Part shown: piece after piece, positions 1-64,000 of the stretch
Position numbering within the stretch: position 1 is the first letter of the stretch
Layout: each line of letters opens with the position of its first letter
NCBI GenBank assembly: GCA_045655185.1
Contig: JAZOOS010000012.1
Span: forward strand, 87,396 to 151,395
Origin: Eubacteriales bacterium
GTDB taxonomy: Bacteria > Bacillota > Clostridia > Oscillospirales > CAG-272
Reading direction: 5' to 3'
DNA length: 64,000 nt
Program-made: the position numbers and the translations under genes
The notes under the pieces: model-generated
What the model was told of the DNA's origin: nothing
Database searches by the model: none
Seen by the model: the letters and a program-made list of their open reading frames with translations, nothing else

Positions 1-1443
1 GCCCGTGGTTCGATCAAGCAGCTTCGTCAGCTGGCAGGTATGCGCGGACTTATGTTCGCGACCGACGGTAAAACGCTGGAGATCCCGATCAAATCGAACT
101 TCCGCGAAGGTCTTACCATGCTTGAATACTTCATGGGCGCGAAGGGTTCGCGTAAATCGCTTTCGGATACCGCTCTTCGTACCGCTGACTCGGGTTATCT
201 TACCCGCCGTCTCGTAGACGTTTCGCAAGAGGTCATCATCCGTGAAGAGGATTGCGGCTCGCGCGAGGGTATCACCGTCAGCGCGATCACCGAAAACGGT
301 AAGCCGCTTGAATCGCTTTCCGAGCGTTTGAACGGCCGCTATACCATCGATCCCGTTCTGCATCCCGTAACCGGTAAGGTTATGGTCGAGGCAGGCGAGA
401 TGATCAGCGAGCCGATGGCCAAGGAGATCGAGGATGCCGGCGTTATCAGCGTTGAGGTCCGTTCGATCCTGCGCTGCCACGCGCGCCGCGGTGTTTGCGC
501 TCACTGCTACGGTGCCGACCTTGCTTCCGGCAAGCCCGTCAGCATCGGAGAAGCGGTCGGTGTTATCGCCGCCCAGTCGATCGGTGAGCCGGGTACCCAG
601 CTTACGATGAGAACCTTCCACACCGGTGGTGTTGCGGGTTCGGATATTACCCAGGGTCTGCCCCGTGTTGTCGAGCTGTTTGAAGCCCGCCGTCCGAAGA
701 AGACCGCTGTTGTTGCCGAAAGCGACGGTATCGCCCATATCATCGCCGATAAGAAGATCCACCACGTCCGCATCGACGTCGAGGGTGTTCCCGAATCGCA
801 GCAGAAGATCTACGATATCCCCTTCGGTATGCGCCTTATCATCGAGGACGGTGCCCCCGTCCACCGCGGTCAGGCTATGACCGAGGGTGCCCTGTATCCC
901 GTTGATATTCTCGAAAACAACGGCTTGCAGGCGGCCTACGACTATATCATCCGCGAGGTACAGAAGGTATACCGCGGTGAGGACGTTGAGATCAACGATA
1001 AGCACATCGAGGTTATCGCCCGTCAGATGACGCGCAAGGTGCGCGTGCTTGACCGCGGCGACACCGATCTGCTTGACGGTGCGATCGTCGACGTGATGGA
1101 GCTTGCGGCCGAGAACGAAGCCATTCAGGCTCGTATCGACGCCGGGGAGATCGGTCTGCGCGTGGCCGAAACCAAGCCCGAGCTGCTTGGTATCACCAAG
1201 GCCTCGCTGCGTACCGAGTCCTTCCTCTCCGCCGCTTCCTTCCAGGAAACGACGCGTATCCTTACGGCTGCCGCTATCCGCGGCAAGGTCGACCATCTGA
1301 CCGGGCTGAAGGAGAACGTCATCATCGGTAAGCTGATTCCCGCCGGTACGGGTCTTGACGCTTACCACAACATCGCCATTGAGGAGACCGAGACGGCCGA
1401 CGAAAGCAAATACGCGACCGTTGGCACCGCTGTCGCCGAATAA
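1..1443 (+). CDS. rpoC: RNA polymerase beta' subunit, C-terminal part (5'-truncated by window edge)
   Basis: Frame is open from base 1 ([18 protein letters not shown]). Contains [32 protein letters not shown] and [12 protein letters not shown]; directly upstream of rpsL. Confidence 0.99.
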
Positions 1444-1446
1444 GAA

Positions 1447-1480
1447 AAAAGCGCCGCTACCGCCCGGTAACGGCGCTTTT
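1447..1480 (+). terminator. Intrinsic terminator after rpoC
   Basis: AAAAGCGCCG-CTACCG...CGGTAA-CGGCGCTTTT hairpin followed by a T-rich tract. Confidence 0.8.
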
Positions 1481-1534
1481 ATTATATTTTTATATAATAA
1501 TCGAAAAAAAGCAAAGAAAAAAGAATAAAAATCC

Positions 1535-1563
1535 TTGACAAGTGGGAAGGCTTATGTTAAAAT
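1535..1563 (+). promoter_or_regulatory. SigA promoter of the str operon
   Basis: TTGACA-17 bp-TAAAAT with extended -10 TG and an A-rich upstream tract. Confidence 0.8.
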
Positions 1564-1664
1564 AAACTGTATTTTTATGGATACGAAGAAAAAAGATCCG
1601 TAAAAAAATGTTATATCGTGCGAAAGCATCGTATATAAACAAAATCGCAGGAAGGAGGAAGATC

Positions 1665-2078
1665 ATGCCAACCTTTAACCAGCTCATTAAGAACGGCCGC
1701 TCGAAGTCCGAGTACAAGTCGAAGGCGCCTGTGTTGCAGCACGGCTTTAACAGCCTCACCAACAAGCCTACCGATTTAAGCTCGCCCCAGAAGCGTGGCG
1801 TTTGCACCAAGGTTACCACGACCAGCCCTAAGAAGCCGAACTCTGCTCTTCGTAAGATCGCGAGAGTCCGTCTTACCAACGGGATGGAAGCGACGACCTA
1901 CATTCCCGGTATCGGGCACAACCTGCAGGAGCACTCGGTTGTCCTTATCAGAGGCGGCCGTGTACGTGACCTGCCTGGTGTACGTTATCACATTATCCGT
2001 GGTACGCTCGACGCGCAGGGTGTTGCAAACCGCAACCAGAGTCGTTCCAAGTACGGCGCGAAGCGCCCGAAGAAGTAA
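1665..2078 (+). CDS. rpsL: 30S ribosomal protein S12
   Basis: MPTFNQL start after AAGGAGG; [10 protein letters not shown] and [13 protein letters not shown] motifs. Confidence 0.99.
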
Positions 2079-2085
2079 GCTGGCC

Positions 2086-2214
2086 ACTCATCTTGCATGA
2101 GGGCAAGCACGTGCCGTCATAGCAAACTGTGATTTTGTTTATAAACTCGTTTATATCCTTAATCCCTATGCCTGACGCGCACTAACGAAAGGTAACTTTC
2201 GAGTACCGATGAGT
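2086..2214 (+). promoter_or_regulatory. Structured rpsL-rpsG intercistronic RNA (candidate S7 autoregulatory element)
   Basis: Outer stem ACTCATC/GATGAGT encloses hairpins CTTGC/GCAAG, GTGC-CGTCA/TGACG-GCAC and CGAAAG/CTTTCG. Confidence 0.5.
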
Positions 2215-2245
2215 TCATCTAAAATTTATGAAGGAGGGAAGTACA

Positions 2246-2716
2246 GTGCCGAGAAGAGGTCAGATTTCCAAGAGAGAAGTTCTGCCGGATCCGATGTATA
2301 ACTCGCAGCTCGTTACGAAGCTGATCAACAACGTTATGCTCGACGGTAAGAAGGGCGTTGCGCAGAAGATCGTTTACGATGCTTTTGCCGCAATCGAAGA
2401 AAAGACCGGTGAGAACGCGTTCGACGTATTCACCAAAGCTCTTGAAAATATTATGCCGGTTCTGGAAGTAAAGGCTCGCCGTGTCGGTGGCTCTAACTAC
2501 CAGGTACCGATGGAGGTTCGGGCGGAGCGCCGCCAGACCCTCGGTCTTCGTTGGCTCATCATGTTCGCAAGAACGCGCGGTGAGAAAACGATGGCTGAAA
2601 GACTTGCAGCAGAGATCCTTGACGCGAAGGCCGAAGCGGGTGGCGCTTTCAAGAAGAAAGAAGAAACCCACCGTATGGCCGAAGCCAACAAGGCTTTTGC
2701 TCACTACAGATATTAA
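2246..2716 (+). CDS. rpsG: 30S ribosomal protein S7
   Basis: GTG start (MPRRG) after AAGGAGG; [11 protein letters not shown] and [12 protein letters not shown]. Confidence 0.99.
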
Positions 2717-2749
2717 TCGTATAAGACAGAATAATTAAGGAGAAAGAAA

Positions 2750-4831
<2,082 letters not shown>

Positions 4832-4875
4832 TTAATTTAAGTAAAAACAATTAACATTTTAGGAGGAAAACCAAA

Positions 4876-6081
4876 ATGGCAAAGCAGAAATTCGAAAGAA
4901 CCAAACCCCACGTCAACATTGGTACTATCGGCCACGTTGACCACGGCAAAACCACCCTTACCGCTGCAATCACCAAGACCCTTTCCCTGAAGCAGGGTAA
5001 CGTTGAGTTCTTGGCCTATGACCAGATCGACAACGCTCCCGAAGAAAGAGCCAGAGGTATCACGATCAACACCCGTCACGTTGAGTACGAGACCGACAAC
5101 CGTCACTACGCTCACGTTGACTGCCCCGGACACGCCGACTATGTTAAAAACATGATCACCGGTGCTGCCCAGATGGACGGCGCGATCCTCGTTGTTGCCG
5201 GTACCGACGGTCCTCTCCAGCAGACCCGCGAGCACGTTCTGCTCGCCCGTCAGGTTGGCGTTCCCGCTATCGTTGTTTTCATGAACAAGTGCGATATCGT
5301 TGACGACGAAGAGCTTCTCGACCTCGTCGAGATGGAAGTTCGTGACCTCCTCTCCGAGTACGACTTCCCGGGTGATGACATTCCGATCGTCCGCGGCTCT
5401 GCCCGTGAGGCCCTCGAAAGCGCCAGCACCGATCTCAGCTCGCCTGAGTACGCTTGCATCGTTGAGCTTATGAACGAAGTCGACAGCTATATCCCGACCC
5501 CCGCTCGTAACGACGATATGCCCTTCCTTATGCCTGTTGAAGACGTCTTCTCGATCTCCGGCCGTGGTACCGTTGCTACCGGTCGTGTTGAGAGAGGTGT
5601 CATTCACATGAACGATACCGTTGAGCTTGTTGGTCTTACCGATGAGCGCCGCAACACCGTTGTTACCGGTATCGAAATGTTCCACAAGCTCCTCGACGAG
5701 GCCGAGGCCGGCGATAACGTTGGTCTTCTCCTCCGTGGTGTTCAGAAGAACGAGATCGAAAGAGGTCAGGTTCTCTGCAAGCCCGGCTCCATCGATCCTC
5801 ACACCAAGTTCGTAGGCCAGGTCTACGTTCTTACCGAGAAGGAAGGCGGCCGTCAAAAGCCCTTCTTCTCCGGCTACCGTCCTCAGTTCTATTTCCGTAC
5901 CACCGACGTTACCGGTACCATTAAGCTGCCCGAGGGCACCGAAATGTGCCGCCCCGGTGATAACGTTGATATGACTGTTGAGCTTATCACGCCTATCGCT
6001 ATTGAAAAGGGTCTGCGCTTCGCTATCCGTGAAGGCGGCAGAACCGTCGGTTCCGGCGTCGTTGCCGAAATCAACGCCTAA
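4876..6081 (+). CDS. tuf: Elongation factor Tu
   Basis: [37 protein letters not shown]. Confidence 0.99.
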
Positions 6082-6095
6082 TTCGTTTTAGTGCG

Positions 6096-6136
6096 GCGGG
6101 TGCGTACCGAAAGGCACGCACCCGTTCTTTTATTTT
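6096..6136 (+). terminator. Intrinsic terminator after tuf
   Basis: GCGGGTGCGTACC-GAAA-GGCACGCACCCGT followed by a T-rich tract. Confidence 0.85.
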
Positions 6137-6194
6137 CGATCGCCAAGGGAAATCCTTTCCCCTTTCGGCGTTCTATGCTTACGAGAGGTTTCCT

Positions 6195-6857
6195 ATGCAA
6201 AAGAAATCTTCCTTTTCGGTTCAGAAAATGACCTTTACGGCCGTCTTTTGCGCCCTTGCCTTTATCGTTTCACTCGTACCTATGCCGAAGGTCATGTTTT
6301 TGACCTTTGACGTAAAGGATGCGCTTATTATTATGGCGGGAATGCTCTTCGGCCCCTCGGCCGCCCTTTCGATCTCGGTGGCCATTCCTCTGCTTGAAAT
6401 GATCACCACCAGTGCGACGGGGCCTTGGGGAATGCTGATGAATTTTTTTTCCAGCGCTTCCTTCGCTTTTGTCGGTTCCTTGATCTACAAAAAGAAAAAA
6501 ACGCTTCGGGGTGCTATACTCGGGCTTCTTTCCGCCGTCCTTTCGCAGGTTGCGGTCATGATCTTGGCCAATCTTTTGATCACCCCCATTTACATGGGTG
6601 TTTCCCGCGAAACCGTTCTCGGCTTATTGCTTCCGCTCTTCGTTCCCTTTAATCTCACAAAAGCGGTACTCAACGCTTCTCTTGCGATGATGCTGTATAA
6701 GCCGATCTCCAATATATTAAAGCGTGCCCATATCCTTTCGGGTATTCCCGATTTTAAATTTACCAAGAGAAGCATGCTCATCTTCTTTTTCTCGCTTACC
6801 TTGGTGGTCATCGCCACCGTCGTCCTTTTCGTCGCCCTGAACGCGACCTTTGCGTAA
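6195..6857 (+). CDS. ECF transporter S component (RibU-like; substrate uncertain)
   Basis: Several hydrophobic helices; FLTFDVKD, GMLFGP and PFNLTKA patterns typical of S components. Confidence 0.75.
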   Translation: MQKKSSFSVQKMTFTAVFCALAFIVSLVPMPKVMFLTFDVKDALIIMAGMLFGPSAALSISVAIPLLEMITTSATGPWGMLMNFFSSASFAFVGSLIYKKKKTLRGAILGLLSAVLSQVAVMILANLLITPIYMGVSRETVLGLLLPLFVPFNLTKAVLNASLAMMLYKPISNILKRAHILSGIPDFKFTKRSMLIFFFSLTLVVIATVVLFVALNATFA

Positions 6858-6861
6858 AGCT

Positions 6862-7560
6862 ATGGAAACGATGTTTTGCCGTACCGAAGCCCTGTACGGA
6901 AAGGAAGCGGTCGAAAGACTGCAAAGGGCAAACGTTCTGCTGCTGGGGCTTGGAGGGGTTGGCGGCTACGTGCTGGAGGCCCTTACTCGCACGGGGGTAG
7001 GGAAGCTTACGCTCTGTGATTTTGATGTTGTTTCCCCTTCGAATATCAACCGCCAGATCTTGGCAAACCAAGAGAACGTTGGGCAGAAAAAGGCCGAGGT
7101 CGCAAAAAAACGCGCCCTTGCCATTAACCCTGATGTTGAAATTTCTCTTTGGCAAGAAAAGGTCACCGAGGAAAGCGCGAAAGACCTCATCAACAGCGCC
7201 CCCTTCGATTTTATCATCGACGCTATTGACGACGTGCGCGCCAAGCTTGCCGTGATCGAGTCGGCCGTTTCCCAAAACATTCCGATCATTTCCTCGCTCG
7301 GCACCGCCAACCGCCGCGATCCGTCCCTTCTTTCGATCACCGATCTTTCGAAAACCGTGGGGTGCCCCTTGGCCAGATCAATGCGCGCGGGGCTTCGCAA
7401 AAAGAATATTACCCACTTACCTGTTCTTTTCAGCCGAGAAGAGCCACAGGAGAGCCGTGATCCCGCTATCCGCCTCTCCTCCTCGGTCTTCGTGCCGGCA
7501 ACGGCGGGGCTCCTTTTGGCCTCTTACGTTGTTGAAGAACTGATAAAGAATATAGTATAA
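6862..7560 (+). CDS. tcdA: tRNA threonylcarbamoyladenosine dehydratase (ThiF/TcdA family)
   Basis: GLGGVGG nucleotide-binding motif, SNINRQ, CPLAR; length about 230 aa. Confidence 0.85.
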   Translation: METMFCRTEALYGKEAVERLQRANVLLLGLGGVGGYVLEALTRTGVGKLTLCDFDVVSPSNINRQILANQENVGQKKAEVAKKRALAINPDVEISLWQEKVTEESAKDLINSAPFDFIIDAIDDVRAKLAVIESAVSQNIPIISSLGTANRRDPSLLSITDLSKTVGCPLARSMRAGLRKKNITHLPVLFSREEPQESRDPAIRLSSSVFVPATAGLLLASYVVEELIKNIV

Positions 7561-7741
7561 GCAATTTGAACAAATAAAAAAAGAAAAAAGCGGAAATGGG
7601 GAGAAAGCGCTCGTTTTTTTTAAAAGTTGAAGCGACGCGCGGTTTTCAAAACCTGAAAAATCCCTTTATTCTTTGCTTTTTTCTTTTTGTTCAAAAGGGA
7701 AAGCACCATTTTGTGCATAGTGCCGATTTTTTATAAAAACC

Positions 7742-7771
7742 TTTACAAAAGCCCTTCCCCCGTGCTATAAT
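7742..7771 (+). promoter_or_regulatory. SigA-like promoter of the CBM9-like lipoprotein gene
   Basis: TTTACA-18 bp-TATAAT with extended -10 TG. Confidence 0.6.
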
Positions 7772-7836
7772 CATAGTAGAAGGTGCATGCCTTGATGCAT
7801 TTGTCGCTCAAAAAAATATTTATAAGGAGAAAACAG

Positions 7837-9546
7837 ATGAAAAACAGCATGAAACTCGTAGTCGTTGCGCTTGCCTTGTTCGTTTTTGCTACCTTTGCGG
7901 CAGCTTGCGGACCTCTTGGAACCACTCCGACTACCACTGAGGCGCCCGTCACCACGACTGAAACGCCTGCGACCACCACGGTCGTCACCACGACCGATCC
8001 CGTCACCACGACCGATCCCTCTGCTCAGAAAGAGGATATCAGCGGAGGCATTCGTTTCCAGGATAAGACGGCTGAGTTTACCGGTTTTGCTATCGCCGCT
8101 AATAATTACAAAGTACAAGGTGCGAACACAGAGATTCTTAAGATTGCTTACACCTTTAAGGATTCCACCGGTGCGACTGTTGAGAATCCGGTCAATGTTG
8201 GCAGCTACGAAGTGACCGCGACCTTCTCGTTCAAGGACGCTGAGTATGCCGAGGAATATTTGCTGCCCGCTCCTATGACTGCCACCCTTGAGGTTTTGCC
8301 TGTTGATGCGCAGTCTATTCTGGCCTTTGGCTTTGAGGGTGTTGACGCAGACAAAAACATGTTTGTCTATTATTACGACGGTTGCGAATACCAGATCGTT
8401 GTTGGCGATCTGCCTGTCGGTCTTACCGTTTCCTATGAAATGGTGCAGATCAAGGATGAAAACGGCGATGATATGTCCTATACGGTTCCCACCGACTCGG
8501 TAACCGGTATTCCTTCCGCGGTTGCGGCCGGTACATACATTGTTACCGCCACCTTTACCGATGAGGGTGGCAACTACAACACCGATTCGTACCCGGCGAT
8601 GACCGCCACCCTGGTTGTTGAGACCAACCGCAATCAGGTTCTTAAGTATACGCCCAACGTCGACGGTGTGCTGGATGCCGCTTACCTGAAATCCGCCCAC
8701 TATGAGACCACGCTGGATGAGACTGCCGATCCCGAAGATTACTGCATCTTCACGAAGATTTCCAGTTCCTCGACTACTTTCGGCGCCAAAGCTAAAGTTT
8801 ACTACCTCTGGGACGGTGATTACGTCTACATCTGCATGGTTGTTACTGATAACACCTATTATCCCCGTCACGAAGACTATGTTCGTCAGCCTGACCCGTG
8901 GAAGAACGACGGTGCTGAGATCTACTACTACTTCGGTGGATATGAGCAGCCTGAAGTCGACCCTCTCAAAATTTATCCTGTCTATTCGGCCTTCACGACC
9001 GACTCGCTCGGCCGCGGCGAACAGAGTACGTCTAGCGCCGTCGCTTCTATCCCCAGCGGTAAGAATTTGACCTTCACGAACGTTGCGGAAATTTCGGCCG
9101 TTCCCGCCCAGCGCTCGGCTTACTATAATCAGATCCTCTGCGCTACCACGCATGAAACGGCCCAACCGGGTCAGCCTTACTCCTATATTGTAGAGGCAGC
9201 TCTTCCTGCCAAGAGCGAAACTCTTGCCGGTGGTGAAAACGGTAAGGTGGAAGGCAACCAGATCATCTACAAGAACGAGGGTGAAGCGATCAGCGCCGGT
9301 GAGTTTGGTTGGGTCTGCATCCAGCTCAACGATGTTACGTATCTTAATCCTGATGTTCCTGACGTACCCCCTACTGACGTTCCTAAGTATCATACAAACC
9401 CCGACGGAACCCTCGGCTCTAGGACCGACGAATGGACAACTTACGAAACAAACGTGGGAGCCAAAGTTGAGTGTTATTCGAACCGTCAAACTCCCGAACG
9501 CTTTAACTTCGTCCAGTTCTCGAATGATGCTCCTGTTTTCGATTAA
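7837..9546 (+). CDS. Lipoprotein with Thr-rich linker, two MBG/Ig-like repeats and a CBM9/DOMON-like sugar-binding domain
   Basis: AAGGAG RBS; lipobox FAAAC; TTT-rich stalk. Repeats NVGSYEVTATF...MTATLEV and AAGTYIVTATF...MTATLVV. CBM9-like pattern PNVDGVLD...YYLWDGDYVYI...VTD...WKNDGAEIY. Confidence 0.7.
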   Translation: MKNSMKLVVVALALFVFATFAAACGPLGTTPTTTEAPVTTTETPATTTVVTTTDPVTTTDPSAQKEDISGGIRFQDKTAEFTGFAIAANNYKVQGANTEILKIAYTFKDSTGATVENPVNVGSYEVTATFSFKDAEYAEEYLLPAPMTATLEVLPVDAQSILAFGFEGVDADKNMFVYYYDGCEYQIVVGDLPVGLTVSYEMVQIKDENGDDMSYTVPTDSVTGIPSAVAAGTYIVTATFTDEGGNYNTDSYPAMTATLVVETNRNQVLKYTPNVDGVLDAAYLKSAHYETTLDETADPEDYCIFTKISSSSTTFGAKAKVYYLWDGDYVYICMVVTDNTYYPRHEDYVRQPDPWKNDGAEIYYYFGGYEQPEVDPLKIYPVYSAFTTDSLGRGEQSTSSAVASIPSGKNLTFTNVAEISAVPAQRSAYYNQILCATTHETAQPGQPYSYIVEAALPAKSETLAGGENGKVEGNQIIYKNEGEAISAGEFGWVCIQLNDVTYLNPDVPDVPPTDVPKYHTNPDGTLGSRTDEWTTYETNVGAKVECYSNRQTPERFNFVQFSNDAPVFD

Positions 9547-9567
9547 TAATCAGCAAGCATGACGAGT

Positions 9568-9600
9568 AAAGAAAAATCCCCTACGGGGGATTTTTCTTTT
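9568..9600 (+). terminator. Intrinsic terminator
   Basis: AAAGAAAAATCCCC-TAC-GGGGGATTTTTCTTTT. Confidence 0.85.
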
Positions 9601-9716
9601 TGCTTATAACAAAATGATGCGGTGCACCCAAGGTTCAAAAAGCTGTAAAACCTATAAAAGCGAGAGGAAAAAGCCTTTATATGTCAAAGGCTGTCCGCAT
9701 ACCCGCAATAGGTAGT

Positions 9717-9758
9717 AAAAGAAGAGGCCCCTGCGCCACATATGCCGCAGGGGCCTTT
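9717..9758 (-). terminator. Terminator of lipoprotein paralog 1
   Basis: AGGCCCCTGCG...CGCAGGGGCCT stem with a T-rich tail on the minus strand. Confidence 0.75.
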
Positions 9759-9776
9759 AATTCTCGTAGATTGAAT

Positions 9777-11939
9777 TTATTGTGCAGGGGAGAGCTTAAC
9801 GATTACGTATCCCTTATTCGCGCAGGACACCGAAATCCTTCCGTTCGTAACCTTCTCGGAATTGACGGTGAAGCTATCGCTCGTTTCAACAATCGAAATA
9901 TCCATGTCATTCATGTAATCGGGAAGCACGACTTCTTTCCCGTCCAGTGACTTTTGCGTGTGCAGGGAAAGCACGATCTCATCGCCTACCCAGTAATGGT
10001 TCTTCGCGATAAAATCCTCGTCGGTCTTGACAGAGGGGATACGGTAAGCGATAAACGAAAGGTTCTCACCAGCCTCAAAGGGAATGCCGCGGCTGTTACG
10101 GAAGAGGTGTGGGTACATCTTCTGGGTCGTGTGGCACCAGCCGAAGGGGTCGTCGCCCTGAATATAGCTCATTCGGCTTTCGGGCGTCGCGTCTCCATAC
10201 AACGGGTAATACCCAAGGTTCATGGCGGTAGCACCGTCTGCTGAGGTCATCTGGAAGTAGCTGCTGGTTGGCTGATTGGGATCCAAGAGATCGGAAAGGG
10301 TCCACTCAACACTCTTGCCGCTTACTTGCGCCACAGGGGAGGAAGCAACCTTGGTGCCGGGCAGGTATACATATTGGGTGCTTGTGGGCATCATGCAGGA
10401 TTGCACACCTGACATAGAGGTGGCGGTCACAGCGGTCTTAAAGGTGTAGTCGTTATACACGACGGTAGCGCCGTTCTTGTGGAAACGGTACGTGACATCA
10501 ACCGTCACGTAAGCGTCCTTGATCTCTTCATCGTAGTGGCTTTGGTTATCGTTGCTGCCGACGTTGTCCATCAGGTACTGAAGAACGGCGGGCAGATAGA
10601 TGATATCGTAGGTCTCGTGGAAATCAACGAACTCGCAGTCATAAACGCCGTCAACAGAAAGGTCGATCTCCTTTGTGCCGTTAAGGTAGGCGTGTTGTTT
10701 AACATGGTTGGTTGCACCAAAGAATTGCAAACGCTTGCTTTCCTTCGAGGCGGTGATCGTCTTTTTGCTTCCGGTATTTGAAACTTGGGTAAGCGTGCTT
10801 CCCTCATTGATCGAAACCGCGTTGAAGATCCCGCTTTGCATCGAACCGTCGTCAAAGGGGCAGAACCAGGCGTATTCGGTACCCCCATTGTCGTCTTGCG
10901 TGCGGACCTTGACCAAAACAAACTTTTTGGTTCCCATCTGCCAGACCGAGCCAATATCCTCTTCGGTTAAGGCTGCCGTATTGGGGATCGCGGAAATGAT
11001 GTTATAGCCGTGGTTTGCGCCGATATAGGTGCCGTTGAAGAAAAGGGGGGTCACGTCATCATCGGAATACTTGAAGCGGGTGCCGCCTGTTACCTGGTCG
11101 GTTTTGGTGCTTGCGGGCACCTCATAGTTGCCGCTGATGTTAAAGTTCATATTGGCAGAGCCGTGCAGGCGTGCGTCAGTAACGAAATGGTAGCCATCCC
11201 GTCCCCATTCGGTCGCTCGGAAGCGTAAGTACGCGCCATTTGTCGTATGAGGATGGTTTTTGTTGGTCGACTTCGTGCTGTTGGTTTCTTGCTTGACGGT
11301 AAAAATGAAGCCGTTACCCATGGAAGCATTCTCCTGTTTTCCGTATTCCGCTTGGTTTAAAAGGGCGGTAAGGATCGGCACGCCGTTTACTGCCGCTACA
11401 CGGCCCGAGGGGGCAAAATCAGTCCAATCGGGAGCAAAAAGATTGGCGGTGTATTGTAGCTTGCCATTCATTTCGCGGATATAAAGCGTCAGCGGCACAG
11501 GCTCGCTACCGTTGAGAATGATCTCGGCGCGGTTAAGCGAGGCGTTTTCTTGAAAACGAAGCGAAACCACGCGGGTGTCTGTATCAAAATCAAAGCCAAG
11601 GAAGGTGGCACTGTTGAAGCCTTCACGCAGGCCAATTTCGGTTACCAGGTTCTGTGTGGTCTTGTCCTGATATTTTATGATCAGCTTCGTGCCGTCGCCG
11701 GAAAGCGAGACCGATTTGATCGGGTTTTGCGAGATTTCGACGGGTGCGGTGGTGGTTACGGGCACGGTCGTGGTTACGGGTGCGGTGGTGGTAATGGGAT
11801 CGACCGTGGTGGTGGTCGGGACCCCGCCGGTGGTCGTTACGGGCGGCATCAACGTGCTGAAATCAAAGGCGCAGGAAGAAAAGCACAGGACCGCGAAAAC
11901 GATCAGAAACAGAAATAAAAATAAGCGTGCGTGTTTCAC
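9777..11939 (-). CDS. Uncharacterised surface lipoprotein, paralog 1 of 3 (720 aa)
   Basis: GTG start after AGGAGG; lipobox FSSC; P/T-rich linker; colinear with the two neighbouring ORFs. Confidence 0.85.
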   Translation of the reverse strand: MKHARLFLFLFLIVFAVLCFSSCAFDFSTLMPPVTTTGGVPTTTTVDPITTTAPVTTTVPVTTTAPVEISQNPIKSVSLSGDGTKLIIKYQDKTTQNLVTEIGLREGFNSATFLGFDFDTDTRVVSLRFQENASLNRAEIILNGSEPVPLTLYIREMNGKLQYTANLFAPDWTDFAPSGRVAAVNGVPILTALLNQAEYGKQENASMGNGFIFTVKQETNSTKSTNKNHPHTTNGAYLRFRATEWGRDGYHFVTDARLHGSANMNFNISGNYEVPASTKTDQVTGGTRFKYSDDDVTPLFFNGTYIGANHGYNIISAIPNTAALTEEDIGSVWQMGTKKFVLVKVRTQDDNGGTEYAWFCPFDDGSMQSGIFNAVSINEGSTLTQVSNTGSKKTITASKESKRLQFFGATNHVKQHAYLNGTKEIDLSVDGVYDCEFVDFHETYDIIYLPAVLQYLMDNVGSNDNQSHYDEEIKDAYVTVDVTYRFHKNGATVVYNDYTFKTAVTATSMSGVQSCMMPTSTQYVYLPGTKVASSPVAQVSGKSVEWTLSDLLDPNQPTSSYFQMTSADGATAMNLGYYPLYGDATPESRMSYIQGDDPFGWCHTTQKMYPHLFRNSRGIPFEAGENLSFIAYRIPSVKTDEDFIAKNHYWVGDEIVLSLHTQKSLDGKEVVLPDYMNDMDISIVETSDSFTVNSEKVTNGRISVSCANKGYVIVKLSPAQ

Positions 11940-11999
11940 AAATGGACCTCCTAAAGATATTTATAATTTACCATGTATAGTATACCATATATAATAAGA

Positions 12000-12041
12000 A
12001 AAAGCAACAAGCATTTTGTCTAAAAACGCTTGTTGCTTTTT
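12000..12041 (-). terminator. Terminator between paralogs 2 and 1
   Basis: AAAAGCAACAAGC...GCTTGTTGCTTTT inverted repeat; one arm overlaps a TTGCTT-17-TATACT promoter for paralog 1. Confidence 0.75.
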
Positions 12042-12051
12042 GTGGCTTTGC

Positions 12052-14235
12052 TTATTTCGCAGGCGAAAGCTTTACGATCGCGTAGCCGACATCGTCGGTC
12101 GAAAGCGTGATCTTGCTGTTTATAATCGTGGTGGTTTCAACCGTCGCGCTATTGCTCTTTTCGATCACGGTGACCGTCATACCGTTCATATAGTCGGGCA
12201 GGGCGATCTCCTTACCGTCAAGGATCTCCTGGGTGTGAAGCGAAAGGATAATGTCCTCGCCTACCCAGTAGTGGTTTACCGCCAGCATATCTTCATGCGA
12301 AGGGACGGAAGGAATGCGATAAGAGATAAACGAAATGCTGGTTCCGGCCTCGATCAGCCCTTTCTTGCTCGCTTGGTGTGCCAGATTCGGGTATAGCTTC
12401 AAGGAGGAAGCACTGCGACCAAAGGGTTGGGTGGGGTCTCCGGTCAGCTCCATGCGCCGCTCAGGGGTAGCGTCACCGTAAAGCGGATAATATCCAAGGT
12501 TCATCGCTTTGGTTCCGTTGGCATCGGAAAGCTGAAAGTAGGAAGAGGTGGGGACATCGGGGTTCTCGAGATCGTCTTGGTTCCAGGCATAAGTGACGTT
12601 ATTGTCCTTTACGTGCAGGGTAGGCACATTATATTTGGTTGTGCCCGGGATATACAAATAGTCCCCGTCGATGGGGCTGGTCCAAGGATAGGACTGAATG
12701 CCCGAGAGCTGTCCAAACTTAACGGCATTCGGGAAGGTATAATCGGTATAGACAACGCAAGCGCCGTTCTTATGGAAGCGATAGGTAATATCAAAGGTTA
12801 CGTACGCGTCCTCAATCGCTTCATCAAAGTGTGTCAAGTTATTGTTGTAGCTTACATTGTCCATTAAAAACTGCAGCATTGTGGGAAGATAAACCACATC
12901 GTATGTCTCGTGAAAATCAATGAAATCGGCTTGGTAAACGGCGCTGCTGCCAAGATCGACCTCGACCGTTCCGTTTAGAAAGACATGCTGCTGCAGATGG
13001 TTGATCGCCGGAAGGAACTGACAGGAAACGCTTTTTTGCGAGGTGCGAATGCTTGTTTTGTTCGAGGCACCCGATACGTGTGTCAACGTTGAGCCGCTTT
13101 CAATCGCCTTATAAGAAAAGATACCGGTTTCCATCGCATTGTCATCAAAGGGACAGAACCAGGCCATTTTCTCAAAGTCCGTATCGCTGCTGGCGCAGAT
13201 CTTTACTAATACATACTTTTGCGTGCCGCACTTCCAGACGGAGCCGATATCTGCTTCGGTCAGTCCCGTCGTATTGGGGATCGCGGCAATAATGCCGTAG
13301 CCGTGGTTCCCTCCGATATAGGTGTCGTTGATGTAAAGCGGGGTAACATCATCTCCGGAATGCTTGAAGAGGGTACCGCTTTTTACATCGTCGTAGGAAA
13401 TGGAGGAGGGAAGCTCACGGATATCCAGCATATTAAATGCCCAGTTCTTCGAGCTGGATAGGCGCGCGTCAGTTACAAGGTCATACCCCTCCTTCATCCA
13501 TTCCGTGGCGCGGAAGCGGAGGTATGCCCCCTGATTTTTACCGGGCATATAAGCATTGTCCTGCTCGGATCCCGGGGTCTCTTGCTTGACGGTTAAAACC
13601 ATTCCTTCGCCCGAGGATTCGCTCGTCAGCTTACCGTATTGCACATCGTTAAGAAGCACGGTAAGGATCGGCACGCCGCCAACGGCCGCCACACGGCCCG
13701 AGGGCGCAAACTCGATCCAGTTGGGGGAAACGAGATCCTCGGTGTATTGAAGCTTCCCGCCCATTTCGCGCACGTAAAAGATCTTCGGCGCGGCTTCGGT
13801 GCCGCTGAGAATGATCTCGGCGCGGTTAAGCGAAGCGTTTTCTTGGAAGGAAAGCGAGAGAACGCGGTTTTCGGTATCGAAATCAAAGCCAAGGAAGGTA
13901 GCGCCGTTAAACCCTTCGCGCAGGGAAACGGTGGTTACCAGGTTCTGTGTGGTCTTGTCCTGATACTTTACGATCAGCTTTTCGCCGTCATTCGAAAGCG
14001 AGACCGATTTGATCGGGTTTTGAGAGATCTCGATCGGCGCTGTGGTGGTGACGGGAACCGTGGTGGTCACGGGCGCCGTCGTCGAAGGATCGGTGGTGGT
14101 AATAGGTTCTTCGGTCGTTACGGGCGCGGTCGTCGGTGTCATAAGCCCGCCCATAAAGCTGAAATCGCAGGCGGTGAGGCACAAAAGCGCCATCGTGAAG
14201 ATGATCAGTACCAAAAATAAACGGGTAGTTTTCAT
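12052..14235 (-). CDS. Uncharacterised surface lipoprotein, paralog 2 of 3 (727 aa)
   Basis: GAGAGG RBS; lipobox LTAC; shared motifs GAYLRFRATEW, IGGNHGY, WFCPFDD, YRFHKNGA, LSLHT. Confidence 0.85.
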   Translation of the reverse strand: MKTTRLFLVLIIFTMALLCLTACDFSFMGGLMTPTTAPVTTEEPITTTDPSTTAPVTTTVPVTTTAPIEISQNPIKSVSLSNDGEKLIVKYQDKTTQNLVTTVSLREGFNGATFLGFDFDTENRVLSLSFQENASLNRAEIILSGTEAAPKIFYVREMGGKLQYTEDLVSPNWIEFAPSGRVAAVGGVPILTVLLNDVQYGKLTSESSGEGMVLTVKQETPGSEQDNAYMPGKNQGAYLRFRATEWMKEGYDLVTDARLSSSKNWAFNMLDIRELPSSISYDDVKSGTLFKHSGDDVTPLYINDTYIGGNHGYGIIAAIPNTTGLTEADIGSVWKCGTQKYVLVKICASSDTDFEKMAWFCPFDDNAMETGIFSYKAIESGSTLTHVSGASNKTSIRTSQKSVSCQFLPAINHLQQHVFLNGTVEVDLGSSAVYQADFIDFHETYDVVYLPTMLQFLMDNVSYNNNLTHFDEAIEDAYVTFDITYRFHKNGACVVYTDYTFPNAVKFGQLSGIQSYPWTSPIDGDYLYIPGTTKYNVPTLHVKDNNVTYAWNQDDLENPDVPTSSYFQLSDANGTKAMNLGYYPLYGDATPERRMELTGDPTQPFGRSASSLKLYPNLAHQASKKGLIEAGTSISFISYRIPSVPSHEDMLAVNHYWVGEDIILSLHTQEILDGKEIALPDYMNGMTVTVIEKSNSATVETTTIINSKITLSTDDVGYAIVKLSPAK

Positions 14236-14284
14236 AAGACCTCTCTTTATATTATAAATGTTTTCACAATATGAAAAAACGAAT

Positions 14285-16432
14285 TTAAGGCGCGGGCGAA
14301 AGCTTTACGATGGCGTAACCGTTTTCCGTGGTGGAAAAGGTGATCTTTCCATTTTCGATAACGGCCGTTTCAACCGTCATGCTCTCACTCTTTTCGATCA
14401 AGGTGACCGTCATACCGTTCATGTAATCGGGTAGGGCGATCTCCTTGCCGTCAAGCGCCTTCAAGGTGTGAAGCGAAAGCATGATCTCATCGCCTACCCA
14501 ATAGTGGTTCACCGCCAGCATATCCTCGTCGGTCGCGATCGAGGGGGCGCGGTAGCCGATAAGAGAAAAGTGCGTGCCGGCTGCGGTTGGAATGCCCTCG
14601 TTGCTGCGAAGAATAAGGGGATACATTTTTAAAGTGGAATGGCACCAGCCGGCAGAAAGCTTGTGCGCGGGGAAGGAAAGACGAACCTCGGGGCGCGCAT
14701 CACCGTACAGCGGATAAAAGCCGGTATTCATAGCGGTAGCGCCGGTCGGCGAGGTCAACTGAAAATAGGTCGTCGGGGGATAGGTGGGATCGACAAGGTC
14801 AGAGGAGGTCCCCCATTCAATGCTTACGCCGCTATGCTGCTCAATGGGGGTCTTGGCTACCGTTGTTCCCGGTACGTATACGTATTGGGGATTGGCGGTC
14901 ATTTTGCAGGACTGCACGGCGCTGATAGATTGAATCAAGAGATCCTTATGGCAGATATATTCGTTGTAAACGACCATCGCGCCGTTTTTGTGAAAGCGGT
15001 AGGTGACGTCCATTGTCATATACGCTTCTTTAATATCGTCGCTGCAATGGCTTTGGTTGTCGTTATAGCCGACGTTATCCATGAGATAGCGAAGAACAGC
15101 GGGGGTATAAATAATATCGTAGGTTTCATGGAAATCGATAAATTCGCATTCGTAAACGCCGTCCTTCGAAAGGTCGATCTCGATCTTACCGTCAAGATAA
15201 GCGCGCTGGGTCACGTGGTTGGTGGCGTTATAAAACTGGGTCTGTACGCTGTCGGCCGAAGCGGTGATCGCGGAGGTGTGAAGGGCGCCCGAAACGTGGG
15301 TCAGCGTAGACCCCTGCTTGATGGCGATATAGCTGAAAACGCCGCTTTCCATCATTTGGTCATCAAAGGGGCAGAACCAGGCGCTTCCCGTGTGCAGCTT
15401 GACCAGGACGAATTTCTTCGGTCCCATCTGCCAGACAGAGCCGATATCCTCTTCGGTAAGCCCCATCGTGTTGGGAATGGCGGCGATAATATAATAGCCG
15501 TGATTGGCCCCGATGGCGGTACCGTTAAAGTTCGGGGGCTTAATGTCGTCGTCCGAGTATTTGAAGAGCGTGCCGCCGGTTACCGTGTCGGTCGGGGTGT
15601 TGGCCGCGATCTCGTAGTCATTGGTAATATTGAAGTTCAGATTAGCCGAGCCGTGCAGGCGCGCGTCGGTCGCGTAATGATAGCCCGCCCTTTGCCACTC
15701 GGTTGCGCGAAAGCGTAAATACGCGCCGCGCGTAACGGTTGGATTGTATGGGTTTTGCGTCTTGTTGGCTTCGGTTTCCTGCTTAATCGTGAAAACAACG
15801 CCGTTTCCCATAGAAGATATCTCCTGTTTCCCGTATTCGGCAAGCTCCAAAAGCTTCGTAAGGATCGGTGTGCCGCTCACCGAGGACGAGCGGTTGGCAT
15901 CCGCAAAGGCTGCCCAATCGCTTGTCCCGTTCTTGCTGTATTCAAGCTTGCCGTTCATCTCCCGTAGATAAAGGGTGATAGGCCCCTCACCCTCGTTCCC
16001 AAGGATCAGCTCGGCGCGATTTAAGGCGGAAGAGGCTTGATAGGTCAGTGAAACAACGCGGGTGTTGGTATCAAAGTCAAAATCAAGGAGAGAAGCGCTT
16101 CCAAACCCTTCTCGCACCGCTACGTCGGTAAGCAGATTCTGCGTTACGTTGTTCTGATACTTGATGACCAGCTTCGCGCCGTCGGTGGTAAGCGAAACCG
16201 ATTTGATCGGGTTTTGCGAGATTTCAATCGGCGCTGTGGTGGTGACGGGAACCGTGGTTGTCACGGGCGCCGTTGTAGTCGAAGGATCGGTGGTGGTAAC
16301 CGCCCCTTCGGTCGTTACAGGCGCGGTCGTCGGTGTCATAAGCCCACCCATAAAGCTGAAATCGCAGGCGGTGAAGCATAAAAGCAGGATAAGCGTTACG
16401 CCAAGAAAAAACAAAAAGCGAAAGTGCTTCAT
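14285..16432 (-). CDS. Uncharacterised surface lipoprotein, paralog 3 of 3 (~715 aa)
   Basis: ATG (MKHFRF) after AAGGAG; lipobox FTAC; same motif set as paralogs 1 and 2. Confidence 0.85.
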   Translation of the reverse strand: MKHFRFLFFLGVTLILLLCFTACDFSFMGGLMTPTTAPVTTEGAVTTTDPSTTTAPVTTTVPVTTTAPIEISQNPIKSVSLTTDGAKLVIKYQNNVTQNLLTDVAVREGFGSASLLDFDFDTNTRVVSLTYQASSALNRAELILGNEGEGPITLYLREMNGKLEYSKNGTSDWAAFADANRSSSVSGTPILTKLLELAEYGKQEISSMGNGVVFTIKQETEANKTQNPYNPTVTRGAYLRFRATEWQRAGYHYATDARLHGSANLNFNITNDYEIAANTPTDTVTGGTLFKYSDDDIKPPNFNGTAIGANHGYYIIAAIPNTMGLTEEDIGSVWQMGPKKFVLVKLHTGSAWFCPFDDQMMESGVFSYIAIKQGSTLTHVSGALHTSAITASADSVQTQFYNATNHVTQRAYLDGKIEIDLSKDGVYECEFIDFHETYDIIYTPAVLRYLMDNVGYNDNQSHCSDDIKEAYMTMDVTYRFHKNGAMVVYNEYICHKDLLIQSISAVQSCKMTANPQYVYVPGTTVAKTPIEQHSGVSIEWGTSSDLVDPTYPPTTYFQLTSPTGATAMNTGFYPLYGDARPEVRLSFPAHKLSAGWCHSTLKMYPLILRSNEGIPTAAGTHFSLIGYRAPSIATDEDMLAVNHYWVGDEIMLSLHTLKALDGKEIALPDYMNGMTVTLIEKSESMTVETAVIENGKITFSTTENGYAIVKLSPAP

Positions 16433-16585
16433 ACGCAACTCCTTCAAATAATCTCTTAATTTATATTATAGAAGAAAAAACGATGAAAAACAAGAGAGAA
16501 GGTTACGAAAATAAAGTTGTTTTTTGGGCAAAATGATGAAAAAAAGAGCCATAAATACTTCTTTTTGAAAAATTCATAAATTCGC

Positions 16586-16614
16586 TTGACAAACCGCCCT
16601 ATCTTTGCTATAAT
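16586..16614 (+). promoter_or_regulatory. Consensus SigA promoter of tRNA-Thr
   Basis: TTGACA-17 bp-TATAAT with extended -10 TG. Confidence 0.9.
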
Positions 16615-16626
16615 ACCACTGTTAAT

Positions 16627-16702
16627 GCTGGTGTGGCTCAGTCGGTAGAGCAGCTGATTCGTAATCAGCAGGTCGCCGGTTCAAGTCCGGCCACCAGCTC
16701 CA
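16627..16702 (+). tRNA. tRNA-Thr (anticodon CGT)
   Basis: Acceptor GCTGGTG/CACCAGC, D-arm GCTCAGTCGGTAGAGC, anticodon arm GCTGA-TTCGTAA-TCAGC, T-loop GGTTCAAGTCC, encoded CCA. Confidence 0.97.
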
Positions 16703-16705
16703 TAT

Positions 16706-16742
16706 AAAAACCCCTTTTGTCCATCAGGCAAAAGGGGTTTTT
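16706..16742 (+). terminator. tRNA-Thr terminator
   Basis: AAAAACCCCTTTTG...CAAAAGGGGTTTTT. Confidence 0.85.
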
Positions 16743-16745
16743 ACA

Positions 16746-16858
16746 ATGAAGCCATTTTGTGGTGCATGAAGAATGAAGCAGGGCTTTGCCCTATGAAGCG
16801 TGCCTGCGGCACACGGAGTAAGAAAGTGCGTGTTTGCGAAGCAAACGCCTCTTTCTTC
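16746..16858. repeat. Micro-array of ATGAAG(C) units and short hairpins behind the tRNA-Thr terminator
   Basis: ATGAAG at 16746, 16766, 16773 and 16793; hairpins AGGGC-TTT-GCCCT, GTGCC-TGC-GGCAC and GTTTGC-GAA-GCAAAC. Confidence 0.6.
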
Positions 16859-16905
16859 AACCTGCCGAACAATTTCTATTTTATCCCAAAACTCTCATAA
16901 TTTAC

Positions 16906-16934
16906 TTGACAAAAGCAGCCCTTCATGGTATCAT
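16906..16934 (+). promoter_or_regulatory. SigA promoter of asnS
   Basis: TTGACA-17 bp-TATCAT with TG extension. Confidence 0.75.
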
Positions 16935-16976
16935 AATAAGATGAACGAATATTAATAGCGGAAAGGTTTTTTAGCG

Positions 16977-18356
16977 ATGGATATAAGAGAATTCTTTGCG
17001 AAAAGAGAAGAGCTTCTGGGGCAGGAGGTCACCCTTTCGGGATGGGTCCGTAATCACCGCAACCAGAAGAAGATGGGCTTCCTTGATTTTTATGACGGAA
17101 CGGCCTTCGACCTTTTGCAGCTGGTTTATTATGCCGACAGCGAGAACAAGGAGATGCTTCTGGCGCTTTCGCACCTGAAGATCGGCTCTTGCGTCACGAT
17201 CACCGGTAAGGCGGTTAAGAACGAAAATAACGGAAGCGTGGAGATCGAGCTTTCGGACCTTACCGTCATCGGTGAATGCGCCGAGGATTATCCCATTCAG
17301 CCTAAGCGTCACTCGTTGGAATTCCTGCGCGAAAACGCGTATCTTCGCCCCCGCACCCGCCTTTTCCAAGCGGTGTTCCGTGTGCGTAGCGTCGCTTCCA
17401 TGGCGATCCACGAGTATTTCCAAAGCCGTGGGTATCTGTACGTGCACACCCCCCTCTTTACCGCGAACGACGCCGAGGGGGCGGGCAACACCTTCACGGT
17501 CACGACCTTTGACCCGACCGATGGGAAAAAGCATAAGTTTGAAGACGATTTCTTCGGTAAGCACGCCTCTCTTGCCGTAACCGGTCAGCTGGAGGCGGAA
17601 ACCTTTGCGCTTGCTTTCAGCAAGGTATACACCTTCGGCCCCACCTTCCGCGCCGAAAACTCCAACACCCGTACGCACGCCTCCGAATTCTGGATGATCG
17701 AGCCCGAGATCGCCTTTACCGATCTTTTCGGTCTGATGGATATCGAAGAGGACTTCTTGAAGAATATCCTTCAAACCATCTTAGAGCGTTGCGACAGCGA
17801 GCTTGCCTTCCTTGAAAAATACAACAACCTGCCGCTGCGTGAGCGGATGAAGGCCTTGATCGATTCCAAGGTCGCCCGCGTTTCCTTCCATGACGCGATC
17901 ACCATCTTAAAGGAAGCCGACGCCACCGAGAACTTTGAGTTCAAGCCCTCCTACGACGAGGATCTTGCGAAAGAGCACGAGAAGTATCTCACCGAAAAGA
18001 AATTCGGCGCCCCCGTCTTTATCTACGACTGGCCGAAGGAATTTAAGGCCTTTTATATGTATCAAAACGACGATGGGAAGACGGTTGCGGCGGTTGACCT
18101 GCTCGTTCCCAATGCGGGTGAGCTGATGGGCGGCAGCCAGCGCGAAACGCGCTACGATCGCCTCATCGGTCGTATGGATGAGCTTGGGATCTCCTCCGAG
18201 GCCATGTACTGGTACTGCAATCTCCGCAAATACGGCGGCTGCACGCACGCGGGTTTCGGTATGGGCTTTGAGCGCCTGCTTATCTACGTAACGGGTATGG
18301 AAAATATCCGCGACGTCATTCCTTACCACAGAACCCCCGGTGCTTGCGATTTTTAA
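16977..18356 (+). CDS. asnS: Asparagine--tRNA ligase
   Basis: OB-fold N-terminus (GWVRNHR), FGPTFRAENSNTRTHASEFWMIEPE, GFGMGFERL. Confidence 0.97.
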   Translation: MDIREFFAKREELLGQEVTLSGWVRNHRNQKKMGFLDFYDGTAFDLLQLVYYADSENKEMLLALSHLKIGSCVTITGKAVKNENNGSVEIELSDLTVIGECAEDYPIQPKRHSLEFLRENAYLRPRTRLFQAVFRVRSVASMAIHEYFQSRGYLYVHTPLFTANDAEGAGNTFTVTTFDPTDGKKHKFEDDFFGKHASLAVTGQLEAETFALAFSKVYTFGPTFRAENSNTRTHASEFWMIEPEIAFTDLFGLMDIEEDFLKNILQTILERCDSELAFLEKYNNLPLRERMKALIDSKVARVSFHDAITILKEADATENFEFKPSYDEDLAKEHEKYLTEKKFGAPVFIYDWPKEFKAFYMYQNDDGKTVAAVDLLVPNAGELMGGSQRETRYDRLIGRMDELGISSEAMYWYCNLRKYGGCTHAGFGMGFERLLIYVTGMENIRDVIPYHRTPGACDF

Positions 18357-18397
18357 GCATAAATTGTAAAATAAACTATACAGAAAGGAAAAAGGCC

Positions 18398-19405
18398 ATG
18401 AACCGTTGTGTGATCCCCGAGGGGTATCGTTCGCGCCTTAACGCGTACGAAACGCAGCTTGCGATCTCTCTCATTAAGAAGACCTTCCAGCACGAGTTCG
18501 CCGCCGCTTTGAACCTGAAGCGTGTATCCGCCCCCTTGTTCGTTACGAAGGAATCGGGGCTTAACGATAATTTAAGCGGAAAAGAAAGGCCGGTTTCCTT
18601 TGATATCCCCGCCGCCTCGGCGGATGCGGAGGTCGTGCATTCGCTCGCTAAATGGAAGCGGCTTGCCCTGCTTCGCTACGGCTTCGCGGTGGGCGAGGGG
18701 ATCTATACCGATATGAACGCCATCCGGCGCGACGAGACGCTTGATAACATTCATTCGATCTACGTCGACCAATGGGACTGGGAAAAGGTCATCACCGAGG
18801 CGACGAGAAATCTTTCTTATTTGAAGGCGACTGTTACCTCGATCGTGGGGGCGATCTGCGATACGCTTGACCGTGTAAAGGCCGCCTTCCCGCAGCTGGA
18901 AACCTCGCTTTCGCGTGAGGTATCCTTCATCACCTCGCAAGAGCTGGAGGACCTGTATCCTACGCTTACCCCCTCTGAAAGAGAGCAACGCTATGTCGCC
19001 GAGAAGAAGACCGTCTTTATTATGCAGATCGGCGCCCCGCTTCGTTCGGGAAAGCCGCACGACGGTCGCGCGCCCGACTACGACGACTGGTCGATGAACG
19101 GTGACCTCTTCTTCTGGGATGAGGTTCTGTCGCGCGCGCTTGAGATCTCTTCCATGGGGATCCGTGTTGATAGCGCGTCGCTTGATTATCAGCTGACCTT
19201 TGCAGGCTGTGACGATCGCCGTTCTCTTACCTTCCACAAAATGCTTCTTAACGGCGAGCTTCCGCTGACGATCGGCGGAGGTATCGGCCAATCCCGCCTT
19301 TGCATGCTGATGATGGGCTGCGCCCACGTCGGTGAGGTACAAGCGAGCGTGTGGGATGAAGAAACGCAGCGCATTTGCGCCGAGTGCGGGGTAAGCTTAC
19401 TGTAA
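18398..19405 (+). CDS. asnA: Aspartate--ammonia ligase
   Basis: VHSLAKWKR, HSIYVDQWDWE, HDGRAPDYDDW, TIGGGIGQSRL. Confidence 0.97.
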   Translation: MNRCVIPEGYRSRLNAYETQLAISLIKKTFQHEFAAALNLKRVSAPLFVTKESGLNDNLSGKERPVSFDIPAASADAEVVHSLAKWKRLALLRYGFAVGEGIYTDMNAIRRDETLDNIHSIYVDQWDWEKVITEATRNLSYLKATVTSIVGAICDTLDRVKAAFPQLETSLSREVSFITSQELEDLYPTLTPSEREQRYVAEKKTVFIMQIGAPLRSGKPHDGRAPDYDDWSMNGDLFFWDEVLSRALEISSMGIRVDSASLDYQLTFAGCDDRRSLTFHKMLLNGELPLTIGGGIGQSRLCMLMMGCAHVGEVQASVWDEETQRICAECGVSLL

Positions 19406-20271
19406 TGGAGCTTACGAATCTTTCCACCATCCGCGCGCTGATGGCCGAGGCGGGCGTCGAGTTTCGTAAGGAATTCGGGCAGAATTTTCTGATCAATCCC
19501 TTGATCCCTGAGCGGATCGCCGAGGCGGCATCGCCCGATGAGGAGGCGGTCATCTTAGAGATCGGTCCCGGCATCGGCACCTTAACGCAAGAGCTGTGCT
19601 GCCGTTACGCGAAGGTGATCGCGATCGAGATCGACGGCGGTCTTATCCCGATCCTACATAAAACCATGGCCGAGTTCGATAACTTCGTCCTTATCCACGG
19701 GGATTGTATGAAGCTCGATTTATCCGCTATTCTTTCTGAGCATGCGGCGGGAAAAAGAGTTTCTGTCTGCGCCAATCTGCCGTATTATATCACGACCCCC
19801 ATTCTGATGCGTCTTTTGGAAAACGAGCTGCCGCTTGATTCGATCACGGTTATGATCCAAAGCGAGGTGGCCGACCGTCTAACGGCTGTCCCCGGCAGCG
19901 CCGAATACGGCGCCATCACCGCAACGCTCGGTTACTACGGGGAAACAAAGCGACTCTTTACCGTATCGGCCGGCAACTTTTTGCCGGCCCCGAAGGTAAA
20001 TTCGGCTGTTGTGCAAACAAAACTATACAAAGAGAAACCCTTTGCGCCGCTGTCCGAGGCCTGCTTCCACCGCACGGTCAAGGCTGCCTTTGCGCAACGC
20101 CGCAAGACGCTGGTCAATGCGCTTTCGTCCGGCTTTTCGGGTATCGACAAAGCGACCCTTACGGGAATTCTGGCCGATCTTGGGCATAGCCCCACAGTAC
20201 GGGGCGAGCGCCTTTCCACAGGGGAATTCGTCGCGCTTTCCGACGCCCTTTACCAACACCTTTCCAAGTGA
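19405..20271 (+). CDS. rsmA: 16S rRNA m6(2)A dimethyltransferase
   Basis: GQNFL, EIGPGIG, ANLPYYIT, FAQRRKTL; TAATG overlap with asnA. Confidence 0.96.
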   Translation: MELTNLSTIRALMAEAGVEFRKEFGQNFLINPLIPERIAEAASPDEEAVILEIGPGIGTLTQELCCRYAKVIAIEIDGGLIPILHKTMAEFDNFVLIHGDCMKLDLSAILSEHAAGKRVSVCANLPYYITTPILMRLLENELPLDSITVMIQSEVADRLTAVPGSAEYGAITATLGYYGETKRLFTVSAGNFLPAPKVNSAVVQTKLYKEKPFAPLSEACFHRTVKAAFAQRRKTLVNALSSGFSGIDKATLTGILADLGHSPTVRGERLSTGEFVALSDALYQHLSK

Positions 20272-20278
20272 ATAAAAG

Positions 20279-20306
20279 AAAAAAGAGCCCGTTGGGCTCT
20301 TTTTTC
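20279..20306. terminator. Bidirectional terminator between rsmA and khpA
   Basis: AAAAAAGAGCCC-GTT-GGGCTCTTTTTT. Confidence 0.8.
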
Positions 20307-20540
20307 TCATTTGATTTCGACCGTTACATGCTTGCCGCAGGTATTGGCGGCGGCCTTCATCACACAGCGGATGGCCTTGGCGATCTTGCCGTGGTGGCCG
20401 ATGACCATACCGGTATCGTCCTCGGCAACCGAAAGCACCAAGGTAACATCGTCTCCCTCAACCGTTTCGGTAACCGTAACAGCATCGGGCGTATCGACGA
20501 TGGCGCGTGCGATATCGGTCAGGATAGTTTTCAAATCCAT
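20307..20540 (-). CDS. khpA: KH-domain RNA-binding protein KhpA/YlqC
   Basis: 77 aa with DTGMVIGHHGKIAKAIR (GxxG); follows rpsP. Confidence 0.9.
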   Translation of the reverse strand: MDLKTILTDIARAIVDTPDAVTVTETVEGDDVTLVLSVAEDDTGMVIGHHGKIAKAIRCVMKAAANTCGKHVTVEIK

Positions 20541-20555
20541 GGATCTCGCCCTCGA

Positions 20556-20795
20556 TTACTCGGCGGCGTTCTTCTTAAGAAGTGCTTTGACGGTCTCGGT
20601 GGGCTGGGCACCGTTGGCGATCCAAGCGGCGGCCTTTTCCGCGTCGATCTTGATCTCGGCAGGGTTAGCCATGGGGTTGTAGTAACCGATGGATTCGATG
20701 AAGCGGCCATCACGAGGCGAACGCTCGTCAGCCACTACGATGCGGTAGAAAGGGGTCTTCTTGGCGCCCATTCTCTTCAGTCTGATTTTAACCAT
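20556..20795 (-). CDS. rpsP: 30S ribosomal protein S16
   Basis: [30 protein letters not shown]. Confidence 0.98.
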
Positions 20796-20861
20796 TTTCT
20801 TTTCCTCCAAAATTATATAGTTCTGTAATAAAAATCCGAATGAAAACGGAATTTTTTCTTC

Positions 20862-22202
20862 TTAGAACGGCATTTTCATTCTGCCGCCGAAGAGCCCCTT
20901 CATCTTTCCGGGAGAAGAGAGCTGCTTCATCATTTTTTTCATTTGCTCAAATTGCTTGACGAGGCGATTGACCTCTTCAACCGAGGTGCCGCTGCCAAGC
21001 GCGATTCTTTTTCGGCGAGAGCCGTTCAGCGTTTCGGACGGATAAGTCCTTTCTTGGGGTGTCATCGAAAGCACGATGGCCTCAATACGCGAGAGCTGCT
21101 TTTCGTCTACGTTGATATTCTCAAGCGCCGAAGCGCTGACCCCGGGGATCATCCCAAGAAGCTGATTGAGGTTGCCCATCTTGCGAAGCTGGCGCAGCTG
21201 CATCAAAAAGTCTTCAAAGGTGAAGGCCGATTCGCGCATCTTGCGCTCCATATCCTTCGCGGTCTTTTCATCAAAGGCAGCTTCGGCCTTTTCGATCAGC
21301 GAAAGCACATCGCCCATTCCCAAAATGCGGGAGGCCATACGGTCGGGGTGGAAGGGCTCGATCGCGTCCATCTTCTCGCCTGTGCCGATAAACTTGATCG
21401 GTTTGCCGGTGACGTACTTGACCGAAAGGGCGGCACCTCCCCTTGTATCACCGTCCATCTTGGTCATAATAACACCGGTGATGGATAGGCGTTCGTTAAA
21501 GGTGGCGGCCACGTCAACGGCGTTTTGCCCCGTCATCGCGTCAACCACCAGAAGGATCTCGGTTGGCTCGGTAGCGGCTTCAATCTTTTCCAGCTCGCGC
21601 ATCATCTCATCGTCGATCTGAAGGCGGCCTGCGGTATCGATGAATACCATATCGAAGCCCTGCTTTTTGGCATGCTCAACGCCCGCCTTGGCGATCTTTA
21701 CGGGGTTTTGACCCGTACCAAGCGAAAAGACGGGAACGCCGATCTGCTCCCCAACGATCTTTAACTGATCGATGGCGGCAGGGCGGTATACGTCGCAAGC
21801 GATAAGCAACGGATTTTTGCCTTTTTTCTTGAAATAAGCGGCCAGCTTACCGGTGTGGGTGGTTTTACCCGCGCCCTGTAAGCCGCACATCATCAAAACC
21901 GTCGGGGGCTTTGATGCGATCTCGATCTTCGGGGATTCGGAGCCCATCAAGCGAACAAGCTCTTCGTTTACGATCTTGATGATCTGTTGGGCGGGAAGGA
22001 GGCTTTCCAGTACCGCTTCGCCTACCGCGCGTTCGGTCACGGCTTTTACGAATTCGCGCACGACCTTAAAGTTGACGTCGGCCTCAAGAAGCGCAAGCTT
22101 TACCTCGCGCATGCCTTCCTTGACGTCTGCTTCGGTCAGCTTTCCTTTATTGCGGAACTTTTTCAGCGCCGCTGTCAGTTTTTCGGTAAGACCTTGAAAC
22201 AA
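20862..22202 (-). CDS. ffh: Signal recognition particle protein Ffh
   Basis: GLQGAGKTT, DTAGR, TKMDGD and Met-rich M domain; TTG start. Confidence 0.98.
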   Translation of the reverse strand: MFQGLTEKLTAALKKFRNKGKLTEADVKEGMREVKLALLEADVNFKVVREFVKAVTERAVGEAVLESLLPAQQIIKIVNEELVRLMGSESPKIEIASKPPTVLMMCGLQGAGKTTHTGKLAAYFKKKGKNPLLIACDVYRPAAIDQLKIVGEQIGVPVFSLGTGQNPVKIAKAGVEHAKKQGFDMVFIDTAGRLQIDDEMMRELEKIEAATEPTEILLVVDAMTGQNAVDVAATFNERLSITGVIMTKMDGDTRGGAALSVKYVTGKPIKFIGTGEKMDAIEPFHPDRMASRILGMGDVLSLIEKAEAAFDEKTAKDMERKMRESAFTFEDFLMQLRQLRKMGNLNQLLGMIPGVSASALENINVDEKQLSRIEAIVLSMTPQERTYPSETLNGSRRKRIALGSGTSVEEVNRLVKQFEQMKKMMKQLSSPGKMKGLFGGRMKMPF

Positions 22203-22219
22203 GGGTTTTCTCCTTTACT

Positions 22220-22570
22220 TTAATCGGCAAGCTTTTCGGAAAGGGAAAGGATCTCTTTTGCGGCGAACCGCGTTTTTTCATCCCCCGATTCGCAAAGCCC
22301 CGCGGCCAAGGCCCGAATGCCTTCGATCAGGGCGGCATCGCTTTGGTGCCGTTTGGCAAGCCCCAGCTTCTCTTCAAGCGAAAAGAGGATATCCTCTCCT
22401 TTTTTTAATATATGGCGAACCCCTTGGCGGGAGATGCCGATCTCGCCTGCGATCTCAGCCAGCGAAAGGTCTTCACCATAGTAAGCGGAGAGGATCTTTT
22501 TGGTGTGTTCGTCCAGCACCTCTCCATAAAAATCAAGCAGATATTCGATCGTAAGGTTCTTCTCAAACAA
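22220..22570 (-). CDS. ylxM: YlxM family HTH protein
   Basis: LLDFYGEVL...DLSLAEIA...ISRQGV; immediately upstream of ffh. Confidence 0.92.
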   Translation of the reverse strand: MFEKNLTIEYLLDFYGEVLDEHTKKILSAYYGEDLSLAEIAGEIGISRQGVRHILKKGEDILFSLEEKLGLAKRHQSDAALIEGIRALAAGLCESGDEKTRFAAKEILSLSEKLAD

Positions 22571-22583
22571 AGCGATTCACCTC

Positions 22584-22633
22584 TGTAAACCGATTTACTT
22601 TACAAGTATAGCACGCCTTTTTCAAAATGTCAA
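22584..22633 (-). promoter_or_regulatory. ylxM-ffh promoter with adjacent palindrome
   Basis: Minus-strand TTGACA-17-TATACT (22633-22605) followed directly by TGTAAA-N9-TTTACA. Confidence 0.7.
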
Positions 22634-22782
22634 GAAAAAAAGTAAAAAACTTTTTAAAAAGACTTGAAATTTCGAAAAAAGTATGATAAACTTTATTACT
22701 GTGTGTAGGTGAATGCTTTTTCACACCCTCTCAGGTGATAATGCAGTCAGCGAGCCAAAAATAAAAGTTGGAGGAAAGTTTC

Positions 22783-23046
22783 GTGCCGAATATCAAATCT
22801 GCCAAAAAGCGCGTCAAAGTGACCAAGGCGAAAGCTCTGCGGAACCAAATCTTCAAGACGCAGATGCGCAATATCATCAAGAAGTATGATGCCGCCCTTG
22901 CCGAAGGCAATCTCGAGTTGGCAAGTGCCGCTTACAAGGTGGCCGTGAAGAAGATCGACCAAGCAGTTGCTCATGGCATTCTTCATAAGGACAACGCCGC
23001 TCACAAGAAGAGCAGCTTTACCAAGAAGCTCAATAACCTGGCTTAA
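22783..23046 (+). CDS. rpsT: 30S ribosomal protein S20
   Basis: GTG start (MPNIKSAKKRVK) after GGAGG; ILHKDNAAHKKS. Confidence 0.97.
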   Translation: MPNIKSAKKRVKVTKAKALRNQIFKTQMRNIIKKYDAALAEGNLELASAAYKVAVKKIDQAVAHGILHKDNAAHKKSSFTKKLNNLA

Positions 23047-23111
23047 TTACGCGAAACGGTGCACAGCTTGACCCGGCTGTGCGCCGTTTGTTTTTATGTA
23101 AAGGAGAAAGT

Positions 23112-24542
23112 ATGAAAAGAAAAAGTGGGGTCTTGCTCCCGATCTTTTCGCTTGGGGGCGGCCATTCTATCGGCTCCTTTGGCATTGACGCTTACCGTTT
23201 TATCGACAAGCTTTGCGAAGGGGGCTTTTCTCTTTGGCAGATCCTGCCGCTTGGCGCGACCGATCGGTGGGGCTCTCCCTATAACTCTGCCTCTTCCTTT
23301 AGCTTAAACCCGTATTTTGTTGACCTGCAACAGCTTTTTGAGGAGGGGCTTTTAACGAGGGAAGAGCTCTCGTCTGCCAAGGAAAGCACGCCGTACCGCT
23401 GTGAATATGCGCGTCTTTCCAAGGAACGGCTTAAGCTTTTGTTTTCGGCCGCCGCCCGCTTTCGGGATAAGGAAGCCGTAAAAGCTTTTATCGAGGAACA
23501 CCCTTACGTGGGAGAATTCTGCCGCTTTATGACCTTGAAAGAGGTAAACGGGGGAGCCCCTCATTGGGAATGGAGAGAAACGGTTCTCCCGGATGAAAGG
23601 CTGTTTGCTTGGCAGTTTATTGAGTATAAGGCGTATCATCAATGGCAGGCGCTTCACGCTTACGCCTCATCGCGCGGGGTTTCGATCCTTGGGGATCTTT
23701 CGATGTATCCTTCGCTTGACAGTGCTGACGTTTATTTTCATTCCGAAGAATTTTTGCTGGACGAAAAAGGACGGCCGCTATCGGTCGCGGGTGTGCCCCC
23801 CGATGCCTTTGCGCCCGAAGGGCAGAAATGGGGCAATCCGTTGTATCGCTGGAAAAAGGCATCAAAAGAAGGCTACGCCTTTTTCAAAGAGCGGCTTTCC
23901 TTTGCGTGCTCGCTTTTTGACGGGGTAAGGCTTGACCACTTTCGCGCGCTTGAATCCTATTTCGCCATTCCCGTCGATCAAAGCGCCCGGGAAGGGCGCT
24001 GGATAAAGGGGCCGGGGAACGGCCTTCTACGGGCGCTTGCTGATCTTATCGAGGGGGCAGACGTCATCGCCGAGGATCTTGGCTTCATCACCCCCGCGGT
24101 GGAGCGATTGGTAAAAAGATCGGGCTTTGCCACCACGCGCGTTTTACAATTCGGCTTTTCGGGGGAGGGGGAAAATCCGCACTTGCCGCACCGTTACCCC
24201 GAAAACGCGGCCGTCTATACGGGCACGCACGATAACAACACCCTTTTGGGGTATCTATATGAATTAAAGGAAGAAGATCGGGGGCGCATCCTCTCGTATT
24301 GCAACGCGGAAGGGAAGCGGCCTTCCGAAGCCATTGAGCCGATCGTTAAGACATTGCTTGCCAGCCGTGCGCGGCTGGCGATCTTCCCGCTGCAAGACCT
24401 TTTGGGATACGGGGGCGATGCGCGCATCAATACCCCCGGGCGCGCCGAGGATAACTGGCATTTTCGCCTTTCAAGCGAGGATATATCCGCGTTTGACCTT
24501 TCCCGCTTTCTTCCTTTAAACCGTTTATACGGGCGCATATAA
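23112..24542 (+). CDS. malQ: 4-alpha-glucanotransferase (GH77)
   Basis: SGVLLPIFSL, WQILPL, AGVPPDAF..GQKWGNPLY, RLDHFR, IAEDLG, YTGTHDN. Confidence 0.95.
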   Translation: MKRKSGVLLPIFSLGGGHSIGSFGIDAYRFIDKLCEGGFSLWQILPLGATDRWGSPYNSASSFSLNPYFVDLQQLFEEGLLTREELSSAKESTPYRCEYARLSKERLKLLFSAAARFRDKEAVKAFIEEHPYVGEFCRFMTLKEVNGGAPHWEWRETVLPDERLFAWQFIEYKAYHQWQALHAYASSRGVSILGDLSMYPSLDSADVYFHSEEFLLDEKGRPLSVAGVPPDAFAPEGQKWGNPLYRWKKASKEGYAFFKERLSFACSLFDGVRLDHFRALESYFAIPVDQSAREGRWIKGPGNGLLRALADLIEGADVIAEDLGFITPAVERLVKRSGFATTRVLQFGFSGEGENPHLPHRYPENAAVYTGTHDNNTLLGYLYELKEEDRGRILSYCNAEGKRPSEAIEPIVKTLLASRARLAIFPLQDLLGYGGDARINTPGRAEDNWHFRLSSEDISAFDLSRFLPLNRLYGRI

Positions 24543-24592
24543 AAAGGGCGTACGGATTTGGAGCAGAAATACTATGATGTGGGGAAAAGAAA

Positions 24593-24627
24593 AAAGAAAG
24601 CCGAAGCATTATGCTTCGGCTTTCTTT
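24593..24627. terminator. Bidirectional terminator
   Basis: AAAGAAAGCCGAAGCA-TTA-TGCTTCGGCTTTCTTT. Confidence 0.85.
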
Positions 24628-24641
24628 ACCGTAAGTCACTA

Positions 24642-27503
24642 TTATTTGGCAACCCAGTTATAGTGAATGTCTGCGTTTGTGAGGCAGTCGTTATCGTTCG
24701 GGTTGATCTCGATTTCGTTCCACTTTTCCGCATCGGCGGCATAATAAACGTCGGTCAATGCGTTGCAGTCCATGAACGCGCTCGAGTTGATAGTTTTCAA
24801 ATAGCTGCTGCCAATCTTTATAGCAACGAGGGAATTGCACCATGCAAACGCATAATAGTCGATCGTTTCTACCTCATAACCGAGCGAAACGTATTTGAGC
24901 ATATAGCAGCCCGAAAACGCGCTGCCGCCAATATGCGTGACGGTCACCGGAAGATGAACGCCGAGGATTTCCTTGTTCGCAAAGGCATCCTCGCCAATCT
25001 CTTGTACCGGCTTGCTGTCAATATAAGCGGGAACGATAATATAATCATCGGTACAAGTGCCGATACCGGTCACTATATAATAATTTCCGTCAGCGGAAAG
25101 CTCAAAATCAAGCCCCACGGAGTATACGATTTCCTCACCGCAGAAGCGACAGACGGTGTACTCGTAGAAATGTCCGGTCGGCTCATATTCCACCCTCTCG
25201 GACTTGTAGTCGCAAACCGAGCATTCCTCATACGCGCTATATCCCGCCTCGGTGCAGGTAGCTTCCTTGGCGGCATAGGTAGTAATCGTGTGCGCGCTTC
25301 CGTAGTGATAAACAATCGTATTTATCCATTGCTTTGCATCGGCGGAAAGCTTTATCGTTTCCCACTCGGCTTTGGTTCCGAGGAAGTTTATCGTCACGCA
25401 CTTCACGCTGTTTTTCGTGTACAGCGCCCAATCGCCGATTTCACTGACCGTCTTCGGAATTACGATGCTTTCAATACCGCTCGCTCGGAAAGCGTTCATA
25501 TGGATCTTATAGTTCTCTCCGTTAAAGCTGTCGGGCAAGGTAATCTCGGTACCGTCACCTACGTAGGACACAAGGGTGGCTTCACCGTTTTCAACGTAGA
25601 AGTAATAACCATCCAAGAGAACCATATTACTGTTTCCGTTATGGTCGCCGAGGAGCTGATCCTTTATAAAGAAGTTGAAATCTTCGGTATCGATCTCCGA
25701 ATTGTTTATAATCTCAACAAGATTGAAGCAATCAAGGAACACGCTGTTATCGATGGAAATAATCATAGGATCAAGCGTAGACGGAATATACAAGCTTACA
25801 ATATCGCTGTATGCCAATGCCGCCTGCTTAATTCTGCTCACGGGCAGATTGTTATAGGTTGAGGGGATTATGATAACCTTATCGGTACAAGTGCCAAGGC
25901 CTACAAGCTCGTAGCTCTTACCGTCGCTTGCAAGCTCAAACTCAAGTCCGACACTTCCCTCTCGGTTATGGCAAACCGTACATTCGCCGTTAACGTAATT
26001 GTGTGGAGTAGTATTTAACAGCACCGGCTTGGGAGCGATTTCGGGTGTGTGCTCTATTACGTAGCAACGTCTGCAATAAGCGATCGTTTCATAACCTACG
26101 GTCGTACAGGTGGGCTCTATTCTTAGCATAGGCACGTCGTCGTGACCGTACGGGGCAAGCTCCTCGTGCAGATCAACGTCATTGCAATTAGCGCAGGTCG
26201 TCGTTTTGCTGCCGGGCTCGGTGCAGGTCGGCGGATCGTTTAAGATTACGTAAGAGTGACCGTTGCTCGGGTTTGCCTTGAACGTGTTAAAATCATCGCA
26301 TCTGGAACAGGTTTGGTAAGCATAACAGCCGTCCTCATAGCATGTAGGATCTTTTGCTTGGTGCTCTATTATGTCGTGGTCAAGCGCGTCAAGCTTATTT
26401 TCGAGCTCCTCGCTCCAGTCGCCTCTTGAGCAGTACCGGAATTCACGCCAACCACCCTCGGTACAAGTTGGAGTTTTTCCGGGCATAGTCACTATATCGT
26501 GCTCAAGCGCGGGAATTTCATTATAATTTTCCTTATAACTGCATCTTGTGCAGTAATAGTATATATCCCAGCCGATTTCGGTACACGTTTCCTTTTTTCC
26601 CCAATCGGTTTCCATCAAATGTCTTTTTTCGATGATATTATCCTGCTTTGTCGAGTAGCTGCATCTTGTGCAGGCTTCGTAAGCATACCAGCCGTCCTCA
26701 GTGCAGGTTTCGCTCTTTGCATCGTAATACACTTTATCGTGGTCGAGCGGGTCAATCAGATTCTCAAACTTGTTATCCCAATCGCATCTTTCGCAAGTTT
26801 GATAAGCGTACCAGCCAAAGTCTGTGCAAGTAGGCTCTTGTGCCAAGTTATCTACGGTTTTATGGTTGAGAGCCGGGATTTCCTCGTAGGTGGTGTATTC
26901 GCATCTCGAGCAATACTCATAATCGCCCCATCCTACGTTAGTGCAGTTCGGCTCTTGCGCAAGCGCGGTCACTATATCGTGCTGAAGTGCGGGGAGCTCT
27001 TGATAGGTAGTATATTCACATGCCGTGCACGTCTCGTAGGCATGCCAGCCCGCCTCGGTACAAGTAGAGCTCTTCGCTTCGTGATGGACCTTTTGGTGAT
27101 CGGTTGCGGGTATGATCTCGTACGTGGTGTATGTGCAACGCGAGCAGCTTACGTAATCACCGTAGCCGGCCTCTTCGCAGGTAGGCGCTTTTCCGCTATG
27201 CGATACCTCGTCGTGCCCCAAAGGAGAAGTAGATATTCTATCTCTGCTCATTTCCTTATCGCACGCGCTGCAGTAGCGAACAGCATCGTACTCGCCGCCC
27301 TCGGTACAAGTAGCAGATATCTCACGCTCGGTGGCAACTCTTACCTCAACGTGCTGGCACTCCGGATTTTGCCCTGTCGTCATTCCTTGCCCTGTTGTCG
27401 TTTCTTGCCCCGTCGGCGTTTCTCCTTCTCCGCAAGAATAGAGCAGAAGCGTAAGCGCTATGATCCATGCGGCGCGGATTACGGCCTTTAAAGCTTTTTT
27501 CAT
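24642..27503 (-). CDS. Lipoprotein with ~12 His/Cys (H...TC...CxxC) repeats and BspA-type LRR modules
   Basis: MKKALK start; lipobox LLYSC. Eleven tandem repeats of about 39 aa, consensus xPTCTExG...CxRC...PALxH, plus one later copy. LRR patterns such as LPVTVTHIGGSAFSGC and VETIDYYAFAWCNSL. Confidence 0.85.
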   Translation of the reverse strand: MKKALKAVIRAAWIIALTLLLYSCGEGETPTGQETTTGQGMTTGQNPECQHVEVRVATEREISATCTEGGEYDAVRYCSACDKEMSRDRISTSPLGHDEVSHSGKAPTCEEAGYGDYVSCSRCTYTTYEIIPATDHQKVHHEAKSSTCTEAGWHAYETCTACEYTTYQELPALQHDIVTALAQEPNCTNVGWGDYEYCSRCEYTTYEEIPALNHKTVDNLAQEPTCTDFGWYAYQTCERCDWDNKFENLIDPLDHDKVYYDAKSETCTEDGWYAYEACTRCSYSTKQDNIIEKRHLMETDWGKKETCTEIGWDIYYYCTRCSYKENYNEIPALEHDIVTMPGKTPTCTEGGWREFRYCSRGDWSEELENKLDALDHDIIEHQAKDPTCYEDGCYAYQTCSRCDDFNTFKANPSNGHSYVILNDPPTCTEPGSKTTTCANCNDVDLHEELAPYGHDDVPMLRIEPTCTTVGYETIAYCRRCYVIEHTPEIAPKPVLLNTTPHNYVNGECTVCHNREGSVGLEFELASDGKSYELVGLGTCTDKVIIIPSTYNNLPVSRIKQAALAYSDIVSLYIPSTLDPMIISIDNSVFLDCFNLVEIINNSEIDTEDFNFFIKDQLLGDHNGNSNMVLLDGYYFYVENGEATLVSYVGDGTEITLPDSFNGENYKIHMNAFRASGIESIVIPKTVSEIGDWALYTKNSVKCVTINFLGTKAEWETIKLSADAKQWINTIVYHYGSAHTITTYAAKEATCTEAGYSAYEECSVCDYKSERVEYEPTGHFYEYTVCRFCGEEIVYSVGLDFELSADGNYYIVTGIGTCTDDYIIVPAYIDSKPVQEIGEDAFANKEILGVHLPVTVTHIGGSAFSGCYMLKYVSLGYEVETIDYYAFAWCNSLVAIKIGSSYLKTINSSAFMDCNALTDVYYAADAEKWNEIEINPNDNDCLTNADIHYNWVAK

Positions 27504-27651
27504 ATCGTTTTCTCTCTTTCTTAAAATGACTTTAAAATTCTCTATCCGTATTATAATATTTTTATTGTAGCATTTAGATAAAGAAAAGTCAAGATTTTGA
27601 TTGAAAGCCGCAATTTTCCTCAAAAGCGCAAAACTTTTTCCTTAAAAGAAT

Positions 27652-27688
27652 AAAAAAGGCACCCTGTATTTTGCAGGGTGCCTTTTTC
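27652..27688 (-). terminator. Terminator after rpsR
   Basis: AAAAAAGGCACCCTG...CAGGGTGCCTTTTT. Confidence 0.8.
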
Positions 27689-27700
27689 ACGTGTTGCCGA

Positions 27701-27961
27701 TTAGTCGGTAACGTAGGGCAGCAGGGCGGCCTGACGGGCGCGCTTGATAGCACTCGTCAGCTCACGCTGATGCTTCGCACAAGTGCCGGACATACGGCGG
27801 GGAAGGATTTTCGCACGCTCGGAAATATACTTACGAAGACGGGCGACATCTTTATAATCGATAAATTCGACCTTTTCCGCGCAGAAGGCGCAAACCTTCT
27901 TCTTACGACGAAGGTTCGGGCGGAAAGGACGGGGGGAATCGACGTTGTTCTGTCTTTCCAT
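27701..27961 (-). CDS. rpsR: 30S ribosomal protein S18 (Zn-binding type)
   Basis: [27 protein letters not shown]. Confidence 0.98.
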
Positions 27962-28045
27962 TCTAAAGCTCCTGACCTTTCTGGCTCATATTCGAATTAA
28001 GAAGCCCACGGGCATTGAGCCTACGCCTTGGGCGATGCGTTTTAC

Positions 28046-28522
28046 TTAAAAGGGAAGGCTTCCGTCGTCAGGGGTTTCTTCAAAGCTTTTGACGTCGTCG
28101 GCTACGTTGCTGTAAGCGGGCGTGCCGTAAGCGTCGGGCGTGTATTGGGTGTTGTTAGAGCCGGGGGCGGCGTCGTTCTTCGACTCGACGAAGGAAACCT
28201 CGTCTGCCACGACCTCGGTCGCGTAATGCTTAGCACCCTGCTGGTCGGTCCAGCTGCGGGATTGCAGTTGTCCGCACACCAGAATCGGACGGCCCTTTTT
28301 GAACCAACGTGCGACGAATTCAGCACTTTGACGCCAGGCAACGACCGTGATAAAATCGGCCGTCTGCTGCTGGGCGCCCTGTCCCTCGGCGCTGTTGTTG
28401 CGCGAGAAACGGCGGTTGATCGCCAGCGTGAAGCGGCAAACCGAGATACCGGTAGGGGTCTGTCTTAATTCGGGGTCTGCGACCAAATTCCCGATCAGAA
28501 TTACTTTGTTGAAACTGGCCAT
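28046..28522 (-). CDS. ssb: Single-stranded DNA-binding protein
   Basis: NKVILIGNLVADPELR, ADFI.VVAW, acidic tail ending LPF. Confidence 0.97.
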   Translation of the reverse strand: MASFNKVILIGNLVADPELRQTPTGISVCRFTLAINRRFSRNNSAEGQGAQQQTADFITVVAWRQSAEFVARWFKKGRPILVCGQLQSRSWTDQQGAKHYATEVVADEVSFVESKNDAAPGSNNTQYTPDAYGTPAYSNVADDVKSFEETPDDGSLPF

Positions 28523-28541
28523 AACAATTGCCTCCTCTTTT

Positions 28542-28904
28542 TTATTCAGCAGCTGCTTCCGTGCTTACGGCTTCTGCGGGCTGCGGTTCTTTCGCTGCGG
28601 CGGCCTTTTTCGGGGCGGCAACGGTAGTCATCGAGCGCAGGATACCGTCGGTAATCCCGAGCACACGCTCCATTTCCGCGGGGAAATCAGCAGGGCTGCG
28701 ATAGGACAAGAGAACGAAATAACCGTCGGTCAGATCGTTGATGGGATACGCAAGCTTGCGCTTACCCCACTCGTCCTGAGATTCGAGCGTTCCGTTTGCC
28801 TTAACGAGCGACGCGAACTTTTCAATAAGCGCCTTGATCTCTTCCTCGGGAAGAGCTGCGTTGACGGCAATCAGAGTTTCGTACGAACCGATTCTTTTCT
28901 CCAT
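28542..28904 (-). CDS. rpsF: 30S ribosomal protein S6
   Basis: YET...EWGKRKLAYPI; rpsF-ssb-rpsR order. Confidence 0.96.
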   Translation of the reverse strand: MEKRIGSYETLIAVNAALPEEEIKALIEKFASLVKANGTLESQDEWGKRKLAYPINDLTDGYFVLLSYRSPADFPAEMERVLGITDGILRSMTTVAAPKKAAAAKEPQPAEAVSTEAAAE

Positions 28905-28912
28905 CAGAATAC

Positions 28913-28958
28913 ACCTCCTTATGGTCTTTTTCGGTCACACAAAGTGTGACAAGGAGTT
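28913..28958 (-). promoter_or_regulatory. S6:S18 ribosomal leader RNA
   Basis: Minus strand reads CTCCTT-GTCACAC-TTT-GTGTGAC-CG-AAAAAGACCAT-AAGGAGG: an anti-SD/SD stem with an inner hairpin and CCG, the architecture of the known S6:S18 motif. Confidence 0.75.
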
Positions 28959-29116
28959 GGACTGCACCTTACAGTCCAAATCAATTTAATATTATACATA
29001 AGTATTTATAAAAAGTCAAGCGTTTTTTGAAATTTTTCCAAAGTGGGGGAATTTTGTCAAACGGCTTGCATTTTTTAGGGCGTTTGTGGTATGATGAAAG
29101 AAAAAAGGAGAGGGCT

Positions 29117-29983
29117 ATGACGGTAAAAGAAAAGGCGTATGCCAAGATCAATCTGTATTTAGACGTCGTCGGACGCTTGCCGAACGGCTTTCACGCGATC
29201 GAAACGGTGATGCAAACCGTCAGCCTTTGCGATGAAGTCACCGTAACGGCCACCCCCTCGGATACCCCTTCGGTCACCCTTACGGTCTCGGGTGATTTTT
29301 CTGTCCCTACGGGGAAAGAAAATTTAGCTTGCCGCGCAGCTTACTTGTATATGGAACGCGCCGCGTGCCCGATGCGCGTGTCTGTTTCTCTCGTTAAGCG
29401 TATCCCCGTTGGGGCAGGGCTTGCGGGGGGGAGCAGCGACGCCGCCGCCGTTTTGCGCGCGATGAACCGTATAAATAACGGCTTTTTCTCCACCGAGGTG
29501 TTGCTCTCTCTTTGCGAAGAACTGGGGTCAGACGTCCCCTTTTGCCTTGTGGGGCAAACACGGCTTTGCTGCGGAAGAGGAGAAAAAATGAAAAAGCTTT
29601 CACCGCCGCCCCCCTTCTTTGCCACGCTGTTTACGGGTGGGGAAAGCGTCAGTACCCCCGCTTCCTTTTCTAAGCTCGACACACTTTACGGCGGTTTCGA
29701 GGAAGAAGAAAAGCACGGCGATCTTCCGTCCTTTCTCACCGCCCTTGCTTCAGGCGATCTTTCGGCTATGGCTTCTTCGGCCTATAATATCTTCGAGAAC
29801 TCGGTGCTCTCTGATTGCCCCTTGGCAAAAGAAGCGCTTCTTACGCTTGGGAAAAACGGCGCGCTTGTTGCCCGCATGAGCGGAAGCGGCTCGGCGGTAT
29901 TCGGGATCTTTGATACCGAAGAGGGGGCAAAGAACGCAGCAAAACGGCTCGGCAAGCATGCTTGCACCGTACAGCCGTTGTGA
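29117..29983 (+). CDS. ispE: 4-diphosphocytidyl-2C-methyl-D-erythritol kinase
   Basis: AYAKINLYL, IPVGAGLAGGSSDAA, GSDVPF, MSGSGS. Confidence 0.95.
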   Translation: MTVKEKAYAKINLYLDVVGRLPNGFHAIETVMQTVSLCDEVTVTATPSDTPSVTLTVSGDFSVPTGKENLACRAAYLYMERAACPMRVSVSLVKRIPVGAGLAGGSSDAAAVLRAMNRINNGFFSTEVLLSLCEELGSDVPFCLVGQTRLCCGRGEKMKKLSPPPPFFATLFTGGESVSTPASFSKLDTLYGGFEEEEKHGDLPSFLTALASGDLSAMASSAYNIFENSVLSDCPLAKEALLTLGKNGALVARMSGSGSAVFGIFDTEEGAKNAAKRLGKHACTVQPL

Positions 29984-30039
29984 CCTATAAAAAAGGCGTG
30001 ATGTCCGTCACGCCTTTTTGTTTTTACTTGCTTTTTCTC

Positions 30040-30531
30040 TCAGCAGGGCTTTACGGGCGCCGCCGACTCGTGCGTGGCAAGCGACTCTCCGCATTCTACC
30101 TTTGCGATCATATCGACGCGCAGGCTATGGCGCCCACCCGCTTCAAAGGGGGTCGAAAGAAAGAGATCGACGATATCGAGGGCAAGCCCCGGGCCGATCA
30201 CGCGCGCCCCCATGCAAAGCACGTTCGCGTCGTTATGCTGGCGCGTCATACGCGCGCTGAAGGTGTCGCCGCAAAGGGCGGCGCGGATCCCCTTGACCTT
30301 GTTGGCAGCCATGCTCATACCGATGCCGGTGCCGCAGATAAGGATGCCGCAGGAATTGCTGTCAGCCGCTACGTGGCGGGCAACCGCCTCGGCAAAAACG
30401 GGATAGTGCGAGGAAGCGGCGGAGTCCGCCCCAAGGTCTACGACCGAATATCCGGCCTCGGCAAGATGCTCTTTGACCGTCTTTTTTAATTCAAATCCTG
30501 CGCTGTCGGCGCCAATATAAACAGTTCTCAT
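30040..30531 (-). CDS. rpiB: Ribose-5-phosphate isomerase B
   Basis: GILICGTGIGMSMAANKVKGIRAA, HNDANVLCMG. Confidence 0.93.
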   Translation of the reverse strand: MRTVYIGADSAGFELKKTVKEHLAEAGYSVVDLGADSAASSHYPVFAEAVARHVAADSNSCGILICGTGIGMSMAANKVKGIRAALCGDTFSARMTRQHNDANVLCMGARVIGPGLALDIVDLFLSTPFEAGGRHSLRVDMIAKVECGESLATHESAAPVKPC

Positions 30532-30535
30532 ATTT

Positions 30536-31282
30536 TTATTCCTTCCCGTTTTGTATAGTTATGTTTTCTTTTTCTTGTTCTAAACGTTCAAGACGTTCTC
30601 TTTCCGCTTGCGGTAAGCGCAGATAAAGCGGAGAGATTTCAAGGTCGGTCACGACCTTTTTCGCCTCGTATAGGCGAAGGGCGCACCGCCCAACGGCCGC
30701 CGCCGATTGGATCGAGATCCCGTCTGGCGTCGGTAAGACGGTAAGACCCGCTTCCAAAAAGTGGGGAAGCGCAACGCCAACTCCGTCGCCTACCAAGCGA
30801 ACCGCTCTTTTGCCGTAGACCGTCTTGATCTCTTCGCAAAGAGCCTCGATCGAAAGGGCGCGGTCGGGCGTAAGGCGGGTAAGGATCCCGTCCTTCATTT
30901 CAAAAAGCGCGTTGTATACTTGGTTTCTTCTGGCATCCATTAAGGGGCATAAAAGCCCGTCAAGCGGCGATAGATTTTCGGCTAAGGCCTCCAACGACGA
31001 TACGGCGGCGCAGGGAAGGCTTCGCCCGAAGGCAAGCCCTTTGATCGCCGATACCCCGATGCGAACGCCGGTAAAGGATCCGGGGCCGTTCGTGCAGGCA
31101 AAAAGCCCGATCTCCTCAAGCGCAACGCCACAACTGTCCAAAAGACTGTGCACCATGGGAATAAGCAGCTCGGTATGCGAGCGAGCGCCGCTTCGTATAA
31201 GAATTTCGCCCAGCGTTTCGTTATCGGAAAGCAGGGCAACGCCCGCCGCCTTCGCGGTGCTCTCAAGGCATAAGATCTTCAT
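30536..31282 (-). CDS. tsaB: tRNA t6A biosynthesis protein TsaB
   Basis: GPGSFTGVRIG, MDARRNQVY, PLYLR. Confidence 0.95.
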   Translation of the reverse strand: MKILCLESTAKAAGVALLSDNETLGEILIRSGARSHTELLIPMVHSLLDSCGVALEEIGLFACTNGPGSFTGVRIGVSAIKGLAFGRSLPCAAVSSLEALAENLSPLDGLLCPLMDARRNQVYNALFEMKDGILTRLTPDRALSIEALCEEIKTVYGKRAVRLVGDGVGVALPHFLEAGLTVLPTPDGISIQSAAAVGRCALRLYEAKKVVTDLEISPLYLRLPQAERERLERLEQEKENITIQNGKE

Positions 31283-31718
31283 AAGCCCCTCCTTCTATAC
31301 GTACCGTACGGTCACTTTCTCTTTCCCCACGCAAGATCTCGACCGTGATCGCATCACTCGGTAGGGCAGAAGAAATATTTTCACTCCACTCGATCAAGAT
31401 ATACCCATCCTTCTCCGTGTAATCGGTATATCCGATCGAATACAGCTCGTCCTCGTCCTCAATGCGGTACATATCGAAATGAAAGATCGGCAAGGGGCCG
31501 CTTCGGTATTCGTTTACGACCGTGTAGGTAGGGCTTTTTACGGCGTCCCTTGGCGCCGCGATGCGGCAAAAGCCACGGGTAAAGGCGGTCTTGCCTACCC
31601 CCAGCTCCCCACGGTAGGCAATCAGGGCGCGGCGGGCAGAGGCAGAAAAAAGCGCCCTTGCCAACGCTTCACCCAGTGCCTCGGTCCCCTCGGGGGAGGC
31701 GGTTTTGTATTCTTTCAT
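31263..31718 (-). CDS. tsaE: tRNA t6A biosynthesis ATPase TsaE
   Basis: GELGVGKT, SPTYTVV, HFDMYR, LIEW. Confidence 0.95.
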   Translation of the reverse strand: MKEYKTASPEGTEALGEALARALFSASARRALIAYRGELGVGKTAFTRGFCRIAAPRDAVKSPTYTVVNEYRSGPLPIFHFDMYRIEDEDELYSIGYTDYTEKDGYILIEWSENISSALPSDAITVEILRGERESDRTVRIEGGAYEDLMP

Positions 31719-31728
31719 AGCGGTATCC

Positions 31729-32913
31729 TTACTGTATGGCGTTCAAATAGTCTTCGGCTTTTTCACCGAAAAGGTAGCGAAGGGCTTCTTCGTATTCCTT
31801 CTTCGCTGCCTCGATAGCCGCTTGTCGGTTTGCCCCTTCAGCCCGCACAGCGCGAAGAAGGGTGTTCTTTGGCGTGTCGTCGGGGTCGGTAAGCTCGGTT
31901 GCCGTCACACGGTATCCCGCCGCCGTAAGGCGCAGGGCGCGAAGCCCGTCTGTCAAAGCCTCGGAAAGCTTTTGGCGAAGCTGGGGCTGACCCGAAGCAA
32001 AGGAAAGCGGGGGGCAGCTTAAATAACGCGAAAGCGTGCGGTGGCAACAGGGGGTGGAAAGAATGACCGAGGCCGAAAGCTCAATCCCTTTTGCGAGAAC
32101 CAGATCGGTCGCGATATCGCAAGCGTGCAGTGACATCACAAGATGAGGCTTCCCATTCGGCGTACGGCGTACGTCCTCGCAAAGAAAGCGCATGCCCGAA
32201 AAGCCGAGCCGCGAGGCGCTCTCGGCGCAAAAATCCATCACGTCGCGCTTTAAGTCAAGGCAAAGCATATCGACCTCTCGGCCAAGAGTAACCGAAAGAT
32301 AGTGATAGACGGCAAAGCTTAAATAGCTTTTTCCGCAGCAAAGATCGTAAACGACGATGGGCCCCTCCTTGGGAAGATAGGGGAGAACTTCGCAAAGATG
32401 CTCTAAAAAACGGTTGATCTGGCGGAATTTCGCCTGCTTTTTATCGTGGATGCGCCCGTCTTTATCCGCGATCTCCAACTCGCGCAGAAAGGGCTCGTCC
32501 CCGTTAAGAATACGGTTTTTCTTTCGTTGCAGCTCTTCCTTCGGCAAGGTGATTCCCGACCCGGAAAGCGAAGCGAAAAGCCCCTCTTTTGCGCGAAGAA
32601 TATCGCGCCCCTTCGAGCTTTTTTTGTATTCGGCGTCGCCAAGCTCGGTCAAAAGATTGAGCTGGGCGTAACGCCCGAAGGTCGATTCGAACGCTTCTTC
32701 GGTAAGCGGGGGCGAAAGGCGGGCGTGCTTTACCTTCCCGTCCGAAAAGCTCTCTTCGGCAGCAAGCACCGCCTCGTTCCGAAAAAGACGAAGCGTGACC
32801 GTCAGCTTCTCGGCGCCCTCCCCACGGGGGCGAGAGCCGACGATGCGGCGAAGCTTGCCCGTTTCGGCGGCGCTGTTAAGCAACGATAAAAACTTTTGGC
32901 TGTTTTCGCTCAT
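31729..32913 (-). CDS. Class I SAM-dependent methyltransferase
   Basis: KFRQINRF, DLCCGKSYL, LHACDIATD, PCCH, TPKN motifs. Confidence 0.85.
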   Translation of the reverse strand: MSENSQKFLSLLNSAAETGKLRRIVGSRPRGEGAEKLTVTLRLFRNEAVLAAEESFSDGKVKHARLSPPLTEEAFESTFGRYAQLNLLTELGDAEYKKSSKGRDILRAKEGLFASLSGSGITLPKEELQRKKNRILNGDEPFLRELEIADKDGRIHDKKQAKFRQINRFLEHLCEVLPYLPKEGPIVVYDLCCGKSYLSFAVYHYLSVTLGREVDMLCLDLKRDVMDFCAESASRLGFSGMRFLCEDVRRTPNGKPHLVMSLHACDIATDLVLAKGIELSASVILSTPCCHRTLSRYLSCPPLSFASGQPQLRQKLSEALTDGLRALRLTAAGYRVTATELTDPDDTPKNTLLRAVRAEGANRQAAIEAAKKEYEEALRYLFGEKAEDYLNAIQ

Positions 32914-33656
32914 TTTTCTTCCTCGTTGCCGTTCGAGGGGGGAACGGGGTCCTTTTTGTGAAAGCTGAATTTGTTTTCCTGACGCTTCCAAAGCCGTACG
33001 AGGTTGGTGCGGTGGCAGATGATAACGATGACGGCGAAGATGAAAGCGAACAGCTTGATGGTCGGGTCGTAGGTACCGCCGAATATCATCATATAGCTTT
33101 CAATGGCAACGGGATAAAGCCCCGCGCAAACGATCGAGGCAAGCGAGATATACTTGGTTCCCCATACGATCAGAACGAAGGCGATCAAAAGAATGAGCAG
33201 CACGACGGGGGAGAGAACGCCGATGGCCGTCGCTGTGCAAAGCACGCCCTTGCCGCCGCGGAAGCCGTAATAGATCGGCTTGATATGCCCGATCACGCAG
33301 GCAAGCCCCGCAAGATAGCAAAGATAGTTGACCGAAATGGCGTTCACGTAATAGAAGCCGAAGAAGAGGCCGGTAAGAAAAACCGATAAAACGGTTTTCA
33401 GGATATCGCCAAGCAGGGTAAGCCCTGCTGCCTTTTTTCCGTAGGTGCGGTACATGTTGGTAAGCCCCGCGTTCTTGCTGCCGTACTTGCGTACGTCATC
33501 TTTGTACAAAAGGCGGGAGACGATGACGGCGCTGTTAAGGCTGCCGAGGAGATACCCGACGGCAAGACAAAGAAAAAGACAGTACAGCGGGATCGCGGTA
33601 TCCCCGGGCGAAAAGTAAGTGCCGTAAAGGCCTTGATTTAAGATCGTTCCAAGCAT
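32910..33656 (-). CDS. plsY: Glycerol-3-phosphate acyltransferase
   Basis: GYLLGS, GSKNAGLTN..R, GH..PIYYGFRGGKGV, HRTN. Confidence 0.93.
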   Translation of the reverse strand: MLGTILNQGLYGTYFSPGDTAIPLYCLFLCLAVGYLLGSLNSAVIVSRLLYKDDVRKYGSKNAGLTNMYRTYGKKAAGLTLLGDILKTVLSVFLTGLFFGFYYVNAISVNYLCYLAGLACVIGHIKPIYYGFRGGKGVLCTATAIGVLSPVVLLILLIAFVLIVWGTKYISLASIVCAGLYPVAIESYMMIFGGTYDPTIKLFAFIFAVIVIICHRTNLVRLWKRQENKFSFHKKDPVPPSNGNEEEK

Positions 33657-33677
33657 AAAAACCTCTTTTTACGTTGT

Positions 33678-33920
33678 TTATTTGTTTTTGTTGAAAAGCG
33701 AGCGCAGGCGGCTTTTGTTTTCGGCCTTTTTTTGCTCGGTTGCCTCTTTATCGACAAGAGCCGAAAGAAGCGTGCCGTTTTGGTAGGTAAGAAGAACAAG
33801 GTCTCCCTCTTTTAAGGATGCGGTGGCCGTGGGAACGAGATATTCCTCTCCCAAATCGTCAAGGCAAACGAAAAAGTTTCCCTCTTTTCGGTCGACCGAG
33901 GCGTTTACGGTTTTGTTCAT
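33678..33920 (-). CDS. Small DUF3006-like protein
   Basis: VDRKEG...LKEGD...D.EATE pattern; GGGGG RBS-like tract. Confidence 0.65.
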   Translation of the reverse strand: MNKTVNASVDRKEGNFFVCLDDLGEEYLVPTATASLKEGDLVLLTYQNGTLLSALVDKEATEQKKAENKSRLRSLFNKNK

Positions 33921-34157
33921 AGCGACCCCCTATTTAACTTATTACTTTATAATAATACTACATTTAAGAGGAAAAAGTCAAGCATTCCCCCGAATTTCTC
34001 GGTATTTCTTGATTAAGGGGAACGCCAAGGATATGGGATTTGTAAAAAAGAAGTAAATTAACGGGGGTGTTCTTGCAAGAAAAGGGAAAATGTGATACAA
34101 TAAAAAACAAAAGAAGGTGGGGTGCATCCCCCGTTCTTTACATTCAGAGGTTTTACT

Positions 34158-34646
34158 ATGAGATCAAAGCGCGTTAGGCAAAGTTTCTTTGTCATTTTGA
34201 TCGTTCTTATTCTGTTTACGGTATCTTTCATTCTTTATCAATCCTGCCTCCCTCCCATTGAATCCGATGAAAAAAGCGATCAGGTGAAAGGCTTTTTTGT
34301 TACACTTTTCGGCGGAGAAAATACGTTGCTCGGCGCTTTCTTTTTCAAATACGTCCGAAAGATTGCCCATTTCGTTGAATTTTTCGTCCTGGGGGCTGAA
34401 TGCACGGCTCTTGCGCTTTTGATAAAAAAGAGCGGCTTTCCCCTTTGTGTGCTGCCTTTTGGGTTTGCCGTCGGCTCTCTTGACGAAACGATTCAGCACT
34501 TTACGGGGCGCGGCCCTTCGTTTAGAGACGTTTGTCTTGATTTTTTCGGCTTTTTCATGGCTACCGTGTTCATATATGCTATCAACCTTTTGATTCTGCG
34601 TGCGATACAAAGCAAAAAAATCCGCAAGGAGAAGGAATATGTTTGA
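34158..34646 (+). CDS. VanZ family membrane protein
   Basis: VRKIAHFVEF, DETIQHF.GR...DVCLD. Confidence 0.8.
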   Translation: MRSKRVRQSFFVILIVLILFTVSFILYQSCLPPIESDEKSDQVKGFFVTLFGGENTLLGAFFFKYVRKIAHFVEFFVLGAECTALALLIKKSGFPLCVLPFGFAVGSLDETIQHFTGRGPSFRDVCLDFFGFFMATVFIYAINLLILRAIQSKKIRKEKEYV

Positions 34647-35604
34647 ATTTTTGAAAGATTCGTCGCTTATTGAGGAAGCCCGGCGGGCAAAGGTACGCCC
34701 CCGCCTTTTCGGTCAGCTTCTTATTTTTTGGCTTGTCAGCTTCGTGGTCGAGTCGGCGGCTACGCTGATCCCCTCCTTTTATCTCACGGCAGAGATGATC
34801 AAGGGGCTGCCTGTCCTTGGTGACGTGTCGCTTGAAGCGTACGAAGCTTATCTTAACGAGGCGATGGGGCCCATTATGGCAAGCGATACCTTTTTGCTGC
34901 TTTCTCTTTTCGGCACGGTGTTTATGCTGATTCTCGTGCCGGTGTATTGCTGTTGCATTGAAAAGCGCCCGCTTTCTTCGCTTGGGGTACGCGGCACCTT
35001 TCTTCCCGAATACGGAAAGGGGATGCTGTTCGGCCTTTTACTGATGGGCGGCGTTTTCTTCGTCTGCTACGCCAGCGGTGCCGTTACCGTGACGGCTGGG
35101 AAACTCAATATCGGTCTTATTCTTTTATATCTTTTTGCGTTTTTGATCCAAGGGGCGGCCGAGGAGATTCTTATGCGCGGGTATTTCACGGTCTCGCTTA
35201 CTAATTCGATCTCTCCCGCCTTCGCCGTCTTTACGGGGGCGGCCTTCTTTGCGGCGTTGCATTCTTCGAATACGGGTTTTGGCATCTTTCCTTTCGTAAA
35301 CACCTTTCTTTTCGGTCTTTTGCTTTCCTTTTATATGTTTAAAAGCGGAAGCATCTTCGGCGCGTGCGCTTTGCACGGTGTCTTCAATTTCGCCGAGGGG
35401 CTTTTATTCGGGCTTCCCGTCAGCGGGTTGACGACGGGGGTATCGATCCTTTCTTCGGTAAGCAACGGGGAAATGACGCTGACGAACGGCGGTCTTTATG
35501 GACCCGAGGGTGGCTGTGCCGTTACTCTTATGCTTTTGGTTGCGTTTCTTCTTTTCTTCTATTTTCCGAAAAAGAAAGAAAACGGCAAGACGGAAAATGT
35601 ATAA
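34639..35604 (+). CDS. CPBP (Abi/CAAX) intramembrane metalloprotease
   Basis: EEILMRG, FAALH, HGVFN motifs. Confidence 0.85.
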   Translation: MFEFLKDSSLIEEARRAKVRPRLFGQLLIFWLVSFVVESAATLIPSFYLTAEMIKGLPVLGDVSLEAYEAYLNEAMGPIMASDTFLLLSLFGTVFMLILVPVYCCCIEKRPLSSLGVRGTFLPEYGKGMLFGLLLMGGVFFVCYASGAVTVTAGKLNIGLILLYLFAFLIQGAAEEILMRGYFTVSLTNSISPAFAVFTGAAFFAALHSSNTGFGIFPFVNTFLFGLLLSFYMFKSGSIFGACALHGVFNFAEGLLFGLPVSGLTTGVSILSSVSNGEMTLTNGGLYGPEGGCAVTLMLLVAFLLFFYFPKKKENGKTENV

Positions 35605-35646
35605 AAGCTTTGCTTTTCCCGATACTGAAAAGAAAGGGGAAACGCT

Positions 35647-36675
35647 ATGGTCAATCGTTTTAAAAAAATAAAGCTTGGCATAGCCTGCCTTTTAGGGTCG
35701 GCTATGCTTTTTTTATGCGGTTTGCAATTTTTGTTCCGCCGCTTCCCGTCCTTTGCTGAGTGGGTTGATCGCACCGTGGGCGCCCCCTTGCGAAGCGGGC
35801 TTTCCCGTCTTTCTTCGGGGATTCCGTTTTCGCTTACGGGGCTTTTGCTCGTATCGGTGCCGCTCCTTTTTATCCTGCTTCTTATTCTTGGGTATCGTGC
35901 GCTTGACAAAAAGGGGGGCTTTTCCCGCTTTTTGCTTTCTTTGTTTTCTCTTCTTAGTGTTTTTGCCCTTCTTTTCACGCTTACGCTTTCGCCCGGGTAC
36001 CATAAACCCCCGCTTTCCGAAAAGCTTTCGCTTTATGTAAGAGAGCCGAGCGGGAAAGAGCTGGCAGGGGTCGCAGCTTGGCTTTCGGGGCTTCTTAGTG
36101 AAAAGGTTCCGCCCGCCCCAGCGCTCGAAGAGCTGGCGGTGCGCCTTGACGCCTCTTACCGTACGCTTGGCGAAAAATACGACTTTCCTGTAAATCGGGA
36201 ATTTTCGATCAAGGAAGAGCGGGGCGGTGCACTTTCGGCTCTTGGGATCATTGGTCTTTATTCCTTTCCTTTTGGGGAGATCACGTTGAATTTCGAGTAT
36301 CCCCCAACAGCGCTTGCCTTCACCCTTGCCCACGAGATGGCACACGCCTCGGGCTATTCCCGAGAGGAAGAGGCCGATCTTATGGCCTTTCTCGCGTGTC
36401 TTGAATCGGGGGACGCTTATCTACGCTACGCAGGGGTGCTTGGGATGCTACAAAGGGTCCTGCCGGCACTTCGGGAAAGCTCGTCTTCCTTATGGGAAGC
36501 GGCGGGTGAGGAGCTGCCAAACGAAGCGAAAAGGGAAATGGAGAAATCGGGTCGCGTATATGAAAAAACAGCGCTTCCCACTATGGCAACCGAGGAAGGA
36601 AAAAGCGGACACGAGGGGCTTTCGGCCCTTCTTTACGCGTATTACCGCCGCTTCGTATCACCCGAAGGGGGCTAA
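35647..36675 (+). CDS. DUF3810-like membrane protein with HExxH motif
   Basis: N-terminal TM helices, GLYSFPFGE, AHEMAH..G..REEEA. Confidence 0.7.
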   Translation: MVNRFKKIKLGIACLLGSAMLFLCGLQFLFRRFPSFAEWVDRTVGAPLRSGLSRLSSGIPFSLTGLLLVSVPLLFILLLILGYRALDKKGGFSRFLLSLFSLLSVFALLFTLTLSPGYHKPPLSEKLSLYVREPSGKELAGVAAWLSGLLSEKVPPAPALEELAVRLDASYRTLGEKYDFPVNREFSIKEERGGALSALGIIGLYSFPFGEITLNFEYPPTALAFTLAHEMAHASGYSREEEADLMAFLACLESGDAYLRYAGVLGMLQRVLPALRESSSSLWEAAGEELPNEAKREMEKSGRVYEKTALPTMATEEGKSGHEGLSALLYAYYRRFVSPEGG

Positions 36676-36752
36676 TTGAGTATACTGTAAAAGGAAAAGG
36701 AAGCCGCAAAAATTGGGGGACGTTTCAAGAAAAGCTTCTTGGAGGAACCTAT

Positions 36753-38000
36753 ATGAAAAGGCTTGTAATCTTTGGGGGAAAGCGGCTTTCGGGAAAGGTG
36801 GAGATCAGCGGCTTCAAAAACGCGGCTCTGCCGATCCTTTATGCCTCGATCGTCACCGCTGATGTATCGGTGATCGAAAACGTTCCCCGTATACGCGATG
36901 TCGATATCACGCTTTCTCTCCTTACGGAAATGGGGGCGGTGGCCCGTTTTACGGGGAAAAGCACTGTCCTTTTGGATACACGGGGGATGACCCCCTTTCT
37001 TTCCTCATCCGTGCTTTGTAAAAAGCTGCGCGCATCCACCTATCTTTTGGGGGCCTGCCTTGCGCGCTTTGGTAGGGCACGGGTAGAGAGGCCCGGCGGA
37101 TGCCTGATTGGGGCAAGGCCGATCGATCTGCATATTGCGGCTCTTTCGGCTCTCGGTGCTACGGTTACCGAGAGAGAGGGTGAGGTCATAGCCGAGGCCA
37201 AGGCACTTTGCGGCGCCCCGGTCGAATTCGCGAAGGTCTCGGTGGGGGCCACTGTCAACGCGATTCTTTGCGCGCTTTCGGCCCAGGGAGAAACGAGGAT
37301 CATGGGGGCCGCCAAGGAGCCGCATATCGGCGACCTTTGCCGTTATCTTATCGCGTGCGGCGCCGATATCGGGGGCGTTGATACCGATACCCTTAGGATA
37401 AACGGGGGAAAAAGATTGCACGGCTGTGTCTTTCGCCTGATGCCCGATATGATCGAGGCGGGGACCTTTTTGTGCGCGGTGGGGGCCGCCGGCGGTGAGG
37501 CCTTTCTAAAAAACGCTCGCTGTGGGGAGCTTTCTTCGGTCATTGAGCCGCTTCGTGGGATGGGGCTTTCCATAAAAAGAGAAGGCGAAGGACTTTTTGT
37601 TTCTAAAAAGGGGGCGCTTTCTCCGTTTTCGGTAAACGCTATGCCGTATCCCTCCTTTCCCACCGATATGCATCCGCAGCTGGTGGCGCTTGGGTGCCTT
37701 TGCAAGGGGGAAAGCCACCTTTCGGACACGGTTTTTCCCGACCGCTTCGGCTATACCGAGGAGCTTCGACGCCTTGGCGCCAATCTTTCGGTAGAGGGAA
37801 ATACGGTAACCGTACGGGAAAGCTCTCTTCGCCGTGGGCGGGTGACGGCCGTTGATCTGCGAGCAGGGGCCGCCCTTGTCGTTGCATCCCTTTCGGTAAA
37901 GGGAAAGGTGGTCATTGAAAACGCCGAGATGATTGAGCGTGGATACGTAGCGCTTCCCGAAAAGCTTCGCGCCCTTGGCGCCGAGGTCCTTTCCCCTTGA
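36753..38000 (+). CDS. murA: UDP-N-acetylglucosamine 1-carboxyvinyltransferase
   Basis: KNAALPI, LRAS, PGGCLIGARPIDLH (active-site Cys), FPTD, DLRAGA. Confidence 0.95.
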   Translation: MKRLVIFGGKRLSGKVEISGFKNAALPILYASIVTADVSVIENVPRIRDVDITLSLLTEMGAVARFTGKSTVLLDTRGMTPFLSSSVLCKKLRASTYLLGACLARFGRARVERPGGCLIGARPIDLHIAALSALGATVTEREGEVIAEAKALCGAPVEFAKVSVGATVNAILCALSAQGETRIMGAAKEPHIGDLCRYLIACGADIGGVDTDTLRINGGKRLHGCVFRLMPDMIEAGTFLCAVGAAGGEAFLKNARCGELSSVIEPLRGMGLSIKREGEGLFVSKKGALSPFSVNAMPYPSFPTDMHPQLVALGCLCKGESHLSDTVFPDRFGYTEELRRLGANLSVEGNTVTVRESSLRRGRVTAVDLRAGAALVVASLSVKGKVVIENAEMIERGYVALPEKLRALGAEVLSP

Positions 38001-38006
38001 TATTAT

Positions 38007-38043
38007 GAAAAAGACCCTTTTCATTTGAAAAGGGTCTTTTTCA
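38007..38043. terminator. Bidirectional terminator
   Basis: TGAAAAAGACCCTTTTCA-TT-TGAAAAGGGTCTTTTTCA. Confidence 0.8.
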
Positions 38044-38469
38044 TTAGCGACGTTTTCTTCTTTTTCGCCCCGGCTTCTTTTGCGCCAAAGCCGCGCCAAG
38101 AGGGGAGAAAAGCAGAACGAGCCCATATAACAAAAGGGAAGATAGGGGAAGCTTTCCATCCCCTAAGATAAGCCCGATGACCAAAAGAAGCAAAGCAAGG
38201 ATCGCCCCCGATAAAAGGCCGATAAGGGCTCCACCTGTGCGGTGACTTCTTGCGAGAAAAAAGCCGTCAAGAAAGCCGCAAAGCACAGGTGTTATGTAAA
38301 GGGCGGGGGTAAGAAAGCGCAAAGGGTCCTCGGTCTGATACAGCAAAAAGGAAAGTAGCAAGAGAAAAAGAACCGAAAAAAAGAGTGAAAGCAGCAAAGA
38401 AAGAAAAAGCCCCGAAAGGAGGGGACGCTTTCTTCTTTCGGAAAGATGCGCGGCGTTTGAACGTTCCAT
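38044..38469 (-). CDS. TIGR04086/YrzE-like membrane protein
   Basis: Four TM segments with GG..IG..G pattern; follows yajC; GGAGG RBS. Confidence 0.65.
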   Translation of the reverse strand: MERSNAAHLSERRKRPLLSGLFLSLLLSLFFSVLFLLLLSFLLYQTEDPLRFLTPALYITPVLCGFLDGFFLARSHRTGGALIGLLSGAILALLLLVIGLILGDGKLPLSSLLLYGLVLLFSPLGAALAQKKPGRKRRKRR

Positions 38470-38497
38470 AAAAAAACCTCCCACAACATACTGATAC

Positions 38498-38526
38498 AGT
38501 ATATGGTGAGAGGATTTTTTATATGA
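38498..38526 (-). promoter_or_regulatory. Candidate sigma-E (sporulation) promoter
   Basis: Minus-strand TCATATA-14 bp-CATATACT matches the SigE consensus and spacing. Confidence 0.5.
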
Positions 38527-38527
38527 A

Positions 38528-38851
38528 TTACTTTTTGTCGGCTGCGCGAACATCCACGTTGCGGACAGCACTTTTTAAGAAGCGGATATGCGTTTTATCC
38601 TTGGTGGTCTCAAGAACAAAGGTTTCGTCCTTGATGCTGATGACCTCGCCGATAATGCCGCCGATGGTAGTGATCTCATCTCCGACCTGCAAAGCATCCC
38701 GCATTTCCTGCGCTGCCTTTTCCCGCTTTTTCTCGGGACGGATCAAGAGAAAATAGAAAACCAGAACGACACCGAGGATCAGAACCAAAGAGACCCAGCT
38801 ACTGCCGCCACCCTCGCCGCCTGCGGTACTTTCAAGCCAAAAATTAAGCAT
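38528..38851 (-). CDS. yajC: Preprotein translocase subunit YajC
   Basis: FYFLLIRPEKKR, LQVGDEITTIGGIIG. Confidence 0.95.
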   Translation of the reverse strand: MLNFWLESTAGGEGGGSSWVSLVLILGVVLVFYFLLIRPEKKREKAAQEMRDALQVGDEITTIGGIIGEVISIKDETFVLETTKDKTHIRFLKSAVRNVDVRAADKK

Positions 38852-38949
38852 GTAAACTTCCTCCTACAATTCAATCATTTACCAGTATATCATACTTTTG
38901 ACGCTTTTGCAAGGGAAGAAGGAAAGTTTAACAAAAATTCATAAAGCAC

Positions 38950-39090
38950 TTGACAAAAATCGACGGCTGTGATAACATAAATTCGGAACACAAATTAAGT
39001 CTTTTACGCGGCATAACGATGTCGGTAAGATTTACATGAGATTCCAGAGAGGAATGTATAGTCTTGCCTACGCAAGGCTTTTTTTATGCC
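38950..39090 (+). promoter_or_regulatory. Promoter plus PyrR-type attenuator
   Basis: TTGACA-17-TAACAT. Binding loop TACAT-GAGATTCCAGAGAGGA-ATGTA; terminator GTCTTGC-CTAC-GCAAGGC-T7. Alternative pairings GTAAGAT/GTCTTGC and GGCATAA/TTATGCC. Confidence 0.75.
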
Positions 39091-39139
39091 AAACGGCGAC
39101 TTTCTTTGTTTCCGGAAAAACAACGGAGGTAAAAAATCC

Positions 39140-40534
39140 ATGAAGCTCGTTTACAACGTAAATGACAGACCCAAGTTTCCTCAGATCCTTATTTTCGCGC
39201 TCCAACAGCTCCTGGCGATCTTAGCGGCGACCATTGCGGTCCCGATGATCATCGGCCACGGCATGTCGACCTCGGCCGCCCTTTTCGGTGCCGGTGTCGG
39301 TACGCTGGTTTATCAGCTGTTTACCCGTTTTAAGAGCCCCGTATTCCTCGGCTCGTCCTTCGCCTTTCTCGGTTCGATGGCTGCGGCCTTCGCCGGCGGC
39401 GTTTCGGCCTCTGCCGGGTATCTCGGCCTTATCATCGGTGCCGTCTTTGCCGGTCTCGTATACGTGGCGATCGCGATCGTCATCCGTTACTGCGGCGTTA
39501 ACTGGATCAACAAGCTGATGCCCGCCGCCGTTATCGGCCCCACGGTTGCCATCATCGGTCTTTCGCTTTCCGGCAACGCGATCGGTGATCTCTTTAAGGG
39601 CAGCGTTACGCATCCCGAGCTGGTCGACGGTGAGATCACTGCCGTCCAGAACGCCAACACCTTCCTTTGCCTGCTTTGCGGCCTTGTGACCCTTGCGGTC
39701 GTTATGATCTGCTCGGTCTACGGCAAAAAGATGATGAAGATGATCCCCTTTATCATCGGTATCGGCGCCGGCTACGCGCTTGCCGCGATCTTCACGGTTA
39801 TCGGGAATATCGCTGAGGTACAGGCGCTGCAGATCATCGACTTCTCGAAGTTCCAGTCGATGCAGTGGTACCCCGATTTCACCTTCCTTACCGCCTTCTC
39901 GGGCAACTACGACTTCGGTGAAGCCGGTAGCTTCTGGGCCTTCCTCGGCACGGTTGCCGTCGCTTATATCCCGGTCGCTTTCGTCGTGTTTGCCGAGCAT
40001 ATTGCCGACCATAAGAACCTTTCCTCGATCATTGAAAAGGATCTGCTTGAGGAGCCCGGCCTTTCCAACACCCTTCTCGGTGACGGTATCGGCTCGATGA
40101 CCGGCGCCTTCTTCGGCGGCTGCCCCAACACCACCTACGGTGAGTCGGTCGGTTGCGTAGCCATCACCGGCAACGCCTCGGTCGCTACCATCACGGTCAC
40201 CGCCTTTATGGCGATCCTTGCCTCCTTCATCGCCCCGTTCGTCACGCTGCTGGCTACCATTCCCGCCTGCGTTATGGGTGGCGTTTGCGTCGCGCTTTAT
40301 GGCTTTATCGCCGTCAGCGGTCTCAAAATGATCCAGAAGGTCGATCTTGGTGACAACCGCAATCTCTTCACCGTCTCGGTCATTCTGATCGCGGGTGTCG
40401 GCGGCCTCGTTATCAACATCGGCCCCGTAACCCTTACCTCGGTCGCTTGCGCGCTGATCCTTGGTATCCTTACCAACGTTCTCGTCAATCAGAAATGCAA
40501 GTGCTGCTCTTGCGACGATAAGACCGAAGAATAA
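39140..40534 (+). CDS. uraA: Uracil permease (NCS2 family)
   Basis: FLGSSFAF, EHIADH, PNTTYGES, LYGFIA; PyrR leader upstream. Confidence 0.9.
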   Translation: MKLVYNVNDRPKFPQILIFALQQLLAILAATIAVPMIIGHGMSTSAALFGAGVGTLVYQLFTRFKSPVFLGSSFAFLGSMAAAFAGGVSASAGYLGLIIGAVFAGLVYVAIAIVIRYCGVNWINKLMPAAVIGPTVAIIGLSLSGNAIGDLFKGSVTHPELVDGEITAVQNANTFLCLLCGLVTLAVVMICSVYGKKMMKMIPFIIGIGAGYALAAIFTVIGNIAEVQALQIIDFSKFQSMQWYPDFTFLTAFSGNYDFGEAGSFWAFLGTVAVAYIPVAFVVFAEHIADHKNLSSIIEKDLLEEPGLSNTLLGDGIGSMTGAFFGGCPNTTYGESVGCVAITGNASVATITVTAFMAILASFIAPFVTLLATIPACVMGGVCVALYGFIAVSGLKMIQKVDLGDNRNLFTVSVILIAGVGGLVINIGPVTLTSVACALILGILTNVLVNQKCKCCSCDDKTEE

Positions 40535-40634
40535 AAAAATTGAAAAGCGGATGCTTCGGCATCCGCTTTTCTTTTTTATGTAAAGAAAAAAGAAAAAAGG
40601 GTTCAATTTCTTGAACCCTTTTTGGTTGCTTAAC

Positions 40635-42710
40635 TTAGTCGATCGAGCGAACGATGTAAGGGGCCATCTCGGCTTCCAGCTCGGCTCTTTCCTTCGCGGC
40701 GGCAGCTCTTTCAGCGTCGCGGGCGGCACGCTCGGCAGCTCTTGCGGCTTCTTCCTCGGCGCGCTGAGCGTCGTCAAGAATCGCGCGCATCGAAAGCGAC
40801 AGACGGGAGCGCTCGTTATCGATCTCAACAATCTTTACGTCGACCTCCTGGCCGATCGCAAGAACATCCTGCGGACGGGCGATCTTCTCCTGCGAGATGC
40901 GGGAGATGTGAATGAGACCGTCAACGCCGTCAATAACCTCAGCAAAGGCACCGAAGGGCATCATGCTGACGATCTTGGCCTTTACGATATCACCGACCTT
41001 GTATTCAGCGGCAAACTTGGTCCAGGGATTGTTCTCGGCGGTCTTGTAGCCAAGCGAGATACGCTTCTTCTCGGCATCCAGATCCTTGATGTAAACTTCC
41101 AGCTTGTCGCCTACCGCAACGACTTCCTTGGGGCTCTTGATGTGTTTCCAGGAAAGCTCGGTGTTATGTACCATACCGTCGATACCGCCAATGTCTACGA
41201 ACGCACCGTACGAGGTCAGGTTCTTGACCGTACCGATATAGTGCTTGCCAACCTCAAGGGTAGCCCAGATAGCGGCTTCCTTCTCTTTTTCCTCTTCGAT
41301 CTGTACGCTGCGGATCGAAGCAACGGCGCGCTTCTTATGCTCGTCGATCTCGATGATGCGGGCGCGCTGGGTGGTGCCGAGCAGGGAAGAGAGGTCGCCG
41401 TCCTTCGCGATGCCCGTACGGGAAGCGGGAACGAATACCTTGTTACCCATGTATTCGATCACGACGCCGCCCTTGTTGGTCTCGGTTACGGGGCCTTCGA
41501 TAACGCCGCCCTCGTCCTTCATCGCAATAAGGCCGTACCAATTCTTGTCGCGGTCCACTCTTTTCTTGGAGAGGGTGATGATGCCTTCGCCGTCGTTTAC
41601 ACGGATGACGAAGAGCATAAGCTCGTCACCGACCTTGAACATCTTGGCAAGGTCCGCGTCGGTGTCGTCGGTGATCTGATCACGCTTAACGATACCGGTG
41701 CCCTTGACGCCAACGTCAACGTAAACCGCATCTTTGGCGATGCTCGTTACGATACCGGTCACTGTTTCTCCTGTATTTAAAGTTTTGAGTGTTCCTTCCA
41801 GCATTTCGGCGAAATTTTCGCTTCTGATTTCGTCCATTTCTTTGTATACCTCCATTATTAAACCGTCAGGGGTGGAAGCACCTGCGGTGATTGCAACGGT
41901 AGCATCGGGGGAAAAATTCTTGGAAAGCTCTTTTGCGGATTCGATGAATTGCGTATTTTTGCAGATCGAAGCGCACAGCTCGTAAAGCTTACGGGAGTTG
42001 GAGCTGTTTTTTCCGCCGATGACGATGACGGCGTCGGCCATCTTGGAAAGCGCGATCGCTTCGGATTGCCGTTCTTGCGTCACATTACATATTGTATCAA
42101 ATATTTTTGGATTTGTATATAGTTTTTTGAGATTTTTTTTCGTTTTTTCGAACTCTTTTTTGCTTTCTGTGGTCTGCGCAACCATACAAAGGGGGATATC
42201 GGGTGAAAAATTCTTGCAAAGCGTGAAAAGCTCGTCTGCCTGATTAAAAACGGCGGTAGGGCAGGGGGCGCGGTCCAGCGTTCCCTCTACCTCGGGATGT
42301 CTCCTTTGGCCGAAAAGCAAAAGGATCCCGCTTTCTTCGGCTTCCTCTTCAACCAAGCGGTGGATCTTTTTTACGAAAGGGCAGGTAAGATCGATCACGT
42401 GAAAAAGGGGATGAGAAAGCGAAAGCGCCCGCAACGCCTGCTCGGTGCTTTTGGATACCCCGTGGGTACGGATAACCAAAAAGGTTTTTCTTCCTTCGTC
42501 GCTTTCGGCGGCGCTTTCGGCAGCTGCTTTCTCATCGATCGCAAAAACGCCTTTTTTCTCCAGCTCCTGTATGTATAAGGGGTTGTGGATCAGCTCGCCG
42601 AGGGTGAAGATACGGCAGGGGGCCTCGGCGAGCAAAAGCCTTTCGACCTCTTCAACTGCCCGCCTTACGCCAAAGCAAAAGCCGGCTGATTTTGCCATAA
42701 TAAGCTTCAT
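40635..42710 (-). CDS. ispH: Fused 4-hydroxy-3-methylbut-2-enyl diphosphate reductase / ribosomal protein S1
   Basis: AGFCFGVRRAV, LIHNP, TCPFV, TICNVT..RQ, AGASTP, followed by four S1 repeats (YGAFVDIGGIDGMVH). Confidence 0.95.
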   Translation of the reverse strand: MKLIMAKSAGFCFGVRRAVEEVERLLLAEAPCRIFTLGELIHNPLYIQELEKKGVFAIDEKAAAESAAESDEGRKTFLVIRTHGVSKSTEQALRALSLSHPLFHVIDLTCPFVKKIHRLVEEEAEESGILLLFGQRRHPEVEGTLDRAPCPTAVFNQADELFTLCKNFSPDIPLCMVAQTTESKKEFEKTKKNLKKLYTNPKIFDTICNVTQERQSEAIALSKMADAVIVIGGKNSSNSRKLYELCASICKNTQFIESAKELSKNFSPDATVAITAGASTPDGLIMEVYKEMDEIRSENFAEMLEGTLKTLNTGETVTGIVTSIAKDAVYVDVGVKGTGIVKRDQITDDTDADLAKMFKVGDELMLFVIRVNDGEGIITLSKKRVDRDKNWYGLIAMKDEGGVIEGPVTETNKGGVVIEYMGNKVFVPASRTGIAKDGDLSSLLGTTQRARIIEIDEHKKRAVASIRSVQIEEEKEKEAAIWATLEVGKHYIGTVKNLTSYGAFVDIGGIDGMVHNTELSWKHIKSPKEVVAVGDKLEVYIKDLDAEKKRISLGYKTAENNPWTKFAAEYKVGDIVKAKIVSMMPFGAFAEVIDGVDGLIHISRISQEKIARPQDVLAIGQEVDVKIVEIDNERSRLSLSMRAILDDAQRAEEEAARAAERAARDAERAAAAKERAELEAEMAPYIVRSID

Positions 42711-43360
42711 GCCCCACTCGCTCCTTCCGATTCGGGCAGAAAGCCGCCAAGGGCGCAGGCCTCAAAAAAGACCCGCTCGGCTGCCTCCATATAGCTTCGG
42801 CTGCGGTCGGCAAGACCCAATTCCTCCAAGGAGAGCGGTTTCCCGATATATACGTGTACGGGGCGGAAGAGGCGATAACGCTGATTTTTCATCGTAATAC
42901 AAACGGGTAGGATCGGCAGACCCGCGCGAGAGGCGATCAGGGCCGCCCCCGATTTGATCGGAGTTGTGGCGGGGTTTTTACCCTTTTGGCGGGTCCCCTG
43001 CGGAAAAACCGTTAGAAAACCGCCGCCCTTGGCAACCGTCACCGCGCTTTCAATAGCGCGCACGTCACGCCCCCCGCGATCGAGGGGGATCGCCCCCATC
43101 GCGCGCAAAAGGCGCCCGAAAAGCGGGATACGAAATAACTCTGCCTTCGCCAGATACTTCGGCATACGGTCGCGCGGAAAGGCAGCGGAAAGCGCAAAAA
43201 CGTCGTAAAGCTGTACGTGGTTTGAGCAAACGATACAGCTCGTATCCTTTGGAATATTTTCTTTTCCGTGTACCCGAAGCCGCGTAAAAAAGCGAACGGG
43301 ATGCAAAAGAATAAAATGAAAGAAACGCTCAAAGCGCGAGGTTTTTCCCGTATCGCGCAT
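42707..43360 (-). CDS. plsC: 1-acyl-sn-glycerol-3-phosphate acyltransferase
   Basis: NHxxxxD (NHVQLYD), AKAELF, FPQGTR. Confidence 0.88.
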   Translation of the reverse strand: MRDTGKTSRFERFFHFILLHPVRFFTRLRVHGKENIPKDTSCIVCSNHVQLYDVFALSAAFPRDRMPKYLAKAELFRIPLFGRLLRAMGAIPLDRGGRDVRAIESAVTVAKGGGFLTVFPQGTRQKGKNPATTPIKSGAALIASRAGLPILPVCITMKNQRYRLFRPVHVYIGKPLSLEELGLADRSRSYMEAAERVFFEACALGGFLPESEGASGA

Positions 43361-44025
43361 CACAGCTGACCCTTTTCTTTTATGATCGAAAGCGCCCGTT
43401 CGATGGTTTCTTCCACCGTAAGGAGAGAGTTGTCGAGAAAAACGGCGTCCTCAGCGGGGACGGCGGGGGCGATCTTGCGGGTCGAATCGTTCTTATCGCG
43501 CGTGATCATATCGGATAAGACCTCTTCGTAGGTGCAAGCGACTCCTTTCGCCAAAAGCTCGTCGGTGCGGCGGCGCGCCCTCGCCTCGGAGGAGGCGGTC
43601 AGAAAGATCTTGACCTCGGCATCGGGCAGAATGACCGTGCCGATATCGCGCCCGTCCATGATCACCGAATTCTTTTCGGCGATCGAGCGCTGGGTATCCA
43701 GCAAAAAGGCGCGTACGGTCGGAAGGGCGGATACGGCCGAGGCGTACATCGACATCTCGGGCGTGCGGATCTTATCGCCCACGTCCTCGCCGCAAAGCAG
43801 GATATGCTGCTCTCCGTCACGGAAAAGAAGGGAAAGCGATACCGCGGGCAAAGCGGCGCTGACGGCCGCCTCGTCATGCGGATCGATCCCGTGATCCTTC
43901 ATATAAAGACCGATGCTGCGGTACAGCGCCCCCGTATCCACGTAAATAATCGAGAGGCGCTTGGCAATCGCCTTGGCAAGGCTGCTCTTTCCGGCCCCGC
44001 TCGGCCCGTCAATCGCAATTTTCAT
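43360..44025 (-). CDS. cmk: Cytidylate kinase
   Basis: IAIDGPSGAGKS, DTGALYR, MDGRDIGTVILPDA. Confidence 0.97.
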   Translation of the reverse strand: MKIAIDGPSGAGKSSLAKAIAKRLSIIYVDTGALYRSIGLYMKDHGIDPHDEAAVSAALPAVSLSLLFRDGEQHILLCGEDVGDKIRTPEMSMYASAVSALPTVRAFLLDTQRSIAEKNSVIMDGRDIGTVILPDAEVKIFLTASSEARARRRTDELLAKGVACTYEEVLSDMITRDKNDSTRKIAPAVPAEDAVFLDNSLLTVEETIERALSIIKEKGQL

Positions 44026-45283
44026 AAGAATTATCCTTTCGTTTTTTCGAGATCGCGCGCGCCGCCGCAACGGCGGTCGCAAAGGCGATCTGCAGATTAT
44101 AGCCGCCGGTATAGGCGTCAACGTCTAAGATCTCGCCCGCAAAATATAGGTTTTCGACAAGGCGGGACATCATGCTTTTCGGCTCAACCTCGCGCGTATC
44201 CACCCCACCCGAGGTAACGATCGCTTCGTCGATCGGGCGAAAGGCGGAAAGTGGAAAGGAAAAGCCCTTTAAGAAGGTAAGCAAGAGCCTGCGTTCCTCT
44301 TTTGTGATTGAATTTCCGGTCTTGCTCGGTAAGATCTTGGTTCGTTCAAGGCAGACAGGGATCATAAGCGAGGGTAAAAGACCGCCTAAAATATTTGAGA
44401 TCGCGCGATTCGACTGCTTCGAAAGATCCGAAAGCAAACGCTGATCCAGCGTCTTTTCGTCAAGGGCGGGCTTTAAATCGATCGAGGCGGTTACCTCGCT
44501 TACGGGGATATTCCGTAAATGCGCCGAGGCCGAAAGGACCATCGGGCCGCTGATACCGAAATGGGTGAAAAGCATTTCCCCAAAATCGCGGTAGATCGCG
44601 CGCCCCTCTTTATCGAGAAGGGTAAGCGCAACGTTTTTTAAAGAAAGACCCTGCATTTTTTTGCAGACGTCATCGGGGCTTTCTAACGGGACGAGAGAGG
44701 GAATAAGCGGCGTTACCGTATGGGAAAGAGCGGTGGCCATACGAAGCCCGTCACCGGTTGAGCCGGTACGGGGATAGGATACCCCACCGGTCGCCAGCAA
44801 GACCGCCCCCGCGCGGTATTCTCGCCCGCCTGCCGTAACGCCAACCGCCCGCCCCTCTTCGGTAAGAACAGAGTCGACACGCGTCTTTACGATCCTTGCC
44901 CCTTTTGCGTAACGGGCAAGGGCGTCGACAACGTCAAGCGCGCGGTCGGAAATCGGGAAAACGCGCCGCCCTCGCTCGGTCTTTAAGGAAACGCCGAGCC
45001 CTTCAAAAAGGGACATACAGTCAGCGGGCGTAAAGCCGTATATCGCCGAATAGAGAAAACGCGGGTTCTTGGTCACGTTTTGTAAAAAGTCGGCGGGGGG
45101 GCAATCGTTGGTCAGGTTGCAGCGCCCCTTGCCTGTGATCGAAAGCTTACGGCCGAGCTTTTCGTTCGGTTCAAAGACCGTGACCGAAAGCCCCTCTTCA
45201 AGGGCTTTTCCGGCCGCCATAAGACCGGCCGCTCCACCCCCCACGATCAAAAGGTCAGGGTTTTGTGTAGACATCGTATTCAT
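44009..45283 (-). CDS. HI0933/BaiN-family flavoprotein
   Basis: GGGAAG, GRKLSITGKGRCNLTN, ATGG.SYP.TGSTGDG, LFTHFGISGP, TGGYNLQ. Confidence 0.9.
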   Translation of the reverse strand: MNTMSTQNPDLLIVGGGAAGLMAAGKALEEGLSVTVFEPNEKLGRKLSITGKGRCNLTNDCPPADFLQNVTKNPRFLYSAIYGFTPADCMSLFEGLGVSLKTERGRRVFPISDRALDVVDALARYAKGARIVKTRVDSVLTEEGRAVGVTAGGREYRAGAVLLATGGVSYPRTGSTGDGLRMATALSHTVTPLIPSLVPLESPDDVCKKMQGLSLKNVALTLLDKEGRAIYRDFGEMLFTHFGISGPMVLSASAHLRNIPVSEVTASIDLKPALDEKTLDQRLLSDLSKQSNRAISNILGGLLPSLMIPVCLERTKILPSKTGNSITKEERRLLLTFLKGFSFPLSAFRPIDEAIVTSGGVDTREVEPKSMMSRLVENLYFAGEILDVDAYTGGYNLQIAFATAVAAARAISKKRKDNSYENCD

Positions 45284-46109
45284 CCCAAAGGGCCTCCAAG
45301 CGATCAAAGCGCTCTTTGATGCGCTCTTCGCTTCGGCTTGCGATCTCGGCAAGAAGGGCGTTGATGATGCTAAGCGGCGCCACCAGCGAATCGGCAAAGG
45401 AGGCCATATCGCTTTCGGCCGTCAGAAGGCAGGAGGCCTCGGCGGCGATCGGCGCGCGGACCGAATCGGTAAGGGCGATAACGAACGCCCCGCGGGAGGA
45501 GGCGTACTGAACGGCCTTAACGAGCTTAGAGGAATAGCGGGGAAAGCTGATGGCGAAAAGCACGTCGTTTTCTCCGATCGGCAGGATCTGCTCAAAGACC
45601 TCGCTGACGCTGCTGGGCTGCAAAAGGCGCACGCGGTCAAAAACGAGATTGAGATTCAGCTGCAAAAAGCAGGCAAGGGCCGCGGCGCTTCGGGCCCCGT
45701 AAATATAAATGGTATCGGCCTTGATCAGACGGTCGATCGCCTCGGAAAAGGCCTCGCGGTCGAGCTTGTCCATCGTCGATTTGATCTTTTCGACGTCCTG
45801 CGACATAACCTTTGTAACGAGATCGCCGCCCCCTACGCGAAGCTTGGTAGCCTCAATGCGTTGGCTGGGGGTCAGATGAGAGCGAAGCATGCTTTGAATG
45901 GCCTCTTGAAAGTGGGGATAGCCCGAAAAACCAAGCTCGACCGCAAAGCGGACGACAGTTGATTCAGAGACCCCCGAAAGCTCGCCGAGCTTGGCGGCGG
46001 TAAGATAGGCTGCCCGCTCGTAGCTTTCGGTTATAATATCAGCAAGGCGGCGTTGTCCCTTGGAAAGGGCCGTGTAACGGCTCTTGATCAGCTCGGATAC
46101 ATCTTGCAT
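45255..46109 (-). CDS. MurR/RpiR family transcriptional regulator
   Basis: LSKGQ, VSESTVVRFA..LGFSGYP HTH; SIS domain with ISFPRYS. Confidence 0.9.
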   Translation of the reverse strand: MQDVSELIKSRYTALSKGQRRLADIITESYERAAYLTAAKLGELSGVSESTVVRFAVELGFSGYPHFQEAIQSMLRSHLTPSQRIEATKLRVGGGDLVTKVMSQDVEKIKSTMDKLDREAFSEAIDRLIKADTIYIYGARSAAALACFLQLNLNLVFDRVRLLQPSSVSEVFEQILPIGENDVLFAISFPRYSSKLVKAVQYASSRGAFVIALTDSVRAPIAAEASCLLTAESDMASFADSLVAPLSIINALLAEIASRSEERIKERFDRLEALWDEYDVYTKP

Positions 46110-46142
46110 GACGTATCTCCTTTTTAAACTTGAAATGAACGC

Positions 46143-47600
46143 TTATTCAAAAAGCTTGCGGGCATGGGCGATTCTCGAAAGGCTTTCTTCCTTACCGAGA
46201 ACCTCCATGATCTCGGTGGCGCCGCCGGGGGTGATCGCCTGACCCGAAACCGCAATACGGATGCACCAGAAGAGCGTGCCGGTTTTCAGCCCCGCTTCTT
46301 CGGCAACGGCCGAGAGGGCGGCAAAGAGAGAATCGTTCGTAAAAACGTCGACCTTCTTCAAGGCTTCCTCGCTAAGGGCGAGGACGGTGGGGGCGTTTTC
46401 AAGCGTTACCTTATTCTTTTTGTTTACGAAAAGCTCTTTTTCATACGAGGGAAGCGAGAGGAAGAAGGCCATTACCTCACCCGCCTCGGAAAGCTTACGA
46501 AGCCGCCCGGCAAGAAGGGCAAGTAGCTTTTCCTGATTGATGTTTTCGGGAATATCGAGAGGGAGATAAGGCGCTACCTTTTCGCAGAAAACGTCAAAGG
46601 GCAGCTTGCGGATATATTCGCCGTTGAACCACAGAAGCTTTTCGTAGTCAAAGACCGAGGGGGATTTGCTGACGGCATCGATCGTGAAAAGACTCTCCAG
46701 GTCGCGAAGGGTAAAGAACTCGGTCTCGGATTCCTTCGGGCACCAGCCGAGCAGGGCGATGTAGTTAAGGATCGCCTCGGGCAAATACCCGTCCTCCAAA
46801 AGATCTTGGAAGCTGACGGCGCCGTGACGCTTCGAGAGCTTGGATACGCTTCCGTCGGCGCCCCGCCCCATCAGAAGCGGCAGATGCACGTAGTGCGGTC
46901 TTTTCCAGCCGAAGGCATCGTAAAGCAGGACATACTTCGGGGTCGAGGTGAGGTACTCGCTGCCGCGCACGACGTGGGTAATACCCATCAGATAGTCGTC
47001 TACGATATGGGCAAAGTTATAGGTAGGATACCCGTCGGCCTTCATAAGGATCTGGTCCTGCAGCTCACAGTTATCGGTCGAGATCTCTCCGAAAACCTCG
47101 TCGGTATACGAGGTGGTGCCTTCAAGCGGCATTCTTTGGCGGATAACGTACGGAATCCCCTTTTCAAGGTTTTCCTTTATCTCCTCTGGGGAAAGATCGC
47201 GGCAGTGACGGTCGTAGCCGCCGGTCGCATCCTCTTCATGTAGGGCCTCAAGGCGCTCTTTGGTGCAGAAGCAGTAATAAGCCGCGCCCTTTTCTACGAG
47301 AATCTTGGCGTATTTTGCGTAGATCTCCTTGCGCTCGCTTTGTACGTACGGGCCGTGGTCTCCCCCAACGATCGGGCCTTCGTCATAGGAAAGGCCGGTG
47401 TCGGCAAGCGTTTTTAAGATCACGTCGGTCGCCCCCTCGACGAGTCTCTCACGGTCGGTATCCTCGATACGGACGATGAATTTACCGCCGCCGTGACGGG
47501 CGATAAGATAGGAATACAGGGCAGTGCGAAGGTTCCCAATGTGCATATAGCCCGTAGGGCTCGGCGCAAAGCGGGTGACGAAAGAGGAATTGTTACTCAA
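46143..47600 (-). CDS. gltX: Glutamate--tRNA ligase
   Basis: RFAPSPTG, HIGN, RIEDTD, KLSKR; TTG start. Confidence 0.97.
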   Translation of the reverse strand: MSNNSSFVTRFAPSPTGYMHIGNLRTALYSYLIARHGGGKFIVRIEDTDRERLVEGATDVILKTLADTGLSYDEGPIVGGDHGPYVQSERKEIYAKYAKILVEKGAAYYCFCTKERLEALHEEDATGGYDRHCRDLSPEEIKENLEKGIPYVIRQRMPLEGTTSYTDEVFGEISTDNCELQDQILMKADGYPTYNFAHIVDDYLMGITHVVRGSEYLTSTPKYVLLYDAFGWKRPHYVHLPLLMGRGADGSVSKLSKRHGAVSFQDLLEDGYLPEAILNYIALLGWCPKESETEFFTLRDLESLFTIDAVSKSPSVFDYEKLLWFNGEYIRKLPFDVFCEKVAPYLPLDIPENINQEKLLALLAGRLRKLSEAGEVMAFFLSLPSYEKELFVNKKNKVTLENAPTVLALSEEALKKVDVFTNDSLFAALSAVAEEAGLKTGTLFWCIRIAVSGQAITPGGATEIMEVLGKEESLSRIAHARKLFE

Positions 47601-47716
47601 AATAAGCCATCCTTTCAGTCCGCAACGGAAAGTTCTTTTGCGGAATTGACATTTAAAATTTAATCATATATAATAATAACATAGAATATTTAAAATTGCA
47701 AGGCGGATAAGGAAAA

Positions 47717-49177
47717 ATGTTCAAGAGCATATTTGCAAAGCTTTTATTCACGATCACGGTCGTTTTGAGCGTCAGCTTTTTGATGCTGGCGGCCATTCTT
47801 TCCAATTTCGCCAACAGCTACGAGCTGGATAAGCAAGAGGAGGAGGTAAGGCGTACCGCCACGGCCGCCCGCACGCTTTTGGAGGATGCGTTTTTGGAAG
47901 CAGGCGTTCGGGATATGACCGCCTACGTTACCGAGCAGGAGGAACGCTATAAAGGCTTTTTGCGCATTTTTCTCTCTAACACCGATAATATGATGCTTTT
48001 GCTTTCGGATCCCCTTGGAACCGTCCTTCTTTCCGCCGACGGGACGGTGGATCCCGCCGATCTTTCGGGGCGGTCGATCAATACCGGCGTTCTTGACAAG
48101 GTTGAAGCGGAGGGGGAATACCTTTCGCTTTCCGATGCGGCCCTTTCGGGGGACGAGCAGGGGATCCTTTGCGGCTTTTCTCTTCGTGGGGAGAGCGGCG
48201 ATACGCTCGGGTATCTCTTCGTTTATTCAACCGCGGGGAACTGGGGCGCCCTTACCCGTCTTTTAACGCGCACGGTTCTTTTGACCAGCCTTTGGATCGC
48301 CCTTGGCGCGCTGATCGTTTTGTATCTCTTCTGCGAGCGCCTTTCCGAGCCCATCAAGGAAATGCGTACGGTCAGCGCCCGCTTTGCCAAGGGGCAATTC
48401 GATAAGCGGGTAAGAGTAGAGGGAAACGACGAGATCGCCACCCTCGGCCGTGCCTTTAACGAAATGGCCGATTCGCTTGAGCAGCTGGAAAATATGCGTA
48501 ACAGCTTTATCGCCAACGTCTCGCACGATCTGCGAACCCCGATGACCACCATCCTCGGCTTTATCGAGGGGATCACGGGAGGCGTTATCCCGCCCGATAA
48601 GCGGGATTATTATCTTGATATCGTTGCCGAGGAGGTGCGCCGCCTTTCCCGCCTCGTTACCCAGCTTCTCGACCTTTCCCGTATCCAATCGGGTACGCGA
48701 AAATTCAATTTCACGCGCTTTGATATCTGTGAAATGGCGCGCCTTATCCTGATCTCCTGCGAGCAACGGATCGACGAAAAGCGTTTGGAGGTCGAATTCT
48801 TTGCCGAGGCGGACAATATGTGGGTCTTGGGGGATAAGGATTCGATCCATCAAGTGCTTTACAATCTTTGTGATAACGCCATCAAATTCGCGAAAGAGGG
48901 CGGCATCTTTTCCTTGAAGATCGTAAAAGAGGGAAAGAAAAAGCTTGCGCTTACCGTGTTCAACGAGGGAGAGGGTATCCCCGAAGCGGAGATCCCCTTC
49001 GTTTTCGACCGTTTCTATAAGACCGATAAAAGCCGCGGTCGGGATAAAAGCGGCGCTGGGCTTGGGCTTTATATCGCTAAGACCGTTATGGATGCGCATA
49101 AGGAGAGCTTGACGCTTGAAAGCCGAGAGGGCGAATACTGCGCCTTTACCTTCACGCTTCCGCTTGCGGAGGAGTAA
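47717..49177 (+). CDS. Sensor histidine kinase (HAMP-HisKA-HATPase)
   Basis: Two TM helices, HAMP, SHDLRTP, NLCDNAIK, GAGLGL. Confidence 0.93.
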   Translation: MFKSIFAKLLFTITVVLSVSFLMLAAILSNFANSYELDKQEEEVRRTATAARTLLEDAFLEAGVRDMTAYVTEQEERYKGFLRIFLSNTDNMMLLLSDPLGTVLLSADGTVDPADLSGRSINTGVLDKVEAEGEYLSLSDAALSGDEQGILCGFSLRGESGDTLGYLFVYSTAGNWGALTRLLTRTVLLTSLWIALGALIVLYLFCERLSEPIKEMRTVSARFAKGQFDKRVRVEGNDEIATLGRAFNEMADSLEQLENMRNSFIANVSHDLRTPMTTILGFIEGITGGVIPPDKRDYYLDIVAEEVRRLSRLVTQLLDLSRIQSGTRKFNFTRFDICEMARLILISCEQRIDEKRLEVEFFAEADNMWVLGDKDSIHQVLYNLCDNAIKFAKEGGIFSLKIVKEGKKKLALTVFNEGEGIPEAEIPFVFDRFYKTDKSRGRDKSGAGLGLYIAKTVMDAHKESLTLESREGEYCAFTFTLPLAEE

Positions 49178-49179
49178 GA

Positions 49180-50415
49180 ATGGAAAGAACCATCCTGCAT
49201 TGCGACTGCAATTCCTTTTTCGCTTCGGTCGAATGTCTTCTTGATCCGTCCTTATGGTCGGTTCCCATGGCGGTTTGCGGAAGTGAAGAGGATCGGCGCG
49301 GCATCGTTCTGGCAAAAAACGAGCCGGCAAAGAAATACGGCATCCAAACCGCCGAAACCGTGTACAGCGCCCGCCGCAAATGCCCCGCTCTTGTGACGGT
49401 TCCCCCGCATCATGAGGAATACGCGCGCATATCGGCCGCCATTAACGAGATCTATTCACGCTTTACCGATCTTTACGAGCCCTTCAGCATCGACGAATCC
49501 TGGCTCGACGTCACGGGCAGCCGCGCCCTTTTCGGGGATGGGCTTTCTATCGCAAGGCAGATAAGCGAAACTGTCAAAAAAGAGATCGGGATAACCGTTT
49601 CTATCGGCGTTTCCTTTAATAAGACCTTCGCCAAGCTCGGCAGTGATTATAAAAAGCCGGACGCCATTACGGTTATCAGCCGAGAAAACTACAAGGATAT
49701 TTTGTTTCCCTTGCCCATTGAGGATATGCTGTTCGTCGGCGGGAAGACCGCCGCCCTCTTAAAGAGCGCGGGGATCCGCACCATCGGGGATCTGGCAAAC
49801 AGCAGTCGCGCTTTTCTTTCCGCGCGGCTTGGGAAAATGGGAGAGCAGCTGTGGCAGACCGCCAACGGTCTTGACGAGGCGCAGGTCGTTCCCCCATCCG
49901 AGCGCGAGGAGATAAAAAGCGTCAGTAAGGGAATGACCTTCCGCCGCGATATCGTAGGGCGCGAGGAGGTAAGCCTTGGCCTTTCGGTGCTTGCGGAGGA
50001 GGTCGGCGAGCGGCTTCGCAAAAAGGGGCTTTGCGCCTCTACCGTTTCGGTTTCGATCAAGGACCCCGCCCTTTCGGTCATTAGCCGCCAGTGCAAGCTT
50101 TCACCGCCCAGCGATCTTGGCAGAGAGCTGGCCGAGGCCGCTCTTTCTCTCGTTGAGGGGCTTCTTTACGGCGATCGCCCGATACGGATGCTGACGGTTT
50201 CGGCCAGCGGCCTTTCGAAGAAGGACGACGGCGAGCAGATCGGCTTTTTCGATGAAGAGAGAGATGAAAAAAGAAAAAAGACCGAGCAGATCGAGGTGGC
50301 GATCGACCGTATCCGCCACCGCTTCGGCAACGAATCGATTTATAGCGGCGCCCTGATTGATAACGATCTCGGTATCCATAGCGGGCATAGAGAGAAGGAT
50401 AAAAACTCAAAATAA
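49180..50415 (+). CDS. dinB: DNA polymerase IV
   Basis: ILHCDCNSFFASVE, SIDESWLD, AKLGSDYKKPD. Confidence 0.93.
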   Translation: MERTILHCDCNSFFASVECLLDPSLWSVPMAVCGSEEDRRGIVLAKNEPAKKYGIQTAETVYSARRKCPALVTVPPHHEEYARISAAINEIYSRFTDLYEPFSIDESWLDVTGSRALFGDGLSIARQISETVKKEIGITVSIGVSFNKTFAKLGSDYKKPDAITVISRENYKDILFPLPIEDMLFVGGKTAALLKSAGIRTIGDLANSSRAFLSARLGKMGEQLWQTANGLDEAQVVPPSEREEIKSVSKGMTFRRDIVGREEVSLGLSVLAEEVGERLRKKGLCASTVSVSIKDPALSVISRQCKLSPPSDLGRELAEAALSLVEGLLYGDRPIRMLTVSASGLSKKDDGEQIGFFDEERDEKRKKTEQIEVAIDRIRHRFGNESIYSGALIDNDLGIHSGHREKDKNSK

Positions 50416-50597
50416 AGAAAAGAAAACTTTACAACCTTATCTTTTTTGAAAAAGGCGAAAGAGGGCTGCTTGGTATAGAAAACGGGCGGCCCTCATAGAA
50501 TTTCTTGACAAAGCTTTCCCTTTTTGCTATAATGCATACGTTTGCGCGAGGGAAGATGACCTTTTGCCAAACCTATTTTGTTTTAAAGAGGCAGTAA

Positions 50598-51191
50598 ATG
50601 GATTTCGTTTTTTTTATGAACAGCGCCCTCTTGGGGCTGGGTCTGGCGATGGACGCCTTTTCGGTTTCCTTGGCCGACGGGCTGCACGAGCCGTCGATGT
50701 CACGCAGAAAGAGCCTTGCCGTTGCGGGGGTCTTTGCTTTCTTTCAGGCGGCGATGCCGCTTCTCGGTTGGGTAGCTGTCCACACGGTTCTTTCGGTCTT
50801 TTCGTCGCTTGAAAAGTTTATTCCGCTTACCGCCCTTTTGCTGCTTGCCTTTATCGGCGGCAAGATGATCCACGAGGCGCTGCACGAATGCCCCCCGGGG
50901 GACGAAGCGTGTGAGCTTCGCAAAAAGCTTTCGATGCGCCTTTTACTGGTGCAAGGGATCGCCACCTCGATCGACGCGCTGTCGGTCGGCTTTACGATCG
51001 CTACCTACAATTTCCTTTACGCGCTCGTTTCATGCCTCGTTATCGCCGTGATCACCTTTTTCATCTGCTTTTGCGGGATCTGTATCGGGAAGAAATTCGG
51101 TCTCGCCCTTTCACGCAAGGCGGGGATATTCGGTGGGGTGATCCTCATCCTTATCGGTCTTGAGATCTTTCTTTCCTCGCTTTTCGCTTGA
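50598..51191 (+). CDS. mntP: Manganese efflux pump MntP
   Basis: LAMDAFSVS, FQAAMP, ATSIDALSVG; TTGACA-17-TATAAT promoter upstream. Confidence 0.88.
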   Translation: MDFVFFMNSALLGLGLAMDAFSVSLADGLHEPSMSRRKSLAVAGVFAFFQAAMPLLGWVAVHTVLSVFSSLEKFIPLTALLLLAFIGGKMIHEALHECPPGDEACELRKKLSMRLLLVQGIATSIDALSVGFTIATYNFLYALVSCLVIAVITFFICFCGICIGKKFGLALSRKAGIFGGVILILIGLEIFLSSLFA

Positions 51192-51232
51192 TTTTAAAAA
51201 AATGAAAAACCGCCTTTTTAAGGCGGTTTTTC

Positions 51233-51928
51233 TTATTTAGGTTCGTAAACCTCTTTTACGAAAAGCGTATCCCCCGCGACGGTAAAGGAGACCTCAAGGC
51301 TTGCAAAGCGCATGCGGTATATCCGTTCGGCGTCGGCTTGATAAGAGGGGCGCGGGTCGTCGGCTAAGCAGAGAAGCAGGGCCTCTCTTTTTTCGATCGG
51401 AAGCGCGTTGAGAAGATGGGGAGGAAAGTCTACCGTCAAGCGGTGAGAGACCTCGGCGTCGGCATAGCCGCCGCGGGCGTCGGGGTGGCAATCCGAGGGA
51501 AGATACGGTTTTATATCAAAGATCGGCGTTCGGTCGACCAGATCCGCCCCGCCAACGAGAAGGCAATCCCCATCCTTTTCGCTATGCTCGATCCCCAAAA
51601 GGCGAACCGAGGAAAGGCCGATGGGGTTTGGGCGAAAGGGGGAACGGCTGGCAAAGACCCCCACGCGGCGGTTTCCGCCGAGGCGGGGCGGGCGGACGGT
51701 CGGGCTCCACCCCTCGCGGTGCGCAAGCGAAAAATCAAAAAGAAGCCAAAGGTGCGAGAAGCCTTCGATCTCTCGCAAGGCGTCGGGGTTTCTGTAGGCG
51801 GGCAGAAATACGATGCGCCCGCGCAAGGGCTCTACCCGCCCGCTTTGGCGCGGAACACCGAACTTATCGGGAAAGTCGGTTTCGATATAAGCGATCGGCT
51901 CGATCGAGAGCGAATTCTTTTTCGGCAT
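51233..51928 (-). CDS. trmO: tRNA m6t6A37 methyltransferase TrmO/TsaA
   Basis: KFGVPRQSG, VRPPRLGGN, GVFASRSPFRPNPIGLS, DIKPY. Confidence 0.9.
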   Translation of the reverse strand: MPKKNSLSIEPIAYIETDFPDKFGVPRQSGRVEPLRGRIVFLPAYRNPDALREIEGFSHLWLLFDFSLAHREGWSPTVRPPRLGGNRRVGVFASRSPFRPNPIGLSSVRLLGIEHSEKDGDCLLVGGADLVDRTPIFDIKPYLPSDCHPDARGGYADAEVSHRLTVDFPPHLLNALPIEKREALLLCLADDPRPSYQADAERIYRMRFASLEVSFTVAGDTLFVKEVYEPK

Positions 51929-52037
51929 ACCGTACTCCTTTTTTCGTTTTAATAAAATGGGAAAAAGAACCGTCGTTTCTTGACAGAAAAATCAAATTTT
52001 GCTACAATAGAGGTAAGAAAAAAAGAAGAGGAAAGCT

Positions 52038-52739
52038 ATGATACCAAAAAGCCTATCTAAGCAATTTGATACCGTGATCGTGCTCGACACCGAAACGACG
52101 GGGATCAAGCATAAAGAAGACCGTATCATTGAATTGGCCGCCGCCCGTATGGATAAAAAAGGGGGCAAGAAGCCGTCTGCGACCATGGATCTTTTTATTC
52201 GTTTACCCGAGGGGCAGACCATTCCCGACGAGATCATTCTTCTTACCGGCATTACCGACCAAATGCTTGAAAGCGAGGGGGTCGAGGAAGCAGAGGCTGC
52301 CCGCCGTTTTGCTTCGCTTTTTCCCGAGGAGGGGAAGATCCTTGTGGCCGCCTACAACGCCCAGTTTGACCTTTGTTTTCTGTACTACTGCCTTTTGCGG
52401 CACGGCTATGCCGACCTTTTGAAGCGCACGAAATTCTTGGATCTGCTAACTGTTTATAAGGATCGGCGCCCCTATCCCCATAAGCTGTGCAACGCGGTCG
52501 AAAGCTATCGCCTACATACCGAAAACACCCATCGCGCGATCGACGATACGCTTGCCGCCTTTGAGCTTCTTTCCGAAATGGGGAAGGAAAAGGATGATCT
52601 TTCCTCTTACATCAACCTCTTCGGGTACAATCCGAAGTACGGCGTATCGGGCCCGAGAATTTCTTCGATCACCTATCGCCCGCAACGGTATGACCCGAAA
52701 AATCCCCTGTACGTAGAACAGGAAATTCCGATCTTTTAA
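52038..52739 (+). CDS. DEDDh 3'-5' exonuclease (DnaQ-like)
   Basis: LDTETTG, YNAQFD, HRAIDD. Confidence 0.88.
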   Translation: MIPKSLSKQFDTVIVLDTETTGIKHKEDRIIELAAARMDKKGGKKPSATMDLFIRLPEGQTIPDEIILLTGITDQMLESEGVEEAEAARRFASLFPEEGKILVAAYNAQFDLCFLYYCLLRHGYADLLKRTKFLDLLTVYKDRRPYPHKLCNAVESYRLHTENTHRAIDDTLAAFELLSEMGKEKDDLSSYINLFGYNPKYGVSGPRISSITYRPQRYDPKNPLYVEQEIPIF

Positions 52740-52751
52740 AAAGTTTTGTTT

Positions 52752-53441
52752 TCAAAAAAGGAATATTAACCAAGAAATTATCCACAAAGCGGCTAAATGC
52801 AGAGGATAGAAAAGATAGAAGAAGTATTTCATGCGGTATCTGCCCGGCTTTCCGTTATACAGGGCGATAAGCGGGATCGAAAGAAAGGCGTACAGCTGGA
52901 TCCAAGAGGAAATGGCGAGATAGACCTCGAGCGTGATCAGCAAAATGGCGAAGCCCATAGCCATAAGCTTTCCGGGCTTTCTTTTGAAAAGCGAGATAAG
53001 GAAGGGGGTAACGATCCCCGCAAAGCCGTAATCCACGCTGAAGTATTGACAGAAAACGTAAAATCCGAAAAGCAACGCAAGAAGTAGCAACAAATAAAGC
53101 GAAAAATCCTTGTTCTTTCTTTTCTTGCAGGCGTTTACCGCACGCTCCCCCACCTCCATCAGGATCAGCGAGCAGGAGAAGGTTACGAGGATGCACATGG
53201 TCGTAAAATCACCGACAAAACCGTATATCAGCTGACAAATAAGCGCTAAAACAAAAATGCGCAAGAAGTATTTCCATCGAGAGCGCGTATACCGAAACCC
53301 TTCGGCGATGAAATACGCGAAGATCGGGAAGCCGATGCGCCCGATGACGCGCATCCAGATCGCTTCGGGGAAGAAGAAAAGCCCCGTGTGGTCGATGATC
53401 ATAATGACGACCGCGATCATCTTTAAAACAAATCCGCTCAT
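52752..53441 (-). CDS. TraX-family membrane acyltransferase
   Basis: LKMIAVVIMIIDH, GRIGFPIFAY.IAEGF, YNGKPG, FYLFYPLHL. Confidence 0.85.
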   Translation of the reverse strand: MSGFVLKMIAVVIMIIDHTGLFFFPEAIWMRVIGRIGFPIFAYFIAEGFRYTRSRWKYFLRIFVLALICQLIYGFVGDFTTMCILVTFSCSLILMEVGERAVNACKKRKNKDFSLYLLLLLALLFGFYVFCQYFSVDYGFAGIVTPFLISLFKRKPGKLMAMGFAILLITLEVYLAISSWIQLYAFLSIPLIALYNGKPGRYRMKYFFYLFYPLHLAALWIISWLIFLF

Positions 53442-53533
53442 AAAATTCCTCGTTTTTGAATGATACCCCGATTATACGGGAAAAGACGCCCTTTGTCAAG
53501 GGGGGGACACACCGAGAACCAAGGAGAAACGAT

Positions 53534-53857
53534 ATGAAAAAATGCCGCATCACGGTCATGGCGATCACCACCTATCCCGAGCTGATGGAAAGGTATGAAA
53601 ACCCCATTCTTCACGCCTGTGATATGAAAAAGGGGCAAAGCTTCCTCTCAGAGAACCGAGAGCGGCCCGCGGGGCTTTGCGAAAGCGCCTGGGAAAGCAT
53701 GCGCCCTTTTGTTGAAGCGCTTGCCAACGGGGGCGGTAATTTTTACGACGGGTGGATGAAGGATCCCCATTCCGCCATGATCTCGTGTAACGACGGGTTC
53801 CGCCCCGTCAGCTTTTATATCGAAGCGATCGAAGGAGAAGAGAATGAAAAAGAATAA
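53534..53857 (+). CDS. TIGR04076-family Cys-rich protein
   Basis: AAGGAG RBS; P.GLCESAW and SCNDGFRPV.F. Confidence 0.8.
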   Translation: MKKCRITVMAITTYPELMERYENPILHACDMKKGQSFLSENRERPAGLCESAWESMRPFVEALANGGGNFYDGWMKDPHSAMISCNDGFRPVSFYIEAIEGEENEKE

Positions 53858-54998
53858 CGAAAAAAAGAAATCCCCCCGTTTTGGAAACCTGATCGTGATC
53901 CTTATGTATCTTGCTGTGGGGGGCGTCTGCGGCTTTTTGATCACCGATACGATGAACGCTCTTCCCTTGGGGGAGGATCCTTTTTTAAAGCTGTTTGTGT
54001 TCGCCACTTCGCTTTTTCTTCTGGTATGGGTCCATTATCTTTCGATCCTTCTGCATGAAGGGGGGCATCTGGTCGCGGGCCTTTTGACGGGCTACGGCTT
54101 TTCTTCCTTCCGCATCGGAAGCCAGATGCTCGTAAAGGAAAAGGGGAGGCTTCGTTTTCGCCGTCTTTCGCTTTTCGGCACGGGCGGACAATGCCTGCTT
54201 ACCCCGCCGCCGCTTGTCGACGGAAAATGCCCCTATATCCTTTATAACCTCGGCGGATCGCTGTCTAATCTCTTTTTTGCCGCCCTCTTCTTTGGCCTTT
54301 CGTTTCATTGCTACACGCTTCCCCTTTTGCGGATGCTTCTTTTGATGGCGGCGCTTATCGGCTTTGCCTTTGCCCTTACCAACGGGATTCCGCTTCGCAC
54401 GGACGCGGTGAACAATGACGGAAAAAACACGCTTGAAATGCGTAAAAATCCCCGCGCGCTCTATGCCTTTTGGCTGCAGATGGCGATCAACGAAAAAACG
54501 GCAGAGGGGGTCCGTCTTCGCGATATGCCGCAGGAATGGTTTCTTTTACCCGAGCGGGGCGAGTGGGATGACGGTCTTCTTTCCAGTGTGGCCGTCTTTT
54601 GCGAAAACCGCCTGATGGACGAGCATCGGTTCCCTGAGGCGAAGGCGCTTTCCGAGGCGTTGCTTGCCAAAGGGGACGGGGTGCCGGGGGTCTACCGTTT
54701 TCTCCTTTCGGCCGATCTTTTGTATCTTTGTGCCCTTTCGGGGGACCGGGAGGGTGCCACGGCCCTTTATGATAAAAAGCAAAAAAGCTTTATGAAGCAG
54801 ATGGCGTCCTTCCCGTCCGTGATCCGTACCGACCTTGCGCTTGCGCTTCTTTTTGGTGACGAAGAAAAAAAGAGGCGCGCCGAGGCCCGCTTTGAAAGGG
54901 TGAAGAGGACCCACCCGTATACCGCCGATATCGAAAGCGAAGAGGAGCTTATCGGCCTTCTTTATGAGGCGATGGGAAAGGAAAGCGGGCTTTCATAA
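53844..54998 (+). CDS. M50-family (site-2) membrane metallopeptidase
   Basis: HEGGH, GGQC, NLGG, NDG; TM helices. Confidence 0.8.
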   Translation: MKKNNEKKKSPRFGNLIVILMYLAVGGVCGFLITDTMNALPLGEDPFLKLFVFATSLFLLVWVHYLSILLHEGGHLVAGLLTGYGFSSFRIGSQMLVKEKGRLRFRRLSLFGTGGQCLLTPPPLVDGKCPYILYNLGGSLSNLFFAALFFGLSFHCYTLPLLRMLLLMAALIGFAFALTNGIPLRTDAVNNDGKNTLEMRKNPRALYAFWLQMAINEKTAEGVRLRDMPQEWFLLPERGEWDDGLLSSVAVFCENRLMDEHRFPEAKALSEALLAKGDGVPGVYRFLLSADLLYLCALSGDREGATALYDKKQKSFMKQMASFPSVIRTDLALALLFGDEEKKRRAEARFERVKRTHPYTADIESEEELIGLLYEAMGKESGLS

Positions 54999-55110
54999 GA
55001 ACAAGCACCAAAAAGGCAGATACGAGTCTGCCTTTTTTGCACAATCGGCTCATTTTTCTTGAAAAAAGGGAAGCGTTCGTGTATAATAAAGAAAAAAAGG
55101 GGGTATCCGC

Positions 55111-55335
55111 TTGCCAAGAAGAAACGAAACACCGCTTCATAGCGTTTTGTCGGTCGACAGCGCGAAGCAGCTTTTTCTCACAATGAAGACAGAGGAGACT
55201 AAACGCCTTCTGAAGGATATCAAGTTGATCAATTTAGGGAATTTAACCGGGTCGTTGCTTTACCCAACAAAACGAAAAATGATGGTTTTTCCTCTTTGCG
55301 TTGCGTGCAATGCTTTTTATTCGGAGGCCCGATGA
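55111..55335 (+). CDS. Possible small protein (74 aa) in its own transcription unit
   Basis: TTGAAA-17-TATAAT at 55059-55087; G-rich RBS-like tract before TTG; terminator at about 55355-55384; no recognisable family. Confidence 0.35.
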   Translation: MPRRNETPLHSVLSVDSAKQLFLTMKTEETKRLLKDIKLINLGNLTGSLLYPTKRKMMVFPLCVACNAFYSEAR

Positions 55336-55393
55336 CGAGGCGTAATTACATAAGAAAAAAGAAGCACCGCGGTGCTTCTTTTTCGTTTTTAAA

Positions 55394-55960
55394 TCAGATG
55401 GGGAAATATACGATAGTCCGTATGATAACAAACAGCGAAAAGCAAAAGGCGGGCAGGACCAAGGATAAAAGCATCGTGTTGATCGCCTTTTCCGAAAGTC
55501 TTGGATACAAAAGATCATAGATCCTACAGCCGATATACGCGCCTGCGAAATTTGTGATAAGATCGGTCGTATCCAAGATCCCAAAGCCCGAAAAAAGCTG
55601 GAACAGCTCAAGGCCGCAGGTGAAAAGAAAAAGCCAAAGCAAGCTTGCCCTTCGGCTTGCGATAAAGGGCAACAGCATCCCCGCGGGGATAAAGCAGAGA
55701 ATGTTAAGGAGAAACACCCCGATCTGCCACCAATTTATGGGGTTAAGCGAATGCACCAAGGAGCGAAAGGGGACAAGACCCCCAAAAAACCGCTCCCATA
55801 ACGGCAAGGCTCGGTTCCTTTCAATGCTTAATAAGGAATTGATATTGAATTTAAAAACGATCGCCCAGATCAAGATAACGAGGCAAAAGAAGAAAAGAAG
55901 GGAAGCATAAATCTTTTGCGCCCGATCGCCATATAGCAGCCTGTCCCGAAGCTTAGACAT
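55394..55960 (-). CDS. VanZ family membrane protein
   Basis: LNILCFIPAG, LELFQL..G..DTTDLITN..G. Confidence 0.8.
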   Translation of the reverse strand: MSKLRDRLLYGDRAQKIYASLLFFFCLVILIWAIVFKFNINSLLSIERNRALPLWERFFGGLVPFRSLVHSLNPINWWQIGVFLLNILCFIPAGMLLPFIASRRASLLWLFLFTCGLELFQLFSGFGILDTTDLITNFAGAYIGCRIYDLLYPRLSEKAINTMLLSLVLPAFCFSLFVIIRTIVYFPI

Positions 55961-56042
55961 AAAGCACCTCATAGATAGAGAAAGGTTTATATAGTAACAG
56001 TATAGCAGAAGGGAAGGGGAAAAGCAACCGTTGTCCCTTTTT

Positions 56043-56726
56043 TTATTTTTTGATCAAATCCCTTTCGGCCGTTACCGCAGCGTTTCGCTCTTGCTCGGGA
56101 TGGCGGGGCTTCGGCAGATCCCAACGGAAGGTGGCCGCCAGCAGCCGCAGGGTCAAAACGATCAGGATCCCCACAAAAAGGCAGACGATGCTATGGAAAT
56201 AAGGATAAATGAGCGAGAAGACAAGGGCCCCCGAGGCCGAAGCACAGGCGTAAAAGTTCTTGATGAAGATCTTCGGTACGTCCTTTGAAAAAACGTCTCG
56301 CAAAACGCCGCCGCCAACCCCGGTTATGACCCCGAGGAGAACCGAGGTGAAAAGGTTGGGGGCATCAATATAGGTAAAGGCGGCGCGCGCCCCGATCACC
56401 GTAAAGACCCCAAGCCCCACCGAGTCGGCGAAAAGCATCAGAAGATCGTAATTCCGATGCTTCCTTGAGAGAAAGGCTTGAATGGGGGGAAGGTAAGTAA
56501 GCGCCGATACCGAAAGCGCCACAAAAGCGTTCAGCGGATCAACGAGCGCCGTCGGCGGGGTAGCCCCCAAGAGGACGTCACGTATGACCCCGCCGCCGAT
56601 CGCGGTGGTCATACCCAAGACGCACGCGCCAAAGATATCCATATCCTTTTTTATGGCGGTCAGCGCCCCCGAAAGGGCAAAGGCTACCGTGCCGATCAGC
56701 TCAAAAATAAAAAAGACAATATTCAT
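56043..56726 (-). CDS. YadS/UPF0126 (TRIC-family) putative glycine transporter
   Basis: Duplicated GTVAFALSGA / GGG.IRD.L motifs; glycine riboswitch upstream. Confidence 0.88.
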   Translation of the reverse strand: MNIVFFIFELIGTVAFALSGALTAIKKDMDIFGACVLGMTTAIGGGVIRDVLLGATPPTALVDPLNAFVALSVSALTYLPPIQAFLSRKHRNYDLLMLFADSVGLGVFTVIGARAAFTYIDAPNLFTSVLLGVITGVGGGVLRDVFSKDVPKIFIKNFYACASASGALVFSLIYPYFHSIVCLFVGILIVLTLRLLAATFRWDLPKPRHPEQERNAAVTAERDLIKK

Positions 56727-56740
56727 AGCTTCTCCTATAA

Positions 56741-56900
56741 ACATTGTCCTTTTACCTGAAAGATTCTTTCCTTGCGGAAATTGCTTCGTCGGTAGCGCTT
56801 GATGGCGCCTTCTTCAATGTGCCGTCCCAAAGCGGTCCTTTTACCTGAAAGCATGACTTCTTCGGTGACCGAACGGTTCTTTCCCGCTTTTTTCATCCGG
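56741..56900 (-). ncRNA. Tandem glycine riboswitch
   Basis: Minus strand has two aptamers: GGAAAGA...CACCGAAGAAG...CTTTCAGGTAAAAGGACCGC and GAAGAAG...ACCGACGAAGCAA...CTTTCAGGTAAAAGGACAATG. Confidence 0.92.
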
Positions 56901-57023
56901 CGATCGTATAAAATTATTGAGGGAAATTCCTCTCTTTCCCATTATATACCAATGCTATGAAAATAGCAAGCGGAAAGAGGAAAATATGTTTCGCGCAACA
57001 AAGCATCCGTGCCGTTATAAAAA

Positions 57024-57602
57024 TCATTCTCCCCACATGTCTTTCTCAAATACAGTTCCATCCTCAACGACGGGTACGGGCATAGACGATTTTTTTGCAT
57101 CAAATACCAACTTATTGTTAACAACGTTGAAAACAAGTAAGTCTCCGGTCTCTAAAGTTAGAGTTAAAGCAGCTTCGGTAAGCTCGTATGTACCGATGAT
57201 CTCGGTGTAGCGGGAGAATATATAGCGACACGTATTATCTGTTTTGGAAAGATTGATAATATCGGGGAGAACAGAACTCATTTCGCTCACGGTAAAGTAT
57301 GTGTCATATGCGAGCAAAGTATAATGCTTGGAAGCGCAGATTTTGCATCTATATATAGTGGTTGATTCGTTTAAGCTTCCCACCCTTTCCCAATATTCAG
57401 GTTTGTCACAAAAATGCGTTCTCTTGCATTCAGCACACACATAATGAACCTGGGCTGCTACCCAATTATGCGTGCAAACAGTAGTCTGTTGATCTTTTGT
57501 AGTGCTTTGACCTATGTTATCAGGAAAGGTAAAAATATCGCATCCCACAAGCATAGAAAGGAAAAGGAAAGAGACAATCAGGATCGATAATACTCGTTTC
57601 AT
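57024..57602 (-). CDS. Small AT-rich lipoprotein with two CxxC pairs
   Basis: Lipobox LVGC; CAEC and CKIC; visibly lower GC than the flanking genes. Confidence 0.75.
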   Translation of the reverse strand: MKRVLSILIVSFLFLSMLVGCDIFTFPDNIGQSTTKDQQTTVCTHNWVAAQVHYVCAECKRTHFCDKPEYWERVGSLNESTTIYRCKICASKHYTLLAYDTYFTVSEMSSVLPDIINLSKTDNTCRYIFSRYTEIIGTYELTEAALTLTLETGDLLVFNVVNNKLVFDAKKSSMPVPVVEDGTVFEKDMWGE

Positions 57603-57719
57603 AAAGCGTTCCCCTTTCGTATTTGTTGAATTTACCTATAAACATTATATCACGTTTTAGAGAACATTTCAACTTTACTCTCAACGTATTGTTGCGAAAA
57701 CAAAAGCCCCCGCATGGGA

Positions 57720-58531
57720 GGGATATTCGCCTTTGGCGAAGATACGCGCACCCTGCGCCTGGCAAGCGAGCTTGCCGATCTTCGGGTGGCGTATGCGACC
57801 CCTCATTTGCTTCGCAAATAGAGGGTTCACGGGCTCCCTGTCCGCCAACGAAAAAAGGCACCCTTTTTGGGAGGGGTATTCGCCTATGGCGAAGATTTTT
57901 CGCCGCGCCGCTTGTGAGCAAGCTCCCAGACGGCTTTGGCTCAAATGCGCATACCGCCTTGGCGGTATCTTGCCAAGCGAGCATACGGGATTGGGGATAG
58001 TACAAACCTGAGCGATTATTCCTTTGCTTCCCGCGAGCGGCAATACCCTCATTTGCTGGCGCAAATAGAGGGTTCTCGCTACCTCCCCAACAAAAAGAAA
58101 AACACCCACAAGGGGTAGGGATATTCGCCGTTGGCGAAGATTTTTCGCCACGCCGCTTGTGAGCAAGCTCCCAGACGGCTTTGGCTCAAATGCGCATACC
58201 GCCTTGGCGGTATCTTGCCATGCGAGCATGCGGGATTGGGGATAGTACGAACCTGAGCGATTATTCCTTTGCTTCCCGCGAGCGGCAATACCCTTATTTG
58301 CTAGCGCAAATAGAGGGTTCTCGTCCTCTTCCTACCAAAAAGAAAAGCAGGTATGAAGTCGGGATATTCAATCCGCTATGCGGAATTGAAGATACGCGCA
58401 CCCTGCGCCTGCCAAGCGAGCTTGCCGATCTTCGGGTGGCGTATGCGAACCCTTTTTCGCTAACGCGAAAAGAGGGCTCTTGCCACCTCCCCAACAAAAA
58501 GAAAAACACCCACAAGGGGTGTTTTTCTTTT
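57720..58531. repeat. Modular A-B-B-A hairpin repeat array abutting the tRNA-Ser 3' end
   Basis: A1 57720-57872, B1 57873-58117, B2 58118-58360, A2 58361-58531. All start GGG(A/G)TATTC-hairpin-GAAGAT and contain CCCT-hairpin-AGAGGG(T/C)TC; B1 and B2 are near-identical. Confidence 0.9.
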
Positions 58532-58621
58532 TGGCGGACAGGGAGGGATTCGAACCCTCGGTCCCGTGAAGGATTACCTGATTTCGAGTCAGGGCCGTTA
58601 TGACCACTTCGATACCTGTCC
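58532..58621 (-). tRNA. tRNA-Ser (anticodon CGA)
   Basis: Minus strand GGACAGGTATCGAAGTGGTCATAACGGCCCTGACTCGAAATCAGG, long variable arm, then GAGGGTTCGAATCCCTCCCTGTCCGCCA. Confidence 0.96.
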
Positions 58622-58728
58622 GTATAAAGGGGTGGCGGTTGCCGCCAACGAAATCTATTGTACCACATCTTTTAAAGGATTGCAAGCCCTTTTTTGAATT
58701 TTTCTGAGAAAAAGGGAAGGGAAAAAGA

Positions 58729-58758
58729 AAAAGCGGAATGGCGAACCATTCCGCTTTT
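58729..58758 (-). terminator. Terminator of the sugar-acid operon
   Basis: AAAAGCGGAATGG-CGAA-CCATTCCGCTTTT. Confidence 0.85.
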
Positions 58759-58773
58759 GGTATAAGAGGCAGA

Positions 58774-59847
58774 TTAGCGCTTAACGCGAGCGTTACCGCC
58801 CCAGATGCTGAAGATCTGCTCTTCATCGGCAGGCTGGGCATAGTCGGTAAGGAAGGTAGTGGCAAGAGCGCCGCTCGCCCAAGCGAACTGCAGCTGCTTC
58901 TCGGCATCCCAACCCTTGATGATGGAGTAGAGAAGGCCGCCAACAAAGCCGTCGCCGCCGCCGATACGGTCAAGAACCGTGATGTCACGGGGCTCGGCGA
59001 TGTGCCACTCGTTGTCGCTCCAGAGGATAGCACCCCAGAGGTGGTGGTTAACGTTGATGACCTGACGGAGCGTGGTACCGAACACGCTGGCGTTCGGGAA
59101 CTTCTCACGCACGCAGTTGATCATGGCCTTGAAGCTCTCGATCTTGGAGCCAAGGTCCTTACCGCCGGCCTCGGGACCCTCGATGCCGAGGCAGAGCTGG
59201 AAGTCTTCCTCGTTGCCGACGAGGATATCGGCGACAGAAGCGATCTCGGTGAAGATGTCGTGAAGCTCCTGCTCGCGGCCCTTCCAGAAGGAAGCGCGGT
59301 GATTGAGGTCAAAGGCGATGAGCGTGCCGTGCTTCTTCGCGGCACGGGCAAGCTCTAAGCAGAACTGGCTGGTCTCGGGCGAAAGAGCGCCGATAAGACC
59401 CGAAAGGTGAAGAACGCCAACGCCCTCTTCGCCAAAGAGACGCTCAAGGTCGAAATCCTTTATCGAAAGGGTACGACCAACCTCGCCCGCACGGTCGTTC
59501 TGTACGCGAGGGCCTCTTGCGCCGTAACCGCTGTCGGCAATGTTGAACTGGTGACGGTAGCCCCAAGGGCCGCCCTGCTCAACCTCGGGACCCTCAAAGG
59601 TCATGCCGCGGCCGAGAAGGTTGTGCTTGATCATCTTGGAGATGGGGCTATCCTTAACGAAGGCGGTCAGAACGTGAGTGGGAAGGCCGAGGTACGAGGA
59701 GATGCTGGCAACGTTGGTCTCCGCGCTGGTGACCTGCATACGGAAGAGCTCGGACGAGTAGACGGGCTGACCGTCGGGCGGGCAGATACGAACGCCCATA
59801 CTGGTGGGAACCACCAGAGCGTACTTGTAGTTTTCTCTCAGCTTCAT
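58774..59847 (-). CDS. PfkB-family sugar-acid kinase (KdgK/gluconate-kinase-like)
   Basis: AETNVA, LHLSG, FDLNHRASFW, GNEED, DRIGGGDGF. Confidence 0.85.
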   Translation of the reverse strand: MKLRENYKYALVVPTSMGVRICPPDGQPVYSSELFRMQVTSAETNVASISSYLGLPTHVLTAFVKDSPISKMIKHNLLGRGMTFEGPEVEQGGPWGYRHQFNIADSGYGARGPRVQNDRAGEVGRTLSIKDFDLERLFGEEGVGVLHLSGLIGALSPETSQFCLELARAAKKHGTLIAFDLNHRASFWKGREQELHDIFTEIASVADILVGNEEDFQLCLGIEGPEAGGKDLGSKIESFKAMINCVREKFPNASVFGTTLRQVINVNHHLWGAILWSDNEWHIAEPRDITVLDRIGGGDGFVGGLLYSIIKGWDAEKQLQFAWASGALATTFLTDYAQPADEEQIFSIWGGNARVKR

Positions 59848-59866
59848 AAGAAGATCCTCCTATAAA

Positions 59867-61318
59867 TTAGATGGAATACTGGCTGGCAGCGGTGTTACCG
59901 CCCTTACCGGTCCAGTTGGTGTGGAAGAACTGACCGCGCTCGGCGTCAACTCTTTCGTAGGTGTGGGCGCCGAAGTAGTCGCGCTGGGCCTGCAGAAGGT
60001 TAGCGGGCAGACGCTCGGCACGGTAGCCGTCGAAGTAGCAAAGGGCCGAGTTCATAGCGGGCATCGGGATGCCGTTCTCGATCGCGGCGGCGCAAACGCG
60101 TCTCCAACCGGCCTGGGCCTTTTCCATAACGCCCTTGAAGAAGGGGTCAAGCAGAAGGTTCGAAAGCTCGGGGTTCTTATCAAAGGCTTCCTTGATCTTG
60201 CCAAGGAATACGCTGCGGATGATGCAGCCGCCACGCCACATAAGGGCGATGCCGCCGTAGTTGAGGTTCCAGCCGTAGGTCTTGGCGGCCGAACGCATCA
60301 GGGTGTAGCCCTGGGCGTAGGAAACGATCTTCGCGGCAAACAGGGCGTCCTTAATATCGTTGATGAAGGCAGCCTTGTCGCCCTTGAATTCGGGCTTCGG
60401 GCCGGAAAGGACCTTGGAGGCTTCGACGCGCTCGGCCTTCATGGCGCTGAGGCATCTGGCAAATACGGCTTCGCCGATGAGGGTAAGCGGAACGCCCTCG
60501 TCAAGCGCGGCGATACCGGTCCACTTACCGGTACCCTTCTGGCCGGCGGTGTCAAGGATCTTCTCAACCAGAGGCGAGCCATCCTCGTCCTTGTAAGCCA
60601 GGATATCCTTTGTGATCTCGATCAGGTAGCTGTCAAGCTCCTTGGTGTTCCAATCAGCAAAGACCTCGTGCATCTCGTCGGCCGAAAGACCAAGCAGATC
60701 GCGCATCAGGTGATAGGCTTCGCAGATCATCTGCATATCGCCGTATTCGATACCGTTGTGAACCATCTTAACGAAGTGGCCGGCGCCGTTCTCGCCAACC
60801 CAGTCACAGCAGGGGGCACCGTCTTCAACCTTGGCGCAGATGGCCTGCAGGATCGGCTTAACGGTGGGCCAAGCGGCAGGCGAGCCGCCGGGCATCAGGC
60901 TGGGGCCGTTCAGGGCGCCCTCTTCGCCGCCCGAAACACCGGTACCGATATAAAGCTTGCCGCAGCTTTCGACGTAAGCGGTTCTCCTTGCGGTGTCGGG
61001 GAAGTGCGAGTTACCGCCGTCGATGATGATATCACCGTCCTCGAGCAGGGGCAGAAGCTTTTCGATCATGTCGTCAACGGCAGCGCCGGCCTTGACCATC
61101 ATCATGACCTTACGGGGCTTGGCAAGGCTGTCAACCAGCTCTTCCAGCGAATAGGCACCAACGATGTTCTTACCCTTGGCGCGACCTTCCACGAAGTTTT
61201 TGACCTTTTCGGTGGTACGGTTGTAAACCGATACGGTAAAGCCCTTGCTTTCCATATTGATTACGAGGTTTTCACCCATAACCGCAAGACCGATCAGACC
61301 GATGTCAGACTTTTTCAT
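59867..61318 (-). CDS. gndA: NADP-dependent 6-phosphogluconate dehydrogenase
   Basis: GLAVMGENL, YNRT, GVSGGEEGA, VKMVHNGIEYGDMQ, QAQRDYFGAH. Confidence 0.97.
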   Translation of the reverse strand: MKKSDIGLIGLAVMGENLVINMESKGFTVSVYNRTTEKVKNFVEGRAKGKNIVGAYSLEELVDSLAKPRKVMMMVKAGAAVDDMIEKLLPLLEDGDIIIDGGNSHFPDTARRTAYVESCGKLYIGTGVSGGEEGALNGPSLMPGGSPAAWPTVKPILQAICAKVEDGAPCCDWVGENGAGHFVKMVHNGIEYGDMQMICEAYHLMRDLLGLSADEMHEVFADWNTKELDSYLIEITKDILAYKDEDGSPLVEKILDTAGQKGTGKWTGIAALDEGVPLTLIGEAVFARCLSAMKAERVEASKVLSGPKPEFKGDKAAFINDIKDALFAAKIVSYAQGYTLMRSAAKTYGWNLNYGGIALMWRGGCIIRSVFLGKIKEAFDKNPELSNLLLDPFFKGVMEKAQAGWRRVCAAAIENGIPMPAMNSALCYFDGYRAERLPANLLQAQRDYFGAHTYERVDAERGQFFHTNWTGKGGNTAASQYSI

Positions 61319-62181
61319 TTGCAAGTACCTTCTTTCTTTGTTTTATAATATTTTTTTAAATTTTCAAGAACCGAGTAGGGGATCTGCATATTCCCAAGCC
61401 CGTGACCGATGGCGATATGGGGCTTCATGGCGGCGTGAAAATCGGTGCCACCCGAGATTTGCAGGTCAAGCTCTTTGGCCATTTTGCGGAACTTTTCGGC
61501 CATTTCATCGGTGTATTCGGTGTAATAGCCCTCCAGCCCGTCAAGACCCGCTTCCTTTAATTCCTTGAGATAGGCAAACAAAGCTTCATCCGAAAGACGG
61601 ATGAGGTGCGGATGCGCGACGAAGGCGATACCGCCCGCGCGGTGAATAAGATCGATCGCCTCTTTATCAGTGATCGCCTGCCGACCCGAGTACGCAGGTC
61701 GCCCGTTGCTGAGATATTTATCAAAGGCTTCCTTTACACTGCCGACGAGCCCCTTGTTAAAAAGCAGCCTTGCGAAATGCGCGCGGCAAATGATATCGCC
61801 GCCGGCTACCTCGCGGGCCTCCTCCATCGTAACGGGGAAGCCAAGCTCGTTAAGCTTTCGACAGTTATCCTCGGCGCGAAGCGTGCGAACCTCGCGAATT
61901 TTCTTCATCGCTTCCTTGATCGCCTCGGAATCGACGTCGATAAAATAACCGAGAATATGCGTTTCGGTGTCGGACTGTACCGAAAGCTCAATGGCGGGAA
62001 TAACCTCAACACCGCACTTCTGCCCTTCCGCTACGGCTTCCTTGACCCCGTCTACGCCGTCATGGTCGGAAAGGGCAATGGCCGCAATGCCTTGCTCCTT
62101 TGCGTGACGCACGAGCTCACAGGGGGTCATCGAGCCGTCCGAGTAGCGGGAGTGGGTGTGCAGGTCGATGATCTTTTCCAT
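61315..62181 (-). CDS. PHP-domain phosphoesterase
   Basis: DLHTHSRYSDG, SDHD, HILGY, AHP, GGTDFH. Confidence 0.9.
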   Translation of the reverse strand: MEKIIDLHTHSRYSDGSMTPCELVRHAKEQGIAAIALSDHDGVDGVKEAVAEGQKCGVEVIPAIELSVQSDTETHILGYFIDVDSEAIKEAMKKIREVRTLRAEDNCRKLNELGFPVTMEEAREVAGGDIICRAHFARLLFNKGLVGSVKEAFDKYLSNGRPAYSGRQAITDKEAIDLIHRAGGIAFVAHPHLIRLSDEALFAYLKELKEAGLDGLEGYYTEYTDEMAEKFRKMAKELDLQISGGTDFHAAMKPHIAIGHGLGNMQIPYSVLENLKKYYKTKKEGTCK

Positions 62182-62182
62182 A

Positions 62183-63427
62183 TCAGTCCCTCGTCCAAAG
62201 ACCGAGAGCGGGGTTACTGATATAGAAGATCTCCTCTCCGTCGATCGTGTGGAACCCGTCGGTCAAAACGGCGGGATCGTATTTCTTGGCGGCTTCGGCA
62301 TAGGGAATATACTTGAAGGCAGCGCCCTTTACCTCTTCTTCGTTAAGAAGCTCGGTGCAATAGGTGATCGAGAAGCGCCCGTCAGACGAGCCGTGGATGA
62401 GGTGCGCGGCAACCGACATGTTCTCTTGCAGATCTTCGTTTTCCTTCACCAGCTCAAGAACTCTTTCACGGCCGACGTAGCCGTACTTACGGATCAGACG
62501 GTCGTTTTCCGCGTCCTCACCGAACATCTTGACCCCGGGGGCCAGAATGATCAGCTCGCCGCCGTCGGCAATCGCCATACGGGTGCGGTACACCGCCTTG
62601 TTTCCAAGCCAGGTGCTTTTGAATTCGCGCGGGTCAAGGTAAACAACGACCTTCTTGAGCGGCTTTTCCATGTGGTTGAGGTTCTTCTCTTGGCTCTGCT
62701 CGACCGCCATTTCGAAAAGCTCTCTCTGGTTGCCGATATAAATGCCGTGCAGGTTGGTCTCATCCCCCGAGTTGGTGGTAACCGTCAAAACGTACATCAG
62801 CGGTACCTTCGAAAGGAAATTCTCCTGCGCGTAGTCGAATACGCGACGAACGGGGGAGAAGTCCTTACCCATAATACGCTCCATTCCGTAGAAGGCGCCC
62901 AGCATATGGCTGCTGTTGATCATGCTGCTGCCGCCGCAGCCAACAAAGATATTCTTCGAATAGTTGGCCATACCGACAACCTCATGCGGGACGACCTGCC
63001 CCGCCGAGATGATCAGATCGTACGAGGGATCCATAATGCGGCGATTGACCTCGACCTCGATCGTTTGATCGACCAGCCCCTCGGAAACCTCGCGAACGAA
63101 CGAGGCGGGAACCTCGCCGATCTTCATAACGTCGGTGCGCCAGTTGTGCACTAAGATCTTTTCAAAGGGAACCTTTCCAAGGAAGAAGATATCGCATTCC
63201 TCCTTCGTCATCGGTACGTGGGTACCGAGGGCGGGCATAACGTCCACCTCGGCGGTGTCCTTTAACATTTCATAATAGTAAGCGGTGATCTTTCCGGCAC
63301 CCGAATACATACGGGTGTAGTCGGGGGGCAGAAGGAGAACCTTTTTCGGGTTCTTTCCCTCCAGCGATTTTGCAAGGATCTCTTTAAGCTCGTCATCCTT
63401 GATCACGCTTTGGCTTTTTACGAACAT
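62183..63427 (-). CDS. LarA-family (nickel-pincer) racemase/epimerase, probable sugar-acid 2-epimerase
   Basis: PPDYTR, ALGTH, VVPHEVVG, SKNIFVG, SHMLG, IILAPG motifs. Confidence 0.8.
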   Translation of the reverse strand: MFVKSQSVIKDDELKEILAKSLEGKNPKKVLLLPPDYTRMYSGAGKITAYYYEMLKDTAEVDVMPALGTHVPMTKEECDIFFLGKVPFEKILVHNWRTDVMKIGEVPASFVREVSEGLVDQTIEVEVNRRIMDPSYDLIISAGQVVPHEVVGMANYSKNIFVGCGGSSMINSSHMLGAFYGMERIMGKDFSPVRRVFDYAQENFLSKVPLMYVLTVTTNSGDETNLHGIYIGNQRELFEMAVEQSQEKNLNHMEKPLKKVVVYLDPREFKSTWLGNKAVYRTRMAIADGGELIILAPGVKMFGEDAENDRLIRKYGYVGRERVLELVKENEDLQENMSVAAHLIHGSSDGRFSITYCTELLNEEEVKGAAFKYIPYAEAAKKYDPAVLTDGFHTIDGEEIFYISNPALGLWTRD

Positions 63428-63741
63428 AACTTGTCCTGCTTTCCGGGGGATGAAACCCCTAATATTACAATATATAGTATAACAAAAGATTATAAAATTT
63501 GCAAGGAAAATTAGCAGAGGTGGCAAAATAATGAAGAAAAAATATCCGCAAGAGCAATATTTGCAATATAACGTCCCGTATCATAGCGTGTTTTGCTGTC
63601 ACAGAACGCAAAAACCACCCGAAAAGAAGAAACTTTGTCGGGTGGTTAAGGAATAGGCGGGGAAATTAAATATGCAAACTAAAAGCGAATGAAAAAAGGA
63701 AATGTAGCATAAACCTTTGCTCATTAATTTGCATATAGGAA

Positions 63742-64000
63742 TTATTTTATAACGAGTTTGTATTTTTGCCCATCAACGGTGAACTCCAGAAACAAAGGAG
63801 CAGAGCTCTCATCGATTTCTTCGGGGCATTCGATAAGCCATTTTATTCCTTTCGTTTCCAAAAGATCTATGCTGGTGATATTTGCGCTTCCGCGGCTCTG
63901 ACAGCCATTTAGGCTTTGCTTCCGAAAACATAGTTGAAACACGCGCTCATTCTCATTCGCTTTGTTTCGCCTTGTTTTCGTGACTCCTCGGGCAAAAACG
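63742..64000 (-). CDS. 3' end of an unidentified gene or gene remnant at the window edge
   Basis: Frame is open to the edge and ends ANITSIDLLETKGIKWLIECPEEIDESSAPLFLEFTVDGQKYKLVIK; the upstream part looks less coding-like. Confidence 0.35.
   Translation of the reverse strand, partial: VFARGVTKTRRNKANENERVFQLCFRKQSLNGCQSRGSANITSIDLLETKGIKWLIECPEEIDESSAPLFLEFTVDGQKYKLVIK

Follow-up and report, generated by a model that had tools for sequence, protein, structure and literature searches.

Hairpin elements with copies of tRNA 3' ends downstream of tRNA genes in an uncultured genus of gut Clostridia

Described systems and the present locus

tRNA genes are classic landing sites for mobile DNA, and the known players carry their own integrase. 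The tRNA-linked repeats of E. coli (tyrT/rtT), situated behind tRNA operons, contain the tRNA 3' end as do the units described here; to our knowledge they have neither an inverted copy nor a hairpin core in the T loop, nor are they spread over many tRNAs. The present locus is an array of four repeat units in the order A-B-B-A, which occupies 57697-58531 of the window (the whole 64,000-nucleotide stretch of DNA analysed) behind tRNA-Ser(cga) and adjoins the terminator of that gene. It belongs to a family of protein-less elements of 140-250 nt that takes up the same sites at at least 12 tRNAs and at tmRNA, in every case with both a direct and an inverted copy of the target.

The systems most like these units are the genomic islands and islets that tyrosine integrases insert into tRNA or tmRNA genes, including their integrase-less remnants (Islander, PMC4383910); the attB of Ms6, for instance, lies in the T loop of a tRNA-Ala (PMC1762012). 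Islets and units alike are found at the 3' side of an intact tRNA, are bordered distally by a second, displaced direct copy of the tRNA 3' end, have their crossover region (a putative one in the units) in the T loop and accrete in tandem with cargo genes between them. The units differ from islets in that they encode no integrase, are only 140-250 nt long, possess an extra inverted copy and a hairpin core, and belong to one family serving at least 12 tRNA species.

REP, BIME and REPIN sequences, which are mobilised by RAYT (PMC3116915, PMC2817692), resemble the units as short non-coding palindromes present in multiple copies, in their mosaic arrays and in a constraint that acts on DNA. Unlike them the units have no RAYT that could be found, number 17 copies and not hundreds, occur in tRNA flanks only and have ends derived from the target. 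The REP/BIME-like membership that the original prediction offered was not borne out, no Y1/RAYT gene being found in the genome from which the window derives (G000, 96% complete). Its other comparison was with attC sites. These (PMC4792948), and the attP hairpin of CTX-phi (PMC3442271), resemble the units in that structure is kept while sequence varies and in the formation of cassette arrays, and by analogy with the folded attP of CTX-phi the inverted and direct copies of a unit could fold into a duplex mimicking the target. The units differ in having no intI or attI, no dif-like site and arms that are not kept complementary, and with no intI/attI platform near the array a defining feature of attC arrays is missing. 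By eye, no R''-L''/L'-R' box consensus with GTTRRRY as its core was apparent in A1 or A2, the two alignments inspected, and no conserved dif-like word was seen.

The family has apparently not been described before, as no description of such elements was met in the openly accessible full-text literature. Nor does a known RNA family cover the units. A search of 56500-59500 against Rfam at E values up to 10 gave LOOT as the best match on the units, with 26.3 bits against a cut-off of 46.4, and at gathering scores 20 loci (57,755 nt) yielded only tRNA, tmRNA, glycine and purine families. Gut-1 (RF01706) gave no match on the units and sub-threshold matches behind other tRNAs.

Organisation of the array

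The features of the array and its surroundings are given below, in the order in which they follow from the tRNA gene. A' denotes the inverted copy of the tRNA end.

58532..58621, minus strand: tRNA-Ser(cga), intact, anchor of the array (ARAGORN; Rfam tRNA, 52.6 bits)
58496..58531, no strand assigned: bidirectional tRNA terminator hairpin (inverted repeat I3 and sequence)
58358..58495, minus strand (tRNA sense): unit U4, A type (covariance model match 58357-58457, 68 bits; G000:C12:145752-145852), with a degenerate A' at 58477-58495, apex hairpin at 58450-58476, TTCG/CAT and core P2/P3 at 58394-58449, and a variant long P4 hairpin at 58367-58390
58113..58357, minus strand: unit U3, B type (covariance model match 58116-58204, 60.1 bits), with an A' remnant at 58318-58339, apex hairpin at 58291-58317, nested B2 at 58195-58290, core B1 at 58142-58194, P4 at 58124-58138, and a T-stem 3' copy with half a terminator
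57870..58112, minus strand: unit U2, B type (covariance model match 57871-57959, 63.5 bits; repeat family D1), with A' at 58073-58091, apex hairpin at 58046-58072, B2 at 57950-58045, core B1 at 57897-57949 and P4 at 57879-57893
57697..57869, minus strand: unit U1, A type (covariance model match 57716-57807, 91.4 bits; inverted repeat I1; DNA fold), with an apex hairpin at 57800-57825, core A at 57744-57799, P4 at 57726-57740 and a T-stem 3' copy
57707-57723, minus strand: terminator of U1 with T run (minus-strand terminator prediction)
57644..57672, minus strand: promoter-like site of the next gene (11 of 12 consensus matches), which marks the end of the array and lies outside the element
57024-57602, minus strand: gene of a 192-aa protein beyond the array (Pfam search empty)

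All motifs listed in the original prediction of a four-unit hairpin array were present at their places. The heads GGG(A/G)TATTC begin at 57720, 57873, 58118 and 58361 and are followed in all four units by a hairpin and GAAGAT, and the tails CCCT-hairpin-AGAGGG(T/C)TC occupy 57800-57825, 58046-58072, 58291-58317 and 58450-58476. The repeat finder reported a 12-nt head four times at spacings of 153, 245 and 243, as well as 92% identity between U2 and U3 over 236 nt and 93% identity between the cores of U1 and U4 over 74 nt. The array is, as had been stated, not a CRISPR, an IS or a simple tandem repeat, and the units contain no ORF. The statement that no enzyme gene is adjacent was likewise correct: none adjoins the units and no recombinase was found in the 12 kb around the array. 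Upstream of tRNA-Ser(cga) lies a gene of a PfkB-family kinase.

The plus-strand reading of the original prediction makes the units converge on the tRNA, whereas the natural reading is that of the tRNA's own strand, with which they are co-oriented. On this minus strand one order of parts is common to all four units. The T run of a terminator is followed by A', an inverted copy of the last ~30 nt of the tRNA, which opens with TGG (the complement of CCA) and continues through the acceptor strand and the T arm, and then by a short apex hairpin, which is the tail named above. The direct copy starts with the T-stem 5' strand and the four bases TTCG that open the T loop; the conserved core stands after these and is followed by the 3' strand of the T stem with the start of the acceptor strand (A''), after which a further terminator closes the unit. 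The T loop of the direct copy is thus interrupted after TTCR by the core, the tRNA gene itself being whole. The heads and tails of the original prediction do exist, but it was overlooked that they are junctions with copies of the tRNA T arm and acceptor end.

The core starts with CAT. Its stem P2 has 11 bp with one bulge and encloses the hairpin P3, whose tip is the constant word AGCTYGCT, and the core ends with the hairpin P4, ATCTTCGCC-NNN-GGCGAA, previously named the head. The core measures ~56 nt in the A units (U1, U4) and ~150 nt in the B units (U2, U3). Core B consists of B1 (~53 nt), a homologue of core A with the same length, and a module B2 (~96 nt) nested between the T-stem strand and CGCAT.

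A single long palindrome (repeats I1-I3) extends from the tRNA end and its spacer over the terminator, whose loop is its midpoint, into A'. In the array this midpoint is the terminator at 58496..58531, linking the tRNA 3' end to the inverted copy of U4, and the repeat finder gave arms at 58486-58511 and 58517-58542 with 85% complementarity for I3. Among the four units the inverted copy of the tRNA-Ser 3' end is best preserved in U1 (57826-57849), where the repeat finder pairs I1 with the tRNA end; in U4 the T-stem 3' copy is decayed. In the window A'' reaches only the T-stem 3' strand and CC. In the family, among 37 tRNA-proximal units, the direct copy reaches CCA (16 of 16 nt) at three loci (L020, L061 and L009), is nearly complete at three others (L018, L039 and L023) and is partial in the remaining units.

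In the 77 distinct copies collected from the family the left junction follows TTCG, TTCA or TCCG, with P2 and P4 subterminal. The right junction, GAA followed by TAT, TAC or ATT, is not a simple copy of T-loop positions 58-60, and no simple target duplication was seen. The strands of the T stem and the TTCG/TTCA/TCCG word usually agree with the neighbouring tRNA, as does the inverted copy.

The family, its distribution and turnover

The array is a real member of a family of tRNA-associated, DNA-constrained hairpin elements. BLAST found more copies on six other contigs of the 1.6-Mb genome, and a covariance model built from 13 copies found 17 in that genome, confirming the dispersed family that had been predicted. 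All 17 lie downstream of, and co-oriented with, a tRNA gene or tRNA fragment. Eleven are situated 70-800 nt downstream of an ARAGORN-called tRNA on the same strand (Ser-cga four times, Arg-cct twice, and Ser-gga, Gln-ttg, Glu-ttc, Glu-ctc and Pro-tgg), and the other six are behind a tRNA-Pro fragment or on C7 and C31, two contigs that end within a tRNA. The tmRNA gene is also followed by a divergent copy, which a regex found and the covariance model did not report.

In 60 fetched loci the model gave 81 matches, 77 of them distinct, and 57 of the 77 had a tRNA or tmRNA upstream on the same strand within the locus; with the 17 of 17 in the own genome this upholds the tie to tRNA genes seen in the original prediction. 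Four of the 20 copies without such a neighbour were inspected: one is behind a pseudo-tRNA-Ser, one (L051) has no evident tRNA context, and two (L040 and L021:790) precede the 5' end of a tRNA-Ser(cga) gene and are on the strand opposite to it. The latter two show an intact target, hairpin, inverted copy, apex and direct copy split after TTCG, placed on the antisense side of the D arm of tRNA-Ser, where the TTCG used is not that of the T loop. The family would accordingly seem to target the TTCG/A context (stroke, junction) and not the tRNA end as such.

A core of ~75 nt with the junction words TTCR/CAT ... GGCGAA recurs at at least 12 tRNA species and tmRNA. Cores at different tRNAs within one genome are 83-90% identical, whereas the arms are local. 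Most units are closed by a hairpin and T run in the tRNA sense, and conserved unpaired motifs are present in the family.

With the stricter filters used in the large runs over genomes of the genus and the order, 51 of the 61 genomes sampled from the genus, the own genome among them, had units, with up to 19 copies in one genome (genomes under 2 Mb) and ~340 matches in all. Units were found in only five of 150 other genomes of the order, which are from five different taxonomic families and have one or two copies each. The exact junction pattern gave 20 matches in a named genome collection, ~12 of them with the 75-nt spacing of the family, and those ~12 were all MAGs of animal-gut Clostridia labelled as Oscillospiraceae, Eubacteriales or Ruminococcus. 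The nearest named relatives of the window are Eubacteriales and Oscillospiraceae-like MAGs, and parts of the stretch occur in public DNA runs from gut metagenomes, bovine ones included, and in no RNA run among those listed. The host group of the element is an uncultured, Oscillospiraceae-like genus of gut Clostridia. A blastn search in distant mode with U1 and U2 gave no match in phages and plasmids, the exact junction pattern gave no match in the IMG/VR viral contigs, and no excised form, phage copy or plasmid copy was seen.

Comparison of relatives showed turnover at several tRNA genes. tRNA-Pro(tgg) and the region upstream of it are common to G000 and G021, the tRNA being identical, and the unit behind it is A-type in one of these genomes and B1-like in the other; the two units also differ in terminator, inverted copy and apex hairpin. 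Behind tRNA-Ser(gga) there is one unit in G000, whereas G019 has a tandem of three near-identical units with a period of 172, then a truncated fourth unit and a gene of 553 aa, after which the flank common with G000 resumes. At tRNA-Arg(cct) the sequences of G000 and G021 agree at 96% from the tRNA over the terminator to ~20 nt into the inverted copy, and past this point of divergence G000 has two cores and G021 a B2-like head followed by a 434-aa ORF. Behind tRNA-Ser(cga), the anchor of the present array, G019 has two A units, like U4 and U1, and G021 has two units with A/B1 hybrid cores joined at AGCTTGCT.

One metagenome contig joins 58085 to 58495 without U3 and U4; because of its 90% likeness level it is from another strain. 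No pair of empty and filled sites with both flanks conserved was found among the relatives inspected. In L086, the nearest named relative with a matching upstream gene, no more than a ~60-nt relic is left and the gene downstream is not the same, and in 23 other loci inspected for an orthologous empty site the tRNA was absent. On contig C7 of the own genome, units alternate with AT-rich ORFs without a Pfam family.

Constraint on the stems, possible mechanism and alternatives

Pairing was assessed on a hand-drawn structure, P1-P4, of 27 pairs in the 77 distinct copies. Paired cells amounted to 90.1%, against 72.8% in column shuffles, and two-sided changes were found in 26 of 27 pairs with a covariation score of 0.414 against 0.142, which 0 of 500 shuffles reached, part of the tested structure having been in the model that made the alignment, which favours that structure. 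In slid controls 27-49% of cells pair. That the stems are conserved and covarying, as had been claimed, was accordingly substantiated.

RNA under selection is expected to tolerate G-U pairs and to purge A-C. In 51 A-type copies the 1150 pairs of P2-P4 comprised 1089 Watson-Crick, 15 G-U, 11 A-C and 35 other pairs, and P1, the copy of the tRNA T stem, comprised 164 Watson-Crick, 17 G-U and one A-C. P1 thus carries the signature of RNA in the tRNA sense and P2-P4 carry none on either strand. Because they are near-pure Watson-Crick and G-U is about as frequent as A-C, the stems appear constrained as DNA and not as RNA. The single-stranded DNA folds of U1 and U4 had z values of -3.0 to -4.1 relative to shuffles on both strands. 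The pair composition, the folding of both strands and the lack of an Rfam match together point to a constraint acting on DNA.

The arms behave differently from the core. When both arms of 14 tRNA-proximal units were aligned to the last 16 nt of the tRNA, 105 of the 135 positions were unchanged, 12 were changed in the direct copy only and 17 in the inverted copy only, and one was changed in both without compensation, so that none of the 30 changed positions was compensatory. Arm pairing is therefore not maintained after insertion and the arms decay independently, unlike P2-P4.

From these comparisons we consider it rather probable that the units are a non-coding, non-autonomous DNA element or recombination site which colonises the 3' flanks of tRNA and tmRNA genes. 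The core would be the travelling part, a recombination or insertion site acting as folded or duplex DNA, and an enzyme supplied in trans would place it at TTCG/A sites, above all in the T loop. The process would leave or use a direct and an inverted copy of the target, so that the tRNA gene stays whole. Further insertions, duplication in tandem and recombination between cores at their conserved tip may then enlarge arrays such as A-B-B-A, and the same tRNA-flank sites may also gather orphan gene cassettes. In a more far-reaching and quite tentative version, tRNA 3' flanks in these Clostridia would be integron-like capture platforms without a local integrase, the units would be folded-DNA recombination sites whose arms rebuild the duplex of T arm and acceptor end, and an enzyme in trans, possibly the host's, would insert units and orphan cassettes at TTCG/A with the tRNA left intact. 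If the units are mobile, their mechanism is outside those described and could reveal a new kind of T-loop sequence targeting.

The main rival to the mobile-element reading is a purely replicative origin, in which no dedicated machinery exists, the threefold (direct, inverted, direct) tRNA end arises by fold-back or template-switch replication at the hairpins of terminator and T arm, and the hairpin core is spread and homogenised by gene conversion and unequal crossing-over. The palindrome of tRNA end, spacer, terminator, spacer' and inverted copy is continuous and includes the locus-specific spacer, as such an origin would give, and the near-identical tandem units, the hybrid cores and the failure to find an enzyme are in keeping with it. 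It is nevertheless unlikely, given that the same ~75-nt core and junction words recur at at least 12 tRNA species, at tmRNA and in five other taxonomic families of the order, that different subtypes stand at an identical tRNA in sister species, and that the flanking homology is probably too short for ordinary conversion. Slightly less credible still is the other half of the original prediction, a family of structured RNAs, here small-RNA genes or functional 3' trailers of the tRNA transcript, read in the tRNA sense and each with its own terminator. The covarying stems make the units mistakable for structured RNA, and their orientation with the tRNA, the closing hairpin and T run of most of them and the conserved unpaired motifs would suit such genes, but with 15 G-U against 11 A-C in 1150 pairs, no Rfam family at threshold and both strands folding equally well, the mobile or recombination cassette proposed alongside fits better. 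A strong terminator moreover separates the tRNA from the units, and the arms pair through CCA, which leaves no free tRNA-like end.

A non-autonomous relative of single-strand transposons, of the IS200/IS605 PATE or REP/RAYT type, inserting 3' of a tetranucleotide (TTCG) exposed in single-stranded DNA, is very improbable. The left junction after TTCR, the fixed orientation, the subterminal P2 and P4 and the missing simple target duplication would agree with such an origin, but Y1_Tnp (PF01797) gave 0 matches in the own genome and matches in six of 14 control genomes, so that the suggested co-occurrence with HUH/RAYT transposases did not materialise there. It is a duplicate of the target that is interrupted, the tRNA itself being spared, and the right junction shows no clean resumption of the target; nor do we know of an inverted target copy as a feature of either type of element. 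It is extremely improbable that the order A-B-B-A was created by misassembly of a repeat family. In four public DNA runs the short-read contigs break off at 57780 and at the tRNA, none spanning the array, and many contigs of the genome end in units; against this, independent assemblies carry arrays at the same tRNA (two units each in G019 and G021), the units are distinct enough to be placed (92-93% identity) and both flanks are unique.

As to the enzyme that the mobile-element reading calls for, the own genome had no match for Y1-HUH, reverse transcriptase, IS110 or TnpB. It encodes two tyrosine recombinases, neither of them near a unit, and one large serine recombinase. One of the tyrosine recombinases is the sole phage-type integrase and lies ~136 kb from the array on the same contig, within a classical element of 2.76 kb at tRNA-Pro(ggg). 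Besides the integrase this element encodes a rolling-circle Rep and has a direct repeat of 46 bp; neither an inverted copy nor any of the unit motifs was found in it. The rolling-circle Rep was considered as a partner and rejected, as it occurs in six of 61 genomes of the genus against 51 of 61 for the units and is missing from several unit-rich genomes. The large serine recombinase was rejected as well, being present in 19 of the 61 without co-occurrence with units: with this query it was absent from five unit-rich genomes (G019, G060, G020, G010 and G021) and present in five unit-free ones (G046, G052, G055, G075 and G009). The candidates left are the Xer-like recombinase that is present genus-wide (349 aa, G000:C13), an enzyme brought in by a visiting replicon and one that has escaped recognition; alternatively, no enzyme is dedicated to the units. 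The idea that the tRNA-proximal terminator travels with the element was dropped as evidence, since the same type of terminator ends an ordinary protein gene.

The units break metagenome assemblies at tRNA loci, and they mark hot spots of orphan-gene build-up in abundant Clostridia of rumen and gut.

Possible gene cassettes among the units, and the B2 module

Three AT-rich ORFs of 83, 160 and 338 aa are interleaved with units at the start of another contig of the window's own genome (locus L085, G000:C7:1-3000), all in the same orientation as the tRNA, and a Pfam family was found for none of the three. One cassette at this locus is closed by a tRNA 3' fragment, and the stretch looks like a small cassette array. 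In a related genome of the same genus, the initial part of B2, the extra module of about 96 nt nested in the B-type units U2 and U3 of the window, is found behind tRNA-Arg(cct) (L202, G021:C122), where an orphan ORF of 434 aa has it as its leader; the sequence in common is TATTGCCGCTC.CGG ... AATCGCTCA. Because the first part of B2 leads an ORF there, the module may represent the head of a cassette whose gene has been lost.

Units 5' of a tRNA gene and a unit-like stretch behind tmRNA

Two loci (L040, 1420-1600; L021, 790-1000) carry, 5' of tRNA-Ser(cga), a unit that runs on the other strand. Its point of insertion follows the CCAC-TTCG that the D arm shows in antisense reading, and the local sequence is present as an inverted and a direct copy, as in other units. 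On G000:C24, a regex picked up a stretch that resembles a unit but is divergent (TCCGCAT ... ATCTTCACG-loop-CGTGAA); it lies at about 12224-12300, 184 nt downstream of the tmRNA gene (11673-12039), and gave no match to the covariance model built from unit copies at E up to 0.01.

Other elements at tRNA genes and near the array

Sub-threshold matches to the Rfam Gut-1 motif were seen at window 16744-16824 (+), beginning 42 nt behind tRNA-Thr(cgt) (16627-16702) with 25.3 bits against a cut-off of 50, and, better at 40.6 bits, immediately behind the unit at tRNA-Pro(tgg) (G000:C34:31452-31528). A second element type may lie behind tRNA genes of this genome.

On the window's contig, but outside the window, a 2.76-kb element is integrated at tRNA-Pro(ggg) (G000:C12:6280-9036), bordered by a 46-bp direct repeat that begins in the anticodon stem. 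It encodes a tyrosine integrase of 310 aa as well as a 265-aa rolling-circle Rep (PF23343); a Rep 99% identical to the latter occurs in G019, of the same genus. In G022 (L031), tRNA-Met is followed by an insert of about 200 nt whose flanking direct repeat corresponds to the tRNA from its anticodon loop through to its 3' end; it is a mini-insert of another kind, with a classical anticodon-loop repeat.

Near the array, a tandem glycine riboswitch occupies window 56740-56900 (-), with 89.6 bits for glycine-GGAnGA, under its cut-off of 110, and a gene of a glycine-transporter family (56043-56744) lies downstream of it. At locus L001, two Glycine aptamers exceed their cut-off.
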